64,000 nt of DNA from an uncultured bacterium. GTDB taxonomy: Bacteria; Acidobacteriota; HRBIN11; JAKEFK01. The notes under the pieces are model-generated. The model saw nothing but the letters and a program-made list of their open reading frames with translations. It was not told the DNA's origin and made no database searches. Below are positions 1-64,000 of this stretch, piece by piece; positions within the stretch are counted from its first letter, which is position 1, and every line of letters starts with the position of its first letter. The position numbers and the translations under genes were made by a program. The DNA lies in assembly GCA_963777505.1 (NCBI GenBank), contig CAVZQN010000008.1, positions 96,001 through 160,000 on the forward strand, written 5' to 3'.

Positions 1-1006
1 TCCAACGATCATCATTGGAGGCCGCTTACAAGCGTTTGGAAGTAATGCTCGCCCGGGTCGTGGCGAATTTATTGTTGTAGAAGCTGACGAAAGCGACGGA
101 TCTTTTCTGAAACTTTCAGCGACAATCGCTGTGATCACAAACATTGACGCCGAGCATCTTGATCATTACAAAGACATGGATGATATCCGTCACTCATTTA
201 TTGAATTTGCTAACAAAGTCCCTTTTTATGGAGCCGTCATTCTTTGCCTTGATGATGCTGAGAATCGCGCGATCCTTTCACACATTCAAAGAAAGATCGT
301 TACGTACGGGTTATCACCTGAAGCAGACTTCCGTGCGGTTCCAGTTCAACTCAAAGGATTTAGTTCGGAATATGAAGTCTACCATCGTGATATGCGATTG
401 GGCGTTGTGAAGTTGCATGTGCCAGGAGTTCATAGCATCGTAAACAGTCTTGCTGCTATTGCTGTTGCAAGTGAGCTTGGAGTTTCATTTGATACCGCGC
501 GCGAATCACTTTCACACTTCCGTGGGGTAGATCGCCGGTTTCAACTTCGCGCAGAGGCAAATGATATTTTGATCATTGATGATTACGCACACCATCCATC
601 TGAGATTCAAGCAACTCTTACAGCAGCAAGGCAAGGCTGGAATCGAAGATTGATCGCAGTGTTTCAGCCTCATCGTTACACTCGCTTGCATCACCTATTC
701 AATGATTTCACGCATTGTTTCGATAAGGCTGACATTCTGGTACTAACAGATATTTATGCAGCGGGTGAAGAGCCATTACGAGATGTAACAATCGAACGGC
801 TCGCGAAAGCAATGAACCATCCAAATTGCGTCTTGTATAAAGATGTAACAACCCTTCCTGAAAAAGTTCTATCCATGGCTCAGCCGGGAGATATTGTTTT
901 GTTTCTTGGAGCAGGAAGTATTACTGCCGCCGCCGAAAAGACTGGAAAACTATTGTTGGAGAAATTTAGCACCGTTGCTGGCGGGGACGCGGGCGTTACA
1001 CGATGA
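1..1006 (+). CDS. murC: UDP-N-acetylmuramate--L-alanine ligase (5' end outside window)
   Basis: Frame open from base 2 (PTIIIGGRLQAFGSNAR..EADESDGSFL). Motifs TNIDAEHLDHY, DDYAHHP and FQPHRYTR; dcw context. Confidence 0.97.
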   Translation, partial: PTIIIGGRLQAFGSNARPGRGEFIVVEADESDGSFLKLSATIAVITNIDAEHLDHYKDMDDIRHSFIEFANKVPFYGAVILCLDDAENRAILSHIQRKIVTYGLSPEADFRAVPVQLKGFSSEYEVYHRDMRLGVVKLHVPGVHSIVNSLAAIAVASELGVSFDTARESLSHFRGVDRRFQLRAEANDILIIDDYAHHPSEIQATLTAARQGWNRRLIAVFQPHRYTRLHHLFNDFTHCFDKADILVLTDIYAAGEEPLRDVTIERLAKAMNHPNCVLYKDVTTLPEKVLSMAQPGDIVLFLGAGSITAAAEKTGKLLLEKFSTVAGGDAGVTR

Positions 1007-1866
1007 AAACCAAAACGAACCAAAAGCTGAAGGATTACACAACAATCGGAATCGGAGGGAGTGTTCCAACTGTGTATCTTCCGGAAACAGAGGCTGAATT
1101 GGTGGAATTGTTGCGTACTTTGAATCGCGAAAAACGCACATTTAGAGTTTTAGGAAATGGCAGCAATATTTTGGCGGATGATGCAGGAATTAATGAAGCG
1201 ATGATTGTGACAAAACACATGGAACGCATTTTCAATGTAGATGGCGAGCGCGTTACTGTAGATGCAGGATATCCGATGGCACAGCTTGCATATCAGACAG
1301 CATCAAAGAGTTTGAGTGGATTGGAGTTTGCCGTTGGAATTCCTGGAAGTATCGGTGGAGTTGTCCGCATGAATGCAGGCGCGCACGGGCAAACTATCAG
1401 CGAAGTCGTTCATTCTGTCGCTCTGCTACTTCACGATGGCCATACTGTTGTTGCGAACAATGCTGAACTGCAATTCAGCTATCGTTTTTCGGCTATTCCA
1501 GGCGATGCAATTATTACACGCGTTATTCTCCAACTTCGCACGGGAGATTCACGCGACATTCATAAACGCATCAGAGAAAACAATGACTGGCGCACGTCCA
1601 CTCAGCCACAAAGGGAAAAGAGTGCGGGATGCATTTTCAGAAACCCGGATGGTACTTCTGCGGGAAAACTCATTGAAGATTCCGGTTTGAAAGGCTTTTC
1701 AATCGGAGGCGCGATGGTATCAGATGTTCATGCAAATTTTATTGTTAACAAAGGCAACGCAACTTTTGCTGATACTCTGAAATTAATCGAACATGTCAAA
1801 AAAGTCGTCCGCGAGAAGAATGACGTATTGCTTGAAGAAGAAGTGATTGTCTGGAGGCACAACTGA
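1003..1866 (+). CDS. murB: UDP-N-acetylenolpyruvoylglucosamine reductase
   Basis: LGNGSNIL, GIPGSIGG..MNAGA, SAGCIFRNP, HANFIVN. Overlaps the murC stop (ATGA). Confidence 0.96.
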   Translation: MKTKTNQKLKDYTTIGIGGSVPTVYLPETEAELVELLRTLNREKRTFRVLGNGSNILADDAGINEAMIVTKHMERIFNVDGERVTVDAGYPMAQLAYQTASKSLSGLEFAVGIPGSIGGVVRMNAGAHGQTISEVVHSVALLLHDGHTVVANNAELQFSYRFSAIPGDAIITRVILQLRTGDSRDIHKRIRENNDWRTSTQPQREKSAGCIFRNPDGTSAGKLIEDSGLKGFSIGGAMVSDVHANFIVNKGNATFADTLKLIEHVKKVVREKNDVLLEEEVIVWRHN

Positions 1867-2696
1867 TGCCGGTAAAAAAAATCCAGACCCAAAATGAAAA
1901 AGTTATCGATTACCAATACATTCGGAATTTAAAAAATCGTGAAGTTCGAAAAAGTCGATTCAAACGAACGTTATCTCAGCGTGCACTACGGATTATTCTT
2001 ATTTGTATTTTGGCAGTTCAGGGCGTGTATGTCGGATATCATGGACTTCAAGCGCTTAAATCTTCTTCATGGTTTTTCTTAAATCAAATCGAAGTAACAG
2101 GTACACATAAAACAAAACCTGAAGAAGTTGAAAAATATATTCGAACTGGCCAGCAGAATGCAGTATTTGCCGACTTAACACACATCAAGTTAGGGCTAGA
2201 AAATCACCCGTGGATCAAGAGTGCCGTAATATGGCGGGAGCTGCCGGGAACGATACGTGTTCATATTACAGAACGACACCCAATCGCATTGGTGTTGTCG
2301 GGAAATTTGTTTCTTGTCGATGCAGATGGCCGGGTTATAGACACTTTTGATCACGATCCAGAATATTCCTCGCTTCCCGTCCTTACTGGAATTGATGAAG
2401 TTTCCAATGAACATCAAATCCGGAACGCTCTTCAATTTGTTTCTGCACTTGCGGAAGATGTTTCAGTGTTGAGACAAGTATCTGAAATTAATTACTATGA
2501 TGGAGAAAACACAATTATTTATTTGAAAGGGTTCTCGTTTGGACTTTTAGTTTCGAAAGATGGTATTCTTCCGATGATTAAAAAGTTCATTGATTACTCC
2601 GAAGTAGTCAAAAAGAATTTTTCTGATGTAAAGGTTGTCGACTTGCGGTACCAGAGCCAGATCATTCTCAAACATACATACAGGGAGCAGCTTTAA
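1866..2696 (+). CDS. ftsQ: Cell division protein FtsQ/DivIB
   Basis: Basic N-terminus, one TM helix, POTRA-like HPWIKSAVIWRELPGTIRVHITER, C-terminal VDLRY. Lies between murB and ftsA. Confidence 0.92.
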   Translation: MPVKKIQTQNEKVIDYQYIRNLKNREVRKSRFKRTLSQRALRIILICILAVQGVYVGYHGLQALKSSSWFFLNQIEVTGTHKTKPEEVEKYIRTGQQNAVFADLTHIKLGLENHPWIKSAVIWRELPGTIRVHITERHPIALVLSGNLFLVDADGRVIDTFDHDPEYSSLPVLTGIDEVSNEHQIRNALQFVSALAEDVSVLRQVSEINYYDGENTIIYLKGFSFGLLVSKDGILPMIKKFIDYSEVVKKNFSDVKVVDLRYQSQIILKHTYREQL

Positions 2697-3919
2697 TGGC
2701 GAAAAAAGACCGCTATATAGTCGGCCTTGATATTGGAACCAGCAAAGTTTGCATTCTTGTAGCCGAAATCCGTGATGATGGTGCACTGGATATCATCGGA
2801 ATGGGCAATGCTGAGTCACGGGGTCTTCGAAAGGGTGTCATTGTAAATCTTGATCCAACGGTCGAGTGTATCCGCAAAGTTGTTGAGGAAGCCGAATTGA
2901 TGTCGGGAATCAACATCGAAGAAGCGTTTGTTGGAATTGCCGGTGAACACATTATGGGTTCCAATAGCCGCGGCATGATCAGCATCAATTCAAAAGATCA
3001 CATCATTTCGCGTGATGATATTAATCGTGTGATTGAGGCTGCTAAACAAATTCCAATTCCAACTGACAAAGACATTCTGCATGTCTTGCCACAAGAATTT
3101 ATGGTAGATGGTCAGGATGAAATTGGTGATCCTCTCGGAATGAGCGGGAATCGATTGGAAGTCAACGTTCATGTTGTTACATGCGGAACAACTCAACTTC
3201 AAACACTATTAACGTGTGTTAATAAAGCAGGAATTGAAGTAGCTGATACTGTTTTGGAACAACTCGCGAGTAGCGAATCAGTATTAACTCAAGATGAAAA
3301 AGAACTGGGTGTTGCTCTTGTAGATATCGGAGGCGGCACAACAGATCTTGCAGTTTTTGAAAAACAAAGTCTCTGGCATTCACATATTCGTGCGATCGGC
3401 GGTGATCATTTTACAAGCGATATTGCGGTTGGACTGCGGACGCCGATCGGAGAAGCAGAGCGGATTAAGAAAAAATATGGGTGTGCGTTGGTGTCACTTG
3501 TCGAGGATGAAGAGACTGTAGAAGTCCCAAGTGTCGGCGGACGTAAACCACGCTTTATGTCAAGAGAGATACTTTGTGACATAATTCAACAGAGGGCCGA
3601 TGAACTATTCAATCTCATGAAAGACGAGATTGAAAGAATGGGCCTGACAAAATCCCTCAATTCGGGTGTAGTTTTGACGGGTGGCGGTTCATTGCTGGAA
3701 GGCATGACCGAAATTGCAGAACGTATTTTTGATCTGCCGGTACGCATCGGTAAGCCAACGGGTGTTGGAGGCTTGATCGATGTAATCAACAGTCCGGTTT
3801 ATTCCACCGCTGTTGGTTTGGTTATTTATGGATACAGAACGCGTGAAGTTCGTAGAGATCGCGTACTGACCCGTAGAAGGCCATGGCGTTTCAAAGATTG
3901 GTTTAACGAAATGTTTTAA
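2696..3919 (+). CDS. ftsA: Cell division protein FtsA
   Basis: [23 protein letters not shown]-terminal amphipathic [11 protein letters not shown]. Confidence 0.98.
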
Positions 3920-3921
3920 AA

Positions 3922-3959
3922 AACCACGGAGACACAAAGAACTCTGTGACTCTGTGGTT
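3922..3959. repeat. Family A palindromic repeat (full hairpin)
   Basis: AACCACGGAGACACAAAG-AA-CTCTGTGACTCTGTGGTT right after the ftsA stop. Confidence 0.75.
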
Positions 3960-3978
3960 CAAATTGCTGGAGGTGATT

Positions 3979-5175
3979 ATGGAACTGTTTGACGATCTGC
4001 CGGAAATGCCCGGTCATCTGTCAAGCGTAAAAATTTCACTGGAGGATGAAGGATTGCAAGGCGCACGCATAAAAGTTGTTGGAATCGGGGGCGGAGGCGG
4101 GAATGCAATTAATCGCATGGTTGAAATGGGCCTGAAGGGTGCAGAGTTCATTTCTATCAATACCGATCTTCAAGCACTTCAATCGTCACAAGCACCTGTG
4201 CGGCTTCAAATTGGCGCAGGCCTGACAAAAGGTCTTGGCGCCGGTGCAAATCCTGAAATCGGAAGACAAGCAGCTCTTGAAGATGCAAGCAAAATTCTGG
4301 AACTGCTTGATGGAGCCGATATGATTTTCCTTACTGCAGGCATGGGCGGCGGAACCGGAACAGGTGCAGCTCCTGTGATTGCAAGTTTGGCAAATGAAAT
4401 CGGAGCGCTAACAGTAGCGGTTGTAACAAAACCATTTAGTTTTGAAGGAAAACGTCGCGCGCAGCATGCAGAGCTGGGTTTGAAAGAATTGCGAAGCTGC
4501 ATCGACACGATCGTTGTCATTCCAAATGATCGTTTACTTGAAACTGTGGAAAAAAATACGCCGTTTACAAAAGCGTTTTTAATTGCCGATGATGTTTTGC
4601 GGCAAGGTGTGCAAAGTATTTCGGAATTGATCCTGTTGCCTGGCCTTGTGAATTTGGATTTTGCAGATGTGAAGACAATCATGAAAGGCATGGGCAAAGC
4701 CGTAATGGGAACAGGAGTTAGCAGCGGCGAAACACGCGCTGTTGATGCTGCTAAACGCGCGATTAACAGTCCATTGCTTGAAGAAGCTTCTATGGATGGA
4801 GCACGCGGCATTCTGATTAACATCACTGCCGGCGAAACTCTGACAATTCATGAAGTGAATCAGGCATGTCAGTTGATTCGTGAGAATGCAGATCCATCTG
4901 CTGAAATCATTTTCGGAGCTACGATCGATTCAACAATGAAAGATGACGTCAAGATTACTGTCATCGCCACCGGCTTCGATCATGTTTCGGAAAAAGCGAT
5001 GCCATCATTGAGCGTTACTCGAAATGACGTACAGGGTGTTGCTCAACAGCCACCTCAGGAAAATGTTTCCTTTTATCGCAAAGCGGCTGGATCGCAAACT
5101 CCACAATCAGGCACATTTCCGTTCAGCGAAGATCGCGACGATTTGGATATTCCGACATTCAAACGAAAATCCTAA
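3979..5175 (+). CDS. ftsZ: Cell division protein FtsZ
   Basis: GGGGGNA, tubulin signature GGGTGTG, NLDFADV, C-terminal DLDIPTF. GGAGG RBS precedes ATG 3979. Confidence 0.99.
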
Positions 5176-5187
5176 AGGGCGAAGACT

Positions 5188-5231
5188 AACCGCGGAGTCG
5201 CAGAGTTTCCGAACTTAGCGTCTCTGCGGTT
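5188..5231. repeat. Family A palindromic repeat, possibly a bidirectional terminator
   Basis: AACCGCGGAGTCGCAGAG-N8-CTTAGCGTCTCTGCGGTT between convergent genes. Confidence 0.75.
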
Positions 5232-5235
5232 CCAT

Positions 5236-5712
5236 TCATTCAGTTCGTGTGAAGTCCATTGTCCAATTTGTTTCCCAGTTCTTGCCTCCATCCGCTGAAA
5301 AAGCTTGCTCCCAGTGGCAAGAGTTTGGCGTAATATCTGACCATATAAATCGAACGTAGATCGCTTTGCCTTCAAAGAATTCCTGATCGTAAAATTCTCC
5401 ACGTCCGTTTTTGAATTCACCGATCACCGGCACCTCTAGAGTGCCAGAGGCTGCGTTCGCCCAATAAAGACTCCATTGCTCCGTTTTGGGATTAAACAGA
5501 CGCACCGTCATTCCCTGGATTCGGCCAGACGGAGTCTCAGCTTGATATTCATCGACGTTCGCCAAACCACCCCAGATGGCTCTTACTACTACTGAGCCCT
5601 TAAACGCATCCCAGTCTGTGGATCCTTTGAGACGCTCTTTCAATTTCATGTTGTGAACTTCCCAGGATCCGATCAAAAAATCAAAATCTTTTCGTGGATC
5701 GTGATCAGCCAT
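5236..5712 (-). CDS. DUF1579-like beta-barrel protein
   Basis: DFDFLIGSW..HN, WSLYW, WEQAFSADGGKNWETNW. AAGGAG RBS before ATG 5712. Confidence 0.8.
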   Translation of the reverse strand: MADHDPRKDFDFLIGSWEVHNMKLKERLKGSTDWDAFKGSVVVRAIWGGLANVDEYQAETPSGRIQGMTVRLFNPKTEQWSLYWANAASGTLEVPVIGEFKNGRGEFYDQEFFEGKAIYVRFIWSDITPNSCHWEQAFSADGGKNWETNWTMDFTRTE

Positions 5713-5868
5713 TTCTGTCTCCTTAAAGCAAAAGATCTTATTGGGTGATTGGTGTTCCGACAATGACCAATTTTGAAATTCTTTCAATAACCATTTTTTT
5801 CATAGGTCGAACTCCAAACCGGTTGGAGACTTTGCTGGTGGTGAATTTGTGGATTATTGACTGATGAC

Positions 5869-6948
5869 CTATTGGCTGCGCATCAGTTCGGCTGCAATTT
5901 CCGGAGGGACTGGATTGATCATGTAACCGGATCCTGCACTGAAGCTGCGATGGAACCCTTTCAATCTTGGAAATCTAGGAAAAAACTTGAAGTGCCAATG
6001 ATAATCATCATCAATTGTTGCCCAGTAATCGCGTTCTCCGCCCCAGACCCGATTCGGGCGTGTAAACAACAGCAAGCTGTATGATAAATTTCCCACATTC
6101 GATTTTATTGTTCGAAGATTTGTCTGAAGAGCGTCTGCAAGTTCACCTGCCAGCGAAGGATTCAAGTTTCTAAAATCGGAATTATGCTGACGCGGAAGAA
6201 TCCACGTTTCAAACGGATGGGAAGCAAAAAACGGACTGAGTGTTACGAAGTTTTCGGATTGCCGAACCCATCCTGAAGATTGTTTGCGTCGTGTTTCTTC
6301 CGTAATGATGTCACAGAAAAGGCAACGTTCCTTCATTTGAAAATGTCTTCGCGTGGATTCGAGTTCTCTCCGGATTCGCTCAGGAACCGAAGGTGACGCT
6401 GTCAATGTTGAATGAGGATGGGCCATAGTGCTGTTCGAGTTTGGTCCATAATTTTTGTAAATGTACAAATGTCCAAACCGTCCATCTTTGCTCAGATCCT
6501 TCATCCGTTCCAGATAGACACGTACGATGTCAGCAACTTCCGAAGAATTCAATTCATCCCAGTCTGCATGTGTTCGATGCTCAATAATAATTTCATGTGC
6601 GCCTACGGCATCCATAACGTCGTACATGGAAACTAACCTGCGGTTCAAATTACCTTCGATTCGAAAAACAGGATCACGGTTTGGAATGACTCGGATATTC
6701 CAATCGGTTGAAGCGCTGCCAAACTGATACTTTCCATTCACAAATTCCATAATGGATTGTTCAGTTGTTGATTCCTTACCGGGACAAAAATCACAGGGGG
6801 TATCAGATTTTTTCTTAGATTCATATTCACGATCCACAGCTTCCTTAATCCTGCGAATCGTATCCTGTGGTTCTGCAACGACGTTTACTATGACCCATTT
6901 GCGTGTAACTGGATCCCTTCGCATTTGTTTCATTTGTTTTTTGTCCAA
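5869..6948 (-). CDS. galT: Galactose-1-phosphate uridylyltransferase-like protein (HIT/GalT fold)
   Basis: RRDPVTRKWVI, CDFCPG, RVIPN, GAHEIIIE, HPHS, CLFCD, YHWH. The canonical HPHSQ Gln is Thr here. Confidence 0.8.
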   Translation of the reverse strand: MDKKQMKQMRRDPVTRKWVIVNVVAEPQDTIRRIKEAVDREYESKKKSDTPCDFCPGKESTTEQSIMEFVNGKYQFGSASTDWNIRVIPNRDPVFRIEGNLNRRLVSMYDVMDAVGAHEIIIEHRTHADWDELNSSEVADIVRVYLERMKDLSKDGRFGHLYIYKNYGPNSNSTMAHPHSTLTASPSVPERIRRELESTRRHFQMKERCLFCDIITEETRRKQSSGWVRQSENFVTLSPFFASHPFETWILPRQHNSDFRNLNPSLAGELADALQTNLRTIKSNVGNLSYSLLLFTRPNRVWGGERDYWATIDDDYHWHFKFFPRFPRLKGFHRSFSAGSGYMINPVPPEIAAELMRSQ

Positions 6949-6957
6949 CTGTAGGGG

Positions 6958-7629
6958 CTATTTCAGTGCAGGATCCGGAAACCCGGCTTCATTGAAGCCT
7001 TTGATCCTGATCACGCAACTATCACATTGACCGCAAGCTTTTCCAGATTCATCAGGATCATAACAACTATGAGTATCAGAATAATCAACACCCAGTGCAA
7101 CGCCTTTCTGTATTATTTGCGACTTGGTAAGCTTCAATAATGGCGCGTGAATTCGGAACTTCTGGCCTTCAACCCCTGCTTTAGTTCCGCGATTCAAAGT
7201 CTGTTCCAAAGACTCTATAAATTCCGGGCGGCAATCAGGATAACCGCTGTAATCCAGAATATTTGCGCCATAAAATAAATCGAAAGCGCCTTTGGTCTCC
7301 CCTATTGCCGCAGCAATAGACAAGAAAATCAAATTACGTCCTGGAACGTATGTTACAGGAATCACTTCTTTATCGGATCTTTGTTTTGGAACAACAAGTT
7401 CGGATGTAAGTGCCGAACCTCCGATTTGACGCAAATCGATTTGAAAATAAACGTGCTCTTTAACCCGAAACTGCGTGATAACCTTCTTTGCCTTTTCGAG
7501 CTCAACTCGATGCCGCTGGCCATAATCAAAACTTAAAGCAAAAACATCTGAAAATTCACGCAAAGCGATGGCTAAAACGGTAGTGGAGTCAATTCCACCG
7601 CTGAATAAAACGAGGCCGGCGGATGCCAT
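6958..7629 (-). CDS. queC: 7-cyano-7-deazaguanine synthase
   Basis: [41 protein letters not shown]. Confidence 0.97.
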
Positions 7630-7646
7630 TTATGAAACAGGAAAAC

Positions 7647-8003
7647 CTATTGAACTCTCTTCATATAAGCGTAATACCAATTGTCTCCGGAACGGACTCT
7701 GATACGAAGGAATTCCTGATTCGCAATTCGGGTAATTTGAACTTGCGGGCTTGAGGAAGTCCCACGAGCGGGAATTACGATTGCTAGATCCTTTGCTACG
7801 ACCTGTCCATCTTTGCTGAGTTGAATAGTGGATCCATCAGCTCCGTCAACAATTTGAACGTTATAGAGGCCAGGTTCGACTGTAGTTCCAGCAAAATCTA
7901 CACGCTCCCTGATCCGATAATTCCCAACATCAGCTGAAAAAACACTGAATGCAGAGACACTCAATACGAATAGGGTTAGGACAGCAATTTTTCCAATCTT
8001 CAT
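7647..8003 (-). CDS. Secreted hypothetical beta-sandwich protein
   Basis: GGAGG RBS, signal-peptide-like N-terminus, beta-rich mature region. Confidence 0.65.
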   Translation of the reverse strand: MKIGKIAVLTLFVLSVSAFSVFSADVGNYRIRERVDFAGTTVEPGLYNVQIVDGADGSTIQLSKDGQVVAKDLAIVIPARGTSSSPQVQITRIANQEFLRIRVRSGDNWYYAYMKRVQ

Positions 8004-8044
8004 ATAGCAACCCTCCTGCAAACTAAACTAGGATTTTTCTGGGA

Positions 8045-8416
8045 TTATTCAAATACCGGCGCGTTGTAGTCTATATTCTGAACCCAGTTATAGACGTAAA
8101 AAGGTGTGGTTATTGGAACAACATAATCAATTTTAACCCGAAGATTATGGTAGTTTTCGGCGTAAGTCTTCGCCGCATGAACATCTTCAACTTCTATATC
8201 TAATTCATTGTCATGCGCTACGTCGACTATATCTGACTTCAATTGGTCTAAGTTTCTTCCGTGAAGAAATTTACATTCTTCTCGAACTGCATCCTCAAAT
8301 GAATAAACCCGAATCATTACAGGAATGATCGTCCACGCCAGATAAAGCACTACCAGAAAGACGGCAAACCCGAAGATAGCACCAGCTTTTCCCTCGCCCT
8401 TTTGATTCAATGACAT
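8045..8416 (-). CDS. Small pilin-like membrane protein (DUF4845-like)
   Basis: Prepilin-like NQKG followed by a hydrophobic helix and a short alpha/beta domain. Confidence 0.6.
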   Translation of the reverse strand: MSLNQKGEGKAGAIFGFAVFLVVLYLAWTIIPVMIRVYSFEDAVREECKFLHGRNLDQLKSDIVDVAHDNELDIEVEDVHAAKTYAENYHNLRVKIDYVVPITTPFYVYNWVQNIDYNAPVFE

Positions 8417-8504
8417 GCCCCGTGAGCCTCCTCTTATCAGAGTTCGAAACATCATAATCTTAGGGCTAAGTGATTGTCAAGAAAGGGTTAATTCTTTAGA
8501 AAGG

Positions 8505-9437
8505 CTACGAAAACGATTTCCCCTCTTGAACTCGATGGCCAATCGCAAAATCATGGGCAGTCATTCGAGGCCGATTTTCGGGCTGCACTTCCAAAACTTC
8601 AAGGACAGTTCCTTCCCCAGCGGCTACATAAATCGCGTCCTTCGTTAGACTGAGAATATTGCCTGGGGTTTGGTTTGTTGTTTCTCCAGAATCGCGGGTC
8701 GCCCAAAACTTCAGTCCCATATTTTCCAGTCTCGTAAAGGTTCCAGGCCACGGATTAAAGGCGCGAACTTGCCTCGAAATCCAGGCTGCGGTTTTGGTCC
8801 AGTTCACACGTCCGTCTTCCTTTTTGAGTTTAGGCGCATACGTCACTGCCGAAACGTCTTGCGGCATCGGGACAATTTCATTTTTCTCAATCAAGTTTAG
8901 AGTTTTTGTCAGAAGTGGTGCCCCAAGCTTCCCCAATTTTTGTGAAAGTGTTTCCGAAGTATCAAGAGAATCGATTTCACAAGTTTGTGTTAGATAAATA
9001 GGACCGGAGTCCATTGCAAGATCAACTTGCATTGTCGTTAGACCAGTTTCATTTTCACCGTTTAATATTGCCCACGGAATCGGCGCAGCCCCACGATATT
9101 TTGGAAGCAAAGAGGCATGAAGATTTACAGCACCTTTAGGGGCCAATTCAAGAACGTTGCGTCTCAAAATTTCTCCATACGCGACAACCACAAGAATGTC
9201 TGGCTTTAATGCAGTCATTTGATCGACAAATTCCTGAGTCTTTGTTGTTGAAGGCTGATAAACAGGAATACTGAATGACTCTGCAGTTACTTTAATTGGA
9301 GGTGCCTGCACTTTCAGATTTCTGCCAACAGGACGATCCGGTTGAGTAACCACTGCAAGTATTTCGTGATTCGAATGATGAATTGCTTCAAGACTCGGCA
9401 CGGCAAATGAAGGCGATCCCATAAAAATGATGCGCAT
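8505..9437 (-). CDS. fmt: Methionyl-tRNA formyltransferase
   Basis: IFMGSPSFA, TQPDRP, NLHASLLPKYRGAAPI, RAFNPWPG. Confidence 0.98.
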   Translation of the reverse strand: MRIIFMGSPSFAVPSLEAIHHSNHEILAVVTQPDRPVGRNLKVQAPPIKVTAESFSIPVYQPSTTKTQEFVDQMTALKPDILVVVAYGEILRRNVLELAPKGAVNLHASLLPKYRGAAPIPWAILNGENETGLTTMQVDLAMDSGPIYLTQTCEIDSLDTSETLSQKLGKLGAPLLTKTLNLIEKNEIVPMPQDVSAVTYAPKLKKEDGRVNWTKTAAWISRQVRAFNPWPGTFTRLENMGLKFWATRDSGETTNQTPGNILSLTKDAIYVAAGEGTVLEVLEVQPENRPRMTAHDFAIGHRVQEGKSFS

Positions 9438-9467
9438 TTAATCTATCTCACAGACAAAAGTTAAATT

Positions 9468-10286
9468 CTATGGTTTTTCCCGGCGGGATTGAATGATAGC
9501 TTCAATCGTCTTATAAGCGCGTTGTTGATGAGAATCCTCTAATATTTCGCGAACACGCGGAAAGTCAGCCACAATACTTTCAAAGTCCGTCAGCGATAGC
9601 TCCAATAAATCGGAAGGGAAATTCGTGATGATAGTTGCAGTCCGCGGTTTTCCTGTAAGCAAAGAAACTTCACCAAAAAATTCACCTTCACCAAGATTTG
9701 CAAGAGTAATCTGCTTACCAGTGGCATCGGATGTATTAACCCGAATTTCACCATTTACAATAATAAACATTGACTCGCCTGGATCTCCTTCTGATACGAC
9801 GATGCTTTCTTCTTCGTAATGTCTAAGAGTGAGATGGGAAACTACTTTCCGGAATTCATCCCTTGAAAGACCACGAAACAAAACTGTATCAATTGCCAAA
9901 AAAGGAACAGCATCCGCTTTTTCCTGATCAACTTCTTCGTTCGCATCTAACTCCAACACTGCTGGACCTCTTTTGTCCGATAGTTCCATTAAGTAATATT
10001 CAATTTCGGTCATCGTTGGACGGATGCGCAGAATTTTTTTATAAACAGCGATCGCTTTTGCGATCGAGCCGGTTTCGGTATACTGTGCCGCTAAATCACG
10101 ATATTCCTGAATCGCTTCATCTGAGCGATTCGCTTGGAGATAAGCATCAGCAAGGGCGTGTCGTAAATTTACATTCTTAGGCTGATTGACGATTCGATCA
10201 CGATAGATCGCAATTGCACGATCAAATTCTTTTAGAGCCAGGAAGTGCTCGGGCTCGTCAGAATCCTTCTTTTTCCCCGGTACCAT
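9468..10286 (-). CDS. TPR + cyclic nucleotide-binding domain protein
   Basis: N-terminal TPR-like helices. cNMP domain EGDPGESMFII..GEFFGEVSLL..PRTAT. Confidence 0.88.
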   Translation of the reverse strand: MVPGKKKDSDEPEHFLALKEFDRAIAIYRDRIVNQPKNVNLRHALADAYLQANRSDEAIQEYRDLAAQYTETGSIAKAIAVYKKILRIRPTMTEIEYYLMELSDKRGPAVLELDANEEVDQEKADAVPFLAIDTVLFRGLSRDEFRKVVSHLTLRHYEEESIVVSEGDPGESMFIIVNGEIRVNTSDATGKQITLANLGEGEFFGEVSLLTGKPRTATIITNFPSDLLELSLTDFESIVADFPRVREILEDSHQQRAYKTIEAIIQSRREKP

Positions 10287-10296
10287 CCCTCGTCAA

Positions 10297-10806
10297 CTAC
10301 TCCGATTGGCCAGTTTGGGAAGACAAAAGGTCAGCTAAATCATTTTCGACGCTGACTTTAGGAGTCTCCACAATTCTCCCCACTTCTTTTCCATTCAAAA
10401 ATACAATAAAAGTCGGAACACTTACAATATTTAGTCCATGAATCAAATCAGCAGGTTCCTTTTTCTTACGATCGACATTGATATAAACAACCTCAATCGC
10501 TTTATTGTCCGCAAATTCCATTGTCTTTATGAAAGCAGGCACATGCTTTTTGCTGTCTTTGCACCAATCACCAAAAATTACTTTTACTTCAACAGGTTGT
10601 GAACATTTATAGATCGCCTCAAGATCATCTGGTTTCGGAACATATTCAACATAGTTATGGTTATAAATGGTTCGGCCTGACAAAATCTCTTGCTTTGATA
10701 TGATCCCAAGCCGAAGTGAATTATGATCGTCGCTTTTTTCTTCAATTGACATTGCAAAAACCGGCCAAAATATAAACAGGAAAATTAGAAACTTCATTAA
10801 GTCCAC
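10297..10806 (-). CDS. Exported thioredoxin-like protein (CxxS)
   Basis: WCKDS active-site motif, VPTFI cis-Pro loop, N-terminal hydrophobic segment. Confidence 0.85.
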   Translation of the reverse strand: MDLMKFLIFLFIFWPVFAMSIEEKSDDHNSLRLGIISKQEILSGRTIYNHNYVEYVPKPDDLEAIYKCSQPVEVKVIFGDWCKDSKKHVPAFIKTMEFADNKAIEVVYINVDRKKKEPADLIHGLNIVSVPTFIVFLNGKEVGRIVETPKVSVENDLADLLSSQTGQSE

Positions 10807-10896
10807 CCTGTTACTAATATATAAGTTTCATAATCAGATGCAGCAACTTATGCTATCATACAATCAAAGTTCGGACAGCCTATGCGATAAAAACAA

Positions 10897-11775
10897 ATGG
10901 AGCAATTCACGATCCGCCACGCTTCAAAACTACTTGGGATATCACCACGGCGGCTTCGTCATTGGGAGAAGATTCAGTTTATTCCGCGATCCATTAATTC
11001 GGAAAAAGGTAACTTCTACTCATTCCAGGATTTAATCAGTTTAAAAGCCGCTAAAGAACTGATTTCGGGTGGAATCTCACTACAACAAGTTACACGTTCG
11101 CTTGATTTAATTAAAAAGCGTTTTCCAGAAATAAAAACACTGAGCCAGCTAAAATTCTTTTCACAGAACAATAACCTCTGGATGCGATATAACGGCCTGT
11201 CATTTGATCCAGTCAATGGACAACTGTTGATGAATTTTGAAAATGAAGCTCCTCAAGAACCGGCGAGCTTCAAAGCTCCAAAAAAAGAAAAGACTCACCT
11301 TTATTGGTTTGAATATGGATTGCGTTGCGACATCGAAGGGAAATGGGAAATAGCAGTAAAAGCATATAGAAAGGCACTTCAACTCAATCCCACGCTCGCT
11401 GATTGTTGGAACAACCTGGCGACAATCTACTATCGAGTTGGAAAAAAGAAAAAGGCAATCCGTTTTTATCTGAATGCTTTAAAAATTAATCCATCTTACA
11501 AGCTGGCCTATTACAATCTTGGAAATATTTTCGAGGAAATACGAAAACTCCGGCTTGCAATCAAAATGTACTTAAAGGCGATTGAGTTGGATCCTGAATA
11601 CTATGATGCTCATTACAATCTTGCACTTGTATACGACAAAGTGAAATCGTATCCAGAGGCTTGTCATCATTGGGAACGCTATCTGAAATATGATTCATCC
11701 AGCCGTTGGGCCCGTTATGCGCGGGACAGAGTCCTTGAAATCAATAAAATCATCTCCCTTCAAAAAGAGAAGTAA
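10897..11775 (+). CDS. MerR-type HTH + TPR repeat protein
   Basis: ASKLLGISPRRLRHWE..YSFQDL, followed by several TPRs (NNLATIY, YNLGNIF, YNLALVY). Confidence 0.85.
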   Translation: MEQFTIRHASKLLGISPRRLRHWEKIQFIPRSINSEKGNFYSFQDLISLKAAKELISGGISLQQVTRSLDLIKKRFPEIKTLSQLKFFSQNNNLWMRYNGLSFDPVNGQLLMNFENEAPQEPASFKAPKKEKTHLYWFEYGLRCDIEGKWEIAVKAYRKALQLNPTLADCWNNLATIYYRVGKKKKAIRFYLNALKINPSYKLAYYNLGNIFEEIRKLRLAIKMYLKAIELDPEYYDAHYNLALVYDKVKSYPEACHHWERYLKYDSSSRWARYARDRVLEINKIISLQKEK

Positions 11776-11784
11776 TGCGCCCGA

Positions 11785-11824
11785 GCTCCCCTGCTCCTCC
11801 GCTCCCCTGCTCCTCCGCCCCTGC
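11785..11824 (+). repeat. Family C octamer tandem repeat
   Basis: (GCTCCCCT GCTCCTCC)x2 GCCCCTGC in the intergenic gap. Confidence 0.8.
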
Positions 11825-11855
11825 GTCTGCTACTACGTCTATACTTTATTCACCA

Positions 11856-12935
11856 ATGAGACGCTTCATCGCTGACACCCACTCTGACACCCTCACCTGG
11901 ATGATCGATCAGGGTTGGGGATTGGATGATGATCGCCTTCAGGTAAGCCTCAACAAAATGCGAAAAGGTGGACACGATCTTCAGGTATTTGCATGCTTCA
12001 TCAGTCCTGCAGTCGGAAAAGAACGGTATATCAGCAGGACTCTTCAAATGGTTGATCTCTTAAAGAGTGAAGTAAGAAAGCATCAAAAGAATATCGCGTT
12101 GTGTGATTCAATCGCCCAAATCCGTAAGGCACGGCGAAGTGGAAAGAAAATTGCGCTTCTTGGAATTGAAGGAGGTCATGCTATCCAGAATGATCTTTCG
12201 ATTTTGCGTTGTTACAGAGACCTGGGTGTCATCTACATGACTCTTACCTGGAGCAATACAAATGATTGGGCGGATTCGTCTAACGATGAAGAACGCTGGG
12301 GAGGGCTAACGGAGTTCGGGCACGAGGTTGTTCGTGAAATGAATCGGATCGGAATGATCGTAGATATTTCTCATGTCTCAGACAAAGCGTTCTGGCATGC
12401 GCTGGGCACATCCACCCGGCCAATGATTGCTTCGCATAGCTCGGTCCGGGCTTTATGCAATCATCAAAGGAATATGACAGACAAAATGATTCAAGCACTC
12501 GCAAAAAAAGGTGGGGTGGTGTTCATTAATTTTTATCCAGCATTCATAAGTCAGAATTTTACTCAAGCTTATGAAAAATTAAATGAACGTTTGGAAAATA
12601 AATTCGTAAAGATTCGGAAGCGTTACAAAGACAAACCTGAATTGTCCGGTTATGAAGAAGACCAAATCATTCATGCTCAAAAAAGCTCTCTACCGCCAGT
12701 TACAATGAATGATGTCATTCGGCATATCGAACATGTTGTTAATATTGCAGGTGTTGAATCTGTTGGTCTTGGCTCTGATTTCGACGGAACACCTTTTATG
12801 CCGGCGGATATGCAAGATTGTACTTCCTTGCCGAAACTCTGCGATCAATTGCAAAAACGTAAGTTCAAGTCTTCAGAAATCGACAAAATTGCGAGCGGAA
12901 ATTTTCTTCGCGTTTTTTCGGAAACGGTAGGATAA
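11856..12935 (+). CDS. Membrane dipeptidase (peptidase M19)
   Basis: DTHSD, IEGGH, TLTW, DISH, ASHS, GSDFDG. The true start is probably ATG 11856, since the upstream extension is the repeat. Confidence 0.93.
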   Translation: MRRFIADTHSDTLTWMIDQGWGLDDDRLQVSLNKMRKGGHDLQVFACFISPAVGKERYISRTLQMVDLLKSEVRKHQKNIALCDSIAQIRKARRSGKKIALLGIEGGHAIQNDLSILRCYRDLGVIYMTLTWSNTNDWADSSNDEERWGGLTEFGHEVVREMNRIGMIVDISHVSDKAFWHALGTSTRPMIASHSSVRALCNHQRNMTDKMIQALAKKGGVVFINFYPAFISQNFTQAYEKLNERLENKFVKIRKRYKDKPELSGYEEDQIIHAQKSSLPPVTMNDVIRHIEHVVNIAGVESVGLGSDFDGTPFMPADMQDCTSLPKLCDQLQKRKFKSSEIDKIASGNFLRVFSETVG

Positions 12936-12946
12936 CCGCAAGCACG

Positions 12947-13309
12947 CTAAGGCTTCCAGTTAGTGATGGCTTCGTGGATGGCTTGTTCGGCAAGAACGCT
13001 GCAATGAATTTTTTCGGGTGGCAATCCGCCCATCATTTCTGATAGCTGTTCGTTTGTGATTAGTAAAGCCTTCGAAATATCCATGCCAATCAACATCTCT
13101 GTAACGAAAGATCCTGAGGCGATAGCGGCGCCGCAGCCATAGACCTTGAATTTCGCATCACGGATCACATTATCTTCAATCAACATGTGAAGCTGAAGCA
13201 TATCTCCATCTGCCGAACTCCGGACCCGTGCCTTTGCAGTTGTGTTTTCAATTTCACCAACATTTCTTGGATTTTTTATGTGGTCCAATACTTCCCGCGA
13301 GTATCGCAT
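12947..13309 (-). CDS. iscU: IscU/NifU-N family Fe-S scaffold-like protein
   Basis: YSREVLDH..NPRNVG, FKVYGCGAAIAS, LPPEKIHCS. The first Cys (CGD) reads DGD. Confidence 0.85.
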   Translation of the reverse strand: MRYSREVLDHIKNPRNVGEIENTTAKARVRSSADGDMLQLHMLIEDNVIRDAKFKVYGCGAAIASGSFVTEMLIGMDISKALLITNEQLSEMMGGLPPEKIHCSVLAEQAIHEAITNWKP

Positions 13310-13338
13310 GTGTGATCTTTGCGCCTTTGTGGTGAATC

Positions 13339-14844
13339 TTATTTGGCGGCGATAGCAGAACTTCCGATAAGCATTCCAGCAGATTCTTGCGAAAATTCAG
13401 CAAACGGTGACCAATAAAGTCCCATCATGAATGTTAGAATCGCAAGTACAGTCAGAACGATCATTGAGAGACGCGGCAGCGTAAATTTTTCCTTCGAAGA
13501 ACCATCTTCCAAAATCATCCGTTTAATCACGCCGCCATAGTATGCAAAGGATATAACGCTGTTGATTGCAGCCAGAATTACTAGCCAATAAAATTGCGCA
13601 TGCCATGCAGCCATAAACAAATAAAGTTTGCCAATAAATCCGCCGAGCGCCGGAATTCCAGTCAATGAAAGCAAAAATATAGTAAAGACAGAAGCAGCAA
13701 ATGGAGATCGCAGCATCAGCCCACGATATTCACTGAGTTCATCACTTTTCATTTTTGAAGAAACAGCAATAACAACAGCGAAAGCTCCTAAATTCATGAC
13801 GAGGTAAATCAAAGTATAAAAAAGGATTGATTGGATCCCGGCATCATTCAGAAGTACAAAGCCCATCATCATATAACCGACGTGTGCAATGGAAGAATAT
13901 GCAAGCATCCGCTTCATGCTTGTTTGCCAAAGAGCGACAACATTTCCGACAGTCATCGTGATTGCAGCAATCAGTGCCATGAATGTTGGCCAATGGAAAT
14001 TTCCAACAATCTCATAGTCCGGCGCGCCTTGAGCAAACACTCCATAAAAGAATCGGATCATTAATGCGAAACCTGCAGCTTTTGGTCCGATCGAAAAGAA
14101 AGCTGTAATGACAAGTGGCGAGCCTTGATAAACATCAGGACACCAGAAGTGAAACGGTACAGCTGCAATCTTGTATCCAATACCAACCAGCACAAGCGAT
14201 ACCATGATCAAAAGAAGTGCGGGATTTATATTTGTCGTAATAAGAGAGTCACGGATCTGGCTTAATTCATACGCCCCGGTGAGTCCATACAAATAGGAAA
14301 GACCAAACAACATGACTGCCGTTGAGACAGAACCATAAATTACGAATTTCAGTGAAGCTTCGGCCGAAAGCCGATCTTCTTTTAGAAACCCTGACAATAA
14401 ATAAGAAGGGATGCTAACAAGTTCTAGCGCCAGCCAGATCATCAGTAAATTATTTGCTGTAGCCAGCAGATTCATTCCGAGAACGGAAGCCAGGATCAAA
14501 CAATAAAATTCTCCGGCGTTATAGCGTTTGAGCTCATCAGAGTTCATCGCTAAAAGTACGACCAAAATCGTAGAGATCGCGAAAATAATTTTGAAGTAGA
14601 TTCCAAAGTGATCCACTGTCATCATGCGGAAGAAAATAAAGTTTGGCGCCAGGTCGTATTGGTTGAATGCAGCAATCATCGAAGCCGCGACTCCAATGAT
14701 GGAAATGATTCCTAGCGTGACATAGCTGCTGCGTTTACTGAAAGTTTCGGCTATCAGAACGATCAAAAAGGCTGCGGAAAGAATTAATTCGGGAATGAAA
14801 TATCGGAGACTATTGTTGATTTCAAGAATTACAGAAGGTTGCAT
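13339..14844 (-). CDS. nuoN: NADH-quinone oxidoreductase subunit N
   Basis: EASLKF, YKIAAVPFHFWCPDVYQG, KRMLAYSSIAH, GFIGK; many TM helices. Confidence 0.95.
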   Translation of the reverse strand: MQPSVILEINNSLRYFIPELILSAAFLIVLIAETFSKRSSYVTLGIISIIGVAASMIAAFNQYDLAPNFIFFRMMTVDHFGIYFKIIFAISTILVVLLAMNSDELKRYNAGEFYCLILASVLGMNLLATANNLLMIWLALELVSIPSYLLSGFLKEDRLSAEASLKFVIYGSVSTAVMLFGLSYLYGLTGAYELSQIRDSLITTNINPALLLIMVSLVLVGIGYKIAAVPFHFWCPDVYQGSPLVITAFFSIGPKAAGFALMIRFFYGVFAQGAPDYEIVGNFHWPTFMALIAAITMTVGNVVALWQTSMKRMLAYSSIAHVGYMMMGFVLLNDAGIQSILFYTLIYLVMNLGAFAVVIAVSSKMKSDELSEYRGLMLRSPFAASVFTIFLLSLTGIPALGGFIGKLYLFMAAWHAQFYWLVILAAINSVISFAYYGGVIKRMILEDGSSKEKFTLPRLSMIVLTVLAILTFMMGLYWSPFAEFSQESAGMLIGSSAIAAK

Positions 14845-14846
14845 TT

Positions 14847-15161
14847 CTAACCTTGCATCTCCCGTACTTGAGGTACTTCCACGCTATGAAAATGTCTATA
14901 AATAGCAAAAACGATCGCGAGAGCGACTGCAGCTTCAATTGCAGCAAGCAGAATGACAAAGATAACGAAGACATGTCCGCCAAGCGCGTGAGTTACATAA
15001 TTTGAAAATGCAACAAAATTGATGTTTGCCGCATTCAGGATCAATTCAATTCCCATCAAGACAGCAATGCCATTTCTACGCGTGAGAACCGCACAGAGTC
15101 CGAGACAAAAAAGAATTGCCGCAATAATGAGATAGTGATACAGCCCTGGGGCAAGCATCAT
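14847..15161 (-). CDS. nuoK: NADH-quinone oxidoreductase subunit K
   Basis: RRNGIAVLMGIELILNAAN, AAIEAAVALA. Confidence 0.96.
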   Translation of the reverse strand: MMLAPGLYHYLIIAAILFCLGLCAVLTRRNGIAVLMGIELILNAANINFVAFSNYVTHALGGHVFVIFVILLAAIEAAVALAIVFAIYRHFHSVEVPQVREMQG

Positions 15162-15673
15162 GTGGTCGTCCCTTTTGCGCGAGCAATCGACACCGCGCCA
15201 ACCAGAGCGGCCAGTAGAAGAATTGAGGCTACTTCAAATGGGAGCAGCCATTCCGTCATCAGCAATGTTCCAATCTGAGAAGTTGTTTCTTGAAATGCAG
15301 CAGGCTGCTGAACTTTCCAGGGGGTTTCAAAAATTAAATAAACTAAAAATCCAAACAAAATAAGCATTGCAATAACGGCCGGAATGAATTGGATGCGTCC
15401 TGTTCGAATATCCGCTTCAACCATACGCTGAGTCAGCATAATTCCGAAAAGGAGCAATACGAGAACGCCGCCTACATAAATCAGGACTTGAGTCGCGGCC
15501 AGAAAATCAGCGTGCAAAAAGAGAAACAATCCGGCAATTCCAAACAATGTAAACATTAACGAGAACACGGCTCGCATGATGTTTTTTACAAAGGTCACGA
15601 AAAACGCCGAAATAACGGTCAGTAGTGCAAAAAGATAGAACCCCGCAACATGCAGAATTTGCGTGATTTCCAT
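15158..15673 (-). CDS. nuoJ: NADH-quinone oxidoreductase subunit J
   Basis: ADFLAATQVLIYVGGVLVL, LPFEVASILLLAALVGA. Confidence 0.95.
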   Translation of the reverse strand: MEITQILHVAGFYLFALLTVISAFFVTFVKNIMRAVFSLMFTLFGIAGLFLFLHADFLAATQVLIYVGGVLVLLLFGIMLTQRMVEADIRTGRIQFIPAVIAMLILFGFLVYLIFETPWKVQQPAAFQETTSQIGTLLMTEWLLPFEVASILLLAALVGAVSIARAKGTTT

Positions 15674-15755
15674 TAAAACTCCTGGATCAGGTGTATGAAA
15701 AGACAGCTTATTGTAATTCGAAGATATTTAAAATGGAAGACTGAAGAATTTACCA

Positions 15756-16193
15756 CTAACTTGCAGCAGTTTTCTCGGATGCGGGCTTGCCTGGCTTTAG
15801 CAAATCGGAAATCGTGATTGTATTAAGCTCATCTGTCACATGCTCTTGAATCCGTTGCCAGGCGGTTAGCATTTTACAGCTGGGCTCTAACAAACAGCGC
15901 GTGACTTCACTCAGGCACCTGTTTACGACAACCGGACCATCAATGGCTTCTATGACTTCAAGAAATGTAATTCCAGAAGATTCACGAGCCAGCATATAAC
16001 CGCCATGAGGACCACGAAATGACTTCACAAGATTGCGTTTTACAAGCTTGCGAAGAATCTTAAAAAGGAAATTGACAGGTATGAGTTGATCGCGGGCAAT
16101 TTCACTTACATAGGTGATTTTTTCTGCTGGCTGGATGGCCAGATATATAACTGCGCGAAGAGCGTAATCACCCTCAAGAGACAAAAGCTGCAT
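15756..16193 (-). CDS. Rrf2 family transcriptional regulator with three Fe-S Cys
   Basis: YALRA, LVKSFRGPHGGY, C-x6-C-x5-C (RCLSEVTRCLLEPSC). Confidence 0.93.
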   Translation of the reverse strand: MQLLSLEGDYALRAVIYLAIQPAEKITYVSEIARDQLIPVNFLFKILRKLVKRNLVKSFRGPHGGYMLARESSGITFLEVIEAIDGPVVVNRCLSEVTRCLLEPSCKMLTAWQRIQEHVTDELNTITISDLLKPGKPASEKTAAS

Positions 16194-16215
16194 GAAACGT
16201 TGAACTCTCCCCTAG

Positions 16216-16244
16216 ACGTTACTGAGAAACATACTCTCTGTCAA
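16216..16244 (-). promoter_or_regulatory. Sigma70 promoter of the Rrf2 gene with an overlapping palindromic operator
   Basis: Minus strand TTGACA-17 nt-TAACGT. ACTGAGA-N7-TCTCTGT (16221-16241) spans the spacer. Confidence 0.6.
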
Positions 16245-16262
16245 TCTTTGTGATTCTGCGGT

Positions 16263-17690
16263 TTATTCACTTTTGCTGAGCCAATCGTTTGCAAAATCCA
16301 GAGCATCTTGTCGATTTCGCAATTTACCTTCAAGCTGAGATTCGCGAATCTCTTTTAACAGTTTACCCATTTTTGGACCTGGCTTCATTTGAAGAAACGC
16401 CATCAGGTCCCTACCCTTTAAGAGTTCGGGTGTATTCACTTTCGGATAATATTCGTCATAGTAATAGCGTATCAATTCGCGGACGAATGCAATGAATTCC
16501 GAATCACGAGCTGGATCAGATAGAGGTCCGCGCGCCGCGGATATATCACCATAAGCCATTAACAAAACGCCAATCCCTTCAGTTCCTGTGGCTCTGAAAA
16601 ATCTAAAGAAGGAATCTTCGGATCGATCTTCCTGATTGTATAAATTCAACGGACGAAGATGGTGTTCAATCAACGATGCAACGATTTGTACATCTTTTCG
16701 CGCAAATTTTAATTGTTTCAGTATCGCTTGCGCCAGATCAGAGCCGACATGTTCATGTCCATGAAAACGCCAACGACCGGGCTCACGTAGTTCGCAAGTT
16801 TGCGGTTTTCCTACATCGTGCAACAAAATTCCCCACTTTAACAGACGCTCCCGATCAAGCGTGCCTGGTGTGGACTGAAGGTACTCCCGGATTCGAGTTG
16901 CATGTTCCGGAAATACTTCTGGAATCAGACTAAAGAGAGATTCATGGTTTTCAAGGGCTAAAAGGGTATGTTCCCAAACATCCAGATGATGATAACCGCC
17001 CTGTTCGCAGCCTTTCATGGGAACCAATTCAGGAATCAATGAAAGGAAAAGTCCTGAATTTCCGATCGTTTTCCAAGCAGCGGAAGAATCAGGCTGCAAA
17101 AAGATCCGATCAAGTTCTTCACGAACTCTTTCTGCAGCAACCTCACGGATTAGTGGATGCAATTCGGAAATTTGTTGCAGAACTGAAGGATCAATTTGAA
17201 ACTTCAATTCCGCTTCAAGGCGAAATGCACGGAGCATCCGTAATGGATCATCTTTCATACAGTCTGGAGATACGGCACGGATAATTTTCTTTTCAAGATC
17301 CGATCGTCCATCAGTAGGATCAATTACTTTTTCCAAACGTCGTTCGGGGTAAAAGTCCTCCCATCGCAATGCGATTGAGTTGATTGTGAAATCGCGTTTT
17401 CGAAGATCTCCTTCGATCGTATGATTTCGAAATCCAGTAAAATCCCAATTGCCTTTATCTACAACAACGCGCGCAACCTGTCGTTCTTCATCCATAACAA
17501 AAGCTGGAACCTCAAGTTTTTTTCGAAATAGCTGTACTGCTTCAAAAACATTTTCAAACACAACAAGGTCAACATCATGAATGGGACGGTTGAGCAAAAG
17601 ATCTCGCACAGTACCGCCGCATAGATATGCAGCGATTGGGAGCTGCCTCACAACGGCATCAAAGGCTTGAAGGTATGAATCTTTTAACAA
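16263..17690 (-). CDS. cca: CCA-adding enzyme / poly(A) polymerase family with HD domain
   Basis: GGTVRD..DVD, DLRKRDFTINS, DDPLRMLRAFR, LLHDVGKP, GRDL..PGP. Confidence 0.88.
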   Translation of the reverse strand: MLKDSYLQAFDAVVRQLPIAAYLCGGTVRDLLLNRPIHDVDLVVFENVFEAVQLFRKKLEVPAFVMDEERQVARVVVDKGNWDFTGFRNHTIEGDLRKRDFTINSIALRWEDFYPERRLEKVIDPTDGRSDLEKKIIRAVSPDCMKDDPLRMLRAFRLEAELKFQIDPSVLQQISELHPLIREVAAERVREELDRIFLQPDSSAAWKTIGNSGLFLSLIPELVPMKGCEQGGYHHLDVWEHTLLALENHESLFSLIPEVFPEHATRIREYLQSTPGTLDRERLLKWGILLHDVGKPQTCELREPGRWRFHGHEHVGSDLAQAILKQLKFARKDVQIVASLIEHHLRPLNLYNQEDRSEDSFFRFFRATGTEGIGVLLMAYGDISAARGPLSDPARDSEFIAFVRELIRYYYDEYYPKVNTPELLKGRDLMAFLQMKPGPKMGKLLKEIRESQLEGKLRNRQDALDFANDWLSKSE

Positions 17691-17700
17691 GTGAGTTTAA

Positions 17701-18549
17701 TCAGGAGCGGGAGTGATAAGCACGGAGTTGTTCAATTTGATGAGCATCGCTGCCGGTGGTTTCTTGCAATCCGAAATGGAGTGCAAATTCTCTCAGCATT
17801 GATACAGCAAATTTTTCGACATCAGGTGTTGGAAATTCGCGAGAACCTTCCTGGCAATATGGATATACAACCTCCATTCCATCCATTCCCATTTCTTTCA
17901 AATTACCAATCATTGTATGCAGGTCTTTCATTCCAAGCGAAATACCATCGCGCGAATAATACGCAGGATGTGCAAGTACTGCGATCGCACCAGCCTGATG
18001 AATTAATGCAATCATCGATTCGGAAGAAGGTTTCACAATGATCGAATTTACTTGTATGTTTTCCTTCATCCATTTTTGTGCGGCACGATAGCGATCAGGC
18101 ACAGCAAAATCGTCAAATAGACCTTGATTGATCATGGAGTGAATTAAATGAGGATTCATAAATGTATGACAACGCGCGCAAATTTCATCCAGATCAATTA
18201 CTTTTCTTGCATAAAAGGCATTGATTGCATCAGCCTGCTCAGCTGCTCTTAACTTTCGCGCTTTTTGAATGCTAGCAAGATGTTCATTTAACGGTTGATT
18301 ATTAATATCAAGTCCAAACGCGAGCATATGCAATTCCTGATCTCCGTAGGTGCAATCTAATTCGGCACCAGGAATGACACGCATGTTGCTGCCTTTTGCA
18401 ATATCGAAAGCAATTGGATATGCGCCGATCGCATCATGATCGGTAATTGAAATTTCATCTAAACCCAGCTCGATACACGCCCGCACAAGTTCTTCAGGGC
18501 TCGGTTCCCCGTCGGAAAGGTAGGTGTGCATGTGAAAGTCGCGTTTCAT
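17701..18549 (-). CDS. PHP domain phosphoesterase (TrpH/YciV-like)
   Basis: DFHMHTYLSDG, ITDHD, GAELD, LAHP, GSDAH. Start taken at MKRDFH. Confidence 0.9.
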   Translation of the reverse strand: MKRDFHMHTYLSDGEPSPEELVRACIELGLDEISITDHDAIGAYPIAFDIAKGSNMRVIPGAELDCTYGDQELHMLAFGLDINNQPLNEHLASIQKARKLRAAEQADAINAFYARKVIDLDEICARCHTFMNPHLIHSMINQGLFDDFAVPDRYRAAQKWMKENIQVNSIIVKPSSESMIALIHQAGAIAVLAHPAYYSRDGISLGMKDLHTMIGNLKEMGMDGMEVVYPYCQEGSREFPTPDVEKFAVSMLREFALHFGLQETTGSDAHQIEQLRAYHSRS

Positions 18550-18646
18550 AGTTTCAAGAAAAACGGAACATGATAGCACTAAACGCCATTTGCGCAAAAC
18601 CTTTGTTGCCCTTGTGTCAAGCGATGAGTTTATAATGTCGGAATCT

Positions 18647-19366
18647 ATGACAAGCTGGAAAAGGCAGTTCTTGAATTCTGTCAACCGCGTTTTAAGTTTC
18701 ACAGGAATTGAACTTCAGAGAACTTCTTCCGATCCAAAAGCAGAAAGCCTCCCTTTTTATATTTCCCAGGCAAAAAAAGCTGGAATGGATATTAACGATT
18801 ACCTGGAAAAAGTTGAAAATTGGGGAAATTCACAAAAGCTGCTGGAGACCGAAGTCTTTCCAGTCATTAAAAATGATTCAATTGTTTGTGAACTTGGACC
18901 CGGGACTGGAAGATTTTCAAGACATCTCGCGAAATATTTAACGAACGGAAAACTACACATCATTGATCATTCACCATGGCTTGAAAAATTTCTGCGAGAT
19001 TATTTTAAAGATTCAAATAATGTAATGATCTATGGAGGCTCCGGGCATTCATTACCTTTTAAGGATTCGAATTTCGATTTGATTTTTGCATCGGGAGTTT
19101 TCATCGAGATTAGTTTGCAATTGATCTATAGCTACTCAAAAGAATTCTATCGAACCTTGAAACCTGGCGGCTATTGCATTCTCGATTACTTCGACATCTC
19201 ATCTGAAGATGGGTGGAAACATTTAGAAAAGATGCAATTCGGACCGCACAGCGGTTTTACGTACCACACCACCGAAACAATCGACCGCATTTTCATATCC
19301 GCAGGATTTAAAGTCATGAAACGCCGCTTCACGGGCGCCAGTACTTACCTAATCCTGCGGAAATAA
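18647..19366 (+). CDS. Class I SAM-dependent methyltransferase
   Basis: ELGPGTGR motif I, LPFKDSNFDLI, RTLKPGG. Start uncertain (18635 or 18647). Confidence 0.85.
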   Translation: MTSWKRQFLNSVNRVLSFTGIELQRTSSDPKAESLPFYISQAKKAGMDINDYLEKVENWGNSQKLLETEVFPVIKNDSIVCELGPGTGRFSRHLAKYLTNGKLHIIDHSPWLEKFLRDYFKDSNNVMIYGGSGHSLPFKDSNFDLIFASGVFIEISLQLIYSYSKEFYRTLKPGGYCILDYFDISSEDGWKHLEKMQFGPHSGFTYHTTETIDRIFISAGFKVMKRRFTGASTYLILRK

Positions 19367-19372
19367 TTTGTC

Positions 19373-20403
19373 CTAAGAATTAATCGAATTCTTACTGACT
19401 GACTTTAGTGCTGCGATTTCTTCCGCTAATTCCTGTGCTTTCTTTTGATCCGAAGCTGAAGTGTCGGCGGATTTTTCCAACGTCTCGCGATGTTCCGCTG
19501 ATTTCTGCTCAATAGATTTCGCAATATCAGAAGCGGAAGATGCGAGTTCTGCAGTGGCCGCTTGCGCTGCTGCTGCGGCCGCCAAACCTGCTCCGCGCTA
19601 CTGTCCCTGCTGTAACTCCAACACCGACTGCTGCTGTTCCTACCGCAATTCCCGCATTCGCTGCGAACGTTCCTGCAGCAATACCCATAGCTACTGGAAT
19701 AGCACCTGCCGCAATTGCCACGTCCTTTGCCGCCGTTCCTGCTGCGATTCCTTCTCCCACTGCCGCACTGCCCGCTGCCGCTCCCGCACCAATTGCTGCG
19801 GCTCCAACACCTGCTGCTGCTGTTCCTGCTGCAACTCCCGCACCAGCTGCGGCCGCACCGGCGGCTGCACCCAACGCCTGTAGCTGCTGATACGGCTGTT
19901 CCAATCACAGCAGCGCCACCTGTTACAACGGATACGGCAGCTTGAGTTGCCGCTTGCGTGGCGGTTAATTTTGCAGAAAGAATTTCAGAAATCGTCTTAT
20001 CGGCTAATGCGGCCTTTTTCGTTTCTGCTTCTTGCGGTGCCCCTTTCTTTGAAGCGATCGCTTCATTCGCCGCACTAGAAATGCCTGTTGCCGCCGCCCC
20101 ACCTGCTGCCGCTGCAGCTGATCCAATTGACGCTGCGCTGGAACCAATACCAGCAGCGGCTCCCATACCAGCGGTTGCACTGGCAGCGACCACTGAAGTC
20201 CCGAATGCCATCCATGCAGCATCCCTCTCTTTTTCGTGTCTTTTTTCAGCCTCTTTTATTTGAGATTCTTCAAATAAATCCTTAGGTGCTGTAGAAATTC
20301 CACCTTGGAATGCTTTCGTTTTCGATTCTGATGACTTTGAAGAATCTTCTATTTTGTTTTCAACCGATCCAATGATTCCTTCCACTACTTTCTTAATCTG
20401 CAT
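19373..20403 (-). pseudogene. Ala/Gly-rich protein with charged helical ends, split by two apparent +1 frameshifts (about 342 aa if repaired)
   Basis: Strong GGAGGAG RBS. The Ala/Gly pattern continues across three frames with breaks near 19871 and 19595; 1031 nt minus 2 = 343 codons. Confidence 0.7.
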
Positions 20404-20446
20404 TCTCTCCTCCTGTGCCGCTTTTCAGCAGTTCGATTCAATACAC

Positions 20447-20462
20447 TGCAACCGAAGTGCCA
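20447..20462 (-). promoter_or_regulatory. Sigma54 (-24/-12) promoter
   Basis: Minus strand TGGCAC-TTCGG-TTGCA, matching the consensus, about 45 nt upstream of ATG 20403. Confidence 0.8.
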
Positions 20463-20555
20463 ACGCCGTTGACGAGGAGTGAAGTCTGGAAAGACAGGTT
20501 TTAAGCAACTGTTGTTACTTTCTAGTTGGACAATAGTTGCTGAGGAGAATGGTGC

Positions 20556-20583
20556 AGGGAGGCGATGTAGGCCTCGCCTCCCT
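20556..20583. repeat. REP-like hairpin / possible terminator
   Basis: AGGGAGGCGA-N8-TCGCCTCCCT. Confidence 0.6.
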
Positions 20584-20599
20584 CTAAGATCGAAAGACC

Positions 20600-22468
20600 T
20601 TATTGCACGCAAACTTCTGCAACATTCAGTGAGGTAAACCTGGATTGATATCCGAAGGTTCCCGATTGAAGATTACCGCGGGGTGGAGTTGTTATGACTG
20701 GAGTACCATCGATCGAAACAATGATATTCGTTCCATCAAACTCTACATCGACCGTGTAGAAAGTATTCGCTGCAAAATCAAAATTAGTTTTTACTTTCTG
20801 ACGGCGGACTCCATTTTCTTTTTCTACTAATACGATTTTGCCAGTGCTCGACTTAATCTGAATTTCTAACGTGTTCTTTTTGTTAACGAAATGAGTCAGG
20901 ATCCACGCTTTGGTTGTAGTCGCGCCGGTAATTGAGATGACCGAACGGAATCTGCAAGTTAAACATCCTGTAAAAGTAAAAGGCGCAGTAACAACAGCCT
21001 TTTTGCCTGTTGGAGTACCAACCAGATTTCCTCCAGTTTCAACCCAGGACGGTTTAACGACAATCCAATCAAAAATTCCATTTTCAAAATCATCCACAAA
21101 GAGCCCACTGCAACTAACTCCTGCAACAATGATTGTGTAGCCACGGCTGCCGCTGCATCCACCCGCATCTGTGGCAGTCACTGTGAATGAAAAACTTCCG
21201 CTGACTGTTGGTGTGCCTGAAATAACACCTGTTGTTGGATGCAATGAAAGTCCTTGAGGTAATGCACCGTTACTGATGCTGAAAACGATTGGCGCAATAC
21301 CACCAGCAACTGAAACGCTTTCGGAATAGGGAGTCCCGAGAGTACCGTCAGGCAATGATGAAGGTGACACTACGATGGCAAGACCAGGCGGGACAAAACG
21401 TACGGCACCAGCACCTCGGCCCGGACCATTTAAATTAACGGCATGCGCTACTGCACCTGTTGCCGTAAAAGGAGCTTCAACAAATGCAGCCATTAGATCG
21501 GTTTGAGTCGTACCGCTATTTCCTGTAAGGATTGCTAGCTGTCCGTCACTGCTGATCCCAATATCTTCAAACCCAAGTGTTCCTCCAAGTGGCGGCAATG
21601 GAATCTGCTCAAAAGTAGAAGACGATGTAAATGGTGCAGCGACTGCAAACACACGAGCGAACGTAGCTGAAACGACAAGCGCTGTATTTCCATCAGGCGT
21701 GATGTTGATTCCATCCGGCGCCACCGCTAAAGGAATTGGAAGGAATTGAGGCGTGGAAGCGGCTGAAAATGGCGCAGTAAAAATTCTGATTCCTGAAGTA
21801 GAAAGATCCGTTACAAGCAATTTATCCCCTGCAGGATTGATTGCGATCGCTCCGCTTAAATTGTTGAAGCTCACCGGAATCGTGAACGCAATGCTTGTAT
21901 AAGGCGGATCAAGAACGGAAATACCTGCGGAATGATAGACGTATGCACGACTGTTCGCATCAAACACGATCGCTTGTGTTTGATAACTTTGAACGCCTCC
22001 CGGCAGTGTCACCTGCGTAATTGTGGATGACGAATCAAATGGCGCATGAATCACATTTAAGGTGACTGAAAAACCGATTGCCAGCGCATGTGAAAGACCT
22101 GGCGCAACAGCGATCGTACCTGTTCCGTTATAATTCGGCGCGGTATTAATTGTTGAAAGCAATGATGCATTCGATACATCAACCACAAATACGCGCGAGT
22201 TATTGAAATCAGAAACTAAAGCGCGATTACAGCCGAAATAAGAAACACCGTGCGGATCAGCGTTTGCCGGTAGTCCCGTCACATTCATTTGAGTGGGATT
22301 TGGCAAAGCGCTATCCGGAGTAGGAAAAACAATTGCTAAAGATCCATCTCCAGCAGTTCCAATAATCGCTTGACCCATTGCTACCACTGGAATCAAAAAT
22401 GCAAAAAGGCTGCAAAGAACAAGTGCTTTCGAAAAAACTTTTTGTGTAAGCCTTAGAATCCTGATCAT
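20600..22468 (-). CDS. Secreted beta-propeller + putative Ig (He_PIG) + C-terminal lectin-like domain protein
   Basis: GGAGG RBS and signal peptide. Propeller-like repeats (DGINITPDG, DIGISSDG), Ig-like GALPQGLSL..GVISGTPT..FTVTATD, C-terminal DDFE..FDG..IDG beta domain. Confidence 0.75.
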   Translation of the reverse strand: MIRILRLTQKVFSKALVLCSLFAFLIPVVAMGQAIIGTAGDGSLAIVFPTPDSALPNPTQMNVTGLPANADPHGVSYFGCNRALVSDFNNSRVFVVDVSNASLLSTINTAPNYNGTGTIAVAPGLSHALAIGFSVTLNVIHAPFDSSSTITQVTLPGGVQSYQTQAIVFDANSRAYVYHSAGISVLDPPYTSIAFTIPVSFNNLSGAIAINPAGDKLLVTDLSTSGIRIFTAPFSAASTPQFLPIPLAVAPDGINITPDGNTALVVSATFARVFAVAAPFTSSSTFEQIPLPPLGGTLGFEDIGISSDGQLAILTGNSGTTQTDLMAAFVEAPFTATGAVAHAVNLNGPGRGAGAVRFVPPGLAIVVSPSSLPDGTLGTPYSESVSVAGGIAPIVFSISNGALPQGLSLHPTTGVISGTPTVSGSFSFTVTATDAGGCSGSRGYTIIVAGVSCSGLFVDDFENGIFDWIVVKPSWVETGGNLVGTPTGKKAVVTAPFTFTGCLTCRFRSVISITGATTTKAWILTHFVNKKNTLEIQIKSSTGKIVLVEKENGVRRQKVKTNFDFAANTFYTVDVEFDGTNIIVSIDGTPVITTPPRGNLQSGTFGYQSRFTSLNVAEVCVQ

Positions 22469-22590
22469 ACTTCCTCCTATTTTCAAATCGCAGTCGAAAA
22501 GAAAAGTGCGCAACGAATTATTGCGTTGTCTGCCGGGTTGAAGAACTGCCAATCGGTATGAAAGACGCCATAACTTTCGACAGGTCTCGC

Positions 22591-22619
22591 TTGATCTTCG
22601 CTTTTTCTTCGCCTATGAT
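22591..22619 (+). promoter_or_regulatory. Sigma70 promoter of dnaE2 with a direct-repeat operator in the spacer
   Basis: TTGATC-17 nt-TATGAT. CTTCGC-N5-CTTCGC (CTTC-N7-CTTC) at 22596-22612. Confidence 0.7.
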
Positions 22620-22667
22620 GTCAGTCGGAGGAACCGGCGAGGTAGAGTCTTTTTTCTACAGCCCCGT

Positions 22668-25600
22668 GTGGAAGAGTTGTATACGCATCTTCATATACAC
22701 AGCGCATTTTCTTTGCTTGAAGGGGCATTCAGCATCCCACAATTGTTGTTTCGCGCCCAGGAAATGCAAATGCCTGTGGTTACTCTTACAGATACAAACG
22801 GATTGTATGGTGCTATCACCTTTTATAAATTCGCAAAACAACTTGGGATCAAACCGATTATCGGTTGTTGTTTGAAATCGGAAGATGGCTCCGCAGTTTT
22901 AATCGCAAAAAATATATTAGGCTTCTGTCAGATTTCGCAGATTGTAACAGCCCGCCACCTGGTTGAAAAATTTTCGCTTCGCAAAGATCTCCAAAAACTC
23001 GCCTATACTTCCGATCCACAGATATTTGTAATTTCATCCGATGAAACTTTGCTTCAAGCTCTGGCGGCTAATTGTTGGGATTTATCTCACTTATTTGTTG
23101 AGCTTGTTCGGGCGAACGGTAAGGCTGAAGAAAAAAAACTCCGTAGATTGTGCGACCTTGCCAGTCACTTACGGATCGGCGTTGTGGCAACAAATGATGT
23201 TCATTTTTTGCATCCACCAGACCATTTACTTCATCGCATTCTGACTGCAGTTGGCAATTTATCTCACTGGATGGACTCTTCTCTACCCATCACAACGGAA
23301 GAATGCTGGCTTAAAACACCGGATCAAATGGAATCACTGTTTTCGGATTTGCCTGAAGCTCTGCAAAATACAGTTCTAATTGCAGAACAGTGTGATCTGA
23401 ATCTTGAACTCGGCAAATATACATTCCCTGAATTTCATCCACCCGATGGAAAACCTTCATCGGAATTTTTTGAAACGTTATGCCGCAATGGATTGCGTGC
23501 ACGTTACAACAAAATTCCAGCTGAAGCAGAAGATCGTTTGCGCCGTGAATTGGAAGTTGTTCGAAGACTTGGATTCGCAGAATATTTTCTGGTTGTCTGG
23601 GACATTTTGCGATATGCGCGTGAGCAAAATATCCATTGGGTCGGACGCGGCTCCGCAGCAAACAGCATTGTTTCCTATGCGCTTGGAATTACAAATGTAG
23701 ATCCGGTTCGATACAACCTGTTTTTCGAACGTTTCTTAAATCCTGAACGTAAATCTCCGCCTGATATTGATGTGGACTTCGGCTGGAAAGAACGCGATCA
23801 AATCCTGGCTTACGTTTATGAACGTTATGGGCATGATCGCGTCGCGATGATCTGTACATATGTTACGTTCAGCGCTCGCCTTGCGGTGCGTGAAATCGGT
23901 AAAGCGATGGGGTTACCTGATGAGGAAATTACAGCAGTATCTTCCAGGCTTCCTTATGGCGCCGACGCAAAAGCGTTGCTTCAAGATCCTTCGCAATTTC
24001 CAGAAGCCCGCGATTTGCCATTGGATCAAGAACCATTTCGGCAAATTCTCCGGCTTGCCGCACACATCGATGGATTTCCGCGGCATCTTTCAATTCATGC
24101 GGGAGGTATTGTTATTGCGCCTTATCCAATTACTCAAATGGTTCCGCTTCAACGGGCAGCCAAAGGATTAGTGGTCACTCAATATGACATGTACGGAGTG
24201 GAAGATATCGGATTGGTGAAAATTGATTTGCTGGCACAACGGTCACTGTCAGTGTTCGATGATGTAATAAAAATTCTGAAATCCAGAAATGGTTCTTCAG
24301 GTGCCTTAATTCAGAACCTTTACGATTATGACTTTCTGGAAAACGATTGCAGAGTCAAAGAATTAGTGCGGACCGGAAACACAATTGGTTGTTTCTACAT
24401 CGAATCACCTGCAATGAGACAGCTTTTGCAAAAATTGCGAGTTGATAATTTCGAAGATCTGACTGCGGCAAGTTCGGTGATCCGCCCTGGAGTCGCAGAA
24501 AGCGGAATGATGCAGCAATACATCCGCAGAAAAACTGGAGAAGAGCCTGTCTCATATCTTCATCCGAAAATGGAATCACTGTTGAGCGAAACCTGCGGAG
24601 TCATGATCTACCAGGAAGATGTAATTCGAGTCGCTCATGAGATTGCAGGAATGAGTCTGGGTGAAGCTGATTTATTAAGACGGGCAATGAGTGGGAAAGA
24701 ACGTTCACCGATAAAAATGGATGAGATGGAACGTCAGTTTTTGGAAAAAGCAACTGCGAAAAAAGTTGATCCTGATATTGCAAAAGAAATCTGGCGGCAA
24801 ATTTCGAGCTTCGCAGCCTATGCATTTTGCAAAGCTCATAGCGCATCGTTTGCACAACTTTCGCTTCAGGTCACATATTTACGCGCATATTATCCAGCCG
24901 ATTTCATGGCAGCCGTACTTACAAATCAAGGCGGCTTCTATACAACGATGTCTTATATCGAAGAATCACGACGCATGGGATTGCGAATTCTTCCTCCTGA
25001 CGTGCAAAAAGGTGAATTCTTTTACACAGCTGAAGGACCGCATGCGATTCGGGTTGGACTCATGCAAGTAAAAGATGTAGCAGCGAAACACTGGGAAGCA
25101 TTTCATGAAGAACGCGCAAAGGAACAATTCGAAAACTTTACAGATTTTCTGCTGCGTACACAATTTAATGAAGCCGAGCTGGAAAATCTAATTAAGTGCG
25201 GCGCATGCGATTCGTTTGCATTGAACAGGCCGCAAATGTTGTGGGTCCTGAAGGCCACATTTTCTTCCATCGTTCAACAGCGAAATCGTTCAAGTCTTAT
25301 CGGAGCTTCAATCATTCGTACTCCGAATGCGCCAAGATTGCGGGACTATACTGACGATCAAAAACTCAGGTGGGAGCTTCAATTGCTCGATGTGGGCGTA
25401 ACAAAACATCCATTACATTTGTTTAAACCATGGAAGCAAGTACGGAATTTTGTACCAGCAAAACATTTGAAAGATTATAAAGATGAATATGTTCAGCTGA
25501 TCGGATGGCTTGTCACAACAAAACCATCCAGCACACGCAAGAATGAACGGATGCTATTTGCAACGTTTGAAGATACTGAAACTTTATTCGAAACCACTCT

Positions 25601-25721
25601 GTTCCCACGCACCTACAACAAATGCGCCCACCTGTTGGTAAACAGAGGACCGTATCTGGTACAAGGAAATGTGAATGAAGACCACGGCGTATTCAGCCTG
25701 AATGTTGAGGAGTACGACTGA
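22668..25721 (+). CDS. dnaE2: DNA polymerase III alpha subunit, error-prone DnaE2 type
   Basis: PHP domain (HLHIHSAFSLLEG, ATNDVH), GRGSAANS, PDIDVD, FPRHLSIHAGG, KIDLL, FCKAHSASF, short OB-fold end. About 1017 aa. The last codons may be shifted. Confidence 0.88.
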   Translation: MEELYTHLHIHSAFSLLEGAFSIPQLLFRAQEMQMPVVTLTDTNGLYGAITFYKFAKQLGIKPIIGCCLKSEDGSAVLIAKNILGFCQISQIVTARHLVEKFSLRKDLQKLAYTSDPQIFVISSDETLLQALAANCWDLSHLFVELVRANGKAEEKKLRRLCDLASHLRIGVVATNDVHFLHPPDHLLHRILTAVGNLSHWMDSSLPITTEECWLKTPDQMESLFSDLPEALQNTVLIAEQCDLNLELGKYTFPEFHPPDGKPSSEFFETLCRNGLRARYNKIPAEAEDRLRRELEVVRRLGFAEYFLVVWDILRYAREQNIHWVGRGSAANSIVSYALGITNVDPVRYNLFFERFLNPERKSPPDIDVDFGWKERDQILAYVYERYGHDRVAMICTYVTFSARLAVREIGKAMGLPDEEITAVSSRLPYGADAKALLQDPSQFPEARDLPLDQEPFRQILRLAAHIDGFPRHLSIHAGGIVIAPYPITQMVPLQRAAKGLVVTQYDMYGVEDIGLVKIDLLAQRSLSVFDDVIKILKSRNGSSGALIQNLYDYDFLENDCRVKELVRTGNTIGCFYIESPAMRQLLQKLRVDNFEDLTAASSVIRPGVAESGMMQQYIRRKTGEEPVSYLHPKMESLLSETCGVMIYQEDVIRVAHEIAGMSLGEADLLRRAMSGKERSPIKMDEMERQFLEKATAKKVDPDIAKEIWRQISSFAAYAFCKAHSASFAQLSLQVTYLRAYYPADFMAAVLTNQGGFYTTMSYIEESRRMGLRILPPDVQKGEFFYTAEGPHAIRVGLMQVKDVAAKHWEAFHEERAKEQFENFTDFLLRTQFNEAELENLIKCGACDSFALNRPQMLWVLKATFSSIVQQRNRSSLIGASIIRTPNAPRLRDYTDDQKLRWELQLLDVGVTKHPLHLFKPWKQVRNFVPAKHLKDYKDEYVQLIGWLVTTKPSSTRKNERMLFATFEDTETLFETTLFPRTYNKCAHLLVNRGPYLVQGNVNEDHGVFSLNVEEYD

Positions 25722-25724
25722 ATC

Positions 25725-26185
25725 TGAACGATCAAAGAGGAAACAGAAAGTGAAATCAAAAGCTCACAGAACGAAGGATTAGATCTTAGAAAAAGAACAA
25801 AGGATTTTGCGTTAAGAATCATCCGCCTATACAAAGCACTTCCCAAGACAAATGAAGCTCGAATTTTGGGCTATCAGGTGCTCAGAAGCGGAACTTCCAT
25901 TGGCGCCAACTTTCGAGAAGGGGTTCGAGCGCGTTCCTCAGCAGAATTTGTGAGCAAGATGGAAACTGCATTGCAGGAGTTGGAAGAAACAATGTATTGG
26001 TTAGAGTTATTGCAAGAAATTGGTGCTATTCAAGCATATCGATTGGAAAAACTCATAAAAGAAGCAGATGAACTAACAGCTATTCTTGTAACTTCCGTAA
26101 AAACAGTAAAACGCCGCCACTTGAACGTCAAATAGATCTGTCTTCAAAAGATCCTTTCCTCTTTCATCGTTCATCTTTCATCGTT
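25725..26185. mobile_element. IVS-like cassette: four-helix-bundle gene between inverted heptamer-repeat arms
   Basis: TGAACGATCAAAGAGGAAA (25725-25743) pairs 18/19 with TTTCCTCTTTCATCGTTCA (26155-26173). The right arm continues as TTTCATC/GTTCATC heptamers. Confidence 0.55.
25750..26135 (+). CDS. Four-helix-bundle protein (23S rRNA intervening-sequence protein / S23 family)
   Basis: DLRKRTKDFALRIIRLYKALP..QVLRSGTSIGANFREG..ARSSAEF..ELEETMYWLELL..EADELTAIL. The GTG at 25750 has an RBS but is out of frame by one base. Confidence 0.85.
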
Positions 26186-26189
26186 AAAC

Positions 26190-26218
26190 AAAAAAGCCCT
26201 GGAATGAACCAGGGCTTT
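26190..26218 (-). terminator. Rho-independent terminator
   Basis: AAAGCCCTGG-N6-CCAGGGCTTT with a U-tract on the minus strand. Confidence 0.85.
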
Positions 26219-26290
26219 AAAAGTTTCCCAGCATCTCCATGAGCCACAGGCTAAATAAGGAGGAACCGGCAGCTCAAAAGGAGTAAATAT

Positions 26291-26350
26291 CTATTTCTTC
26301 TTTGCCGGTGATTTTTTCTTGGCTGCCTTTTTTCCTTTCTTTTTTGCCAT
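26291..26350 (-). CDS. 19-aa lysine-rich peptide MAKKKGKKAAKKKSPAKKK
   Basis: AAAGGAGG RBS 6 nt before the ATG, TAG stop, own terminator downstream. Too short for the ORF track. Confidence 0.75.
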   Translation of the reverse strand: MAKKKGKKAAKKKSPAKKK

Positions 26351-26449
26351 TCATTTCCTCCTTTGGCTTTTCCCTGATCCACAAAAGATCGGGAAAGTTA
26401 AAATTAGTTACACTATATATAGTATAAAAGGGTGACTCAGGTCAATACT

Positions 26450-27175
26450 GTGAATGAAGAAAAATATTCGGTTGATAGTATTTGGGATCCAACGATCAAA
26501 ATTCAGCAATCGCGAAAAGGGTATCGTTTCGCGATTGATTCAGTTTTGCTTGCGCATTTTCTTCGATTAAATTCTGATGAAGAAGCGTTAGAAATCGGTT
26601 GTGGAAACGGAATTATTCTTGTTCTGCTTTCGCATTTGCAGAAATATAAACGACTGATTGGTGTGGAAATTCAAAATGAATTAGCCGAGCTTGCCCGCTT
26701 GAATATAAAAAACAATCACGCGGAAAAAGTGGAAATTATCGAGGCTGATGCTCTTGAACTTTCAGAAAGACTTCAGAAGAATTCATTCCATCTACTTTAT
26801 TCAAACCCTCCCTATCGAAAAGTCGGAACAGGCAGACTCAATCCATCAACAGAAAAAGCCCTCGCGCGTCATGAAGTGCGATTCAAGCTAAAAGATCTAC
26901 TGAATCTTGCGGAAGAATTTCTAATCGATCGCGGCCGGCTTAGTGTAATTCTTCCTTCGTTTCGTGAAGAAGATTGGATGAAGTTACTGGGAGCGACTCA
27001 ATATTTCGTTCAAACCCGGCAATATGTATATTCATTTCCCAATGCTCCGCCTGCCTTTATTTTGCTAACTGTTGCCAAACACGAATCGACAATCGACGAA
27101 AAGCACCCACTAACAATCTATACACAACCTGGAAAATACACACACGAAATGGCTGCATTGCTCACAAAGCAGTAA
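26450..27175 (+). CDS. tRNA1(Val) A37-N6 methyltransferase (YfiC/TrmN6-like)
   Basis: GYRFAIDSVLLA, EIGCGNG, GVEIQ, SNPPY, ARHE. Confidence 0.85.
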   Translation: MNEEKYSVDSIWDPTIKIQQSRKGYRFAIDSVLLAHFLRLNSDEEALEIGCGNGIILVLLSHLQKYKRLIGVEIQNELAELARLNIKNNHAEKVEIIEADALELSERLQKNSFHLLYSNPPYRKVGTGRLNPSTEKALARHEVRFKLKDLLNLAEEFLIDRGRLSVILPSFREEDWMKLLGATQYFVQTRQYVYSFPNAPPAFILLTVAKHESTIDEKHPLTIYTQPGKYTHEMAALLTKQ

Positions 27176-27221
27176 CCGAGAGCTTTCAAACCAACCCCCT
27201 TCGTGGTATATAACATGGCTC

Positions 27222-28034
27222 ATGTTTCAGAGTCTACGAAATCTATATCGGTACCGGACACTCGTTCACAGTATGGTTGTCCGAGAACTAAAAGCGCGTT
27301 ATCGCGGATCAATACTCGGCTTCTTCTGGTCTTTCATCAATCCGCTTTTGCTTCTGATGGTTTATACAATTGTGTTCAATTACATTCTTCCAAACCGTGG
27401 AGTTGAACTTCAACCTTATGCCTTGTTTTTGTTTTGCGGATTATTGCCGTGGACATGGTTTTCATCTGCCTTGCTCGAAGCCTCTAATGTCATTATTGCA
27501 GGCGGAACTTTAATTAAGAAGATTATCTTTCCTGCAGAAGTCCTCCCATTTGTTTCCGTAATTGCAAACATGATCCACTTTCTTTTGGGAACACCGATTC
27601 TTTTTGCATTCATCTTGATCTATAAAGTCCCATTAAGCTGGAATGCACTTTTCTTTCCTTTAATTATTTTTATTCAACTGATACTCACGCTTGGATTTTC
27701 ACTTTGGATTTCATCCTTAAGCGTGCATTTTCGTGATTTGCGTGACATTCTAGCAAACTTACTAACGCTCTGGTTTTTTTGCACGCCAGTTATTTATCCT
27801 TTTAATCTCTCGTTGATTCAGGATTCCCAACATTTGATCGCGCGTATTTTTAAACACGTACTCTATTTGAACCCTGTTTCTTATTTAATGGATGCGTATC
27901 ATCAATCTCTTTTTCACGGACATTTACCTGATTTTCGTCGTCTGGGAATCGTTTTTTTGGTGAGTATTGCGGTCTTTCTCTCTGGCTATTTTGTTTTCGA
28001 TAGATTGCGTGACACCTTTGCTGAGGAAGTTTAA
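27222..28034 (+). CDS. wzm: Polysaccharide ABC transporter permease
   Basis: RELKARYRGSILGFFWSFINPL, FRDL, TPVIYP, LNP. Confidence 0.92.
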   Translation: MFQSLRNLYRYRTLVHSMVVRELKARYRGSILGFFWSFINPLLLLMVYTIVFNYILPNRGVELQPYALFLFCGLLPWTWFSSALLEASNVIIAGGTLIKKIIFPAEVLPFVSVIANMIHFLLGTPILFAFILIYKVPLSWNALFFPLIIFIQLILTLGFSLWISSLSVHFRDLRDILANLLTLWFFCTPVIYPFNLSLIQDSQHLIARIFKHVLYLNPVSYLMDAYHQSLFHGHLPDFRRLGIVFLVSIAVFLSGYFVFDRLRDTFAEEV

Positions 28035-28037
28035 GAC

Positions 28038-29327
28038 ATGAATGCTGTTGAAGTTGAAAATGTCTCGAAGTTCTACAAGCGGTCCGCACACAAGAGACAA
28101 TTTCAAACGCTGAAAAGCGCAATGCTGGGTGGGAATTTATTTGAGACTCTTACTCCGAAGGAAGCATATGCAGCGCTGAAAAACGTCAATTGTTCGATTC
28201 CCAAAGGCTCGATGTTTGGGATCATTGGCAGCAACGGTTCTGGTAAAAGCACATTACTGAAACTAATTGCAGGAATTTCAAAACCAACATTCGGAAAGAT
28301 TACAAGCCATGGAAAAATTTCAGCATTAATCGAACTGGGTGCAGGATTCCATCCGGAAATCAGTGGCGGGGAAAACATCTTTATTAATGGAATTATGTTG
28401 GGACTTTCACGCAAATCGATCACGGAAAGATATGACGACATTGTGAAGTTTGCTGAGCTTGAAGAATTTATTGATCAGCCGGTAAAAACATATTCGTCCG
28501 GAATGTTCATGAGGTTAGGGTTCGCGGTCGCGGTGAATGTTGATCCCGATATTCTTCTGATCGATGAAGTACTCGCTGTTGGTGACGAAGCGTTTGCTCA
28601 CAAATGTTTGGACAAGATTCTGGATTTCAAAAAACGGAACAAAACAATGATTCTTGTCACTCATTCCATGGCAATGATTGAACTTCTGTGTGATTCGGCA
28701 ATGTGGCTGAAAAAAGGGGAAATGATGAAGATCGGGGACCCGCGAATGGTCTGCGGTGCTTACTTGATGGATGTTGAAGGAAAAGAGGAAAAGGATTTGC
28801 AGGCACAACATCAGCAGCTCACTGAAACACTGGCAGCCACAGTTCAAGATCAAGAGGATGGTGTTCGCGAATCACGATGGGGTGGAGGGGAAATTCAAAT
28901 TACAAAAGTGCAGTTATTAGATTCCCAGGATCAGGAAAAGCATGTATACGCTACGGGTGAACCGATGCAAATCAAGCTGTTCTTATCTGCGAAGACGGCG
29001 GTAGATGATTTCGTTTTCGGTATTGGAATTTTCAATGGCGAAGGTGTTTGCTGCTACGGAACTAATACTCACATTGAAGAATATGAACCGGTTGAATTGC
29101 GTGGTTCAGCCGAGGTCACTTTTCATATTGATCAGCTCAATTTAGTTGAAGGAACTTATTATTTAGACGTTGCGGCTCATCGCCGTGATGAATACCCTTA
29201 TGACTACCACCGTCATCTGTATACTTTCAAAGTACGATCCCGCCAAAAAGATGTTGGAGTTTTCCGGCCAAATCATAGCTGGCAATTCTCCCCCAACATC
29301 AAGTTCAAGACCCGTAATACTCAATAG
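28038..29327 (+). CDS. wzt: Polysaccharide ABC transporter ATPase with Wzt C-terminal domain
   Basis: GSNGSGKST, YSSGM, IDEVLAVGD, plus a C-terminal Ig-like domain. Confidence 0.93.
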   Translation: MNAVEVENVSKFYKRSAHKRQFQTLKSAMLGGNLFETLTPKEAYAALKNVNCSIPKGSMFGIIGSNGSGKSTLLKLIAGISKPTFGKITSHGKISALIELGAGFHPEISGGENIFINGIMLGLSRKSITERYDDIVKFAELEEFIDQPVKTYSSGMFMRLGFAVAVNVDPDILLIDEVLAVGDEAFAHKCLDKILDFKKRNKTMILVTHSMAMIELLCDSAMWLKKGEMMKIGDPRMVCGAYLMDVEGKEEKDLQAQHQQLTETLAATVQDQEDGVRESRWGGGEIQITKVQLLDSQDQEKHVYATGEPMQIKLFLSAKTAVDDFVFGIGIFNGEGVCCYGTNTHIEEYEPVELRGSAEVTFHIDQLNLVEGTYYLDVAAHRRDEYPYDYHRHLYTFKVRSRQKDVGVFRPNHSWQFSPNIKFKTRNTQ

Positions 29328-29332
29328 CACCG

Positions 29333-29431
29333 GATGCTAGATGCTGGATGGTAAGCACGTGCCAAGGAACTAATCAAGACTCAAGAATGTGAATCGTGCC
29401 GAGCATCAAGCATCCAGCATGAAGCATCGAG
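29333..29431. repeat. Family D inverted heptamer arms with no internal gene
   Basis: GATGCTA GATGCTG GATG ... AGCATCA AGCATCC AGCATGA AGCATCG, with an inner GCACG/CGTGC stem. Confidence 0.75.
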
Positions 29432-29483
29432 TTGAACCTATGGCCTCTCATCCTTAAACTTAATCTGGAGCGTTCCTCCATTT

Positions 29484-29957
29484 ATGCAATCGAAAATCGT
29501 CCACCCGGCATATTTGCCTGTTTTGTGTGAGGAGTTACGGCGGAATGAAAGCCGTATTGTGTTTACAAATGGAGTGTTTGATTTGCTTCACCCAGGGCAT
29601 ATTCAATATTTAGCTGAAGCATCAAAGCTTGGAACGCATCTCATCGTTGCGTTGAATACCGATGAGTCTGTGCAAAGGATAAAAGGTTCTTCGCGGCCGA
29701 TTGTGAAGCTTGAAGATCGATTAGAAATTATGGCTTCTCTGGAGTTTGTTCACTTTGTTACATGGTTTTCGGAGGATACTCCCGCAGAAATAATTCGGAT
29801 GGTTCGTCCGGACGTCTTAGTTAAAGGCGGCGATTGGCAGCTTGAAGCCATCGTTGGCCGAGACACAGTAGAAAGCTATGGCGGACGCGTTCTATCGATT
29901 CCGATGGTGCCTGGTTACAGCACGACATCAATATTACGAAAGATTGCAGATTTATGA
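29484..29957 (+). CDS. rfaE2: D-glycero-beta-D-manno-heptose 1-phosphate adenylyltransferase
   Basis: FTNGVFDLLHPGH, KGSSRP, PDVLVKGGDW, GYSTT. Confidence 0.93.
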   Translation: MQSKIVHPAYLPVLCEELRRNESRIVFTNGVFDLLHPGHIQYLAEASKLGTHLIVALNTDESVQRIKGSSRPIVKLEDRLEIMASLEFVHFVTWFSEDTPAEIIRMVRPDVLVKGGDWQLEAIVGRDTVESYGGRVLSIPMVPGYSTTSILRKIADL

Positions 29958-32900
29958 TTTTTGATCTCATTACAAAATGTTTTCCAAAGCAAGACCTTGA
30001 CGGCGTACTGTCAGCTTTAGCTGATGATCAAATCGTTACGGTATCAGGACTGAAAGCAAGTTCAAAAGCTTTCTACCTAACACTGTTGCGGCCGGAAATC
30101 CGCATGCCAATCGTGGTCTTTACACCGGATGTGGCTCGTGCTGAAGCCCTTCATCAAGATCTTTTGTTTTTGGATCGTTGTTATTTTCCTGAAAAAAGTT
30201 CGGCTGAATCGCGGATTCTATATTTTCCAACTGCAGATTCTGAACCTTATCAAGCTGTAAGCCCGCATCCTCAGATCAGTCTGCTTCGCATGCAAGCACT
30301 GTGGCATCTAGCGGAAGGCAACGCAGAATTTCTGATCGTTCCCATTCAAGCAGCGGTACGAATGATGCCCGCTCCTGAACATTTAAAACGTTGCATTTAT
30401 CACATTGATAAAAGCTACTCTGAAGGACCATTTGCGATCGCAGAATTGCTGCGTAAATATGGTTTTACAGAAAAAGATCTGGTTACATCTCGTGGAGAAT
30501 TTTCGATGCGAGGTTCAATCCTGGATCTATTCTCCCCGGCTGAAGAATCTGCGGTACGAATCGAGTTTTTTGGAAATCGTGTCGAGTCGATGCGCACTTT
30601 TGATACCGCTTCTCAGCGTTCGATAGGAGAAATCGAGAATTTTACACTTCTTTCTCTTCGCGAATTGATTTTAACTAAAGATGAAATTGAAACCTGGGGT
30701 GAATTCTGCAGAACCCGATGGATGGATTTTTACTATCACGAAGAACTGGCTGATAAAACGGAACAGCTTTTACAAACCGGAAAATTTGAAGGTTATGAAG
30801 ATTTTGTAACAGCCTTTTTCCGGGATAAAGCTTCTCTGCTTGATTACTTACCTGGCGAGTATTGTTTAACTCTCGAAGAGCCTATTCAGATTGAACAAAA
30901 ACAAGCTGATTTTTTTGAGTTATATCGAAAGCGATATGAACAAGTCCATGAACAACGACATGTAGCTCTCGAACCTGAAGAAATGTTTTTCGAATGGGAG
31001 GAGCTTCAGAATCGTGCAAAAGCATCGCGCATGGAGTTCAGCGAATTGCTCACTGAACGACCGGCTGATCGAAAAATTTTTGAATATTCATTTCAAACCG
31101 CACGACAATATAACGGACAGGTCCAGGAAATCGTTCAGGATACACTTAGGCTTCGTGAATCCGGCATAACATCAATTTACATTTTCCCAACTCTTGGCAA
31201 AGCGGAACGCCTTACGGAAATTCTTCGCGAATATGATGTGCCCGTGGGCTTCTATCAAAATCCCCAGGAACATAAATCGGATGAAGCGTCTATCGGCGCT
31301 ACTCTGATTTGTATCGGACAGTTAACTCACGGCTTCAAGAATTATGAATCCCAGATTGCGCTATTCACTGAAGATGATTTATTTGGAGAATCGCGGCCTG
31401 CAATACAAACACGTGAACGAAAAGCTGCAGGAAAATTCCTGTCCGATCTGCGAGATCTGAAGATTGAAGATTACGTTGTGCATGTTGATCACGGTATCGG
31501 ACAATTCACCGGCCTGAGCACAATGCTTACAGAAAGCGGTGAAAAGGAATTTTTGCTTTTACGTTTTGCCGATGATGACAAGCTTTACGTACCCGTTGAA
31601 CGTCTCGATCTCGTTCAGAAATATATGGGTGCGTCGGATGCAAGTCCAAGATTGGACAAGCTTGGTACGATGGTTTGGCAAAAAGCAAAATCCCGCGCCA
31701 AAGCATCCATGAAGGATATGGCGGAAAAGCTTTTGCAATTGTACGCCTATCGCAAAACGGTCAAAGGTTATCAGTTCCCATCCGATGATGCATTTCAGCG
31801 CGAGTTTGAAGATGCATTCGAATTTATCGAGACCGCGCATCAGCTCAGTGCAATCGATGATGTGAAACTGGATATGGAATCGGATAAGCCGATGGACCGC
31901 CTCATCTGCGGCGATGTAGGTTATGGAAAAACCGAAGTTGGAATGCGTGCGGCTTTCAAAGCTGTAACAAATGGCAAACAGGTTGCTGTATTAGCGCCCA
32001 CAACAATTCTTGCATTTCAGCACTATCACACATTCCGGAAGCGATTTGAAATGTTTCCTGTACGGATTGAAATGGTAAGCCGATTTAGATCACGCGCAGA
32101 AATTAAGAAGATTCTTCAGGATACCTTCGAAAAGAAAGTTGATATTCTGATCGGAACTCACCGGCTTCTTTCAAAGGATGTTCAATTTAGTGATCTCGGT
32201 CTTCTCATCATTGATGAAGAGCAGCGTTTTGGTGTTACGCATAAAGAAAAGATCAAGGAAATGAAAAAGAATGTTGATGCGCTTACGTTGACAGCGACTC
32301 CCATTCCCAGAACACTTCAGATGGCTTTAATGGGATTTCGTCCAATGAGCGTGATTGAAACACCACCAAAAGATCGTCTGGCAATTCAGACAAACATCGC
32401 CAAATACAGTGAAGATACGATTGGCGCTGCAATCCGCGCGGAACTGAAACGCGGCGGCCAAACTTACCTTGTTCACAATCGAGTTGAAACGATTCACTCG
32501 GTCGCAGCTATGGTTCAACGTCTCGTTCCTGAGGCTCGTGTAGCTGTTGCTCACGGACAAATGGAAGAAGCGGGGCTTGAAAAAGTGATGATGCAGTTCA
32601 TTAATCATGATTACGATGTGCTTGTCTCAACAACAATCATTGAGAATGGAATTGATATTCCGCTTGTCAATACTCTGATTGTGAATCGTGCCGATAGATT
32701 CGGCCTTTCGCAGCTTTATCAGTTGCGGGGACGTGTTGGAAGGTCTCATCGCAGAGCGTATGCGTACTTCCTGATTCCTTCTGAAAAGGAATTGACTCCG
32801 ATAGCACGAAGACGTCTATCGGCATTGCGTGAATTTACTGAACTCGGATCTGGATTCCGTTTAGCTGCACTTGATCTTGAAATCCGTGGCGCTGGCAACC

Positions 32901-33523
32901 TGTTAGGAAGCGAACAACATGGCCACATTGCCGCTCTTGGTTTCGAACTTTATGTCAGAATGCTCGAACAAACCGTAAAAGAACTTCAAGGCGAAGAAGT
33001 CGTTTCTGACTTTGCAACTGAACTCAATTTGCACATCGATATCAGAATTCCGGAATCGTATATTCCGAATATGAATCAAAGGCTGAATCTTTATAAACGG
33101 ATCGCCAGTGTTCATTCGGAAGATAATCTCGAAATAATTCGTGATGAAATGACAGACCGGTTCGGCCCGGTACCTGCAGCAGTAGAAAATTTAATCGAAT
33201 ATGGCCGCATTAAAGCATCGGCTGAAAAACTTCGGATTAAATCAATTGATCGATCGGACGGAAATCTATTCTTGCAGTTCACTTCTGACGCTCCATTTCA
33301 TCCTGAAACGATTTTGAATTTCGTCCGCAAACACAAAGGATCTACATTTTCTCCTGCAGGCGTATTGAAATATCCAGGTGAACAATTATATAAACCTGAA
33401 TCAATATTCTCTTCTTTGCGAGAGCTGCTCAAAGAATTATCGGCCGGCCAAAATCAAGTTTTCGAGAGTCCTACTTATGATAAAATGCCAAAGTCCCCAA
33501 ACGGAGTTAAACAGCATGCGTAA
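29954..33523 (+). CDS. mfd: Transcription-repair coupling factor
   Basis: UvrB-like N-terminus, [51 protein letters not shown]-terminal domain. Confidence 0.98.
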
Positions 33524-34451
33524 CGTGTTTCTAGTAATCATATTGAGCCTTACTTCATTCATAAATGCCGCGACTGTCGTCGAGGAAATTGTTGCCCGTA
33601 TCGGTAATGAAATTATCACACGATCCGATTTGAACCGTGAAGAACAACGTCTTTATACAGAATTGAGCGGCAGATATCAGGGCCAAGAACTGGAGGATCA
33701 ATACGCACAGCAGAAGAAATTGCTTCTTGATTTCATGGTGAACCAGAAGTTATTAGAACAGCGAGCGTCGGAACTCAATCTTGATGTCAGTGAAGAAGTC
33801 TCTGCTGCAATTAAGCGGCTTCGCGATGAAAGTAATATTCCGAATGATGAAGCCTTAGAAGCTGCTTTAAAGCAGGAAGGTTCCTCAATGAAAGAACTTC
33901 GAGAAGATTTCCGCCGGCGAATTATCCAGCAACGCATTCTTTGGAACTATGTTCAGGGCAGAGTGAATATTACGGAAGATGAAATTAAGACTTATTACGA
34001 TCAACATAAAGATGAATTGATGACACCTCCAAAAACTAAAATCAGCCGCTATACAATCAGTGACGAGAATGTAGCAAAAGAAGAGCTAAAGACCGAAGCC
34101 GACTCTATAATTGGAGAACTGCGTGCTGGTAAAGAGCCCGATGCAGCTGCTTTTGCACATTTGAAGGTTGATACAGGTATTGAGTTTACAAAATCCGATA
34201 TCGATCCTAAGATTGCTGCAATCCTGGACGGGATAGAAGTCGGCTCGTATTCAGATCCCGTCGAAACATCAACCGGTTATAGCATTTTTAAAATTGAAGA
34301 ACGCACGGAACCTGAATTGATACCTCTTGAACAAGCACGTGGTAAGATTTACAACCAGTTGCTTCAACAACGTGCAGAAAAATATCAAAAGAGTTTTATG
34401 GAAGATCTGAAAAAACAAAGTTACGTAGTAATAAATCAGCCCCCTTCCTGA
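33516..34451 (+). CDS. SurA-like chaperone / peptidyl-prolyl isomerase
   Basis: Signal peptide, VVEEIVARIGNEIITRSD, degenerate parvulin (GSYSDPVETSTGYSIF). Follows mfd. Confidence 0.85.
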   Translation: MRNVFLVIILSLTSFINAATVVEEIVARIGNEIITRSDLNREEQRLYTELSGRYQGQELEDQYAQQKKLLLDFMVNQKLLEQRASELNLDVSEEVSAAIKRLRDESNIPNDEALEAALKQEGSSMKELREDFRRRIIQQRILWNYVQGRVNITEDEIKTYYDQHKDELMTPPKTKISRYTISDENVAKEELKTEADSIIGELRAGKEPDAAAFAHLKVDTGIEFTKSDIDPKIAAILDGIEVGSYSDPVETSTGYSIFKIEERTEPELIPLEQARGKIYNQLLQQRAEKYQKSFMEDLKKQSYVVINQPPS

Positions 34452-34452
34452 T

Positions 34453-35421
34453 ATGCCAGTCTCCCAGACAATAGAATCATTACATTTGATCGGCGCATCC
34501 GATGTGATGCAACAGCTTTATAAAGTCATCGGAAGAATTTGTAATGCCGACTGTGCAGTCCTTCTGATCGGCGAAAAAGGCTGTGGCAAAAGCATGGTTG
34601 CTCGCGCATTACACTATTACAGTCATCGCACTCAGTACCCATTTCAAATGGTTGATGGAACACAGGCACGGGAAGCAAATGATGAAGATCTACTCGGTCT
34701 TGATGAAAGTCATGCGTTCGGATCAACATGTTACATAACTGGCTTTTCTTCCATGCCGGGATTTGTTCAACATCAGTTCGTTTCCATTCACAGAAAAAAA
34801 GAATATAAGTGTGCGCACACCGGTCAAATGCGAAAGCATAACTTGCGTTTTATTGTAGGAAGCGATGGAACCATGAAAGAAGAGATCGAAAGCGGGAAAA
34901 TGCCTGCCGATCTTTTTTATGATTGGAACTTCCTCACTATTCAGGTTCCACCTCTCAGAGACCGCAAAGAGGATCTTCCACTGCTTGCAAATCATTTTCT
35001 TGAACTTCATTCGAAAGAAATGCGAATTTCGCCGAAAGAACTTTCACCTGAAGCCGTTGAGATTTTAAAATCACATGATTGGCCTGGTAATCTTGATGAA
35101 CTCAAAATTGTGCTTCGTACAGCTCTTTCAAATTGCCGAGGGAATTACGTTCGAGCTGAGCATCTTCCCGAATTCCACAGGCTTCCTGCCTCAGATGCCT
35201 GGCCAAAGCTCGAAATGTTTTTGAATTCAAAGCTTTCCAACTACATTGAGAACTCTCCTCTTTCTTTACACGGAAATCTATATCAGCTGCTTCTACCGCA
35301 GATTGAAAAATCAGTCTTCCGCTATGCGTTAAAGAAAACGAAAGGAAATAAGAACCGCGCAGCAACCTTCCTTGGATTGCATCGGAATACACTCAACAAG
35401 AAAATTCAAAATCTTGGCTAA
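34453..35421 (+). CDS. Degenerate sigma54-interaction (bEBP-like) regulator with Fis HTH
   Basis: GEKGCGKS, PPLRDRKEDL, WPGNL, C-terminal GNKNRAATFLGLHRNTL. No REC domain, no GAFTGA, no DE Walker B. Confidence 0.8.
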   Translation: MPVSQTIESLHLIGASDVMQQLYKVIGRICNADCAVLLIGEKGCGKSMVARALHYYSHRTQYPFQMVDGTQAREANDEDLLGLDESHAFGSTCYITGFSSMPGFVQHQFVSIHRKKEYKCAHTGQMRKHNLRFIVGSDGTMKEEIESGKMPADLFYDWNFLTIQVPPLRDRKEDLPLLANHFLELHSKEMRISPKELSPEAVEILKSHDWPGNLDELKIVLRTALSNCRGNYVRAEHLPEFHRLPASDAWPKLEMFLNSKLSNYIENSPLSLHGNLYQLLLPQIEKSVFRYALKKTKGNKNRAATFLGLHRNTLNKKIQNLG

Positions 35422-35436
35422 GGATCTATTACGCTC

Positions 35437-37533
35437 ATGTCAAATACTTTTTCCACAACTCTATCTCTACTCTTTTCACTATGTGTGCTATTGATGACGC
35501 CTTCAGTAAGCCGAACACAGCAACAGGATGACTCGCAATTTCAAGAATCATTAAAAGCTGTCGTGTCGAAACTCGGAAATGAGCTCAGCGAAGGAAAAAA
35601 TCAGGATCAAAAGAAACGCATCGAACGAGGGCTGTCACAAGCATCACAATTCTGGCGATCTGAAGATGGCGACGCAAAAACATTTGAAGCTTTTGCCCGG
35701 AAAAATATGATCGTGGATCAGGCAGTGCTTGACGAAACATTTAAACGCCTGGAGTTTATTTTCGAGCAGGTGGGCGGACATATGAATGAGATCAGGCGTA
35801 ATTTGCGTCAGCAAACGGATTTGGATCTAGGCCCTGTATTGCCGATCGATGAAATTCTTGGCGCTTATGATCCCTCAGCGAACTTAAATGATGACTTGTT
35901 CAAAAATAAACTTGCGTTTCTTGTACTTCTCAATTTTCCCTCAACATCTTTGGAGGAGCGCCTGAACGCTAAAGATTGGACTCGCCGTCAATGGGCTGAA
36001 GTGAGACTGGCGCAAGCTTTTTCGCGAAGAGTGCCAGGTGATGCAAACCTGCAGCTAACAAAAGCTCTTAGCGACGCAGATCAATATATTTCAGAGTACA
36101 ACATCTGGATGCATCATCTTCTGGACGAAGGCGGTCAACGATTATTCCCTTCCGGAATGCGGTTAATTACTCACTGGAATTTGCGCGATGAGCTCAAGGC
36201 TGATTACACCGATCCAAAAGGCTTTCCAAAACAAAAAATGATCGCCAAAGTGATGGAACGAATTATCACGCAGACGATCCCGGCTGTTGTCATTAACAAT
36301 CCTCATGTTGACTGGAATCCATTCACGAATGAAGTCAAAGCCTCAAGTGTAAATGATTCAGGAAAGGCTGACGCGCCGAAAGATTTGACGATTACAACCG
36401 AAGCAGAACCTGATACACGTTACAAGCATTTGTTAAACATTTTTCAAGCGAATCGGAGCATCGATCGTTACTCACCCACTCAACCTACTTTGATCGACCG
36501 AAGATTTAACGAAAACCGGGAGATTCCTGAAGAGCGCGTGAGAGAGATGTTTCAACAGATCTTAACATCGCCCCTGATTCCAAAGACGGCGGAAGTGATC
36601 AAAAAACGATTAGGACGTGAGCTGCAACCTTTTGATATCTGGTATAGCGGATTCAAAGCGAGAGGCAAATATACAGAACAAGAACTCGATGCCATTGTTT
36701 CAAAAAAATATCCGACGGCTGAAGCCTATGCTGCCGATATTCCAAATCTCTTACAAAAGCTTGGCTTTCAACCCGAGATCTCAAAATATCTCGCCGATCG
36801 GATTGTGGTCGATCCATCGCGAGGAGCAGGACACGCGATGGGAGCCGCCCGCCGTGAAGATAAAGCTCATCTGCGAACGCGTGTTGAAAAAACCGGAATG
36901 AACTACAAAGGTTACAACATTGCCATTCATGAAATGGGACATAACGTTGAACAAATTATTTCTCTGAACAAAATTGACCACACATTACTTCAGGGTGTTC
37001 CAAACATTGCATTTACTGAAGCACTGGCATTTGTATTTCAGGCACGCGATCTGGAACTTCTTGGACTTTCAAAACCAGATGAAGAATCAAAAGCGCAGCA
37101 AACACTTGCAGCATTCTGGACTGCGTATGAAATGGCGGGAGTTTCTCTTGTCGATATGAACGTTTGGAAATGGATGTACGATCATCCTGAAGCCACACCA
37201 GCTCAACTTAAAGAAGCAACTCTTCAAATTTCCAAAGATATCTGGAATAAATACTATGCTCCTTTGTTTGGACAAAAAGATGTAGTTCTACTTGGAATCT
37301 ACTCACATATGATTGATGCCATGCTTTATCTTCCTGATTATCCGATCGGGCAAATGATAGCTGTGCAAGTGGAAGAAAAAATTACTCAATCCGGCAATCT
37401 TGGAGCAGAGTTTGAGCGTATTTGCCTCACGGGAGCTGTCGTTCCTGATTTGTGGATGAAAGTTGCGACCGGTACACCTGTTGGACCCGAAGCTTTACTG
37501 CGTCAGGCTGAGAAAGCGTTGAGCAGTCTTTAA
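35437..37533 (+). CDS. Secreted zincin metallopeptidase-like protein (M3-like)
   Basis: Signal peptide, HEMGH with downstream FTEA, YSH..LYL.DY. Confidence 0.65.
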   Translation: MSNTFSTTLSLLFSLCVLLMTPSVSRTQQQDDSQFQESLKAVVSKLGNELSEGKNQDQKKRIERGLSQASQFWRSEDGDAKTFEAFARKNMIVDQAVLDETFKRLEFIFEQVGGHMNEIRRNLRQQTDLDLGPVLPIDEILGAYDPSANLNDDLFKNKLAFLVLLNFPSTSLEERLNAKDWTRRQWAEVRLAQAFSRRVPGDANLQLTKALSDADQYISEYNIWMHHLLDEGGQRLFPSGMRLITHWNLRDELKADYTDPKGFPKQKMIAKVMERIITQTIPAVVINNPHVDWNPFTNEVKASSVNDSGKADAPKDLTITTEAEPDTRYKHLLNIFQANRSIDRYSPTQPTLIDRRFNENREIPEERVREMFQQILTSPLIPKTAEVIKKRLGRELQPFDIWYSGFKARGKYTEQELDAIVSKKYPTAEAYAADIPNLLQKLGFQPEISKYLADRIVVDPSRGAGHAMGAARREDKAHLRTRVEKTGMNYKGYNIAIHEMGHNVEQIISLNKIDHTLLQGVPNIAFTEALAFVFQARDLELLGLSKPDEESKAQQTLAAFWTAYEMAGVSLVDMNVWKWMYDHPEATPAQLKEATLQISKDIWNKYYAPLFGQKDVVLLGIYSHMIDAMLYLPDYPIGQMIAVQVEEKITQSGNLGAEFERICLTGAVVPDLWMKVATGTPVGPEALLRQAEKALSSL

Positions 37534-37549
37534 CCGCAAAGACGCAAAG

Positions 37550-39957
37550 CTACAATTCTCTTAACACTTTTGCTGGATCTAGTTTTGTAACTCTACGTGC
37601 CGGAATGTAAGCTGCTATTAAGGCTGCTGCAATCATCAGCAAAGTAACGCTAATCAAAGTCAATAGATCTGTAGGGCTGATTCCAAACAAAAGACCAGAT
37701 AGAAACCGTGTCAACAAAAGGACTCCGGTCTGCCCAAACAAAATCCCAACCATCGTCAATACAACAATAGGATAGAGAACCGCTTTCAAAACGTCTGATG
37801 ATGTTGCTCCCAAAGCGATACGGATTCCCATTTCTGATTTGCGTTGTGTGACTGCGAAATAAACAGTCGCATAAATTCCTGTTATTGCTAAAATCAATGC
37901 AACCACTGAAAGGATCGCCATTAAAAGCATCGCATAACGTTCTCTCAGGGTTGAATTTTTAACGAGCGATATCATCGGCTCAATACTTTGAACTGGCTGC
38001 TCCGGATCTATTTCTAAAACCGTGCGGCTCACTGCGGCCGTCATGACTTCAGGATTCGATCCAGTTCGCACAACAATATTCATAACGATGTAGGGGATTT
38101 GAGCAAAAGGAACAAACAATTCCGGCTCAGCATTTAACAAGGGTCCATAGGTACGAGTATTTCCCACTACCCCAACAATCTCGTACGTTTGCCAATCAGC
38201 CCAAAAGAAACGGATCTTTTTTCCTATTGGTGATGAACCCGGTGAAATCTGTTTTGCAAGATCTTCATTTACGATTACAACTCGCGGCGTATCAGCTATA
38301 TCAGAATTAGCGAAAGCTCTTCCCCTTAAAACTGGAATGTGCATTGCTCGAAAATAATCGGGAGTCGCTGAACGGAATTTTGCCTTAGACGCATTCGCCC
38401 GCTGCGGTTCGGGTTGCTCTGCGCGATGATACGGAACATCAAAATCAATCCCAAATGGATTCATTGGCAGGACGGTGACGGCTCCAGCTTCTGTAATACC
38501 GGGAATACTTTTGAGTCGAGCAACAAGCTCTCTAAAGTATTGAATCTGTTTCCCGTTCTCCGCGTAATGGTCATCCATCTTATTCTCGCAACCAAAAGAT
38601 TCTCTTTGGCAAAGCCCGAATCCACATCTTGAAGAAAGTAAAAGCTTCGTACAAATAAGCCGGCACCCATCAATAAGAAAAGCGCGATTGCAATTTCGAA
38701 TACTACGAAACGGTTTCGAAGCCTGTTCGTCTTTCGTGTCTCTACGATGCCACCGCTTTTTATTTTCCATGAGTCACTACGGGCTGGCTCAGAAGCACGA
38801 AGAGCCGGAACCACACCGAAAAGAACCCCTGTAAGAATCGATATTAAGAACGTAAACAGCATTGAGTTCAAACCAAGGTTTGTTTCTGAGAGACGTGGAA
38901 TAATTTCCGGATTTAGATTGAGTAAAAACAGAAAACTGAATCTTGCAAACAAAATTCCAATCAATCCGGCGCATAAACTGATTAAAAGACTCTCGATCAG
39001 GAATTGCGTTGCAACCCTTTTTCTGGAAGCTCCTAACGCCGCACGAATCGCTATCTCATGCTCGCGTCTTGTGAAGTAAGTGAGTACCAGGGTCGCTGCA
39101 TTAATACAAGCAATGAGCAAAACAATGCCTACAGCAGCGAATGCCACAAACAGAATTGGTTTGATGCCTCCAACAATTTGATCCATAAGAGAGATCATTA
39201 GGATTTGTGATCCGCGATTGCTGTCAGGAAATTCATTGCTTAATTGCTTTGCGATTTGATTCAAATCTTGCTGTGCTTGTTCGATGCTGATCGGTAACTT
39301 TAAGCGCGCAAAAACGCGCAGATAATTTTGACCTCGATCGATTGAGTCCAACCTCGCTCGATCTAAAATGAGAGACCCCCAAACATCTGCCTTACCCGAA
39401 GGACTTTCGAACCATTCCGGCAAAACAGCTGCAATTTGGTATGTCTGGTTATCAAGAAGGACGTGCGTTCCAATTACTTTTTTGTTGCTTCCAAATTGCC
39501 TTTGCCAAAATCCATGACTGATCGCAATTTGATCGGCATCGGAAAGAATGCTTCTGCCATGCAGCGGCTTCACTCCAAGCAATTCAAAAAAATTTGGAGA
39601 AATACGCGACCATGTAATCTCTTTTGCCGGACCCTCACCGGTCAATGTGACGGAGCTTATGCGCGATGCCGCTGCCATTCCTGAGAAAGAACGAGTTCTA
39701 TCGCGCCAATCGATAAAGTTAGACGCAGAAGTTGTATCCGCTGTGATGCCTTTTTCACGATTTGTTTCCCACAAAGTAACGAGACGATCCGGATTAGAAA
39801 ATGGTAGAGGTTTTAGCAATACTGCATTCAACAGGCTGAAGATTGCCGTATTTGCGCCAATTCCAATCGCAAGCGTCAAAACAACAAAAGCAAAAAAAAG
39901 GAAATTCTTGCGAAACATGCGAAGGCTGTAACGAATGTCACTGAGGATTGAATTCAT
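37550..39957 (-). pseudogene. Duplicated MacB/FtsX-type ABC permease (ADOP-like), frameshift near 38577
   Basis: DIRYSLRMFRK, TLAIGIGANTAIFS, EIAIRAALGAS; second half EMGIRIALGA..PARR..DP. Two overlapping frames. Confidence 0.85.
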
Positions 39958-40642
39958 GATCCACCTTTGAATTGACGCTTTGGGCAATTTTCCAAAGCCA
40001 GATCCCAATTACAATTCTGACAAATGGTTGATACGTATATGAAATGAAATCAGGAACAAAGTTCATCCAGCTCTGACCTAAATACTCATTGAATAGTGTT
40101 ATGAATCCGAGCAGAGCCCAAAGAAATAACAAATTGCTGATCCATTTCTCAAGCCCGGATCCTTTGCGGGTAGCAATCGCATAGAAAATATTTCCGAGCA
40201 AGAAGCCAATCACTAGAAGAAAGAAGAGCCCATTGTTTACCTGCGTCCAGCTCATTAAGTTTTCTTTTATGAATTCCCGCACTTGTGGATCCGATTCATT
40301 TAGAAAACGGGATCGCCATCCATTGACAGTATTCATAACGAGCGAAACACGGGTGAGTTCAGCAAGAGCAAAAACGGCATAACCGCCTAAACCCAATCCG
40401 ACCCATCCTGCAGCAGTTTTGTATTTCGCGGCGGCGATTCCCCACATCGAAGCAAAGACAAACAAAATATGAATAAAAACCACCCAGAGCCGGAATTTAT
40501 AGATTGGATTGTTTGAAAGCTGGAGTTGCTCTTCAAAGGTGCTGGCTGGATGCAAAAGCGGAAGTAAGTGAACTCCAAAGGTAGTCAGAGCAGAAAGAAA
40601 CGCACACACTGCAACAAATCGAAAAAAATTCTTCGAAAACAT
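39938..40642 (-). CDS. Hypothetical multi-TM membrane protein
   Basis: About six hydrophobic helices; overlaps the permease start. Confidence 0.7.
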   Translation of the reverse strand: MFSKNFFRFVAVCAFLSALTTFGVHLLPLLHPASTFEEQLQLSNNPIYKFRLWVVFIHILFVFASMWGIAAAKYKTAAGWVGLGLGGYAVFALAELTRVSLVMNTVNGWRSRFLNESDPQVREFIKENLMSWTQVNNGLFFLLVIGFLLGNIFYAIATRKGSGLEKWISNLLFLWALLGFITLFNEYLGQSWMNFVPDFISYTYQPFVRIVIGIWLWKIAQSVNSKVDHEFNPQ

Positions 40643-40646
40643 AACA

Positions 40647-40692
40647 AACTACAATAGTAGTAGATTTAACTATTATTGTAGTTGAATGTCAA
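40647..40692 (-). promoter_or_regulatory. Sigma70 promoter with tandem BlaI/CopY-like operator boxes
   Basis: TTGACA-17-TTAAAT on the minus strand. ACTACAATAGTAGT and ACTATTATTGTAGT form a 13/14 inverted repeat (40647-40683). Confidence 0.65.
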
Positions 40693-40698
40693 TGCGGG

Positions 40699-42001
40699 CT
40701 ATTTTTCGACAGATTCGAACATGCGCAGACTTTCTGAACCGATTGAACGTACAACATTGAAATTGCAAATCAACCACTCTCCACCTTCATTGACCATCGT
40801 GAAGTTATGAGTTGCAACGCCATCGAACGAGCTGCCATCATTGAGTATTCCATAGAAACGGCCTGCCAAACTTGCTTTGGCATTATTTGGAGTCACTGCG
40901 CTAACTTCAGTCGATCCTATAATATCTACTGAAGAACGCTCCACTTGCGGCTGTTGGACTTCAATGATTCTAATTTCATGTTCTCTTCCTGCACAATTTC
41001 GTGAAAACCCGACAACAATCTCTTCTGCAGACAAAATTTCAATATCATCAAAAAGTCTTAAAAACTGCTTACAAACTCCATCAATTTCATTTTTTGCTTT
41101 TTCTACATCAAAAAATGTGACTTTTAATTTGCGTGACGCTCCAGCTTCTTCACCGGATGAATCAGTTACTTTTAGTTCCACTGTAAACTCGCCGCTATCA
41201 GCAAATCGGTGAGTCGTTCGCATTCCAGTCGCTTTTTTACCATCGCCAAAAGTCCATTCATATGTTCGGATTGCACCATCCGGATCTACACTGGATGAAG
41301 CATCAAATGTGAATAGTGTTGACGTGTAGCCGCCCCCTGGAGATATTGCGAAATCAGCAATCGGCTTACTGTTTTCGGCAACCTGAATCTCTTTTTCCAC
41401 GCTATGTGTAGACTTCTTATCATCAATTACGGTGAGTTTTACTGAAACTTCCCCAATATCAGAAAATCTTTTCTGGATTTTTTTACCTTTTACAATTGGA
41501 CCATCATTGAAAGTCCATTGAAATGCGGTAATTTTTCCATCTTCATCGGTTGAAGCAGCTTGCATCAAACTCAAACAACGTATTGATCGTTCCTGCGGCT
41601 GGAGTAATTGTGTAACGCGCGGTGGGTGGAATGTTGTCGCCTATTGAAAATCCTGATTCAAGACGTACAGATTGACTGCCAACAGTTACAGTAATGACTC
41701 TGTCCCCTGTATCAGCATTTCGCGCGACATTGACTGTCACTTTCACACGAGTCGAATCCACAAATTCCTGAGAAACAATTTCAAATCCGCCGCCAAAATC
41801 GACACTAAAATCAGATCGAAATCCGGTTCCGGTTAACTCGATTTCAGTATTAGCCGCGCCTCGATTCACAGTTGAAGGCGAGACGGATTGAAGCGTCAAA
41901 GGTTGTTGTGGAACCGGTGTTGGCGGATTCGTAACACTATCCGAGCAGGAAATCAGACCTGCAAGCGCACATAAAACGACAACAATTCTAAGATGTTTCA
42001 T
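40699..42001 (-). pseudogene. Lipoprotein with Ig-like, 2x PKD and NTF2-like C-terminal domains, frameshift near 41559
   Basis: Lipobox LISC. PKD motifs FDASSSVDPDG..YEWTFGDG. The first PKD is split between frames (FEFDAS / ASTDEDG). Confidence 0.8.
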
Positions 42002-42124
42002 GATCGATGGAATGTTCTATAGTTTGGAGATCGGGGATTATAGCATGCCCCAGCTTTTTATTTCAATCGGACAGAATATGCTCGAAAGAGCTGGAGTCAA
42101 ACAGTAACCGCAAAGACGCTAAGG

Positions 42125-43135
42125 CTAATTTCCGATCAATTTTAGGGCGTGAATTGCATGGGTGAGCGGTGATATTTCTCGAGCGAGTGGGATCCACCTG
42201 GATTCGATTGTATCGGCCACCATATAAGACGCAGTATCAATCCATTCCCGATCAGTTAAGAACATTCCAAGCGGGCTAATCGCATCCAAGCAATGTCCTG
42301 TTGGATAAACGATCGCTTTTGCTGGAGAAAATCGTCGCGAAGCAACGTCTTTGAATTTTTCACGCCACTGCTTGAAATTAATCGGAGACCGGCCTTTCTT
42401 ATACCAGCAGCGATCGATGGAACCATCTTCTTTCTGGTTCCTTTTCATCAGAGCTGTTGCTCCCATTACATATTGGTAAGCATCTTTCCAAATTCCCTGG
42501 AGACGATCTGGTTCGACATCGTGCTCAAGACAGTATCGTGAGATCGAAAATGAAACACCTTCGATAACATGACTTCCAAAACATTTGCCTGAACCATATT
42601 CACGCTGCAATAAGGATCGTAGAACGCGATCGACACTTTGAAGGTCGCCTTTTCCATTTCTCCATTCCGCAGTCACACCAGGGTTAACAGAAAAAAGCAT
42701 TAGTGACCAGCTTTGTTCTTCGGGCGTCAGTACAAAACGATCCATTGCCGAATCGACAATATCAGCAAGAGTCCCTTGCGTGCCTTTATCCGTTACAATT
42801 TTAACGGTTTCAAAATGAACACCCGCAACTGCCATCGTACCGAGAAATTCATTCACATGTTTGTTCACCGTGAATGTATGTGAACCGGATGCGAAATACG
42901 GACCGTGTGAATCTTCTCGAACGATTCCACCCTCAAGTGGATAGCCCTGAATCTCGCGCGTCCCTGTGCAAAGGAATTCAAGAGCAGATTGAAATTTGCC
43001 TTCCTGAACATTGTAAAGAGGCTGCCCGGGCCCCCCTGCAAGAATCATGTGAAGGATTTGCTCGGGTGGAAAATCACTGTCGAGCTGAATATAGCGGAGC
43101 CTGCTGATTGCTTCCTCAATGGTGTGGATAATCAT
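42125..43135 (-). CDS. Hypothetical alpha-helical protein
   Basis: 336-aa ORF with GAGG RBS. Motifs QILH, SWSL, CFGSH, QKEDGS, TGH.LD, HAIHAL. Confidence 0.7.
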   Translation of the reverse strand: MIIHTIEEAISRLRYIQLDSDFPPEQILHMILAGGPGQPLYNVQEGKFQSALEFLCTGTREIQGYPLEGGIVREDSHGPYFASGSHTFTVNKHVNEFLGTMAVAGVHFETVKIVTDKGTQGTLADIVDSAMDRFVLTPEEQSWSLMLFSVNPGVTAEWRNGKGDLQSVDRVLRSLLQREYGSGKCFGSHVIEGVSFSISRYCLEHDVEPDRLQGIWKDAYQYVMGATALMKRNQKEDGSIDRCWYKKGRSPINFKQWREKFKDVASRRFSPAKAIVYPTGHCLDAISPLGMFLTDREWIDTASYMVADTIESRWIPLAREISPLTHAIHALKLIGN

Positions 43136-43251
43136 ACATTCCTCTCACCGCAATCATTCAAGACACATGAAAGGTTAAAAAGTTCCCGAAAATACACTTT
43201 CAATCTTAAGAATGCTCAGAACGAAAAACAACTGCCGGAATCATAAAAAAC

Positions 43252-43290
43252 TTGACACAACATCCAGCTTTGTACTAGTATACTAGTACA
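43252..43290 (+). promoter_or_regulatory. Promoter and YtrA-type operator
   Basis: TTGACA at 43252. Perfect 20-bp palindrome TGTACTAGTATACTAGTACA (43271-43290) over the -10 region. Confidence 0.85.
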
Positions 43291-43299
43291 CTAGAAAAC

Positions 43300-43671
43300 A
43301 TGATAACGATAGATGGACGTTCGCCGGTTCCAATTTTTGAGCAGGTAAAGTCAGGGTTTCGAGGTTTGGTAGCACGTGGTCTTATAAAGCCGGGCGAACA
43401 AATTCCAGCCATCCGCAATTTAGCTGAAATACTGCGAGTCAATCCAAATACAATTGCGCGCGCCTATCGCGAATTGATTCAAGAAGGATTTTTAGAATCC
43501 CGTCGCGGCGAAGGCAATTTCATTTCAATGAATGCACGCCAAAACATGAACAATGGACTCGAGGTAGCGAAGCAGAATTTGAAAGATGCAGTTCAAATGG
43601 CACGTCGATCAGGCCTCAATTGGAAAGACATCCAATCAATCGTGGCTCGAACTAGAGGGGAAAAAGAATGA
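43300..43671 (+). CDS. GntR family regulator (YtrA subfamily)
   Basis: PIFEQV..PAIRNLA..VNPNTIARAYREL..RRGEG, short C-terminal domain. Confidence 0.93.
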   Translation: MITIDGRSPVPIFEQVKSGFRGLVARGLIKPGEQIPAIRNLAEILRVNPNTIARAYRELIQEGFLESRRGEGNFISMNARQNMNNGLEVAKQNLKDAVQMARRSGLNWKDIQSIVARTRGEKE

Positions 43672-44570
43672 ACGAAAAATCGAATCAAAATGCAATTGTT
43701 CTTGAACATGTTCAAAAGTCATTCGGCAAAAAAGAAGTACTGAAAGACGTTACAGGATCAATCCAATACGGAAAAACTATAGGGTTACTTGGTCGTAATG
43801 GCGAAGGCAAAACAACTTTATTTCGCATTCTCCTTGACATCCTCGCGTTCGATCGGGGAACGGTTCGATTACAGGGTCACACTCCGGATGGTTCAGGAAA
43901 AATCAGATGCATCGCCGGCTATGTGCCCGAACGGCCTACCTTTCATCCTTTCATGAGTATCAGCGATGTCTTTCACTATCGACAGCGCATCCTTCCCTCT
44001 TGGGATTCTTTACTCGCACTTGAAACAGCAAAACAACTTGAACTGGATTTGACCACTTCAATCAAAGGTGCCAGTAAAGGAACTCTGGCAAAGACAGCCT
44101 GGATATGCGCAACAGCGCATCGACCTAAAACACTTCTTCTGGATGAACCTACTTCAGGTCTCGACATCATTGTCCGCGATTCCCTTTTAACTCAATGCAT
44201 CCGCGAGCAAGCTTTTGAAGATAAAACGATCATCATTGCAAGTCATCATCTTGAAGATTGGTTAAATCTGCTTGATGAAATTTGGGTTCTATCACAAGGA
44301 ACTATTTCCGCATGTCATAAGTTGGAGGATCTGCGTGAAAATGCACTTCGCATAACAGGAACTTTAAGGCAAGCAAATCCTCCGGAAGGATTGGAAATCA
44401 TTGAAGAATTCCGAAACGGAAATCTTGTTGCATGGCTCACCATTGATCCGGCAACTTCGCAAAAACTTCAATCAATACCTGTATTGGATCAAATGGAAAT
44501 TGAACCGCTACCGTTGGAATCGACTTTAAAGCTTCTGCTGTTAAAGAAGGAGGTTACGCATGCTCGCTAA
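43668..44570 (+). CDS. ABC transporter ATP-binding protein (YtrB-like)
   Basis: GRNGEGKTT, LLDEPTSGLD, ASH; degenerate signature ASKG. Confidence 0.9.
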   Translation: MNEKSNQNAIVLEHVQKSFGKKEVLKDVTGSIQYGKTIGLLGRNGEGKTTLFRILLDILAFDRGTVRLQGHTPDGSGKIRCIAGYVPERPTFHPFMSISDVFHYRQRILPSWDSLLALETAKQLELDLTTSIKGASKGTLAKTAWICATAHRPKTLLLDEPTSGLDIIVRDSLLTQCIREQAFEDKTIIIASHHLEDWLNLLDEIWVLSQGTISACHKLEDLRENALRITGTLRQANPPEGLEIIEEFRNGNLVAWLTIDPATSQKLQSIPVLDQMEIEPLPLESTLKLLLLKKEVTHAR

Positions 44571-46507
44571 TGTGATGCGTCTCGAATTTAGAAAACAAAG
44601 GCAGGATTTTCTCGTTGTTGTAGGAATCGCAGCAGCGGTTGTACTTTGCTTCCTGGCAGAAGCTGTTTACAGAAATCGAAATCTTGGTGAAGTATTAAAA
44701 GATGTTTTCGCAATACTGACCGTGGGCTTTGTTATTGTACTGGCTCTAACGGGAGCAACTTCTGCACGCAATTTAAGAAATGAACCTTACAAGAGTGCCG
44801 AAGAAGCTTTACCCTTTTCTTCAGCTCAAAAAACTTTAGGTGCATATCTTGTTAACGTTCTGTATCTGTTAGCGGGAAGTTCCCTCTTTTTACTCGGCGC
44901 CTACACATTCGGCTCATCAAAAAATTTAAGTTGGATGCAGCCGGCTCTTTCTATTTTGCTAATCATTCATTTCCATATGCTCTGTTTTATATTTGCCTAC
45001 TGGTTGAATCACAATGTTCTGGCAATCGTAATCGCTGCACTCATCGTTTGGTTTGAAAGAGTTTTCGTTCTGCAAAGATCTTTTTTCCTGCTGTTTCTTC
45101 ACAATCCATACGTGTCGGAAGCCGAGCCTATTCAAACTTTGTGGTCGACTACTTCTTTTATTCTGAGCTTCGTTGGAGGACTCGTCGCGCTGGCACTGAT
45201 TTCTACACGAATTGAAAGACAACAACGGCTTCGGTGGATCCCTGGATTTGTTGCCTCTGTGATATTGATTTCCGGAGGCATTCTTTTTTTTCTAGATTTG
45301 CTTGGAACGTCTTACAAAGCTCAAACCAGGCTAGTGGAAGGAAATTATTATTATTTGGTTAATGAATATTTGACTCCGCCATCGGAACTAACCGAGAACA
45401 GTGGGCTTTACCTTAGTACTCATACGGGAAATATGCTGCATATCACCCCCGAGCGCCGAAATGTGTTGCGGAAAGTTCCACTAACTCTACTTAATTTGCT
45501 TTCAAAACCAAAAGAGCTTGATGTGATCACTGCACATAAAGACTCTAATACAGGGGAATTCTGGGCAATTATTCGCAATGATGAAACAGACGGAAAGGAC
45601 TTCGGAATTTGGAGATCAACCAAAGGTGAGAAGTTAGATACTTCACAGTGAGTTTGCTTCAAAGGGAGTATGGCCATCTTATTTTATCGACTGCGGCACA
45701 AAGAAGTGCATATACGGATATACGCCAACGAAGATTGCACGTGCGACTCTTGCAGAGAGCGGATTAAGTGAGTGGCAATTCTTTCCAAGGGATCCTGAAC
45801 GTGGCTTTCTTGGAGAAATTCGAAATATTTTGTTTAAGGAGAAGCTGGAAAGTGGCAAAGTTGCTTCGCTATCTCCAGACAAAAAGATTCTGTCACGGCA
45901 ACTATCTGATGGAACTGTTCAAAAATGGTCCCTTCCGGGAACAGGTGAGCTCTATTCATTTATGGCAACAAGTTTGCCCCCCGCATTTTACAAAAATAAC
46001 CAACCTTATTTTGTATTGCCTGTTTCTGATGAAAAGAATGTTGCCCTTTACGTCTGCAATGTGGATGGTTCGATTACGCGTCTAGGCACCAAGAGCTGGA
46101 CGAATAATCATCGATTCACGGGGGAAAGCGTTCCGGGTGGAGGATCTGCCTGGGTGATAAGAGATTTAGTTACTTGGAAAGCAAAAGAAGTTTTATTCCT
46201 ATCAGAAACCGGAATTGTATATCCGCCTTTCAAAATACAAACAACTCCTGAATATTCATATTTTGTAAATATCGTTAAAAAAGAAAACGAAGTGTTATGG
46301 ATTTTAACGGGAGAGAATCTTTCAAAAATTCATTTAGGAACTGGACAGACTTTGCAGAAGTTTGATTTAAATTTAGAAAGTGAAAAATATTTTGAAAATA
46401 TTTTTCGCAGCAGAACAAAGGAAGGGGTCTATTTCGTCAAAGACGAACGGATTTGTTTGATTGATTGGAACGGAAAGATCAGCGATTTAGGTCCGGACAG
46501 TTTGTAG
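44560..46507 (+). pseudogene. ABC-2-like permease fused to an extracytoplasmic beta domain, frameshift near 45638
   Basis: TM-rich N-terminal half. The +1 frame is open from about 45638 through the 45830-46507 ORF. Confidence 0.65.
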
Positions 46508-46534
46508 ACTGCAATACTTCCCGGGTTGTACAAA

Positions 46535-46565
46535 GCCGCCTCCGCACCTTCACACCGGGGGCGGC
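46535..46565. terminator. GC-rich hairpin after the ytr-like operon
   Basis: GCCGCCTCCG..CGGGGGCGGC; no clear U-tract. Confidence 0.4.
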
Positions 46566-46605
46566 ATTACAATCTTACGAAGGCTTCCGAAGTACAATCA
46601 ACGAT

Positions 46606-47409
46606 GTGGAAACATTTCTCTATATCATCCTCTTTTCTGTTTTCGGTCTGTTCATCCTTCTAATCATTGGAGCGTGGCTTCATTCCCGCTGGACAGAGTT
46701 TTTAGAGAAAATAGTTCTAAAACGAACTGGCCGAAGAAATTCAAGTTCTACCAAAAAGACAAAAGAGCAAGAATTATTACCTTCACAATTCCACGATGTC
46801 AGTGCAGATCTGGCACCAATAGTTCTCGCGATTTATGACAGCGTCAAACGATACAAGGATCTTTCCTTGACCAACATAAATAAACACTATTACTTCATCG
46901 CCCGGTCAAAACGTTATGAACTTAGAATTACACTTTCTCCTGCTGATTCCAAAAATTACTTTCTGAACGCAGTTTTAGAAGGCGGACATCCCCACGAATT
47001 CACAGTAGAGCAATCAAAGTTTAGAAATAAGAGTTTAGAGATCTCTGAAAGTGATATTGCATCATTTTTAGAAGCACTTTCATTTTTTTCAAAAGTAGTA
47101 GCCAAACCTGGAATTCTCAGCGCAGATCGAACTTTGCAACTGGATACTTCGATGGAGAATTGGCCTCAAGTATTGTCAGCCTTCATTCGCCTTGGACGAT
47201 TCTTAATGGATACTGAGGTTCGCCAAAAAATTCTGGAAGCTGCCGATGTTCTGTGTCCGTATTGTCGTGGTGAGTTCACAACAAAAGATGACACCGTTTC
47301 TTGCCGCGAGTGCAATACACGACATCATAAAGAGTGTTGGGAAGAAGTGGGACGTTGTTCAGTATTCGGCTGCCGTAGCAAATCTGAAATTGTAATTACG
47401 CAGAGTTAG
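46606..47409 (+). CDS. Membrane-anchored protein with C-terminal prokaryotic RING-like finger
   Basis: N-terminal TM helix. CPYC..CREC..HHKECW..C..GC. TACAAT lies 7 nt before GTG 46606. Confidence 0.8.
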   Translation: METFLYIILFSVFGLFILLIIGAWLHSRWTEFLEKIVLKRTGRRNSSSTKKTKEQELLPSQFHDVSADLAPIVLAIYDSVKRYKDLSLTNINKHYYFIARSKRYELRITLSPADSKNYFLNAVLEGGHPHEFTVEQSKFRNKSLEISESDIASFLEALSFFSKVVAKPGILSADRTLQLDTSMENWPQVLSAFIRLGRFLMDTEVRQKILEAADVLCPYCRGEFTTKDDTVSCRECNTRHHKECWEEVGRCSVFGCRSKSEIVITQS

Positions 47410-47415
47410 AAAGAG

Positions 47416-47442
47416 AGGGCGGGTCTAATGACCCGCCCCTAC
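47416..47442 (-). repeat. GTAG-type REP
   Basis: Minus strand GTAGGGGCGGGTCATTAGACCCGCCC. Confidence 0.85.
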
Positions 47443-47452
47443 CAATCAAAAC

Positions 47453-50400
47453 TTATTGTTGCGTGATTCTTACATCATCCACACCAGCTTCTACAAGACT
47501 TGCAGTACTTGCGTCTGCTGCTTCGATTCGGATTCTAACAGTTTGACCAGCAAAAGCACTGATGTTGGCTGATCCTGTAATCCATGCTCCATTGTCATTT
47601 TCAGTTCCGCCTAACTCTTGCAAGACTTGTTGAGTCGTTGATCCAACCACAAAGACGCGGAAGAAATCCGCTGTTGAGCTGTTGGTTCCATGAGCGAGGT
47701 AATAACTGAACGACAATGTCAGCGTTCCAGATGAAGGCAACACAATAGGCGGAGATTGAATTGAAGTGACACCACTATCGATATCAAAATCGCCTGCTGC
47801 AGTTCCTGCGGCAGCGCCAGTGACCAGATCATTAACACCACTAACAGTTGTTCCAAGCTGTTTGGTTCCACTTGAAGTGGTTTGCTGCGGGTCACCACGT
47901 TGCCACTGACCGGTGGTTGCGGTATCGGTTCCATTAGGATTCGTGATCCATCCCAGACTTGTTTCAAAGTTATCGAAGAACACCGTTGTAACGGGTGTGC
48001 TTGTAACTGCGAAGACCAGGTCATCACGATCGTTGTATGCACCTGCTGCGCATGCTGTTGCCGAACTTTGATATCGGAACTGCACACGAACAGCCTGTAG
48101 TGCGCCACCATTCGGCATTGTGTATGTGATAGACAAATTTTGTGCGCCGGCTGCTGTTGGTGTTCTACTACCGATGAACACCCAGCTTGGAGCGTTCGCA
48201 TCAGCAGCGTAGAAGAAGTCTGCTGTATCTGCTGAAGGAGTAGTCCATGCCCAAACCGTTGCATCTATCTGAACAGTCTTTCCCGGTGCAAAATTTGTCC
48301 CATCCGTTGTGAAGACGCGGATGCGATCATTGGATTCATCAGAATGGAATGCACCTGATGTTCCATCGGCACAGGAATCATTGATCGTATTTGGTTGATT
48401 CGGTTCTGGTCCAAGATTCGCGCGACCAAGAACGAGCGATGTTCCAGTATCGCAAGAGGCGCCAAGACTTGCACATTTTGGCGCTTGCAAAACAGGATCG
48501 AATACAGCGGTTCCACCTGTCGCGTTATTTACAGTCACATTGATCGATAGGCTTTGTCCCATGTTTCCAGCTGCATCAAAAGCTCTGGAGAAAATCGAAT
48601 GGCTGCCATTTGCAACTGTAGTCGTATTCCAGTTAACGCTGTAAGGCGAAGAAGCATCGCTTCCAACCAAACCGCCATCAACATAGAATTCGACATTTGT
48701 TACACCAACGTTGTCTGCTGCATTCGCATTGATTGCGATCGTGCCGCTGACAGTTGCTCCATTTACAGGCGATGTGATCGATGTTGTTGGTGGTGTTGTA
48801 TCACCGCCACCTCCGCCTGTTGGTGTAGCAGACGCGCATCCACTCTGTGCAGGTCCAAAACAAGAATTCGAAGCAGCAACAGCTACAACGTTGTAATAGT
48901 AGGTCCGTCCGTTTACGACTTCGGTATCAACATACGAAGTGCCGGTCGGACTTGCCTTCAGCGCTTTGCCATAACTACATCCTGCATGTCCTTCCGTACG
49001 AAGCACCCAATATTTTGCAGCGCCTGAAACAGCATTCCACGAAAGTGAAATCTGATGATCCCCTGCTGTTGCATTCACTGTTGGCGCAACAGTGGGTGCT
49101 CCTGCACATCCGCTGTTGACAGGCGTTGGAGTTGCACACGCCATGTTGTGACGGTTAAATGCGTTAAACAACGCTGTCATGTGCGGCGTGCCATTATTGA
49201 TGTTGCCATCATCATCATCGGCAGCAAGCCACTGCATGTAACCATTCGTGCTTCCGCAACCATTGGATGTCGATGGACATGTACATGCATGCCACGCACC
49301 AACATTACCGCTTCCTTGATAGAAAACTTTGTTTCCAATCATGAATGCGGTATTGGAATTGAAACCTGCCGCTGGTAGATCACGCGCAACAAAGTCCCAT
49401 GCCGCTTGACGTGTTGGTGCAGCTGTGCAATGCGTCTGACGTCCGCACAATCCTGTACTCGGCAAACAACTTATGCAGGTGTAATTCGCAGGAGTGTCCG
49501 GAGTGTTCGGAGTATGGCGTGCAAAATCTGCATCACGTACACCGGAACAATTTGTGTCGCAATGAGCCGCACCTTGTTGTGCTTCATTGGCATTGAATCC
49601 CGTACCATCTGCAGTTTGTCCGCATCCATCATCAGCGGTTGAGAAGAAACCATAACCAACGCATGAAGATTGATAACGATAGATCGCAGCAATATCAGCA
49701 TATCCTTCACTGGAACTACTGAGTGCGCCTGCTGAATCGTTATCATCCATTCCATGGCCCCACTCATGATCAAAAACGCCGGCGAGTTCACCAGTATTTC
49801 TGCAACCGCCGCCGCTTCGATAAAAATTAATTGTGGAACCATTCCAAAATCCATTGCATGTCTGATTAATGTTGACGTTGGCCGTTAACTGATTTTGCAA
49901 CCATGTGTTGGTTGGCAACCAACCACGTGCTTGTTCTGCAATTTTATTCACTTCATAAAATGCAGATCGCGATGGTGCAGTATTTCCGGCTGAACTTCCT
50001 GCCGGAACCGTGCAATCATGCTGGCCATTCGTTCCACCCATCAAGATGTCTCCGGTACTCGAACTCTGGCTGATTGCGCCGCAATTATCCAGAATACGAA
50101 CATACCGTCCGCTCAGTGTTGTGGTAACAGTTCCGCTTGTGTAGTTATAAACACCAGCACTGTTTGTGAAATTGTTTGGAGCAGCTAGACCTGTATTTGC
50201 CCAGGGCATTGGATAATCTGCCTGCATAATTCCGCAGAATTCTGCAGATGGACAAATGCCTGTGCTTGTGAGCGGATAAACACCACCATTAATTTTCCTA
50301 TTTACATAATGGTTCTTATCCTGAAACGCGAGTAATTCGCCAGAATGTGCATCGACAATCATTTCCCAACGCGCAAGTTCAGGAGCTCTTTCAAAACCAA

Positions 50401-51202
50401 ATGTCCAAACCAGTCGATGTCCAAATCCTTCACCCACTGGCCCAACATAAGCTTCACCCGATTTACCACTTGCGGACGCAACCGGAATAATTTCTAATCC
50501 GGCTTCTTTCCACATTACGTCATTACTTTGTTTTCCATCGACATATTTAAAGCCGATTTCCAACGCTGCTGCTGAAGTGATTTTAGGCTTTGTATCAATT
50601 TTTACATTGCCCCATCCTTCAGTTCCCATCGTAACAAGATTGCCATGATTAATCGTTGCTGAAACACGGCCTTCTCGCACTGTGATTCCATTTACGACTT
50701 GAGGGAAATTTATGTGCCATAGATCTTCAGATACTTGAACCGCTCGCACTTTACCAAGCTGCAATAAATCAATCTGAAACGCAGCCTGATTTTCTTTTAA
50801 GAACCCACGCATCAATTCGCCAACGACTTTCGCTGTTACGTTATTAATCGGTCGTCCGAGTTTGTTGCTAAGGTCCGCTTTTTGAAGAGTGTTGTTGAAT
50901 CCATTTCCAGGAATCATCGGAATAGCCCCAATGACATTGGAAGGTGTTCCTGATCTTGGATCCAAAAAGATTTGGAAATTTAATCCATTCTTTCCTAAAA
51001 AGCTGTCCCATTCGCTCCGGTTTGCGAGTTGTACGCTAACATCTTCCAGACCAACATGAGAAGTGCTGATATACAGGTCCGGTTTGAAAAATTCTCTTTC
51101 TTCCAAGGGACCTGGATTTTTTTTCGGCGTAAGTGCCAAACTGAAAGATGTTGCGAGCAAAAATGCTCCGATAAGGAAGGTGACGGTGAACAGTCTTTTC
51201 AT
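47453..51202 (-). CDS. Large secreted metallopeptidase (M4/M36-like) with propeptide, FN3, Big-like and C-terminal beta domains
   Basis: Signal peptide, PepSY-like VDAHSGE, HEWGH + EGYAD, SWNAVSGA (FN3), DTTPPT..ITSP..DNVGV (Ig), FFDNFE..VDDV. Confidence 0.85.
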   Translation of the reverse strand: MKRLFTVTFLIGAFLLATSFSLALTPKKNPGPLEEREFFKPDLYISTSHVGLEDVSVQLANRSEWDSFLGKNGLNFQIFLDPRSGTPSNVIGAIPMIPGNGFNNTLQKADLSNKLGRPINNVTAKVVGELMRGFLKENQAAFQIDLLQLGKVRAVQVSEDLWHINFPQVVNGITVREGRVSATINHGNLVTMGTEGWGNVKIDTKPKITSAAALEIGFKYVDGKQSNDVMWKEAGLEIIPVASASGKSGEAYVGPVGEGFGHRLVWTFGFERAPELARWEMIVDAHSGELLAFQDKNHYVNRKINGGVYPLTSTGICPSAEFCGIMQADYPMPWANTGLAAPNNFTNSAGVYNYTSGTVTTTLSGRYVRILDNCGAISQSSSTGDILMGGTNGQHDCTVPAGSSAGNTAPSRSAFYEVNKIAEQARGWLPTNTWLQNQLTANVNINQTCNGFWNGSTINFYRSGGGCRNTGELAGVFDHEWGHGMDDNDSAGALSSSSEGYADIAAIYRYQSSCVGYGFFSTADDGCGQTADGTGFNANEAQQGAAHCDTNCSGVRDADFARHTPNTPDTPANYTCISCLPSTGLCGRQTHCTAAPTRQAAWDFVARDLPAAGFNSNTAFMIGNKVFYQGSGNVGAWHACTCPSTSNGCGSTNGYMQWLAADDDDGNINNGTPHMTALFNAFNRHNMACATPTPVNSGCAGAPTVAPTVNATAGDHQISLSWNAVSGAAKYWVLRTEGHAGCSYGKALKASPTGTSYVDTEVVNGRTYYYNVVAVAASNSCFGPAQSGCASATPTGGGGGDTTPPTTSITSPVNGATVSGTIAINANAADNVGVTNVEFYVDGGLVGSDASSPYSVNWNTTTVANGSHSIFSRAFDAAGNMGQSLSINVTVNNATGGTAVFDPVLQAPKCASLGASCDTGTSLVLGRANLGPEPNQPNTINDSCADGTSGAFHSDESNDRIRVFTTDGTNFAPGKTVQIDATVWAWTTPSADTADFFYAADANAPSWVFIGSRTPTAAGAQNLSITYTMPNGGALQAVRVQFRYQSSATACAAGAYNDRDDLVFAVTSTPVTTVFFDNFETSLGWITNPNGTDTATTGQWQRGDPQQTTSSGTKQLGTTVSGVNDLVTGAAAGTAAGDFDIDSGVTSIQSPPIVLPSSGTLTLSFSYYLAHGTNSSTADFFRVFVVGSTTQQVLQELGGTENDNGAWITGSANISAFAGQTVRIRIEAADASTASLVEAGVDDVRITQQ

Positions 51203-51321
51203 AACCCCTCCTAAGGAGTTGGCTGATTTTGTTGAAAAAATCTGTTGTTGTTTTGGTTAGAGTCGACAATCTGTTCCGCAGACAAGAGTCGTGTCTGCAA
51301 CAGTCAACTGTAGAATTGTGG

Positions 51322-51337
51322 AGCAAAGTCCGTGCCT
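51322..51337 (-). promoter_or_regulatory. Sigma54-like promoter of the large peptidase gene
   Basis: Minus strand AGGCAC-GGACT-TTGCT. Upstream palindromes at 51414-51429 and 51449-51470. Confidence 0.6.
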
Positions 51338-51511
51338 GCCTTAATATATGATGAAGATGGACCATTCTCGACGATAACGGTCATTTTGCGGTTCATAATG
51401 TGAAACGACGATAGCCAACAAATGTTGGCATACTCTGAAGCCAGAGGAGACATTCTTCTCGGAAAATGTCGCTGTTCAGATTATTGCGTTTCTGCAAACG
51501 CTTGTTTACAT

Positions 51512-51536
51512 GTAGGGGCGGGTCTAAGACCCGCCC
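51512..51536 (+). repeat. GTAG-type REP with a degenerate partner just downstream
   Basis: GTAGGGGCGGGTCTAAGACCCGCCC, near-identical to the 47416 copy. Confidence 0.85.
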
Positions 51537-51622
51537 GTTTGGATTATTTTGTTTGTATAGGACGGTTCTTTGATCCGCCTCAATGCCTCACATTGAGGTA
51601 AGATGGAAATTCTAATTTTTTT

Positions 51623-52498
51623 ATGACACATACTCACAACTCCGATTCGAGCGATCTTCGTGCTCTGCGCGGAGCTTTAATCATCACGGCTTTGTTTTTC
51701 TTCGTTGAGATTGTTGCAGGCTTCTACACGCGAAGCCTGGCATTACTTTCTGATGCAGGCCATATGCTTTCCGATGTGGCTACTCTGCTCATTTCTACAT
51801 ACGCTGCATATCTAACCCGTAGAGCTCCTACATCAAAACGTACGTATGGATATTTTCGGACTGAAGTTCTTGCCGCACTTTTTAATGGAATGACTCTCTG
51901 GTTGATGGTGGGATTTATTTATTTTGAAGCATTTCGAAGAATTTTTAATCCGCAACCAGTATTTGAATCAGGCGTAATCATTGTTGGTGCTGGTGGTTTG
52001 ATCGTTAATTTAGTTGCGGCCTGGCTCCTTCATGGCCATGACAGTATGAACCTTCGATCCGCCTATTATCATGTGATTGCAGATGCATTAGGATCCGTTG
52101 CCGCCTTACTCTCCGGTATTTTAATAGCGATAACAAAATGGTACGGATTTGATCCACTGTTAAGTTTTGTAATTGGAGCACTCGTACTTTACAGTTCCTG
52201 GAGTTTGGTCCGCGATTCAGTTCATATTCTGATGGAATCCGCTCCAAGACATTTAGATCCTGCGGAAATTAGAAAATCTGTTTTGAGTTGTGAAGGTGTA
52301 GCCAATATCCATGATCTTCATGTTTGGAGTATTGGATCCAAATCTCATGCGATGAGTGCTCATATTGTAATTCCTCCCTCTTCTGATCCTTCTGATGTTA
52401 GAACACGTGTTGAAGCAATCCTTCGCAATAGTTTTCATTTGAGTCACACAACACTCCAAATGGAAATTCAGCAGCCATGTGAAGCGCCCCACGCCTAG
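51623..52498 (+). CDS. czcD: Cation diffusion facilitator (Zn/Co/Cd efflux)
   Basis: SLALLSDAGHMLSD, TYGYFR.E, NLRSAYYHVIADALGS, HDLHVW, HTTLQME. Confidence 0.93.
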   Translation: MTHTHNSDSSDLRALRGALIITALFFFVEIVAGFYTRSLALLSDAGHMLSDVATLLISTYAAYLTRRAPTSKRTYGYFRTEVLAALFNGMTLWLMVGFIYFEAFRRIFNPQPVFESGVIIVGAGGLIVNLVAAWLLHGHDSMNLRSAYYHVIADALGSVAALLSGILIAITKWYGFDPLLSFVIGALVLYSSWSLVRDSVHILMESAPRHLDPAEIRKSVLSCEGVANIHDLHVWSIGSKSHAMSAHIVIPPSSDPSDVRTRVEAILRNSFHLSHTTLQMEIQQPCEAPHA

Positions 52499-52525
52499 CA
52501 AGTCGCCTGAATCCATAATTCTAAT

Positions 52526-52558
52526 CTCCTCTGCTCCCCTGCCCCTCTGCTCCTCTGC
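52526..52558 (+). repeat. Family C octamer tandem repeat
   Basis: CTCCTCTG CTCCCCTG CCCCTCTG CTCCTCTG. Confidence 0.8.
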
Positions 52559-52650
52559 GGCATGCAAAGCCGTTTAACCTTTTGTAGTAGAAGTGTAACC
52601 TTCGACCCGTTAGTGGGTTTCAGATGTTGAACCAAGGAGGTAACTCAGAA

Positions 52651-53418
52651 ATGAAAAAAGTTCTGTACGTGATGGTACTCATGCTGCTTCCTCTGGTTTC
52701 GATATCAGGCGCAGACGTTATCCTTTTTGGTCCTGAAGCCTATGAGCGGTCAGAAGGATCACCAAACGTTTTTGATGAAGCATTTGCTACAACTGAAAAC
52801 GATGGGTTTCTGATCGTATTTAACGGAGACGATGAACAGGATTCCCGTGTAACAAGCGGGAACATAACAGTGAACGGAAGTTCGGTTGTGGATCCTGGCG
52901 AGTTAAATGAAACGGTTGAAAGGATCATTAAACCCGTCAATCTAGAAAGCAATAACACAATGCAAATCACACTGGATGGAGAACCTGGTGGATACATCAT
53001 TGTGATGATTGTAAAAGACAAAAAGAACATTCCTGAATTTACAGCAGGGAGAATTCAACTTTCATGGACTTCAATCGCTGATCCGAATGTGACTACCAGT
53101 CTTCGTTTGAAGAATGGTTCCCCACGTTTTCCGCGACGGTTCAAAGTCCGTTTCTTTAATGAAGATGGCACATTGGCTGCTGCTTCAGAAAGAATGGTAC
53201 TGCCTGCACATGGAAGTTTGAATTCTGCTTTGACATCATTTCTACCCGTCGGTGCAACATGGACAGCTGGAAGTGTTGAGATTGTTTTTGTTGGACCAGG
53301 TGGTGGAAAAATCTTGGGATTCGGAATTCAAACCAACAGTTCTTTACAGACTGAAACCTCAGTTCCACTCCAAAATGGCGGCTTGCGCCACAATTTCGAA
53401 GATAAGAAAAAGAAATAA
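52651..53418 (+). CDS. Secreted two-domain beta-sandwich hypothetical protein
   Basis: AAGGAGG RBS, signal peptide, FGPEAYER..G.P and FFNEDGT patterns. Confidence 0.7.
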   Translation: MKKVLYVMVLMLLPLVSISGADVILFGPEAYERSEGSPNVFDEAFATTENDGFLIVFNGDDEQDSRVTSGNITVNGSSVVDPGELNETVERIIKPVNLESNNTMQITLDGEPGGYIIVMIVKDKKNIPEFTAGRIQLSWTSIADPNVTTSLRLKNGSPRFPRRFKVRFFNEDGTLAAASERMVLPAHGSLNSALTSFLPVGATWTAGSVEIVFVGPGGGKILGFGIQTNSSLQTETSVPLQNGGLRHNFEDKKKK

Positions 53419-53511
53419 CGGCCTGATAAGCTCCTTCAACGGAGTGGCTGAGTACCAGCCGGGGCGGTGTCCGCCCCGGCCTTATCCTGAATGCGATGAA
53501 ATGCGAGATAG

Positions 53512-53739
53512 TCAGAACAAGGTTGGACTTTTTTTATCCTTACGTGTTTTCGAAAAGAGCCGGGTTAAGATTCTTGATTTCCAATACAGCGGATCGCTAA
53601 CAGGTGTTTCAATAGTGATGTCTGTTAAATTGCTGGCATGACGTGCTAATTTTTCAACTAACTCTTCGATCGAATTTGCTTTAACTCTAAGTGCATATTT
53701 CCGTTTGCGCTTTGTTTGCAATCTCACTTTCCACTTCAT
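53512..53739 (-). CDS. Small basic hypothetical protein
   Basis: 75-aa ORF with GAAGG upstream of the ATG; fills an otherwise empty gap. Confidence 0.5.
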   Translation of the reverse strand: MKWKVRLQTKRKRKYALRVKANSIEELVEKLARHASNLTDITIETPVSDPLYWKSRILTRLFSKTRKDKKSPTLF

Positions 53740-53825
53740 ACACGCCTTCTGTTGATACCTTTATTTAACCACGAAGTTTAATCCTACTCTCCTTGTGATA
53801 AGATTGCTCTTCAACGAGGCTTTCG

Positions 53826-54497
53826 ATGCGCATTTTTTCCACCATTTTTATGTTGTGTTTTTTGTTTTCTGCGGTCTGTTTTGCTCATGAAGTCTCAGGA
53901 ACCATTGAAGTTATATTAAAAGGAGACAAGAAAAAGGAAGATCTTTCTTCTGTCGTTATTTATTTGGATGAAGTACGCGCCACATCAGCTGCCGTTGGAG
54001 AATCCAAAAAAGACTATTCAATGTCGACGAAGAACAAACAGCTCAGCCCTCGTTCTATGGCAGTCCCGGTGGGAGCTAAAATAACATTTCCAAATTACGA
54101 TCCGATTTTCCACAATTTGTTTTCTGTTTCAGCGCCAAATGAATTTGATTTGGGCCTCTATAAAGGAGGTGCAAGCAAAACTCATAGCTTTGCAAAACCC
54201 GGGATTGTTCGCGTATTTTGTAATGTTCATCCCCAAATGAGTGCGACAATTGTTGTAGCAAATAGCTCTTATTTAACAAGCGCAAGCAAAACAGGCAGCT
54301 TTTCTCTGGGTGATGTTCCTAACGGTACTTACCTCCTTAAAGCCTATACAGAAGAAGGACAGAGTGAACAAAGGATCCAGGTCTCAGAATCGCCACTGAA
54401 AGTTAAGCTTTCCATCGATGGAAAGAATTTCAAAAAAGTAAAACACAAAAACAAATTCGGCAAGGACTATTCGACTGACGAAAATGAGAAGTACTGA
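53826..54497 (+). CDS. Exported cupredoxin-like (MauL-like) + carboxypeptidase-regulatory-like protein
   Basis: Signal peptide, FPNYDPIFHNLFS, FDLGLY, FCNVHPQM (type-1 Cu ligands). Confidence 0.85.
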   Translation: MRIFSTIFMLCFLFSAVCFAHEVSGTIEVILKGDKKKEDLSSVVIYLDEVRATSAAVGESKKDYSMSTKNKQLSPRSMAVPVGAKITFPNYDPIFHNLFSVSAPNEFDLGLYKGGASKTHSFAKPGIVRVFCNVHPQMSATIVVANSSYLTSASKTGSFSLGDVPNGTYLLKAYTEEGQSEQRIQVSESPLKVKLSIDGKNFKKVKHKNKFGKDYSTDENEKY

Positions 54498-56541
54498 ACG
54501 TAAGGGGATCAGCCTTGCTATTAAGTTTTTCATCTTCACTGCACTCCTAATCTTCCTCTTGATTTTTGTCACCAATGTTTTTAGTTCACGCAAGGCAAAT
54601 GATCTCGCACAAGAAACAATCCGTAGCGCTCTTACTGAAACCTTAACTGCATATGATAATTTTCAGGAAGATCGATACACAAAACTGAAACTTGCAAATA
54701 ACCTGATTGCTCAATATCCCTACTTTCAGGCTTATATCGCCGAAGCTGATACGAATAGCATTTTGGATCTTGTACAACAGGAACAGCCAAAAACAAAAAG
54801 TGATTTCATCATTGTGACTGATCCTGATGGGATCATTCTTGCGCGCACTGACAAACCTGCAATGAAAGGCCGGAATATTGCAAACATTTCGTTAATGCAA
54901 GAAGCATTGAACGGAGATGAAGTGTCCGGATTGTGGGTGGAGGGTCAGGAATTATATGATGCGGTTGCGCTGCCTGTAATTACAGGAGATTCAATGACCG
55001 CTTGTCTCGCGGTTGGCTATTCCATCAACGATGCATTCGCATCTGAAATCAAAAGCCTGACGCATTCCGAAACTGCATTCTTTCTAACCGCGGAAAAATC
55101 TGATCCCGTCCTCATTGCAACTACGATGTCGGAAAAGAAAAATGAGCTTGCTTCAGCTTACAAATCAAATCGCGATAAGGATACCGAAACATTTCGCTTC
55201 AAAGTTGGTCCCGAAAACTATATCGGTATAGCCCGGCGGTTAAAAGATTCTGCCGGAAAAGATATGGCCAGTTTTGTAACATTTCGATCTTTGGATCGAG
55301 AGTTATTTGGATTCCGTCAGTTTCAAAAAAATGTTTTATATGTAGGTCTTGGAATCATGGGAGTTGCCTTTCTTATTAGTTTCCTTGGAGCGCGAAGGAT
55401 TACAGGGCCATTGCGGCATCTAACTCATGCAATCAATGAAGTGAAGGAAGGCAACTATGATGTCGATATCAAAGTAAAATCAGGTGACGAAGTTGGAATT
55501 CTTGCACATACCTTTCAGCGTTTACTAGGCGAACTCAAAGAAAAGGCGCAACTCGTTCAGTACCTTTCGAACCAGCCGACGCAATCCAGCACGATGGCAT
55601 CGAATGCTGCAACGATTTCTTCACCACACCAGCAGCCTACGATCACGCCTCAATCTCAATCTCAGCCTGCCCAGCAAACAATGTCGTCTCTGGCTCCCGG
55701 CACTGTGATCGCGAATCGATATGAAGTTCAATCAGTACTAGGGACAGGCGGTATGGGAGTTGTTTTAAAGGCCCACGATCGCCAACTCGATGAAATTGTT
55801 GCTTTGAAAATGTTGAAGGGTGAAGCGTTTACACAAGATCCTGCCGCATTGGAACGATTCAAGCAAGAATTGAAATTGGCGCGGCGAATTACTCACCGGC
55901 ATGTAGTCAGAACCTATGACTATTCTGAACTGGATCGCTACTACATGATCAGTATGGAATACGTAAAAGGAATTACTTTAAAACAGCTTGTACGTCAGCG
56001 TGGAATGCTTCCGCTGAAAATTGGATTACAAATTGGCAAACAAATTTGTGCCGCGCTCGATGCAGCGCATGAAAAGGGCGTCGTGCATCGCGATATCAAA
56101 CCACAAAATATTTTGCTTGAAAGCAGCGGTGATGTAAAAATCATGGATTTTGGAATTGCTCGATTAGAAGAAATGAAAGGAATGACTTCGACCGGCACAG
56201 TGATGGGAACCCCGGATTACATGTCGCCGGAACAAGCACAAGGCATCGAGCTTGACCATCGCACAGATGTCTACTCAACAGGTGTCGTGTTGTTTGAAGT
56301 TTTCTGCGGAAGATTACCTTTCCAGGCGGATTCAGCGCTGGCTGTTTTGAATATGCACATTCGAGAATTACCCCCAAAACCTTCAAGTCTTCATCCACAT
56401 ATCCCGCCCGAGCTCGATCGCATCTTGCTAAAAGCAATGGCAAAAAATGCTGCTCAAAGGTATGCAAATATTTCTGAGCTGTATAAAGATCTGGATTCCT
56501 TGTCTGAAACCATCGCAGAAAGAATTGAAAAGAGCGCGTGA
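54484..56541 (+). CDS. Membrane Ser/Thr kinase with periplasmic Cache-like sensor and HAMP domain
   Basis: TM-sensor-TM, HAMP (PLRHL..DEVGILA..F), Hanks motifs GTGGMG, VALK, HRDIKPQN, DFG, GTPDYMSPE. Confidence 0.93.
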   Translation: MRSTERKGISLAIKFFIFTALLIFLLIFVTNVFSSRKANDLAQETIRSALTETLTAYDNFQEDRYTKLKLANNLIAQYPYFQAYIAEADTNSILDLVQQEQPKTKSDFIIVTDPDGIILARTDKPAMKGRNIANISLMQEALNGDEVSGLWVEGQELYDAVALPVITGDSMTACLAVGYSINDAFASEIKSLTHSETAFFLTAEKSDPVLIATTMSEKKNELASAYKSNRDKDTETFRFKVGPENYIGIARRLKDSAGKDMASFVTFRSLDRELFGFRQFQKNVLYVGLGIMGVAFLISFLGARRITGPLRHLTHAINEVKEGNYDVDIKVKSGDEVGILAHTFQRLLGELKEKAQLVQYLSNQPTQSSTMASNAATISSPHQQPTITPQSQSQPAQQTMSSLAPGTVIANRYEVQSVLGTGGMGVVLKAHDRQLDEIVALKMLKGEAFTQDPAALERFKQELKLARRITHRHVVRTYDYSELDRYYMISMEYVKGITLKQLVRQRGMLPLKIGLQIGKQICAALDAAHEKGVVHRDIKPQNILLESSGDVKIMDFGIARLEEMKGMTSTGTVMGTPDYMSPEQAQGIELDHRTDVYSTGVVLFEVFCGRLPFQADSALAVLNMHIRELPPKPSSLHPHIPPELDRILLKAMAKNAAQRYANISELYKDLDSLSETIAERIEKSA

Positions 56542-56573
56542 TCGGCGTTAGTAAAATCCGTAAAAATCAAACT

Positions 56574-58514
56574 ATGAAAAAAATAATATTCGTGCTTATC
56601 GTGATTGGAATCACCACAATACTTATCGCTCAAGAAAGGCGGGAAGCCGGAAATCTTGTGATTGAGAATATTCCGGAAATTCCGAAAACAGTCTTTGAAA
56701 GGCTGGATCAATATCAAAATGTGCGTTCTGCATCATTCAGCGATTGGGAACCATCCGGGAATGGAATGCTGATCTCAACTCGTTTTGCAGATACAAATCA
56801 GATCCATCACGTTTCCTCACCTGGCATGCATAGAAAGCAGATGACATTTTTTCGAGAGCCAGTAACAACGGCAGTTTTTCCGCAAGAGAATCAGCCAAAA
56901 GGATACATCTTTCAAATGAATGAAGGCGGCGGTGAGTTCGAGCAACTTTACTGGTTTGATCTGAAAGAAGGAACGTCCAGGCTTTTGACTGACGGCGGAA
57001 AGAGCGTTAACAGCTTTGTTTTGTTTTCAAATTCCGGAAATCAGGCTGTGTATCACAGCACGAAAAGAAATAGCAAAGACTACGATCTCTGGCTGATGAA
57101 TCCGCTTCAACCTGAATCAGAACGCATGGTGAAAGAAGTGAGTGGATTCTGGGCTCCTCTTGACTGGTCAGCTGATGATAAAAAGATTCTGGTGATGAAA
57201 TACGTTTCCGCAAACGAATCATACCTCTACGAAATGGATGCATCTTCAGGAGAGCTAACTCAAATTAATCCATCCGAGAAAAAGATTCGTTACGACACAG
57301 CGTCTTATGCACGTGACCGCTCTGGAATTTATTACGTCTCCGATGAAGATAGTGAATTCTATCGTTTAACGTTTTGGAATCCTGATACCAAAAAGAAACA
57401 AGTCCTTGTCGAGATGAATTGGGACATTGAATTGGTCGTTGTTTCTTTAGATGGGAAATGGATCGCATTTAGTTCAAATGAAGCTGGAATCAGTAAGCTT
57501 CACTTTGGCGCTGCAAACGATCCAAACAGCGCAAAAGTTGTAGATCTCCCGGCAGGTGTGATTTCTAAATTGAAATTTGACCGGCAGAGCAAGAGATTAG
57601 CTTTTAATCTCAGCTCTGCAGATTCGCCGTCAGATGTGTACTCACTGGATACTGCTTCAAGAAAAGTGGAACGCTGGACTTTCAGTGAAACAGGCGGAAT
57701 TGATTCTTCAAAATTTATTGAGCCACAACTGATAAAGTTTCCATCATTTGATTCCGTCGATGGAAAAGCTCGCATGATACCGGCGTTTTATTACAAGCCA
57801 AAAGCAACTGCGAATCAAAAGCATCCAGTGCTCATTAGCATTCATGGCGGACCTGAATCTCAGGCAAAGGCAGCATTCAGTTCAAACTTTCAGTACTGGG
57901 TTAACGAACTCGGCCTCGCAGTACTTGTTCCAAACGTTCGAGGTTCTAGCGGCTTTGGTAAAAGTTATTTGCAATTGGATAATGGGGATAAACGTTTGGA
58001 TTCGGTAAAAGATATTGGAGCGTTGTTGGATTGGATTGCCACACAGCCGGAATTGGATTCAAAACGAGTGGCTGTGTATGGAGGCTCCTATGGCGGCTTT
58101 ATGGTGCTTTCATCGCTGATTCAGTTTGGAGAACGGATTCGATGCGGCATCGATGTTGTAGGAATCAGTAGTTTCGTAACATTTCTGGAAAGCACCGAAA
58201 TTTACCGCCGTGACTTAAGAAGAGCGGAATACGGAGATGAACGGGATCCGAAAATGAGGGAATTCTTAAATTCAATTTCGCCTCTTACAAATTCAACTAA
58301 GATTAAAAGTCCGCTATTTGTTGTGCAAGGTAAAAACGATCCTCGTGTTCCATTCACCGAAGCCGAGCAAATTGTGAAAAGTGTTCGGAGCCAGGGAAAC
58401 ACTGTCTGGTATTTGATGGCAAAAGATGAAGGTCATGGTTTTGCAAAAAAGACGAACAGGGATTATCAAGCAGCAGCTATGACGCTCTTCCTTCAACAAT
58501 TTCTATTGAAGTAG
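56574..58514 (+). CDS. S9 family (prolyl oligopeptidase/acylaminoacyl) peptidase
   Basis: Propeller N-terminus, HGGPE, GGSYGG, NDPRV, EGHGF. Confidence 0.95.
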   Translation: MKKIIFVLIVIGITTILIAQERREAGNLVIENIPEIPKTVFERLDQYQNVRSASFSDWEPSGNGMLISTRFADTNQIHHVSSPGMHRKQMTFFREPVTTAVFPQENQPKGYIFQMNEGGGEFEQLYWFDLKEGTSRLLTDGGKSVNSFVLFSNSGNQAVYHSTKRNSKDYDLWLMNPLQPESERMVKEVSGFWAPLDWSADDKKILVMKYVSANESYLYEMDASSGELTQINPSEKKIRYDTASYARDRSGIYYVSDEDSEFYRLTFWNPDTKKKQVLVEMNWDIELVVVSLDGKWIAFSSNEAGISKLHFGAANDPNSAKVVDLPAGVISKLKFDRQSKRLAFNLSSADSPSDVYSLDTASRKVERWTFSETGGIDSSKFIEPQLIKFPSFDSVDGKARMIPAFYYKPKATANQKHPVLISIHGGPESQAKAAFSSNFQYWVNELGLAVLVPNVRGSSGFGKSYLQLDNGDKRLDSVKDIGALLDWIATQPELDSKRVAVYGGSYGGFMVLSSLIQFGERIRCGIDVVGISSFVTFLESTEIYRRDLRRAEYGDERDPKMREFLNSISPLTNSTKIKSPLFVVQGKNDPRVPFTEAEQIVKSVRSQGNTVWYLMAKDEGHGFAKKTNRDYQAAAMTLFLQQFLLK

Positions 58515-58569
58515 GGGCGACCTTTATGGTCGCCCATTAGCAGAAGGCGACTACAAGGGCCGCCCCTAC
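58511..58569. repeat. REP doublet (REPIN/BIME-like)
   Basis: GTAGGGGCGACCTTTATGGTCGCCC-N9-AGGCGACTACAAGGGCCGCCCCTAC. Confidence 0.88.
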
Positions 58570-58586
58570 CGGTAATCGTAAACATT

Positions 58587-60679
58587 ATGAAAAAAGCACT
58601 TACTTTTTTGATTTTCTTTTTAATGGCTGGCACTATCCATGCCGATGAAGGCATGTGGCTGCTAACTGACCCACCGGTCGATCAACTAAAACAAAAATAC
58701 GATTTCGTTTTAACACCGGAATGGCTACAACGAGCCCAAAAATCTGCTGTGCGTTTCAACAGCGGTGGCTCCGGAAGTTTTGTGTCTTCCGAAGGGCTCA
58801 TCATTACGAATCATCATGTAGGTGGAGATTGTTTAGATAAATTAAGTCCTGCCGGCAAAGATTACTATCGCGACGGATATTTTGCAGCTACACGCAGTGA
58901 GGAATTAAAGTGTCCGGATCTTGAATTGAATGTTCTCACATCGATTGATGACGTCACAGAACTTGTGAACTCTGCTGTTACGCCGAAATGTCAACGCAGG
59001 CAGCTTCAGAAGCCCGGCAAAAAAAGATGTCAGAAATTGAAAAAGAATCAGCGGATAAAACTGGACTCCGGAGTGACATTGTTACGCTTTATCATGGCGG
59101 GTTGTATCATCTCTACCGTTACAAAAAATTCACTGATGTGCGGGTTGTGTTTTCACCTGAGGCTGAGGTTGCCTCATTTGGAGGTGACATTGATAATTTC
59201 GAATTTCCGCGATTCGATTTCGATATCGCATTTTTCCGCGCGTATGAAAATGGCAAGCCCGCGCACCCCGACTATTTTTTGAAATGGAACGCTTCCGGTG
59301 CTGCCGAAAATGATCTTGTATTTGTCATCGGCAATCCGTCATCAACGAATCGTCTCGATACGATCGCAGGCTTAAAATTCCGTCGTGATGTTTTTCTTCC
59401 GTATAGCTTAAACAAACAGCAGTATCGCGAAGGTTTATTTCGTCAATTTTCTAATCTCGGGAAAGAGGAAAGACAACTTGCCGGCGAAAAGCTGTATGAC
59501 GCCGGTAACAGTTTGAAATCTGCGGCCGGTCAATACAGAGGATTACTCGATGCTTCCATCATGGAAATAAAGGTAAAGAATGAATCAAAACTCCTGACCG
59601 AAGTGAATTCAAATCCTGAACTTAAGGCTGAATGTTCAGGTGCATGGGAACAAATTGAAAAATCTGTGACGTCTAGAAAACAGTTCTGGCATGAGTACAT
59701 GTTGTTAGAAAAAGGGGATGCGTTTGATTCAACCTTATTTGAAATTGCGAGATATCTAACCCGCATGGCAATTGAGATTCCTAAACCAGGACCAGATAGG
59801 CTGCGAGAATACCGAGACTCGAATTTGGATTCGTTGAAACAAAAGCTCTATTCTCCTGCGCCTATTTCTCCAAAATTGGAGCAAGCTCAACTGACTGGAT
59901 CGTTGATTTTTCTTGCTCAGAATCTTGGGGGCAGTCATCCATTAGTTCTGGAAATTTTAGATGGACGCTCACCTGAAGCGCGTGCCGCTGAACTTGTTTC
60001 AGGGACAAAGCTGATCGATCCTGAATATCGTAAAAAAATTGCTGACGCCGGATGGAAAGCAATTGAAACATCGGACGATCGTATGATCCAACTTGCTTTA
60101 AAAATTGATTCGCATGCACGCAAATTACGCACACGATACGAATCTGAAGTTGAAGAAGTAGAGCGCCAGGCTTACGCGAAAATTGAAATTGCCAGATTCC
60201 GTACAACAGGAAAATCTCAATACCCGGACGGAACTTTTACTCTACGTTTTGCATATGGACTTGTAAAAGGATATTCCGAAGCCGATCAGGAAATTCCACT
60301 GGCAACTACACTGGGCGGAGCTTTTTTGAGATCGGATGAGCATGAAAATCGTGAACCATTTTCATTGCCGGAAAGCTGGCGAAAGAACAAACAGAAGTTG
60401 AATCTAGAAGCCCCTCTTAACTTCGTTTCCACTGCAGATACGTATTCCGGCAACTCAGGAAGTCCTGTCATGAACCGGGCCGGTGAATTTGTTGGAATTA
60501 ACTTTGATCGTAATCGTCACGGACTTACGCGGAATTTCATCTACGTGGAAGAAAAAGCTCGCCAGATTTCGGTGCACCCTTCAGCGATTGCAGAAATGCT
60601 CCGCAACGGCTATCACGCTAAAAGCCTGTTGATAGAACTCGGCGTTGAAAAGGGTGACGATAAAGACTCCACGAAATGA
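58587..60679 (+). pseudogene. S46 family dipeptidyl peptidase, frameshift near 58985
   Basis: ADEGMW, TNHHV, FGGDIDNFEFPR, PDGTFTLR, GNSGSP. One missing base at CCG|AAATG. Confidence 0.9.
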
Positions 60680-60836
60680 CGCATTAAAAATGCGTCGTTT
60701 GCTAGTCTTTCCCGCCTTATTCTGACTATACGTCCGAATTGACGCAATATAAAACGTCATTTAGGATAGCTACCAGCTGTTCGAACGCATTGGAAACAAA
60801 ATGTAGTTTTGAAATTTTCTTCTGAGTTACACTGGT

Positions 60837-61028
60837 ATGAAGCACACGGTATCGGTAGAAAGGCATTCAAAATGTTTCCGTTGCTTGATTGAAAGGACAA
60901 GAAATAGTTCAAGAATAGAATCGCTGTTTTGTCGACAATGCAGGATACGAAGTCTCATTGAACTGGAAAATTTCGCTACTTCGGCGCAACTAGCGGAGCC
61001 ACGGGCATTGAGGATTGAGCGAAAGTGA
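60837..61028 (+). CDS. Possible small zinc-ribbon protein
   Basis: 63 aa with CFRC and CRQC; no clear RBS. Confidence 0.35.
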   Translation: MKHTVSVERHSKCFRCLIERTRNSSRIESLFCRQCRIRSLIELENFATSAQLAEPRALRIERK

Positions 61029-61212
61029 GAGGATTACCTATTTGATTCAGAACGATTTTTCCCAATTACCTCCCAAAAACTAGAGGGCTCTTCAACACGG
61101 CCCGCGAAAAAGCATTGCAGCGGACGCGTCCTCGGGATTTCTCCGCCGCAGGCCTTCGGCGCGGCGCTGATTCCAGCGTTCGCTGGCATTAGTATGAGTC
61201 TGCCACTACTGA

Positions 61213-61506
61213 TTAAGTCTGATTTTTTAGTGTGATGGCTGTGGATCCCCAATCCGGGCCTTGCTCGAAAGATTCAACCAGCGAAGACTTTTCCAAAACA
61301 GATTGCACGATATTCTTTTGGACGCCCACTCCTTTTCCATGAATGATACGAATGTATCGAAACCCGCGTTGGGAGCATTGCTCCAGATATTCTTCTACCA
61401 GAGCTTTAACATCGCGGGGAGAAAAAGTATGCAAATCAAGAGTATCTGTAATTGGAATTTCTACAGGTTCCTCTTCCAATCTTTCTCCAATTACATTTGC
61501 TGACAC
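61213..61506 (-). CDS. Smr domain protein
   Basis: LDLH, RIIHGKGVG, WGST. Confidence 0.92.
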   Translation of the reverse strand: MSANVIGERLEEEPVEIPITDTLDLHTFSPRDVKALVEEYLEQCSQRGFRYIRIIHGKGVGVQKNIVQSVLEKSSLVESFEQGPDWGSTAITLKNQT

Positions 61507-62165
61507 TTACAACTTGTTTTTGCAGTTACATCTGTCAGCTCGGCATCATCAAGATCAAAAACGATAAAGGGTACACCGCGCGTTCGATATGTTTTAATCG
61601 TTAACGCATCGAAATCAAAAGTGCCGCTTTGCCGGAATTTCTTGAACAATTTATAGCGCACAGTGAAAAGATGGCTCTGAACTTCCGAAACATATTTTCC
61701 AGGATCAGCCATCGACATCCAACATGTCAATGGAGCTTCAGGATCTGTAAGTCGTATCTGAATCTCCATTTCTTTTGAGGTTACAACCGGCAGATCCTTT
61801 TCAAATCTCAGCATGAAATTTGAACCTGTTGCTGGATCCTTGGGAGCAATCAAAAATACGACCCGTTTATTATCAAGATCAGGATAGATATTCAAAAACA
61901 AAGGCTTAGCCTTCTGCTCAAAAAATACACCTTTATAACGTTCATCGATCGCTGTTATTTTGTCTGACTTCAGCGGCCTGAGGGCTTTCGAGAATCTTTG
62001 CATGTCATCAATCAGTATTGAGACATTTTCGTAATTGATTTCCACGGGAGTTCCTTTTGGAATCGTTTTGCTGGGAAGATCTGATTCTGCTGCCTCTTTC
62101 TTGCATGCTGACAGCATGCAAGCCAGTACGATCATGGTGAACGTTATCTTAAGGATTCGAAGCAT
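61491..62165 (-). CDS. Hypothetical lipoprotein
   Basis: GGAGGGG RBS, lipobox LSAC. Confidence 0.7.
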   Translation of the reverse strand: MLRILKITFTMIVLACMLSACKKEAAESDLPSKTIPKGTPVEINYENVSILIDDMQRFSKALRPLKSDKITAIDERYKGVFFEQKAKPLFLNIYPDLDNKRVVFLIAPKDPATGSNFMLRFEKDLPVVTSKEMEIQIRLTDPEAPLTCWMSMADPGKYVSEVQSHLFTVRYKLFKKFRQSGTFDFDALTIKTYRTRGVPFIVFDLDDAELTDVTAKTSCKCQQM

Positions 62166-63000
62166 CTTTCCCCTCCGCTGCAGCGTCCCGCGATTTTTCG
62201 ATACTTCCGGAATGTTCAATCTTCACAAAAACATCAAATTGTCCTTTGTTATCTTCAAAGTTATTGTCATTCACTCCCAAAAATAACTGGCCTGAGGTTT
62301 CAGAAACAACAGGCGTACGCTGAAAACCGATCAGGAATGGCTTCCCCTGCTCTCCTATCTTACCGATTAACGAACAAGCATTTGATTCAGGAACGGGAAG
62401 ATTCATGTTTGCGCTATTGGGAACTCCGTCAGCAGACGCAGCATCTGGAGAACCGGAGCAATATGAAACTGAATCGTCACCAACTGTAAACCAGATCTGT
62501 TGTCCTGAACGAACCATTAGATTTGAAAGAGTCCAATTCCGTCCGGCATTCACACGCACCTGAGAAGTAATGGCATTTTTGGAAGCCGATGGGATTCGAA
62601 TTGCATCTTTTGAATTGGCAAGTTGAATAAAAATTACTTTTTTGATTTCAATTCGGTCGCGTTTAAAATCTGCATCTTCAAACACGTAGTATTTCTCATC
62701 CATGCCGATTGGAGAACCGAAGAGAATTTTCCCATCCGAAAGAAGCACACCTTCGCGTCCGGCTGGTATCTTTTTCGGGACCTCCGGCCGGAAACGCATC
62801 CAGCTGATTTCAGATCGCGAAAGCACGATCCGTTCTGGTCCTGGCTTGATACCGATGACCTTGTTTTCATCAATATGATCAAGCTTAAACCTTATTTCTT
62901 TTCCACTGATCAGTCCTACCATGACTGCAGGTCCCCGCTCTTATGAAAACAATTCAAAAGGAAGTGCAAGACTCAGGGATACGAGCACCCAGAATTTCAT
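62149..63000 (-). pseudogene. Secreted protein with C-terminal LecA/PA-IL-like domain; in-frame TAA at 62941-62943
   Basis: MKFWVLVSLSLALPFELFS*ERGPAVMVGL reads in one frame. C-terminal SLIGKIG..PFLIG..GQLFLGVND..DNKGQF. Confidence 0.7.
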
Positions 63001-63057
63001 GCTTTGACCTCTACGAAAGTACAAACTAATATTATTCGTCACAAAGGAGATTTCCCA

Positions 63058-63441
63058 GTGTCTGATTATACGGAAGATCATGCAAAATCTGGCATCAATG
63101 AACCGTTGCCTGAAATAGAGTGCTGGCCAAATCAATATCCCAGCTACGAAATTAGTGTAACCATCCCGGAATATACGGCGGTCTGTCCCAAAACAGGTTT
63201 GCCGGATTTTGGCACAATCGAAATCAAGTATGAGCCTTCCAAGCTTTGTCTTGAATTAAAGTCGCTGAAAAATTACATCAATGCGTATCGCGATGTTGGC
63301 ATCTTCTACGAAAATGCTATTAATCGCATCCTTCGCGATCTTGTGCGTGCATGCGAACCAGTTCACATGACTGTCCGCGGTGAATTCAATGTTCGCGGTG
63401 GAATGAAAAGCGTCATTGAAGCGAAGCATCCAGCACGGTAA
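63058..63441 (+). CDS. queF: NADPH-dependent preQ0 reductase (unimodular)
   Basis: CPKTGLPDF, ELKSLK, GIFYE, RGG. AAGGAG RBS before GTG 63058. Confidence 0.95.
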   Translation: MSDYTEDHAKSGINEPLPEIECWPNQYPSYEISVTIPEYTAVCPKTGLPDFGTIEIKYEPSKLCLELKSLKNYINAYRDVGIFYENAINRILRDLVRACEPVHMTVRGEFNVRGGMKSVIEAKHPAR

Positions 63442-63476
63442 TCCATTTACCGCAAAGACACAAAGTGAACTGCTAA

Positions 63477-63782
63477 TTACTTGAAGAAGCGAACGCTTAA
63501 GAGACGTCCTTCTTTGCGGGATTGGACTCTACAAATTGCGCCGCGTGCTGTGAGTTGCGATTTCTTAAACTTGCGCGATAGAGGATCATTCAGAGTAATT
63601 TTTAGTTTTATCCGCGTGCCAATGGGAAGTTCTTGTGGACAAATAAATGCACAACCTCCTGCAGAGAGGTTGGATAGTTTCGCTTCTATTTCAGAAGGGA
63701 TCCCTTTTACCTCATCCAGAAGCGTAATCTGCAATGGAAGATCCAGATGGACACGCTTCTGGCGGCGTAACTCACTGGCCAT
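63477..63782 (-). CDS. PilZ domain protein
   Basis: RRQKR and NLSAGG c-di-GMP-binding motifs. Confidence 0.9.
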   Translation of the reverse strand: MASELRRQKRVHLDLPLQITLLDEVKGIPSEIEAKLSNLSAGGCAFICPQELPIGTRIKLKITLNDPLSRKFKKSQLTARGAICRVQSRKEGRLLSVRFFK

Positions 63783-63888
63783 CGTCCTATAATTCTATCG
63801 TTCGGCGTAGACATGTACAACCCACTTTCGAAAGACTTTGCATAGTTTGCCGTTTTTGTGTTTCATATAGGGAACAAGGAGGGGGTCT

Positions 63889-64000
63889 ATGAAGAGCAGG
63901 GTATTCAGTGTGGCGGTCGCCATACTACTTTTTTCAATGGGTTGTGGTGAAGATTATTTCGCAACGCCCGAAAAAACACTCCAAAATTACGTCAAGAATC
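63889..64000 (+). CDS. Lipoprotein, N-terminal part only
   Basis: AAGGAGG RBS; MKSRVFSVAVAILLFSMGC.. stays open to the window end. Confidence 0.7.
   Translation, partial: MKSRVFSVAVAILLFSMGCGEDYFATPEKTLQNYVKN

Follow-up and report, generated by a model that had tools for sequence, protein, structure and literature searches.

A candidate small RNA complementary to the predicted 5' end of a dnaE2-like mRNA in a genus of uncultured Acidobacteriota

Damage-induced mutagenesis is driven by DnaE2-type polymerases, whose known control is exerted by LexA at the level of transcription and by partner proteins. The locus described here, which lies in a stretch of 64,000 nucleotides (the window) from a genus of uncultured Acidobacteriota, raises the question of whether such a polymerase may also be restrained by a small RNA encoded alongside it. 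The same 12-mer, GGAGGAACCGGC, occurs twice on the + strand, in direct orientation and 3.6 kb apart: at 22627-22638 (site 1), ahead of a dnaE2-like gene, and at 26259-26270 (site 2), within a short unit read from the minus strand. Both positions, first given in an earlier note on this DNA, were confirmed in the sequence, and none of 100 shuffles of the window held two matches to the 12-mer. Three sequences were compared: this genome (G000), one sister species in the genome set (G001) and a metagenome contig (L042).

The polymerase gene, its promoter and its leader

The + strand features are as follows.

22591..22619, +: SOS-type promoter of the dnaE2-like gene, sigma-70-like, TTGATC-17-TATGAT (promoter scan, 9/12 matches)
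22591-22596, 22597-22612 and 22614-22619, +: its -35 (TTGATC), a TTCGC-N6-TTCGC direct repeat in the spacer, and its -10 (TATGAT)
22626..22638, +: 13-nt conserved island CGGAGGAACCGGC, which holds the 12-mer of site 1; identical in G001, with flanks unalignable on both sides
22639..22667, +: remaining leader, with predicted structure over the GUG (sequence and predicted pairing)
22668..25721, +: dnaE2-like C-family DNA polymerase of 1017 aa (PHP, polymerase core, fingers, HhH and OB; Pfam, NCBIfam)
25734..26135, +: four-helix-bundle / 23S rRNA IVP-family gene, start uncertain (PF05635 86.9 bits, TIGR02436 103.6 bits)

The polymerase is the second C-family copy of the genome, a longer dnaE lying on contig C3 (968 bits). 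It stops at the OB fold without a C-terminal extension, spanning positions 5-1058 of the 1146-position DnaE profile, and scores 687.1 bits with the NCBIfam error-prone DNA polymerase model NF004225, below the cut-off of 939, and higher, 833.5 bits, with the DnaE model NF004226, again below the cut-off (1002). As in the imuA-imuB-dnaE2 SOS mutagenesis cassette, a second, shorter C-family polymerase is found under a LexA-type promoter, but here the gene stands alone: no linkage to imuA or imuB was found, the upstream gene being divergent and unrelated, and two IMS-domain (Y-family) genes, both of which score as ordinary IMS domains, sit elsewhere in the genome. In relatives at 42-43% identity, coding sequence runs up to the polymerase start in an operon-like arrangement.

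G001 has the 29-nt promoter block unchanged, and all eight orthologues examined are preceded by a near-identical one. Within the genome itself, a near-identical promoter/operator block also precedes a 125-aa ORF and lexA-dinB, the products of the latter scoring 202.6 bits as LexA (cut-off 111) and 330 bits as Pol IV (cut-off 256). The operator held in common with lexA-dinB predicts LexA/SOS-type control of the dnaE2-like gene, in agreement with the SOS-like promoter proposed earlier. The 13-nt island begins 6-7 nt past the -10 and, because it directly follows this promoter, the 12-mer is predicted to form the 5' end of a LexA-controlled mRNA, with a start at about 22626/22627; its earlier placement at the mRNA 5' end is thus borne out, as a prediction from promoter position.

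The leader has a single GGAGG, that within the 12-mer, as had been noted. It lies 36 nt from the first in-frame start (GTG 22668) in G000 and 86 nt from the GUG in G001, whose leader is about 50 nt longer and contains a GC-rich hairpin. No SD was found between GGAGG and GUG in either genome. The predicted probability of being unpaired is 0.69 (G000) and 0.43 (G001) for the GGAGG, and 0.04 and 0.01 for the GUG. Because it lies so far upstream of an SD-less, structured start, the GGAGG is not a normal RBS, and the suggestion that an antisense RNA blocks the RBS is not supported; any translational effect of pairing there would therefore be indirect. The leader is short or absent in other genera, and in this genus it is inserted and structured, with a GUG or UUG start and no nearby SD. 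In genus g3, CGGAG stands at the same distance from the -10, about 10 nt 5' of an ATG; GGAG may therefore be an inherited SD, and the 5'-terminal GGAGG looks like a relic of an ancestral SD.

The minus-strand unit

Convergent with the polymerase gene, the unit has the RBS, 19-aa ORF, hairpin and terminator that the earlier note had described, with the anti-SD word CCUCC in the hairpin loop (MFE fold and RNAalifold).

26416..26445, -: putative promoter TTGACC-18-TATATA (read by eye; spacing identical in 3/3 sequences)
26372..26393, -: 5'-UTR hairpin CCCGAUC-UUUUGUG-GAUCAGGG (RNAalifold, 9 pairs)
26357..26361, -: SD GGAGG of the small ORF, 6 nt before its ATG (sequence; kept in 3/3 sequences, at about 4-6 nt)
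26291..26350, -: small ORF MAKKKGKKAAKKKSPAKKK, 19 aa and stop (ATG 26350, stop 26293-26291)
26235..26283, -: 3'-UTR hairpin, with outer CUCC/GGAG (MFE fold, RNAalifold)
26275-26264, 26263-26253 and 26252-26241, -: its 5' arm GAGCUGCCGGUU, loop CCUCCUUAUUU and 3' arm AGCCUGUGGCUC
26259..26270, -: RNA GCCGGUUCCUCC, complementary to the mRNA 5' end (exact in G001 and L042)
26193..26218, -: intrinsic terminator (terminator scan: 10 pairs, then a U tract)

The whole unit, roughly 220 nt, is 78-85% identical across the three lineages, against 39% at the four-fold sites of the neighbouring polymerase gene (134/345 identical, as against 838/1015 amino acids), where neutral positions are saturated; this difference supports a real, selected gene. 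The putative promoter was absent from the output of a stricter promoter scan. One pair of the 5'-UTR hairpin is changed on both sides (U-A in two sequences, C-G in one; RNAalifold), and at the terminator position G001 and L042 also have a hairpin, of different sequence. The ATG and TAG of the small ORF are kept in all three sequences, its length being 14 aa in G001 and L042 through a 15-nt in-frame indel; an overlapping upstream ATG is lost in L042. The predicted peptide is polycationic (11 Lys in 19 residues), almost pure Lys/Ala and free of any hydrophobic stretch, and no other Lys-rich micro-ORF of this kind with an SD ahead of it occurs in the genome. The ORF is putative, and its Lys-rich tract could equally be an A-rich Hfq-binding or ribosome-binding tract. 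Among 13 genomes of the class, the unit is seen only in this genus.

With its own putative promoter, an intrinsic terminator and conservation beyond the neutral level, the unit has the marks of a small RNA gene. Several base-pairing small RNAs also encode peptides, among them SgrS/SgrT, RNAIII/hld and SR1/SR1P. The predicted transcript would resemble these in carrying both a small ORF led by an SD and a distinct base-pairing module, and would differ in the peptide, which is 14-19 aa long depending on the species and of almost uniform composition. Two candidate assignments were rejected. The two hairpins and terminator align with Rfam ncS54 (RF02871, Burkholderia sRNA 54), but the match scores 27.8 bits against a gathering score of 43 and its identity lies mostly in the terminator. 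A type I toxin-antitoxin pair of the tisB/istR kind does not fit the character of the small ORF, nor a target that is a polymerase.

Conservation and predicted pairing of the two sites

The 12-mer is exact at both sites in the sister species (L014 2630-2641; L009 1576-1587), and site 2 is exact in L042 as well. With neutral sites saturated, a non-coding block of 12-13 nt would survive drift with a probability of about 1e-5. The edges of the leader island coincide with the complementarity. In the hairpin, the 5' arm and CCUCC loop are invariant at 17/17 positions in three sequences, whereas the 3' arm varies at 3 of its 12, and after two of these changes standard pairing with the 5' arm is preserved. 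The mRNA-complementary strand is thus fixed while its partner arm changes, a constraint on sequence and not on structure alone. Of the 13 class genomes, only those of this genus have leader 12-mer and small unit together, and such a gain, confined to one genus, counts as a single evolutionary event. No covariation between the sites was found in the two to three lineages available, because neither site varies in them. Conservation of this kind argues for a function of each site, not for joint action of both.

The complementarity between small RNA and mRNA 5' end is 12 nt in G000 and 15 nt in G001. The RNAcofold MFE contains the intermolecular duplex in both, with a net gain of -9.5 and -15.8 kcal/mol respectively, a gain reached by 4/30 shuffled leaders in G000 and 0/30 in G001. 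The genome also encodes Hfq (88.7 bits), which counts in favour of pairing. Seven of the 12 complementary nucleotides sit in a stem that must open. The probability that CCUCC is unpaired is 0.99, 0.51 and 0.90 (G000, G001 and L042) in the 3' UTR alone, as against 0.06, 0.03 and 0.61 in the full-length RNA, and in the full-length G000 MFE the own-SD sequence AAGGAGGAA pairs with UUCCUCCUU; in these models the loop can pair with the unit's own SD.

From these sequences we infer transcription of both RNAs, their pairing and the sign of its effect, and propose that a small, genus-specific RNA may throttle a polymerase of mutagenic repair by pairing with the 5' end of its mRNA. An RNA of roughly 220 nt would be made from its own promoter on the minus strand, with, in order, a 5' hairpin, a strong SD, a Lys-rich ORF of 14-19 codons, the 3'-UTR hairpin with its CCUCC loop, and the terminator. 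Loop and 5' arm (GCCGGUUCCUCC) would bind the 5'-terminal 12 nt of the LexA-controlled mRNA, or 15 nt in the sister species. The relic SD in this stretch would serve as a 30S loading (standby) site. With that site covered, little of the mutagenic polymerase would be translated until, on SOS induction, the mRNA exceeded what the small RNA could titrate and the brake was released. Of the brake envisaged earlier, the minus-strand gene, the SOS-type promoter of the polymerase, the conservation of both 12-mers and the hairpin loop are supported; occlusion of the RBS is not, and a standby or relic SD site is the more likely target.

The closest parallel is IstR-1, which binds tisB mRNA far upstream of a structured RBS, where 30S subunits preload, and which acts by a threshold logic. 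Both cases would have a LexA-type target (predicted here), a small RNA encoded alongside with its own promoter (putative here), binding far upstream of a structured start at a 30S preloading site, and threshold behaviour. The differences are that the target is a polymerase of 1017 aa, not a small membrane toxin, that 12-15 nt of predicted pairing would lie at the very 5' end, and that the RNA carries a putatively translatable Lys-rich micro-ORF. The available parts of PMC6690012 and PMC13159721 present IstR-1/tisB of Escherichia coli as an SOS-linked type I toxin-antitoxin system with a ribosome standby site. We hold an IstR-1-like brake on the dnaE2-like mRNA, through pairing with a 5' standby or relic SD site, as a tentative reading with a probability of roughly 0.45. 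A more elaborate version, which we consider unlikely, would make this brake translation-gated: ribosomes on the SD of the poly-Lys micro-ORF would free the CCUCC loop to clamp the standby SD of dnaE2, so that polymerase output would reflect DNA damage, through LexA, as well as translational state. This would be a new and recently evolved layer of control over a mutagenic polymerase, born within one genus together with the inserted leader.

Alternatives and significance

It is quite conceivable that two independent functional elements hold the 12-mer in common by coincidence. The leader element would then be a 5'-terminal SD-like site for ribosome loading or for STAB-SD-like stabilisation, and the hairpin would be part of a gene for a small protein, with a CCUCC that acts in cis on the SD of the same gene or is purely structural. 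Direct 12-mer pairs at most 4 kb apart are common in the 64-kb window (63 raw pairs in 38 families, another of which, 22702/26552, also falls within the dnaE2-like/small-unit region), and the repeat taken alone is at chance level. Counted with its complement over the genome (5.23 Mb), the 12-mer has three forward copies and no reverse copy, the third being on a different contig with an ATG 15 nt downstream; across seven genomes of the family there are 0-4 per genome. The SD/anti-SD word, frequent in conserved non-coding islands, makes up five of the 12 nt, and both elements could hold it for separate reasons, the leader perhaps by descent, as g3 suggests; and the full-length folds of G000 and G001 sequester CCUCC, in the G000 MFE with the unit's own SD. 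Stabilisers of this kind are known: PMC4113751 describes the STAB-SD of Bacillus thuringiensis cry3A, an SD-like sequence near the mRNA 5' end that binds 30S with no initiation at a nearby codon. Here too an SD-like sequence stands at the 5' end and away from initiation distance; however, the cry3A element gives protection from RNase J1, and in the present genome (95.9% complete) RNase J was not found. The cry3A element is also without an antisense partner, for which there is a candidate here. Coincidence further demands that 7 nt beyond GGAGG match by chance in a single conserved leader island, at odds of the order of 1e-4 to 1e-3. Elsewhere on the two strands (10.5 Mb in all), perfect 12-nt complements of the hairpin core (27 nt) number no more than 18, and the odds that any one 100-nt leader holds such a complement by chance are of the order of 1e-4. 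Coincidence also leaves unexplained both the frozen AACCGGC of the leader, where neutral sites are saturated, and the invariance of the mRNA-complementary hairpin arm alone.

All evidence for the pairing of the brake applies equally if its effect is of opposite sign or on stability. Pairing might protect the 5' end from decay or refold the leader to free the GUG, raising polymerase, or the induced mRNA might titrate the small RNA off other SD targets; AAGGAGGAA occurs 73 times in the genome, where many SDs are partial complements of the hairpin. In the G000 leader, UUCUAC can enter alternative helices that exclude each other; the helix that contains the GUG is the one formed in the cofold MFE with the 5' end bound. 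With the GUG in a helix when bound, repression is favoured over activation, and we think these variants improbable.

Still less probable is that both 12-mers are sites for one sequence-specific DNA- or RNA-binding protein, with no RNA-RNA pair. The copies are direct on one DNA strand and both conserved, but no regulator gene lies beside either, site 2 forms part of a conserved hairpin in the RNA encoded on the other strand, and the one further copy that each genome has does not lie at orthologous positions (that of G001 is inside a 393-aa ORF). The alternative offered earlier, in which a dnaE2-IVP block was inserted and the 12-mers are the target-site duplications or scars at its ends, would suit two direct copies at this spacing but is refuted by synteny and hardly credible: the polymerase with the same promoter is present in 6/6 other genomes of the family and 2/6 from the rest of the class and is, on that distribution, ancestral in the family; in G002, of another genus, the methyltransferase gene downstream is the same but the small unit is missing; G001 and L042 have the 12-mer but no IVP gene at this place; and a scar would be lost at saturated neutral sites. 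The IVP gene, specific to this lineage, plays no part in the proposed mechanism.

Judged by titles and the openings of abstracts, no small-RNA or other post-transcriptional control of dnaE2 was found in the papers that a full-text search gave, and the part of PMC10055390 examined describes none. If the proposed pairing is true, it would set a post-transcriptional threshold on mutagenesis, would add a second instance, beyond toxin-antitoxin systems, of an occluded standby site, and would mean that a regulatory RNA and its target site arose together within one genus.

The polymerase gene and its promoter

Because a longer dnaE is present elsewhere in the genome (on contig C3 of G000, the window's own genome), the polymerase gene of the window is a second copy. 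Its protein stops at the OB fold and is without the C-terminal part of DnaE. It scores under both curated cut-offs (833 against 1002 for the DnaE model, 687 against 939 for the error-prone model), and no imuA or imuB was found adjoining the gene, hence the name dnaE2-like. The replicative dnaE is itself read in two frames overlapping by 8 nt (G000:C3, about 409724-409731), with an apparent 1-nt frameshift near the conserved ...RLIY / EINMIKQMGF... junction, outside any homopolymer; this reflects either a mis-assembly or a genuine break.

The polymerase gene and the further copies of its promoter are placed as follows.

22591-22619, plus strand: sigma-70-like promoter TTGATC-17-TATGAT, upstream of the first 12-mer (promoter scan)
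22668-25721, plus strand: dnaE2-like ORF, 1017 aa, with PHP, polymerase III alpha, finger, HhH and OB domains
G000:C6, about 333100-333140 (locus L112): promoter/operator copy before lexA, then dinB
G000:C2, about 35700-35735 (locus L113): promoter/operator copy before a leaderless 125-aa ORF

The earlier note's SOS-like promoter for dnaE2 is supported, since the 29-nt promoter/operator is common to this gene and lexA-dinB (lexA 202.6 bits, cut-off 111; dinB 330 bits, cut-off 256); with two further copies there are exactly three in the genome. The spacer of this TTGAT(C/T)...TATG(A/C)T promoter carries a direct repeat, TTCGC-N6-TTCGC, a probable LexA operator of the direct-repeat type. The 125-aa ORF resembles the C-terminal piece of a B12-dependent ribonucleotide reductase, with its ATG at the seventh base past the -10. 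By comparison with this leaderless gene, the polymerase transcript would start at 22626/22627, where the conserved 13-nt island described below lies.

Polymerase matches occur in 13/13 genomes of the class, among which the genus has one further species, G001. Orthologues of full length (46-83% identity) occur in 8 of the 12 other genomes, the remaining four giving a 35% match only, to the replicative enzyme. The promoter, including its TTCGC-N6-TTCGC spacer, is kept in all eight orthologues, and the sequence 3' of the -10 in G001 only. The promoter/operator upstream of dnaE2 orthologues is kept across the family, with a modified form in two further genera.

The 12-mer and its conservation

The 12-mer GGAGGAACCGGC lies on the plus strand at 22627-22638 (site 1, at the predicted 5' end of the dnaE2-like mRNA) and at 26259-26270 (site 2, within a minus-strand candidate RNA gene of about 220 nt, the small unit, convergent with the polymerase gene). 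These 12-mers, and the RBS, ORF, hairpin and terminator that the earlier note had listed, are all present in the sequence. The further suggestion, that direct repeats bound an inserted dnaE2-IVP block, is refuted by synteny with the relatives.

Taken alone, the repeat is not beyond chance: the window holds 63 direct 12-mer pairs no more than 4 kb apart, in 38 families, one further pair lying in the same region. Three copies of the 12-mer exist in the genome (5.23 Mb), and the counts across the seven genomes of the family are 3, 3, 0, 1, 4, 2 and 1. The third G000 copy (G000:C7:104598-104609; 1501-1512 of locus L001) is situated where a 505-aa ORF ends, 15 nt upstream of the ATG of a 335-aa ORF that overlaps it, and is without counterpart in G001. 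Third copies were ruled out as common targets, those of G000 and G001 being non-orthologous and in unrelated places.

At site 1, a 13-nt island, CGGAGGAACCGGC, is identical in G000 and G001, and neither the 5-6 nt preceding it nor any of the sequence that follows is alignable. The whole small unit is present in G001 and in L042 (85% amino-acid identity), a metagenome contig representing a third lineage of the genus, with GGAGGAACCGGCAGCTC unchanged and 78-85% identity among the three. Between the G000 and G001 polymerases 838/1015 amino acids are identical, as are 134/345 four-fold degenerate sites. Neutral change is thus at saturation, and selection maintains both 12-mers as well as the small unit as a whole. 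Each 12-mer site is a conserved and functional element.

A metagenome scan gave 24 loci, among which L042, without the 5' end of the polymerase gene, is the only one from this genus, and a scan of genome contigs added no further species of it. DNA contigs from four runs come from relatives 90-95% alike across both sites. Indels border site 1 on its left in two runs (a 2-base deletion at 22620; a T inserted after 22626).

The dnaE2-like leader

In most orthologues from other genera (loci L017-L023) the mRNA would be leaderless or have a very short leader; the start codon follows the -10 by 11-22 nt in five of six examined, and by about 80 nt in G006. In genus g3 CGGAG precedes the ATG by about 10 nt. 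In the present genus an insertion of about 30 nt (G000) or about 80 nt (G001, including a GC-rich hairpin) separates GGAGG from the start. The ancestral ATG position now reads UUG in G000 and GUG in G001, with a conserved GUG three codons upstream, and neither leader has an SD-like sequence near the polymerase start. The GUG start is predicted to be paired (probability unpaired 0.04 in G000, 0.01 in G001) and the 5' GGAGG to be partly free (0.69 and 0.43). GGAGG therefore does not qualify as an ordinary RBS, and the mechanism first proposed, a block of the RBS, misdescribes the situation. A structured start supplied by a single-stranded, SD-like site at the 5' end is what PMC6690012 describes for ribosome standby. 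A 'split SD', with a leader hairpin bringing GGAGG beside the GUG, was dropped, as no such helix is common to the MFE structures predicted for the two leaders.

GC-rich REP-like hairpin repeats are scattered in intergenic regions of the relatives (L014 2665-2700, which lies inside the G001 dnaE2 leader; L009 2490-2560; L042 1140-1170).

The small minus-strand unit and its proposed pairing

The small unit is laid out as follows, all on the minus strand.

26440-26445: -35 of a putative promoter, TTGACC-18-TATATA (read by eye; kept in 3/3 sequences; absent from the strict scan's list)
26393-26372: 5' hairpin
26361-26357: SD, GGAGG
26350 (ATG) to 26293-26291 (stop): micro-ORF MAKKKGKKAAKKKSPAKKK
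26283-26235: 3'-UTR hairpin, its loop beginning with CCUCC (MFE fold, RNAalifold)
26218-26193: terminator with U tract (terminator scan)

A TrmN-like methyltransferase ORF is listed from GTG 26432, but its start as conserved in G001 and L042 corresponds to GTG 26450; the putative -35 is just upstream of the latter. On the other side lie a four-helix-bundle gene of the 23S rRNA IVP family (25734-26135), absent at the corresponding place in G001 and L042, and 3' of it a short TCATCGT-type repeat (26154-26185), found at three other places in the genome; in a related contig from metagenome run X3 it extends, from 26186, into a longer tandem array.

The micro-ORF bears some marks of translation: its SD is at a proper distance from the ATG, ATG and TAG are kept in 3/3 sequences, the length difference among species is a 15-nt in-frame indel, and the overlapping upstream ATG reads ACG in L042. 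The A-rich sequence of the micro-ORF could also be a tract binding Hfq, which the genome encodes, or the ribosome. It carries twice, in frame (26291-26350, minus strand), the A AAA AAG heptamer, which in dnaX is the classic slippery site for -1 frameshifting. No stop interrupts the -1 frame for 26 codons in G000 and for more in G001; the heptamers are probably a by-product of Lys codons. No paralogues were found, the other four of the five small basic SD-led ORFs in the genome being unlike it.

In the 3'-UTR hairpin the mRNA-complementary arm and CCUCC are invariant at 17/17 positions in the three sequences, the opposite arm has changed at 3/12, and the remainder of the loop is variable. Two of these substitutions leave a standard pair opposite the fixed arm (U-G becoming U-A, G-U becoming G-C), and the third falls where all three sequences have a mismatch. 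Outside the genus the unit was found neither by BLAST in 41 genomes (G001 only, plus a 36-nt A-rich match in G019) nor by a covariance model, built from the three sequences, in the 13 class genomes (strong matches in G000 and G001 only; five weak ones, E 0.004-0.68, share merely a GATC mini-hairpin or A-rich tracts and were rejected). No Rfam family reached its gathering score (best 27.8 bits against 43).

In G000 the small unit and the leader are complementary over 12 nt, or 13 if a G-U pair is counted, and in G001 over 15 nt. RNAcofold predicts the duplex within the MFE structure; the net gain in G000 is -9.5 kcal/mol, matched by 4/30 shuffled leaders, and the G001 gain of -15.8 kcal/mol is reached by 0/30. 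Elsewhere in the genome, at most 18 perfect 12-nt complements to the 27-nt hairpin core occur.

Independent elements could also share the 12-mer by coincidence, which we consider a serious possibility, if on the doubtful side. Close 12-mer pairs are common in the window, and in full-length folds of the small RNA CCUCC is mostly paired, its partner in the G000 MFE fold being the unit's own SD. That both features occur together in a single genus amounts to one event, which counts against pairing; site 1 and site 2 show no covariation, as neither varies in the two or three lineages compared. Against coincidence, a perfect complement within the neighbour's conserved 13-nt island is unlikely to arise by chance (about 1e-4 to 1e-3, the shared SD word allowed for). 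The remaining probability falls to variants of these readings.

Our preferred reading, at a probability of about 0.45, is that a locus-linked small RNA pairs with the 5'-terminal relic SD of the putatively LexA-controlled dnaE2-like mRNA. This relic would serve as the standby site, and its occupation would lower translation of the polymerase. The mode of working would be that of IstR-1 on tisB, although the proposed RNA lies outside that family. If the small RNA exists, the third 12-mer copy in the genome would offer it a second perfect 12-nt complement.
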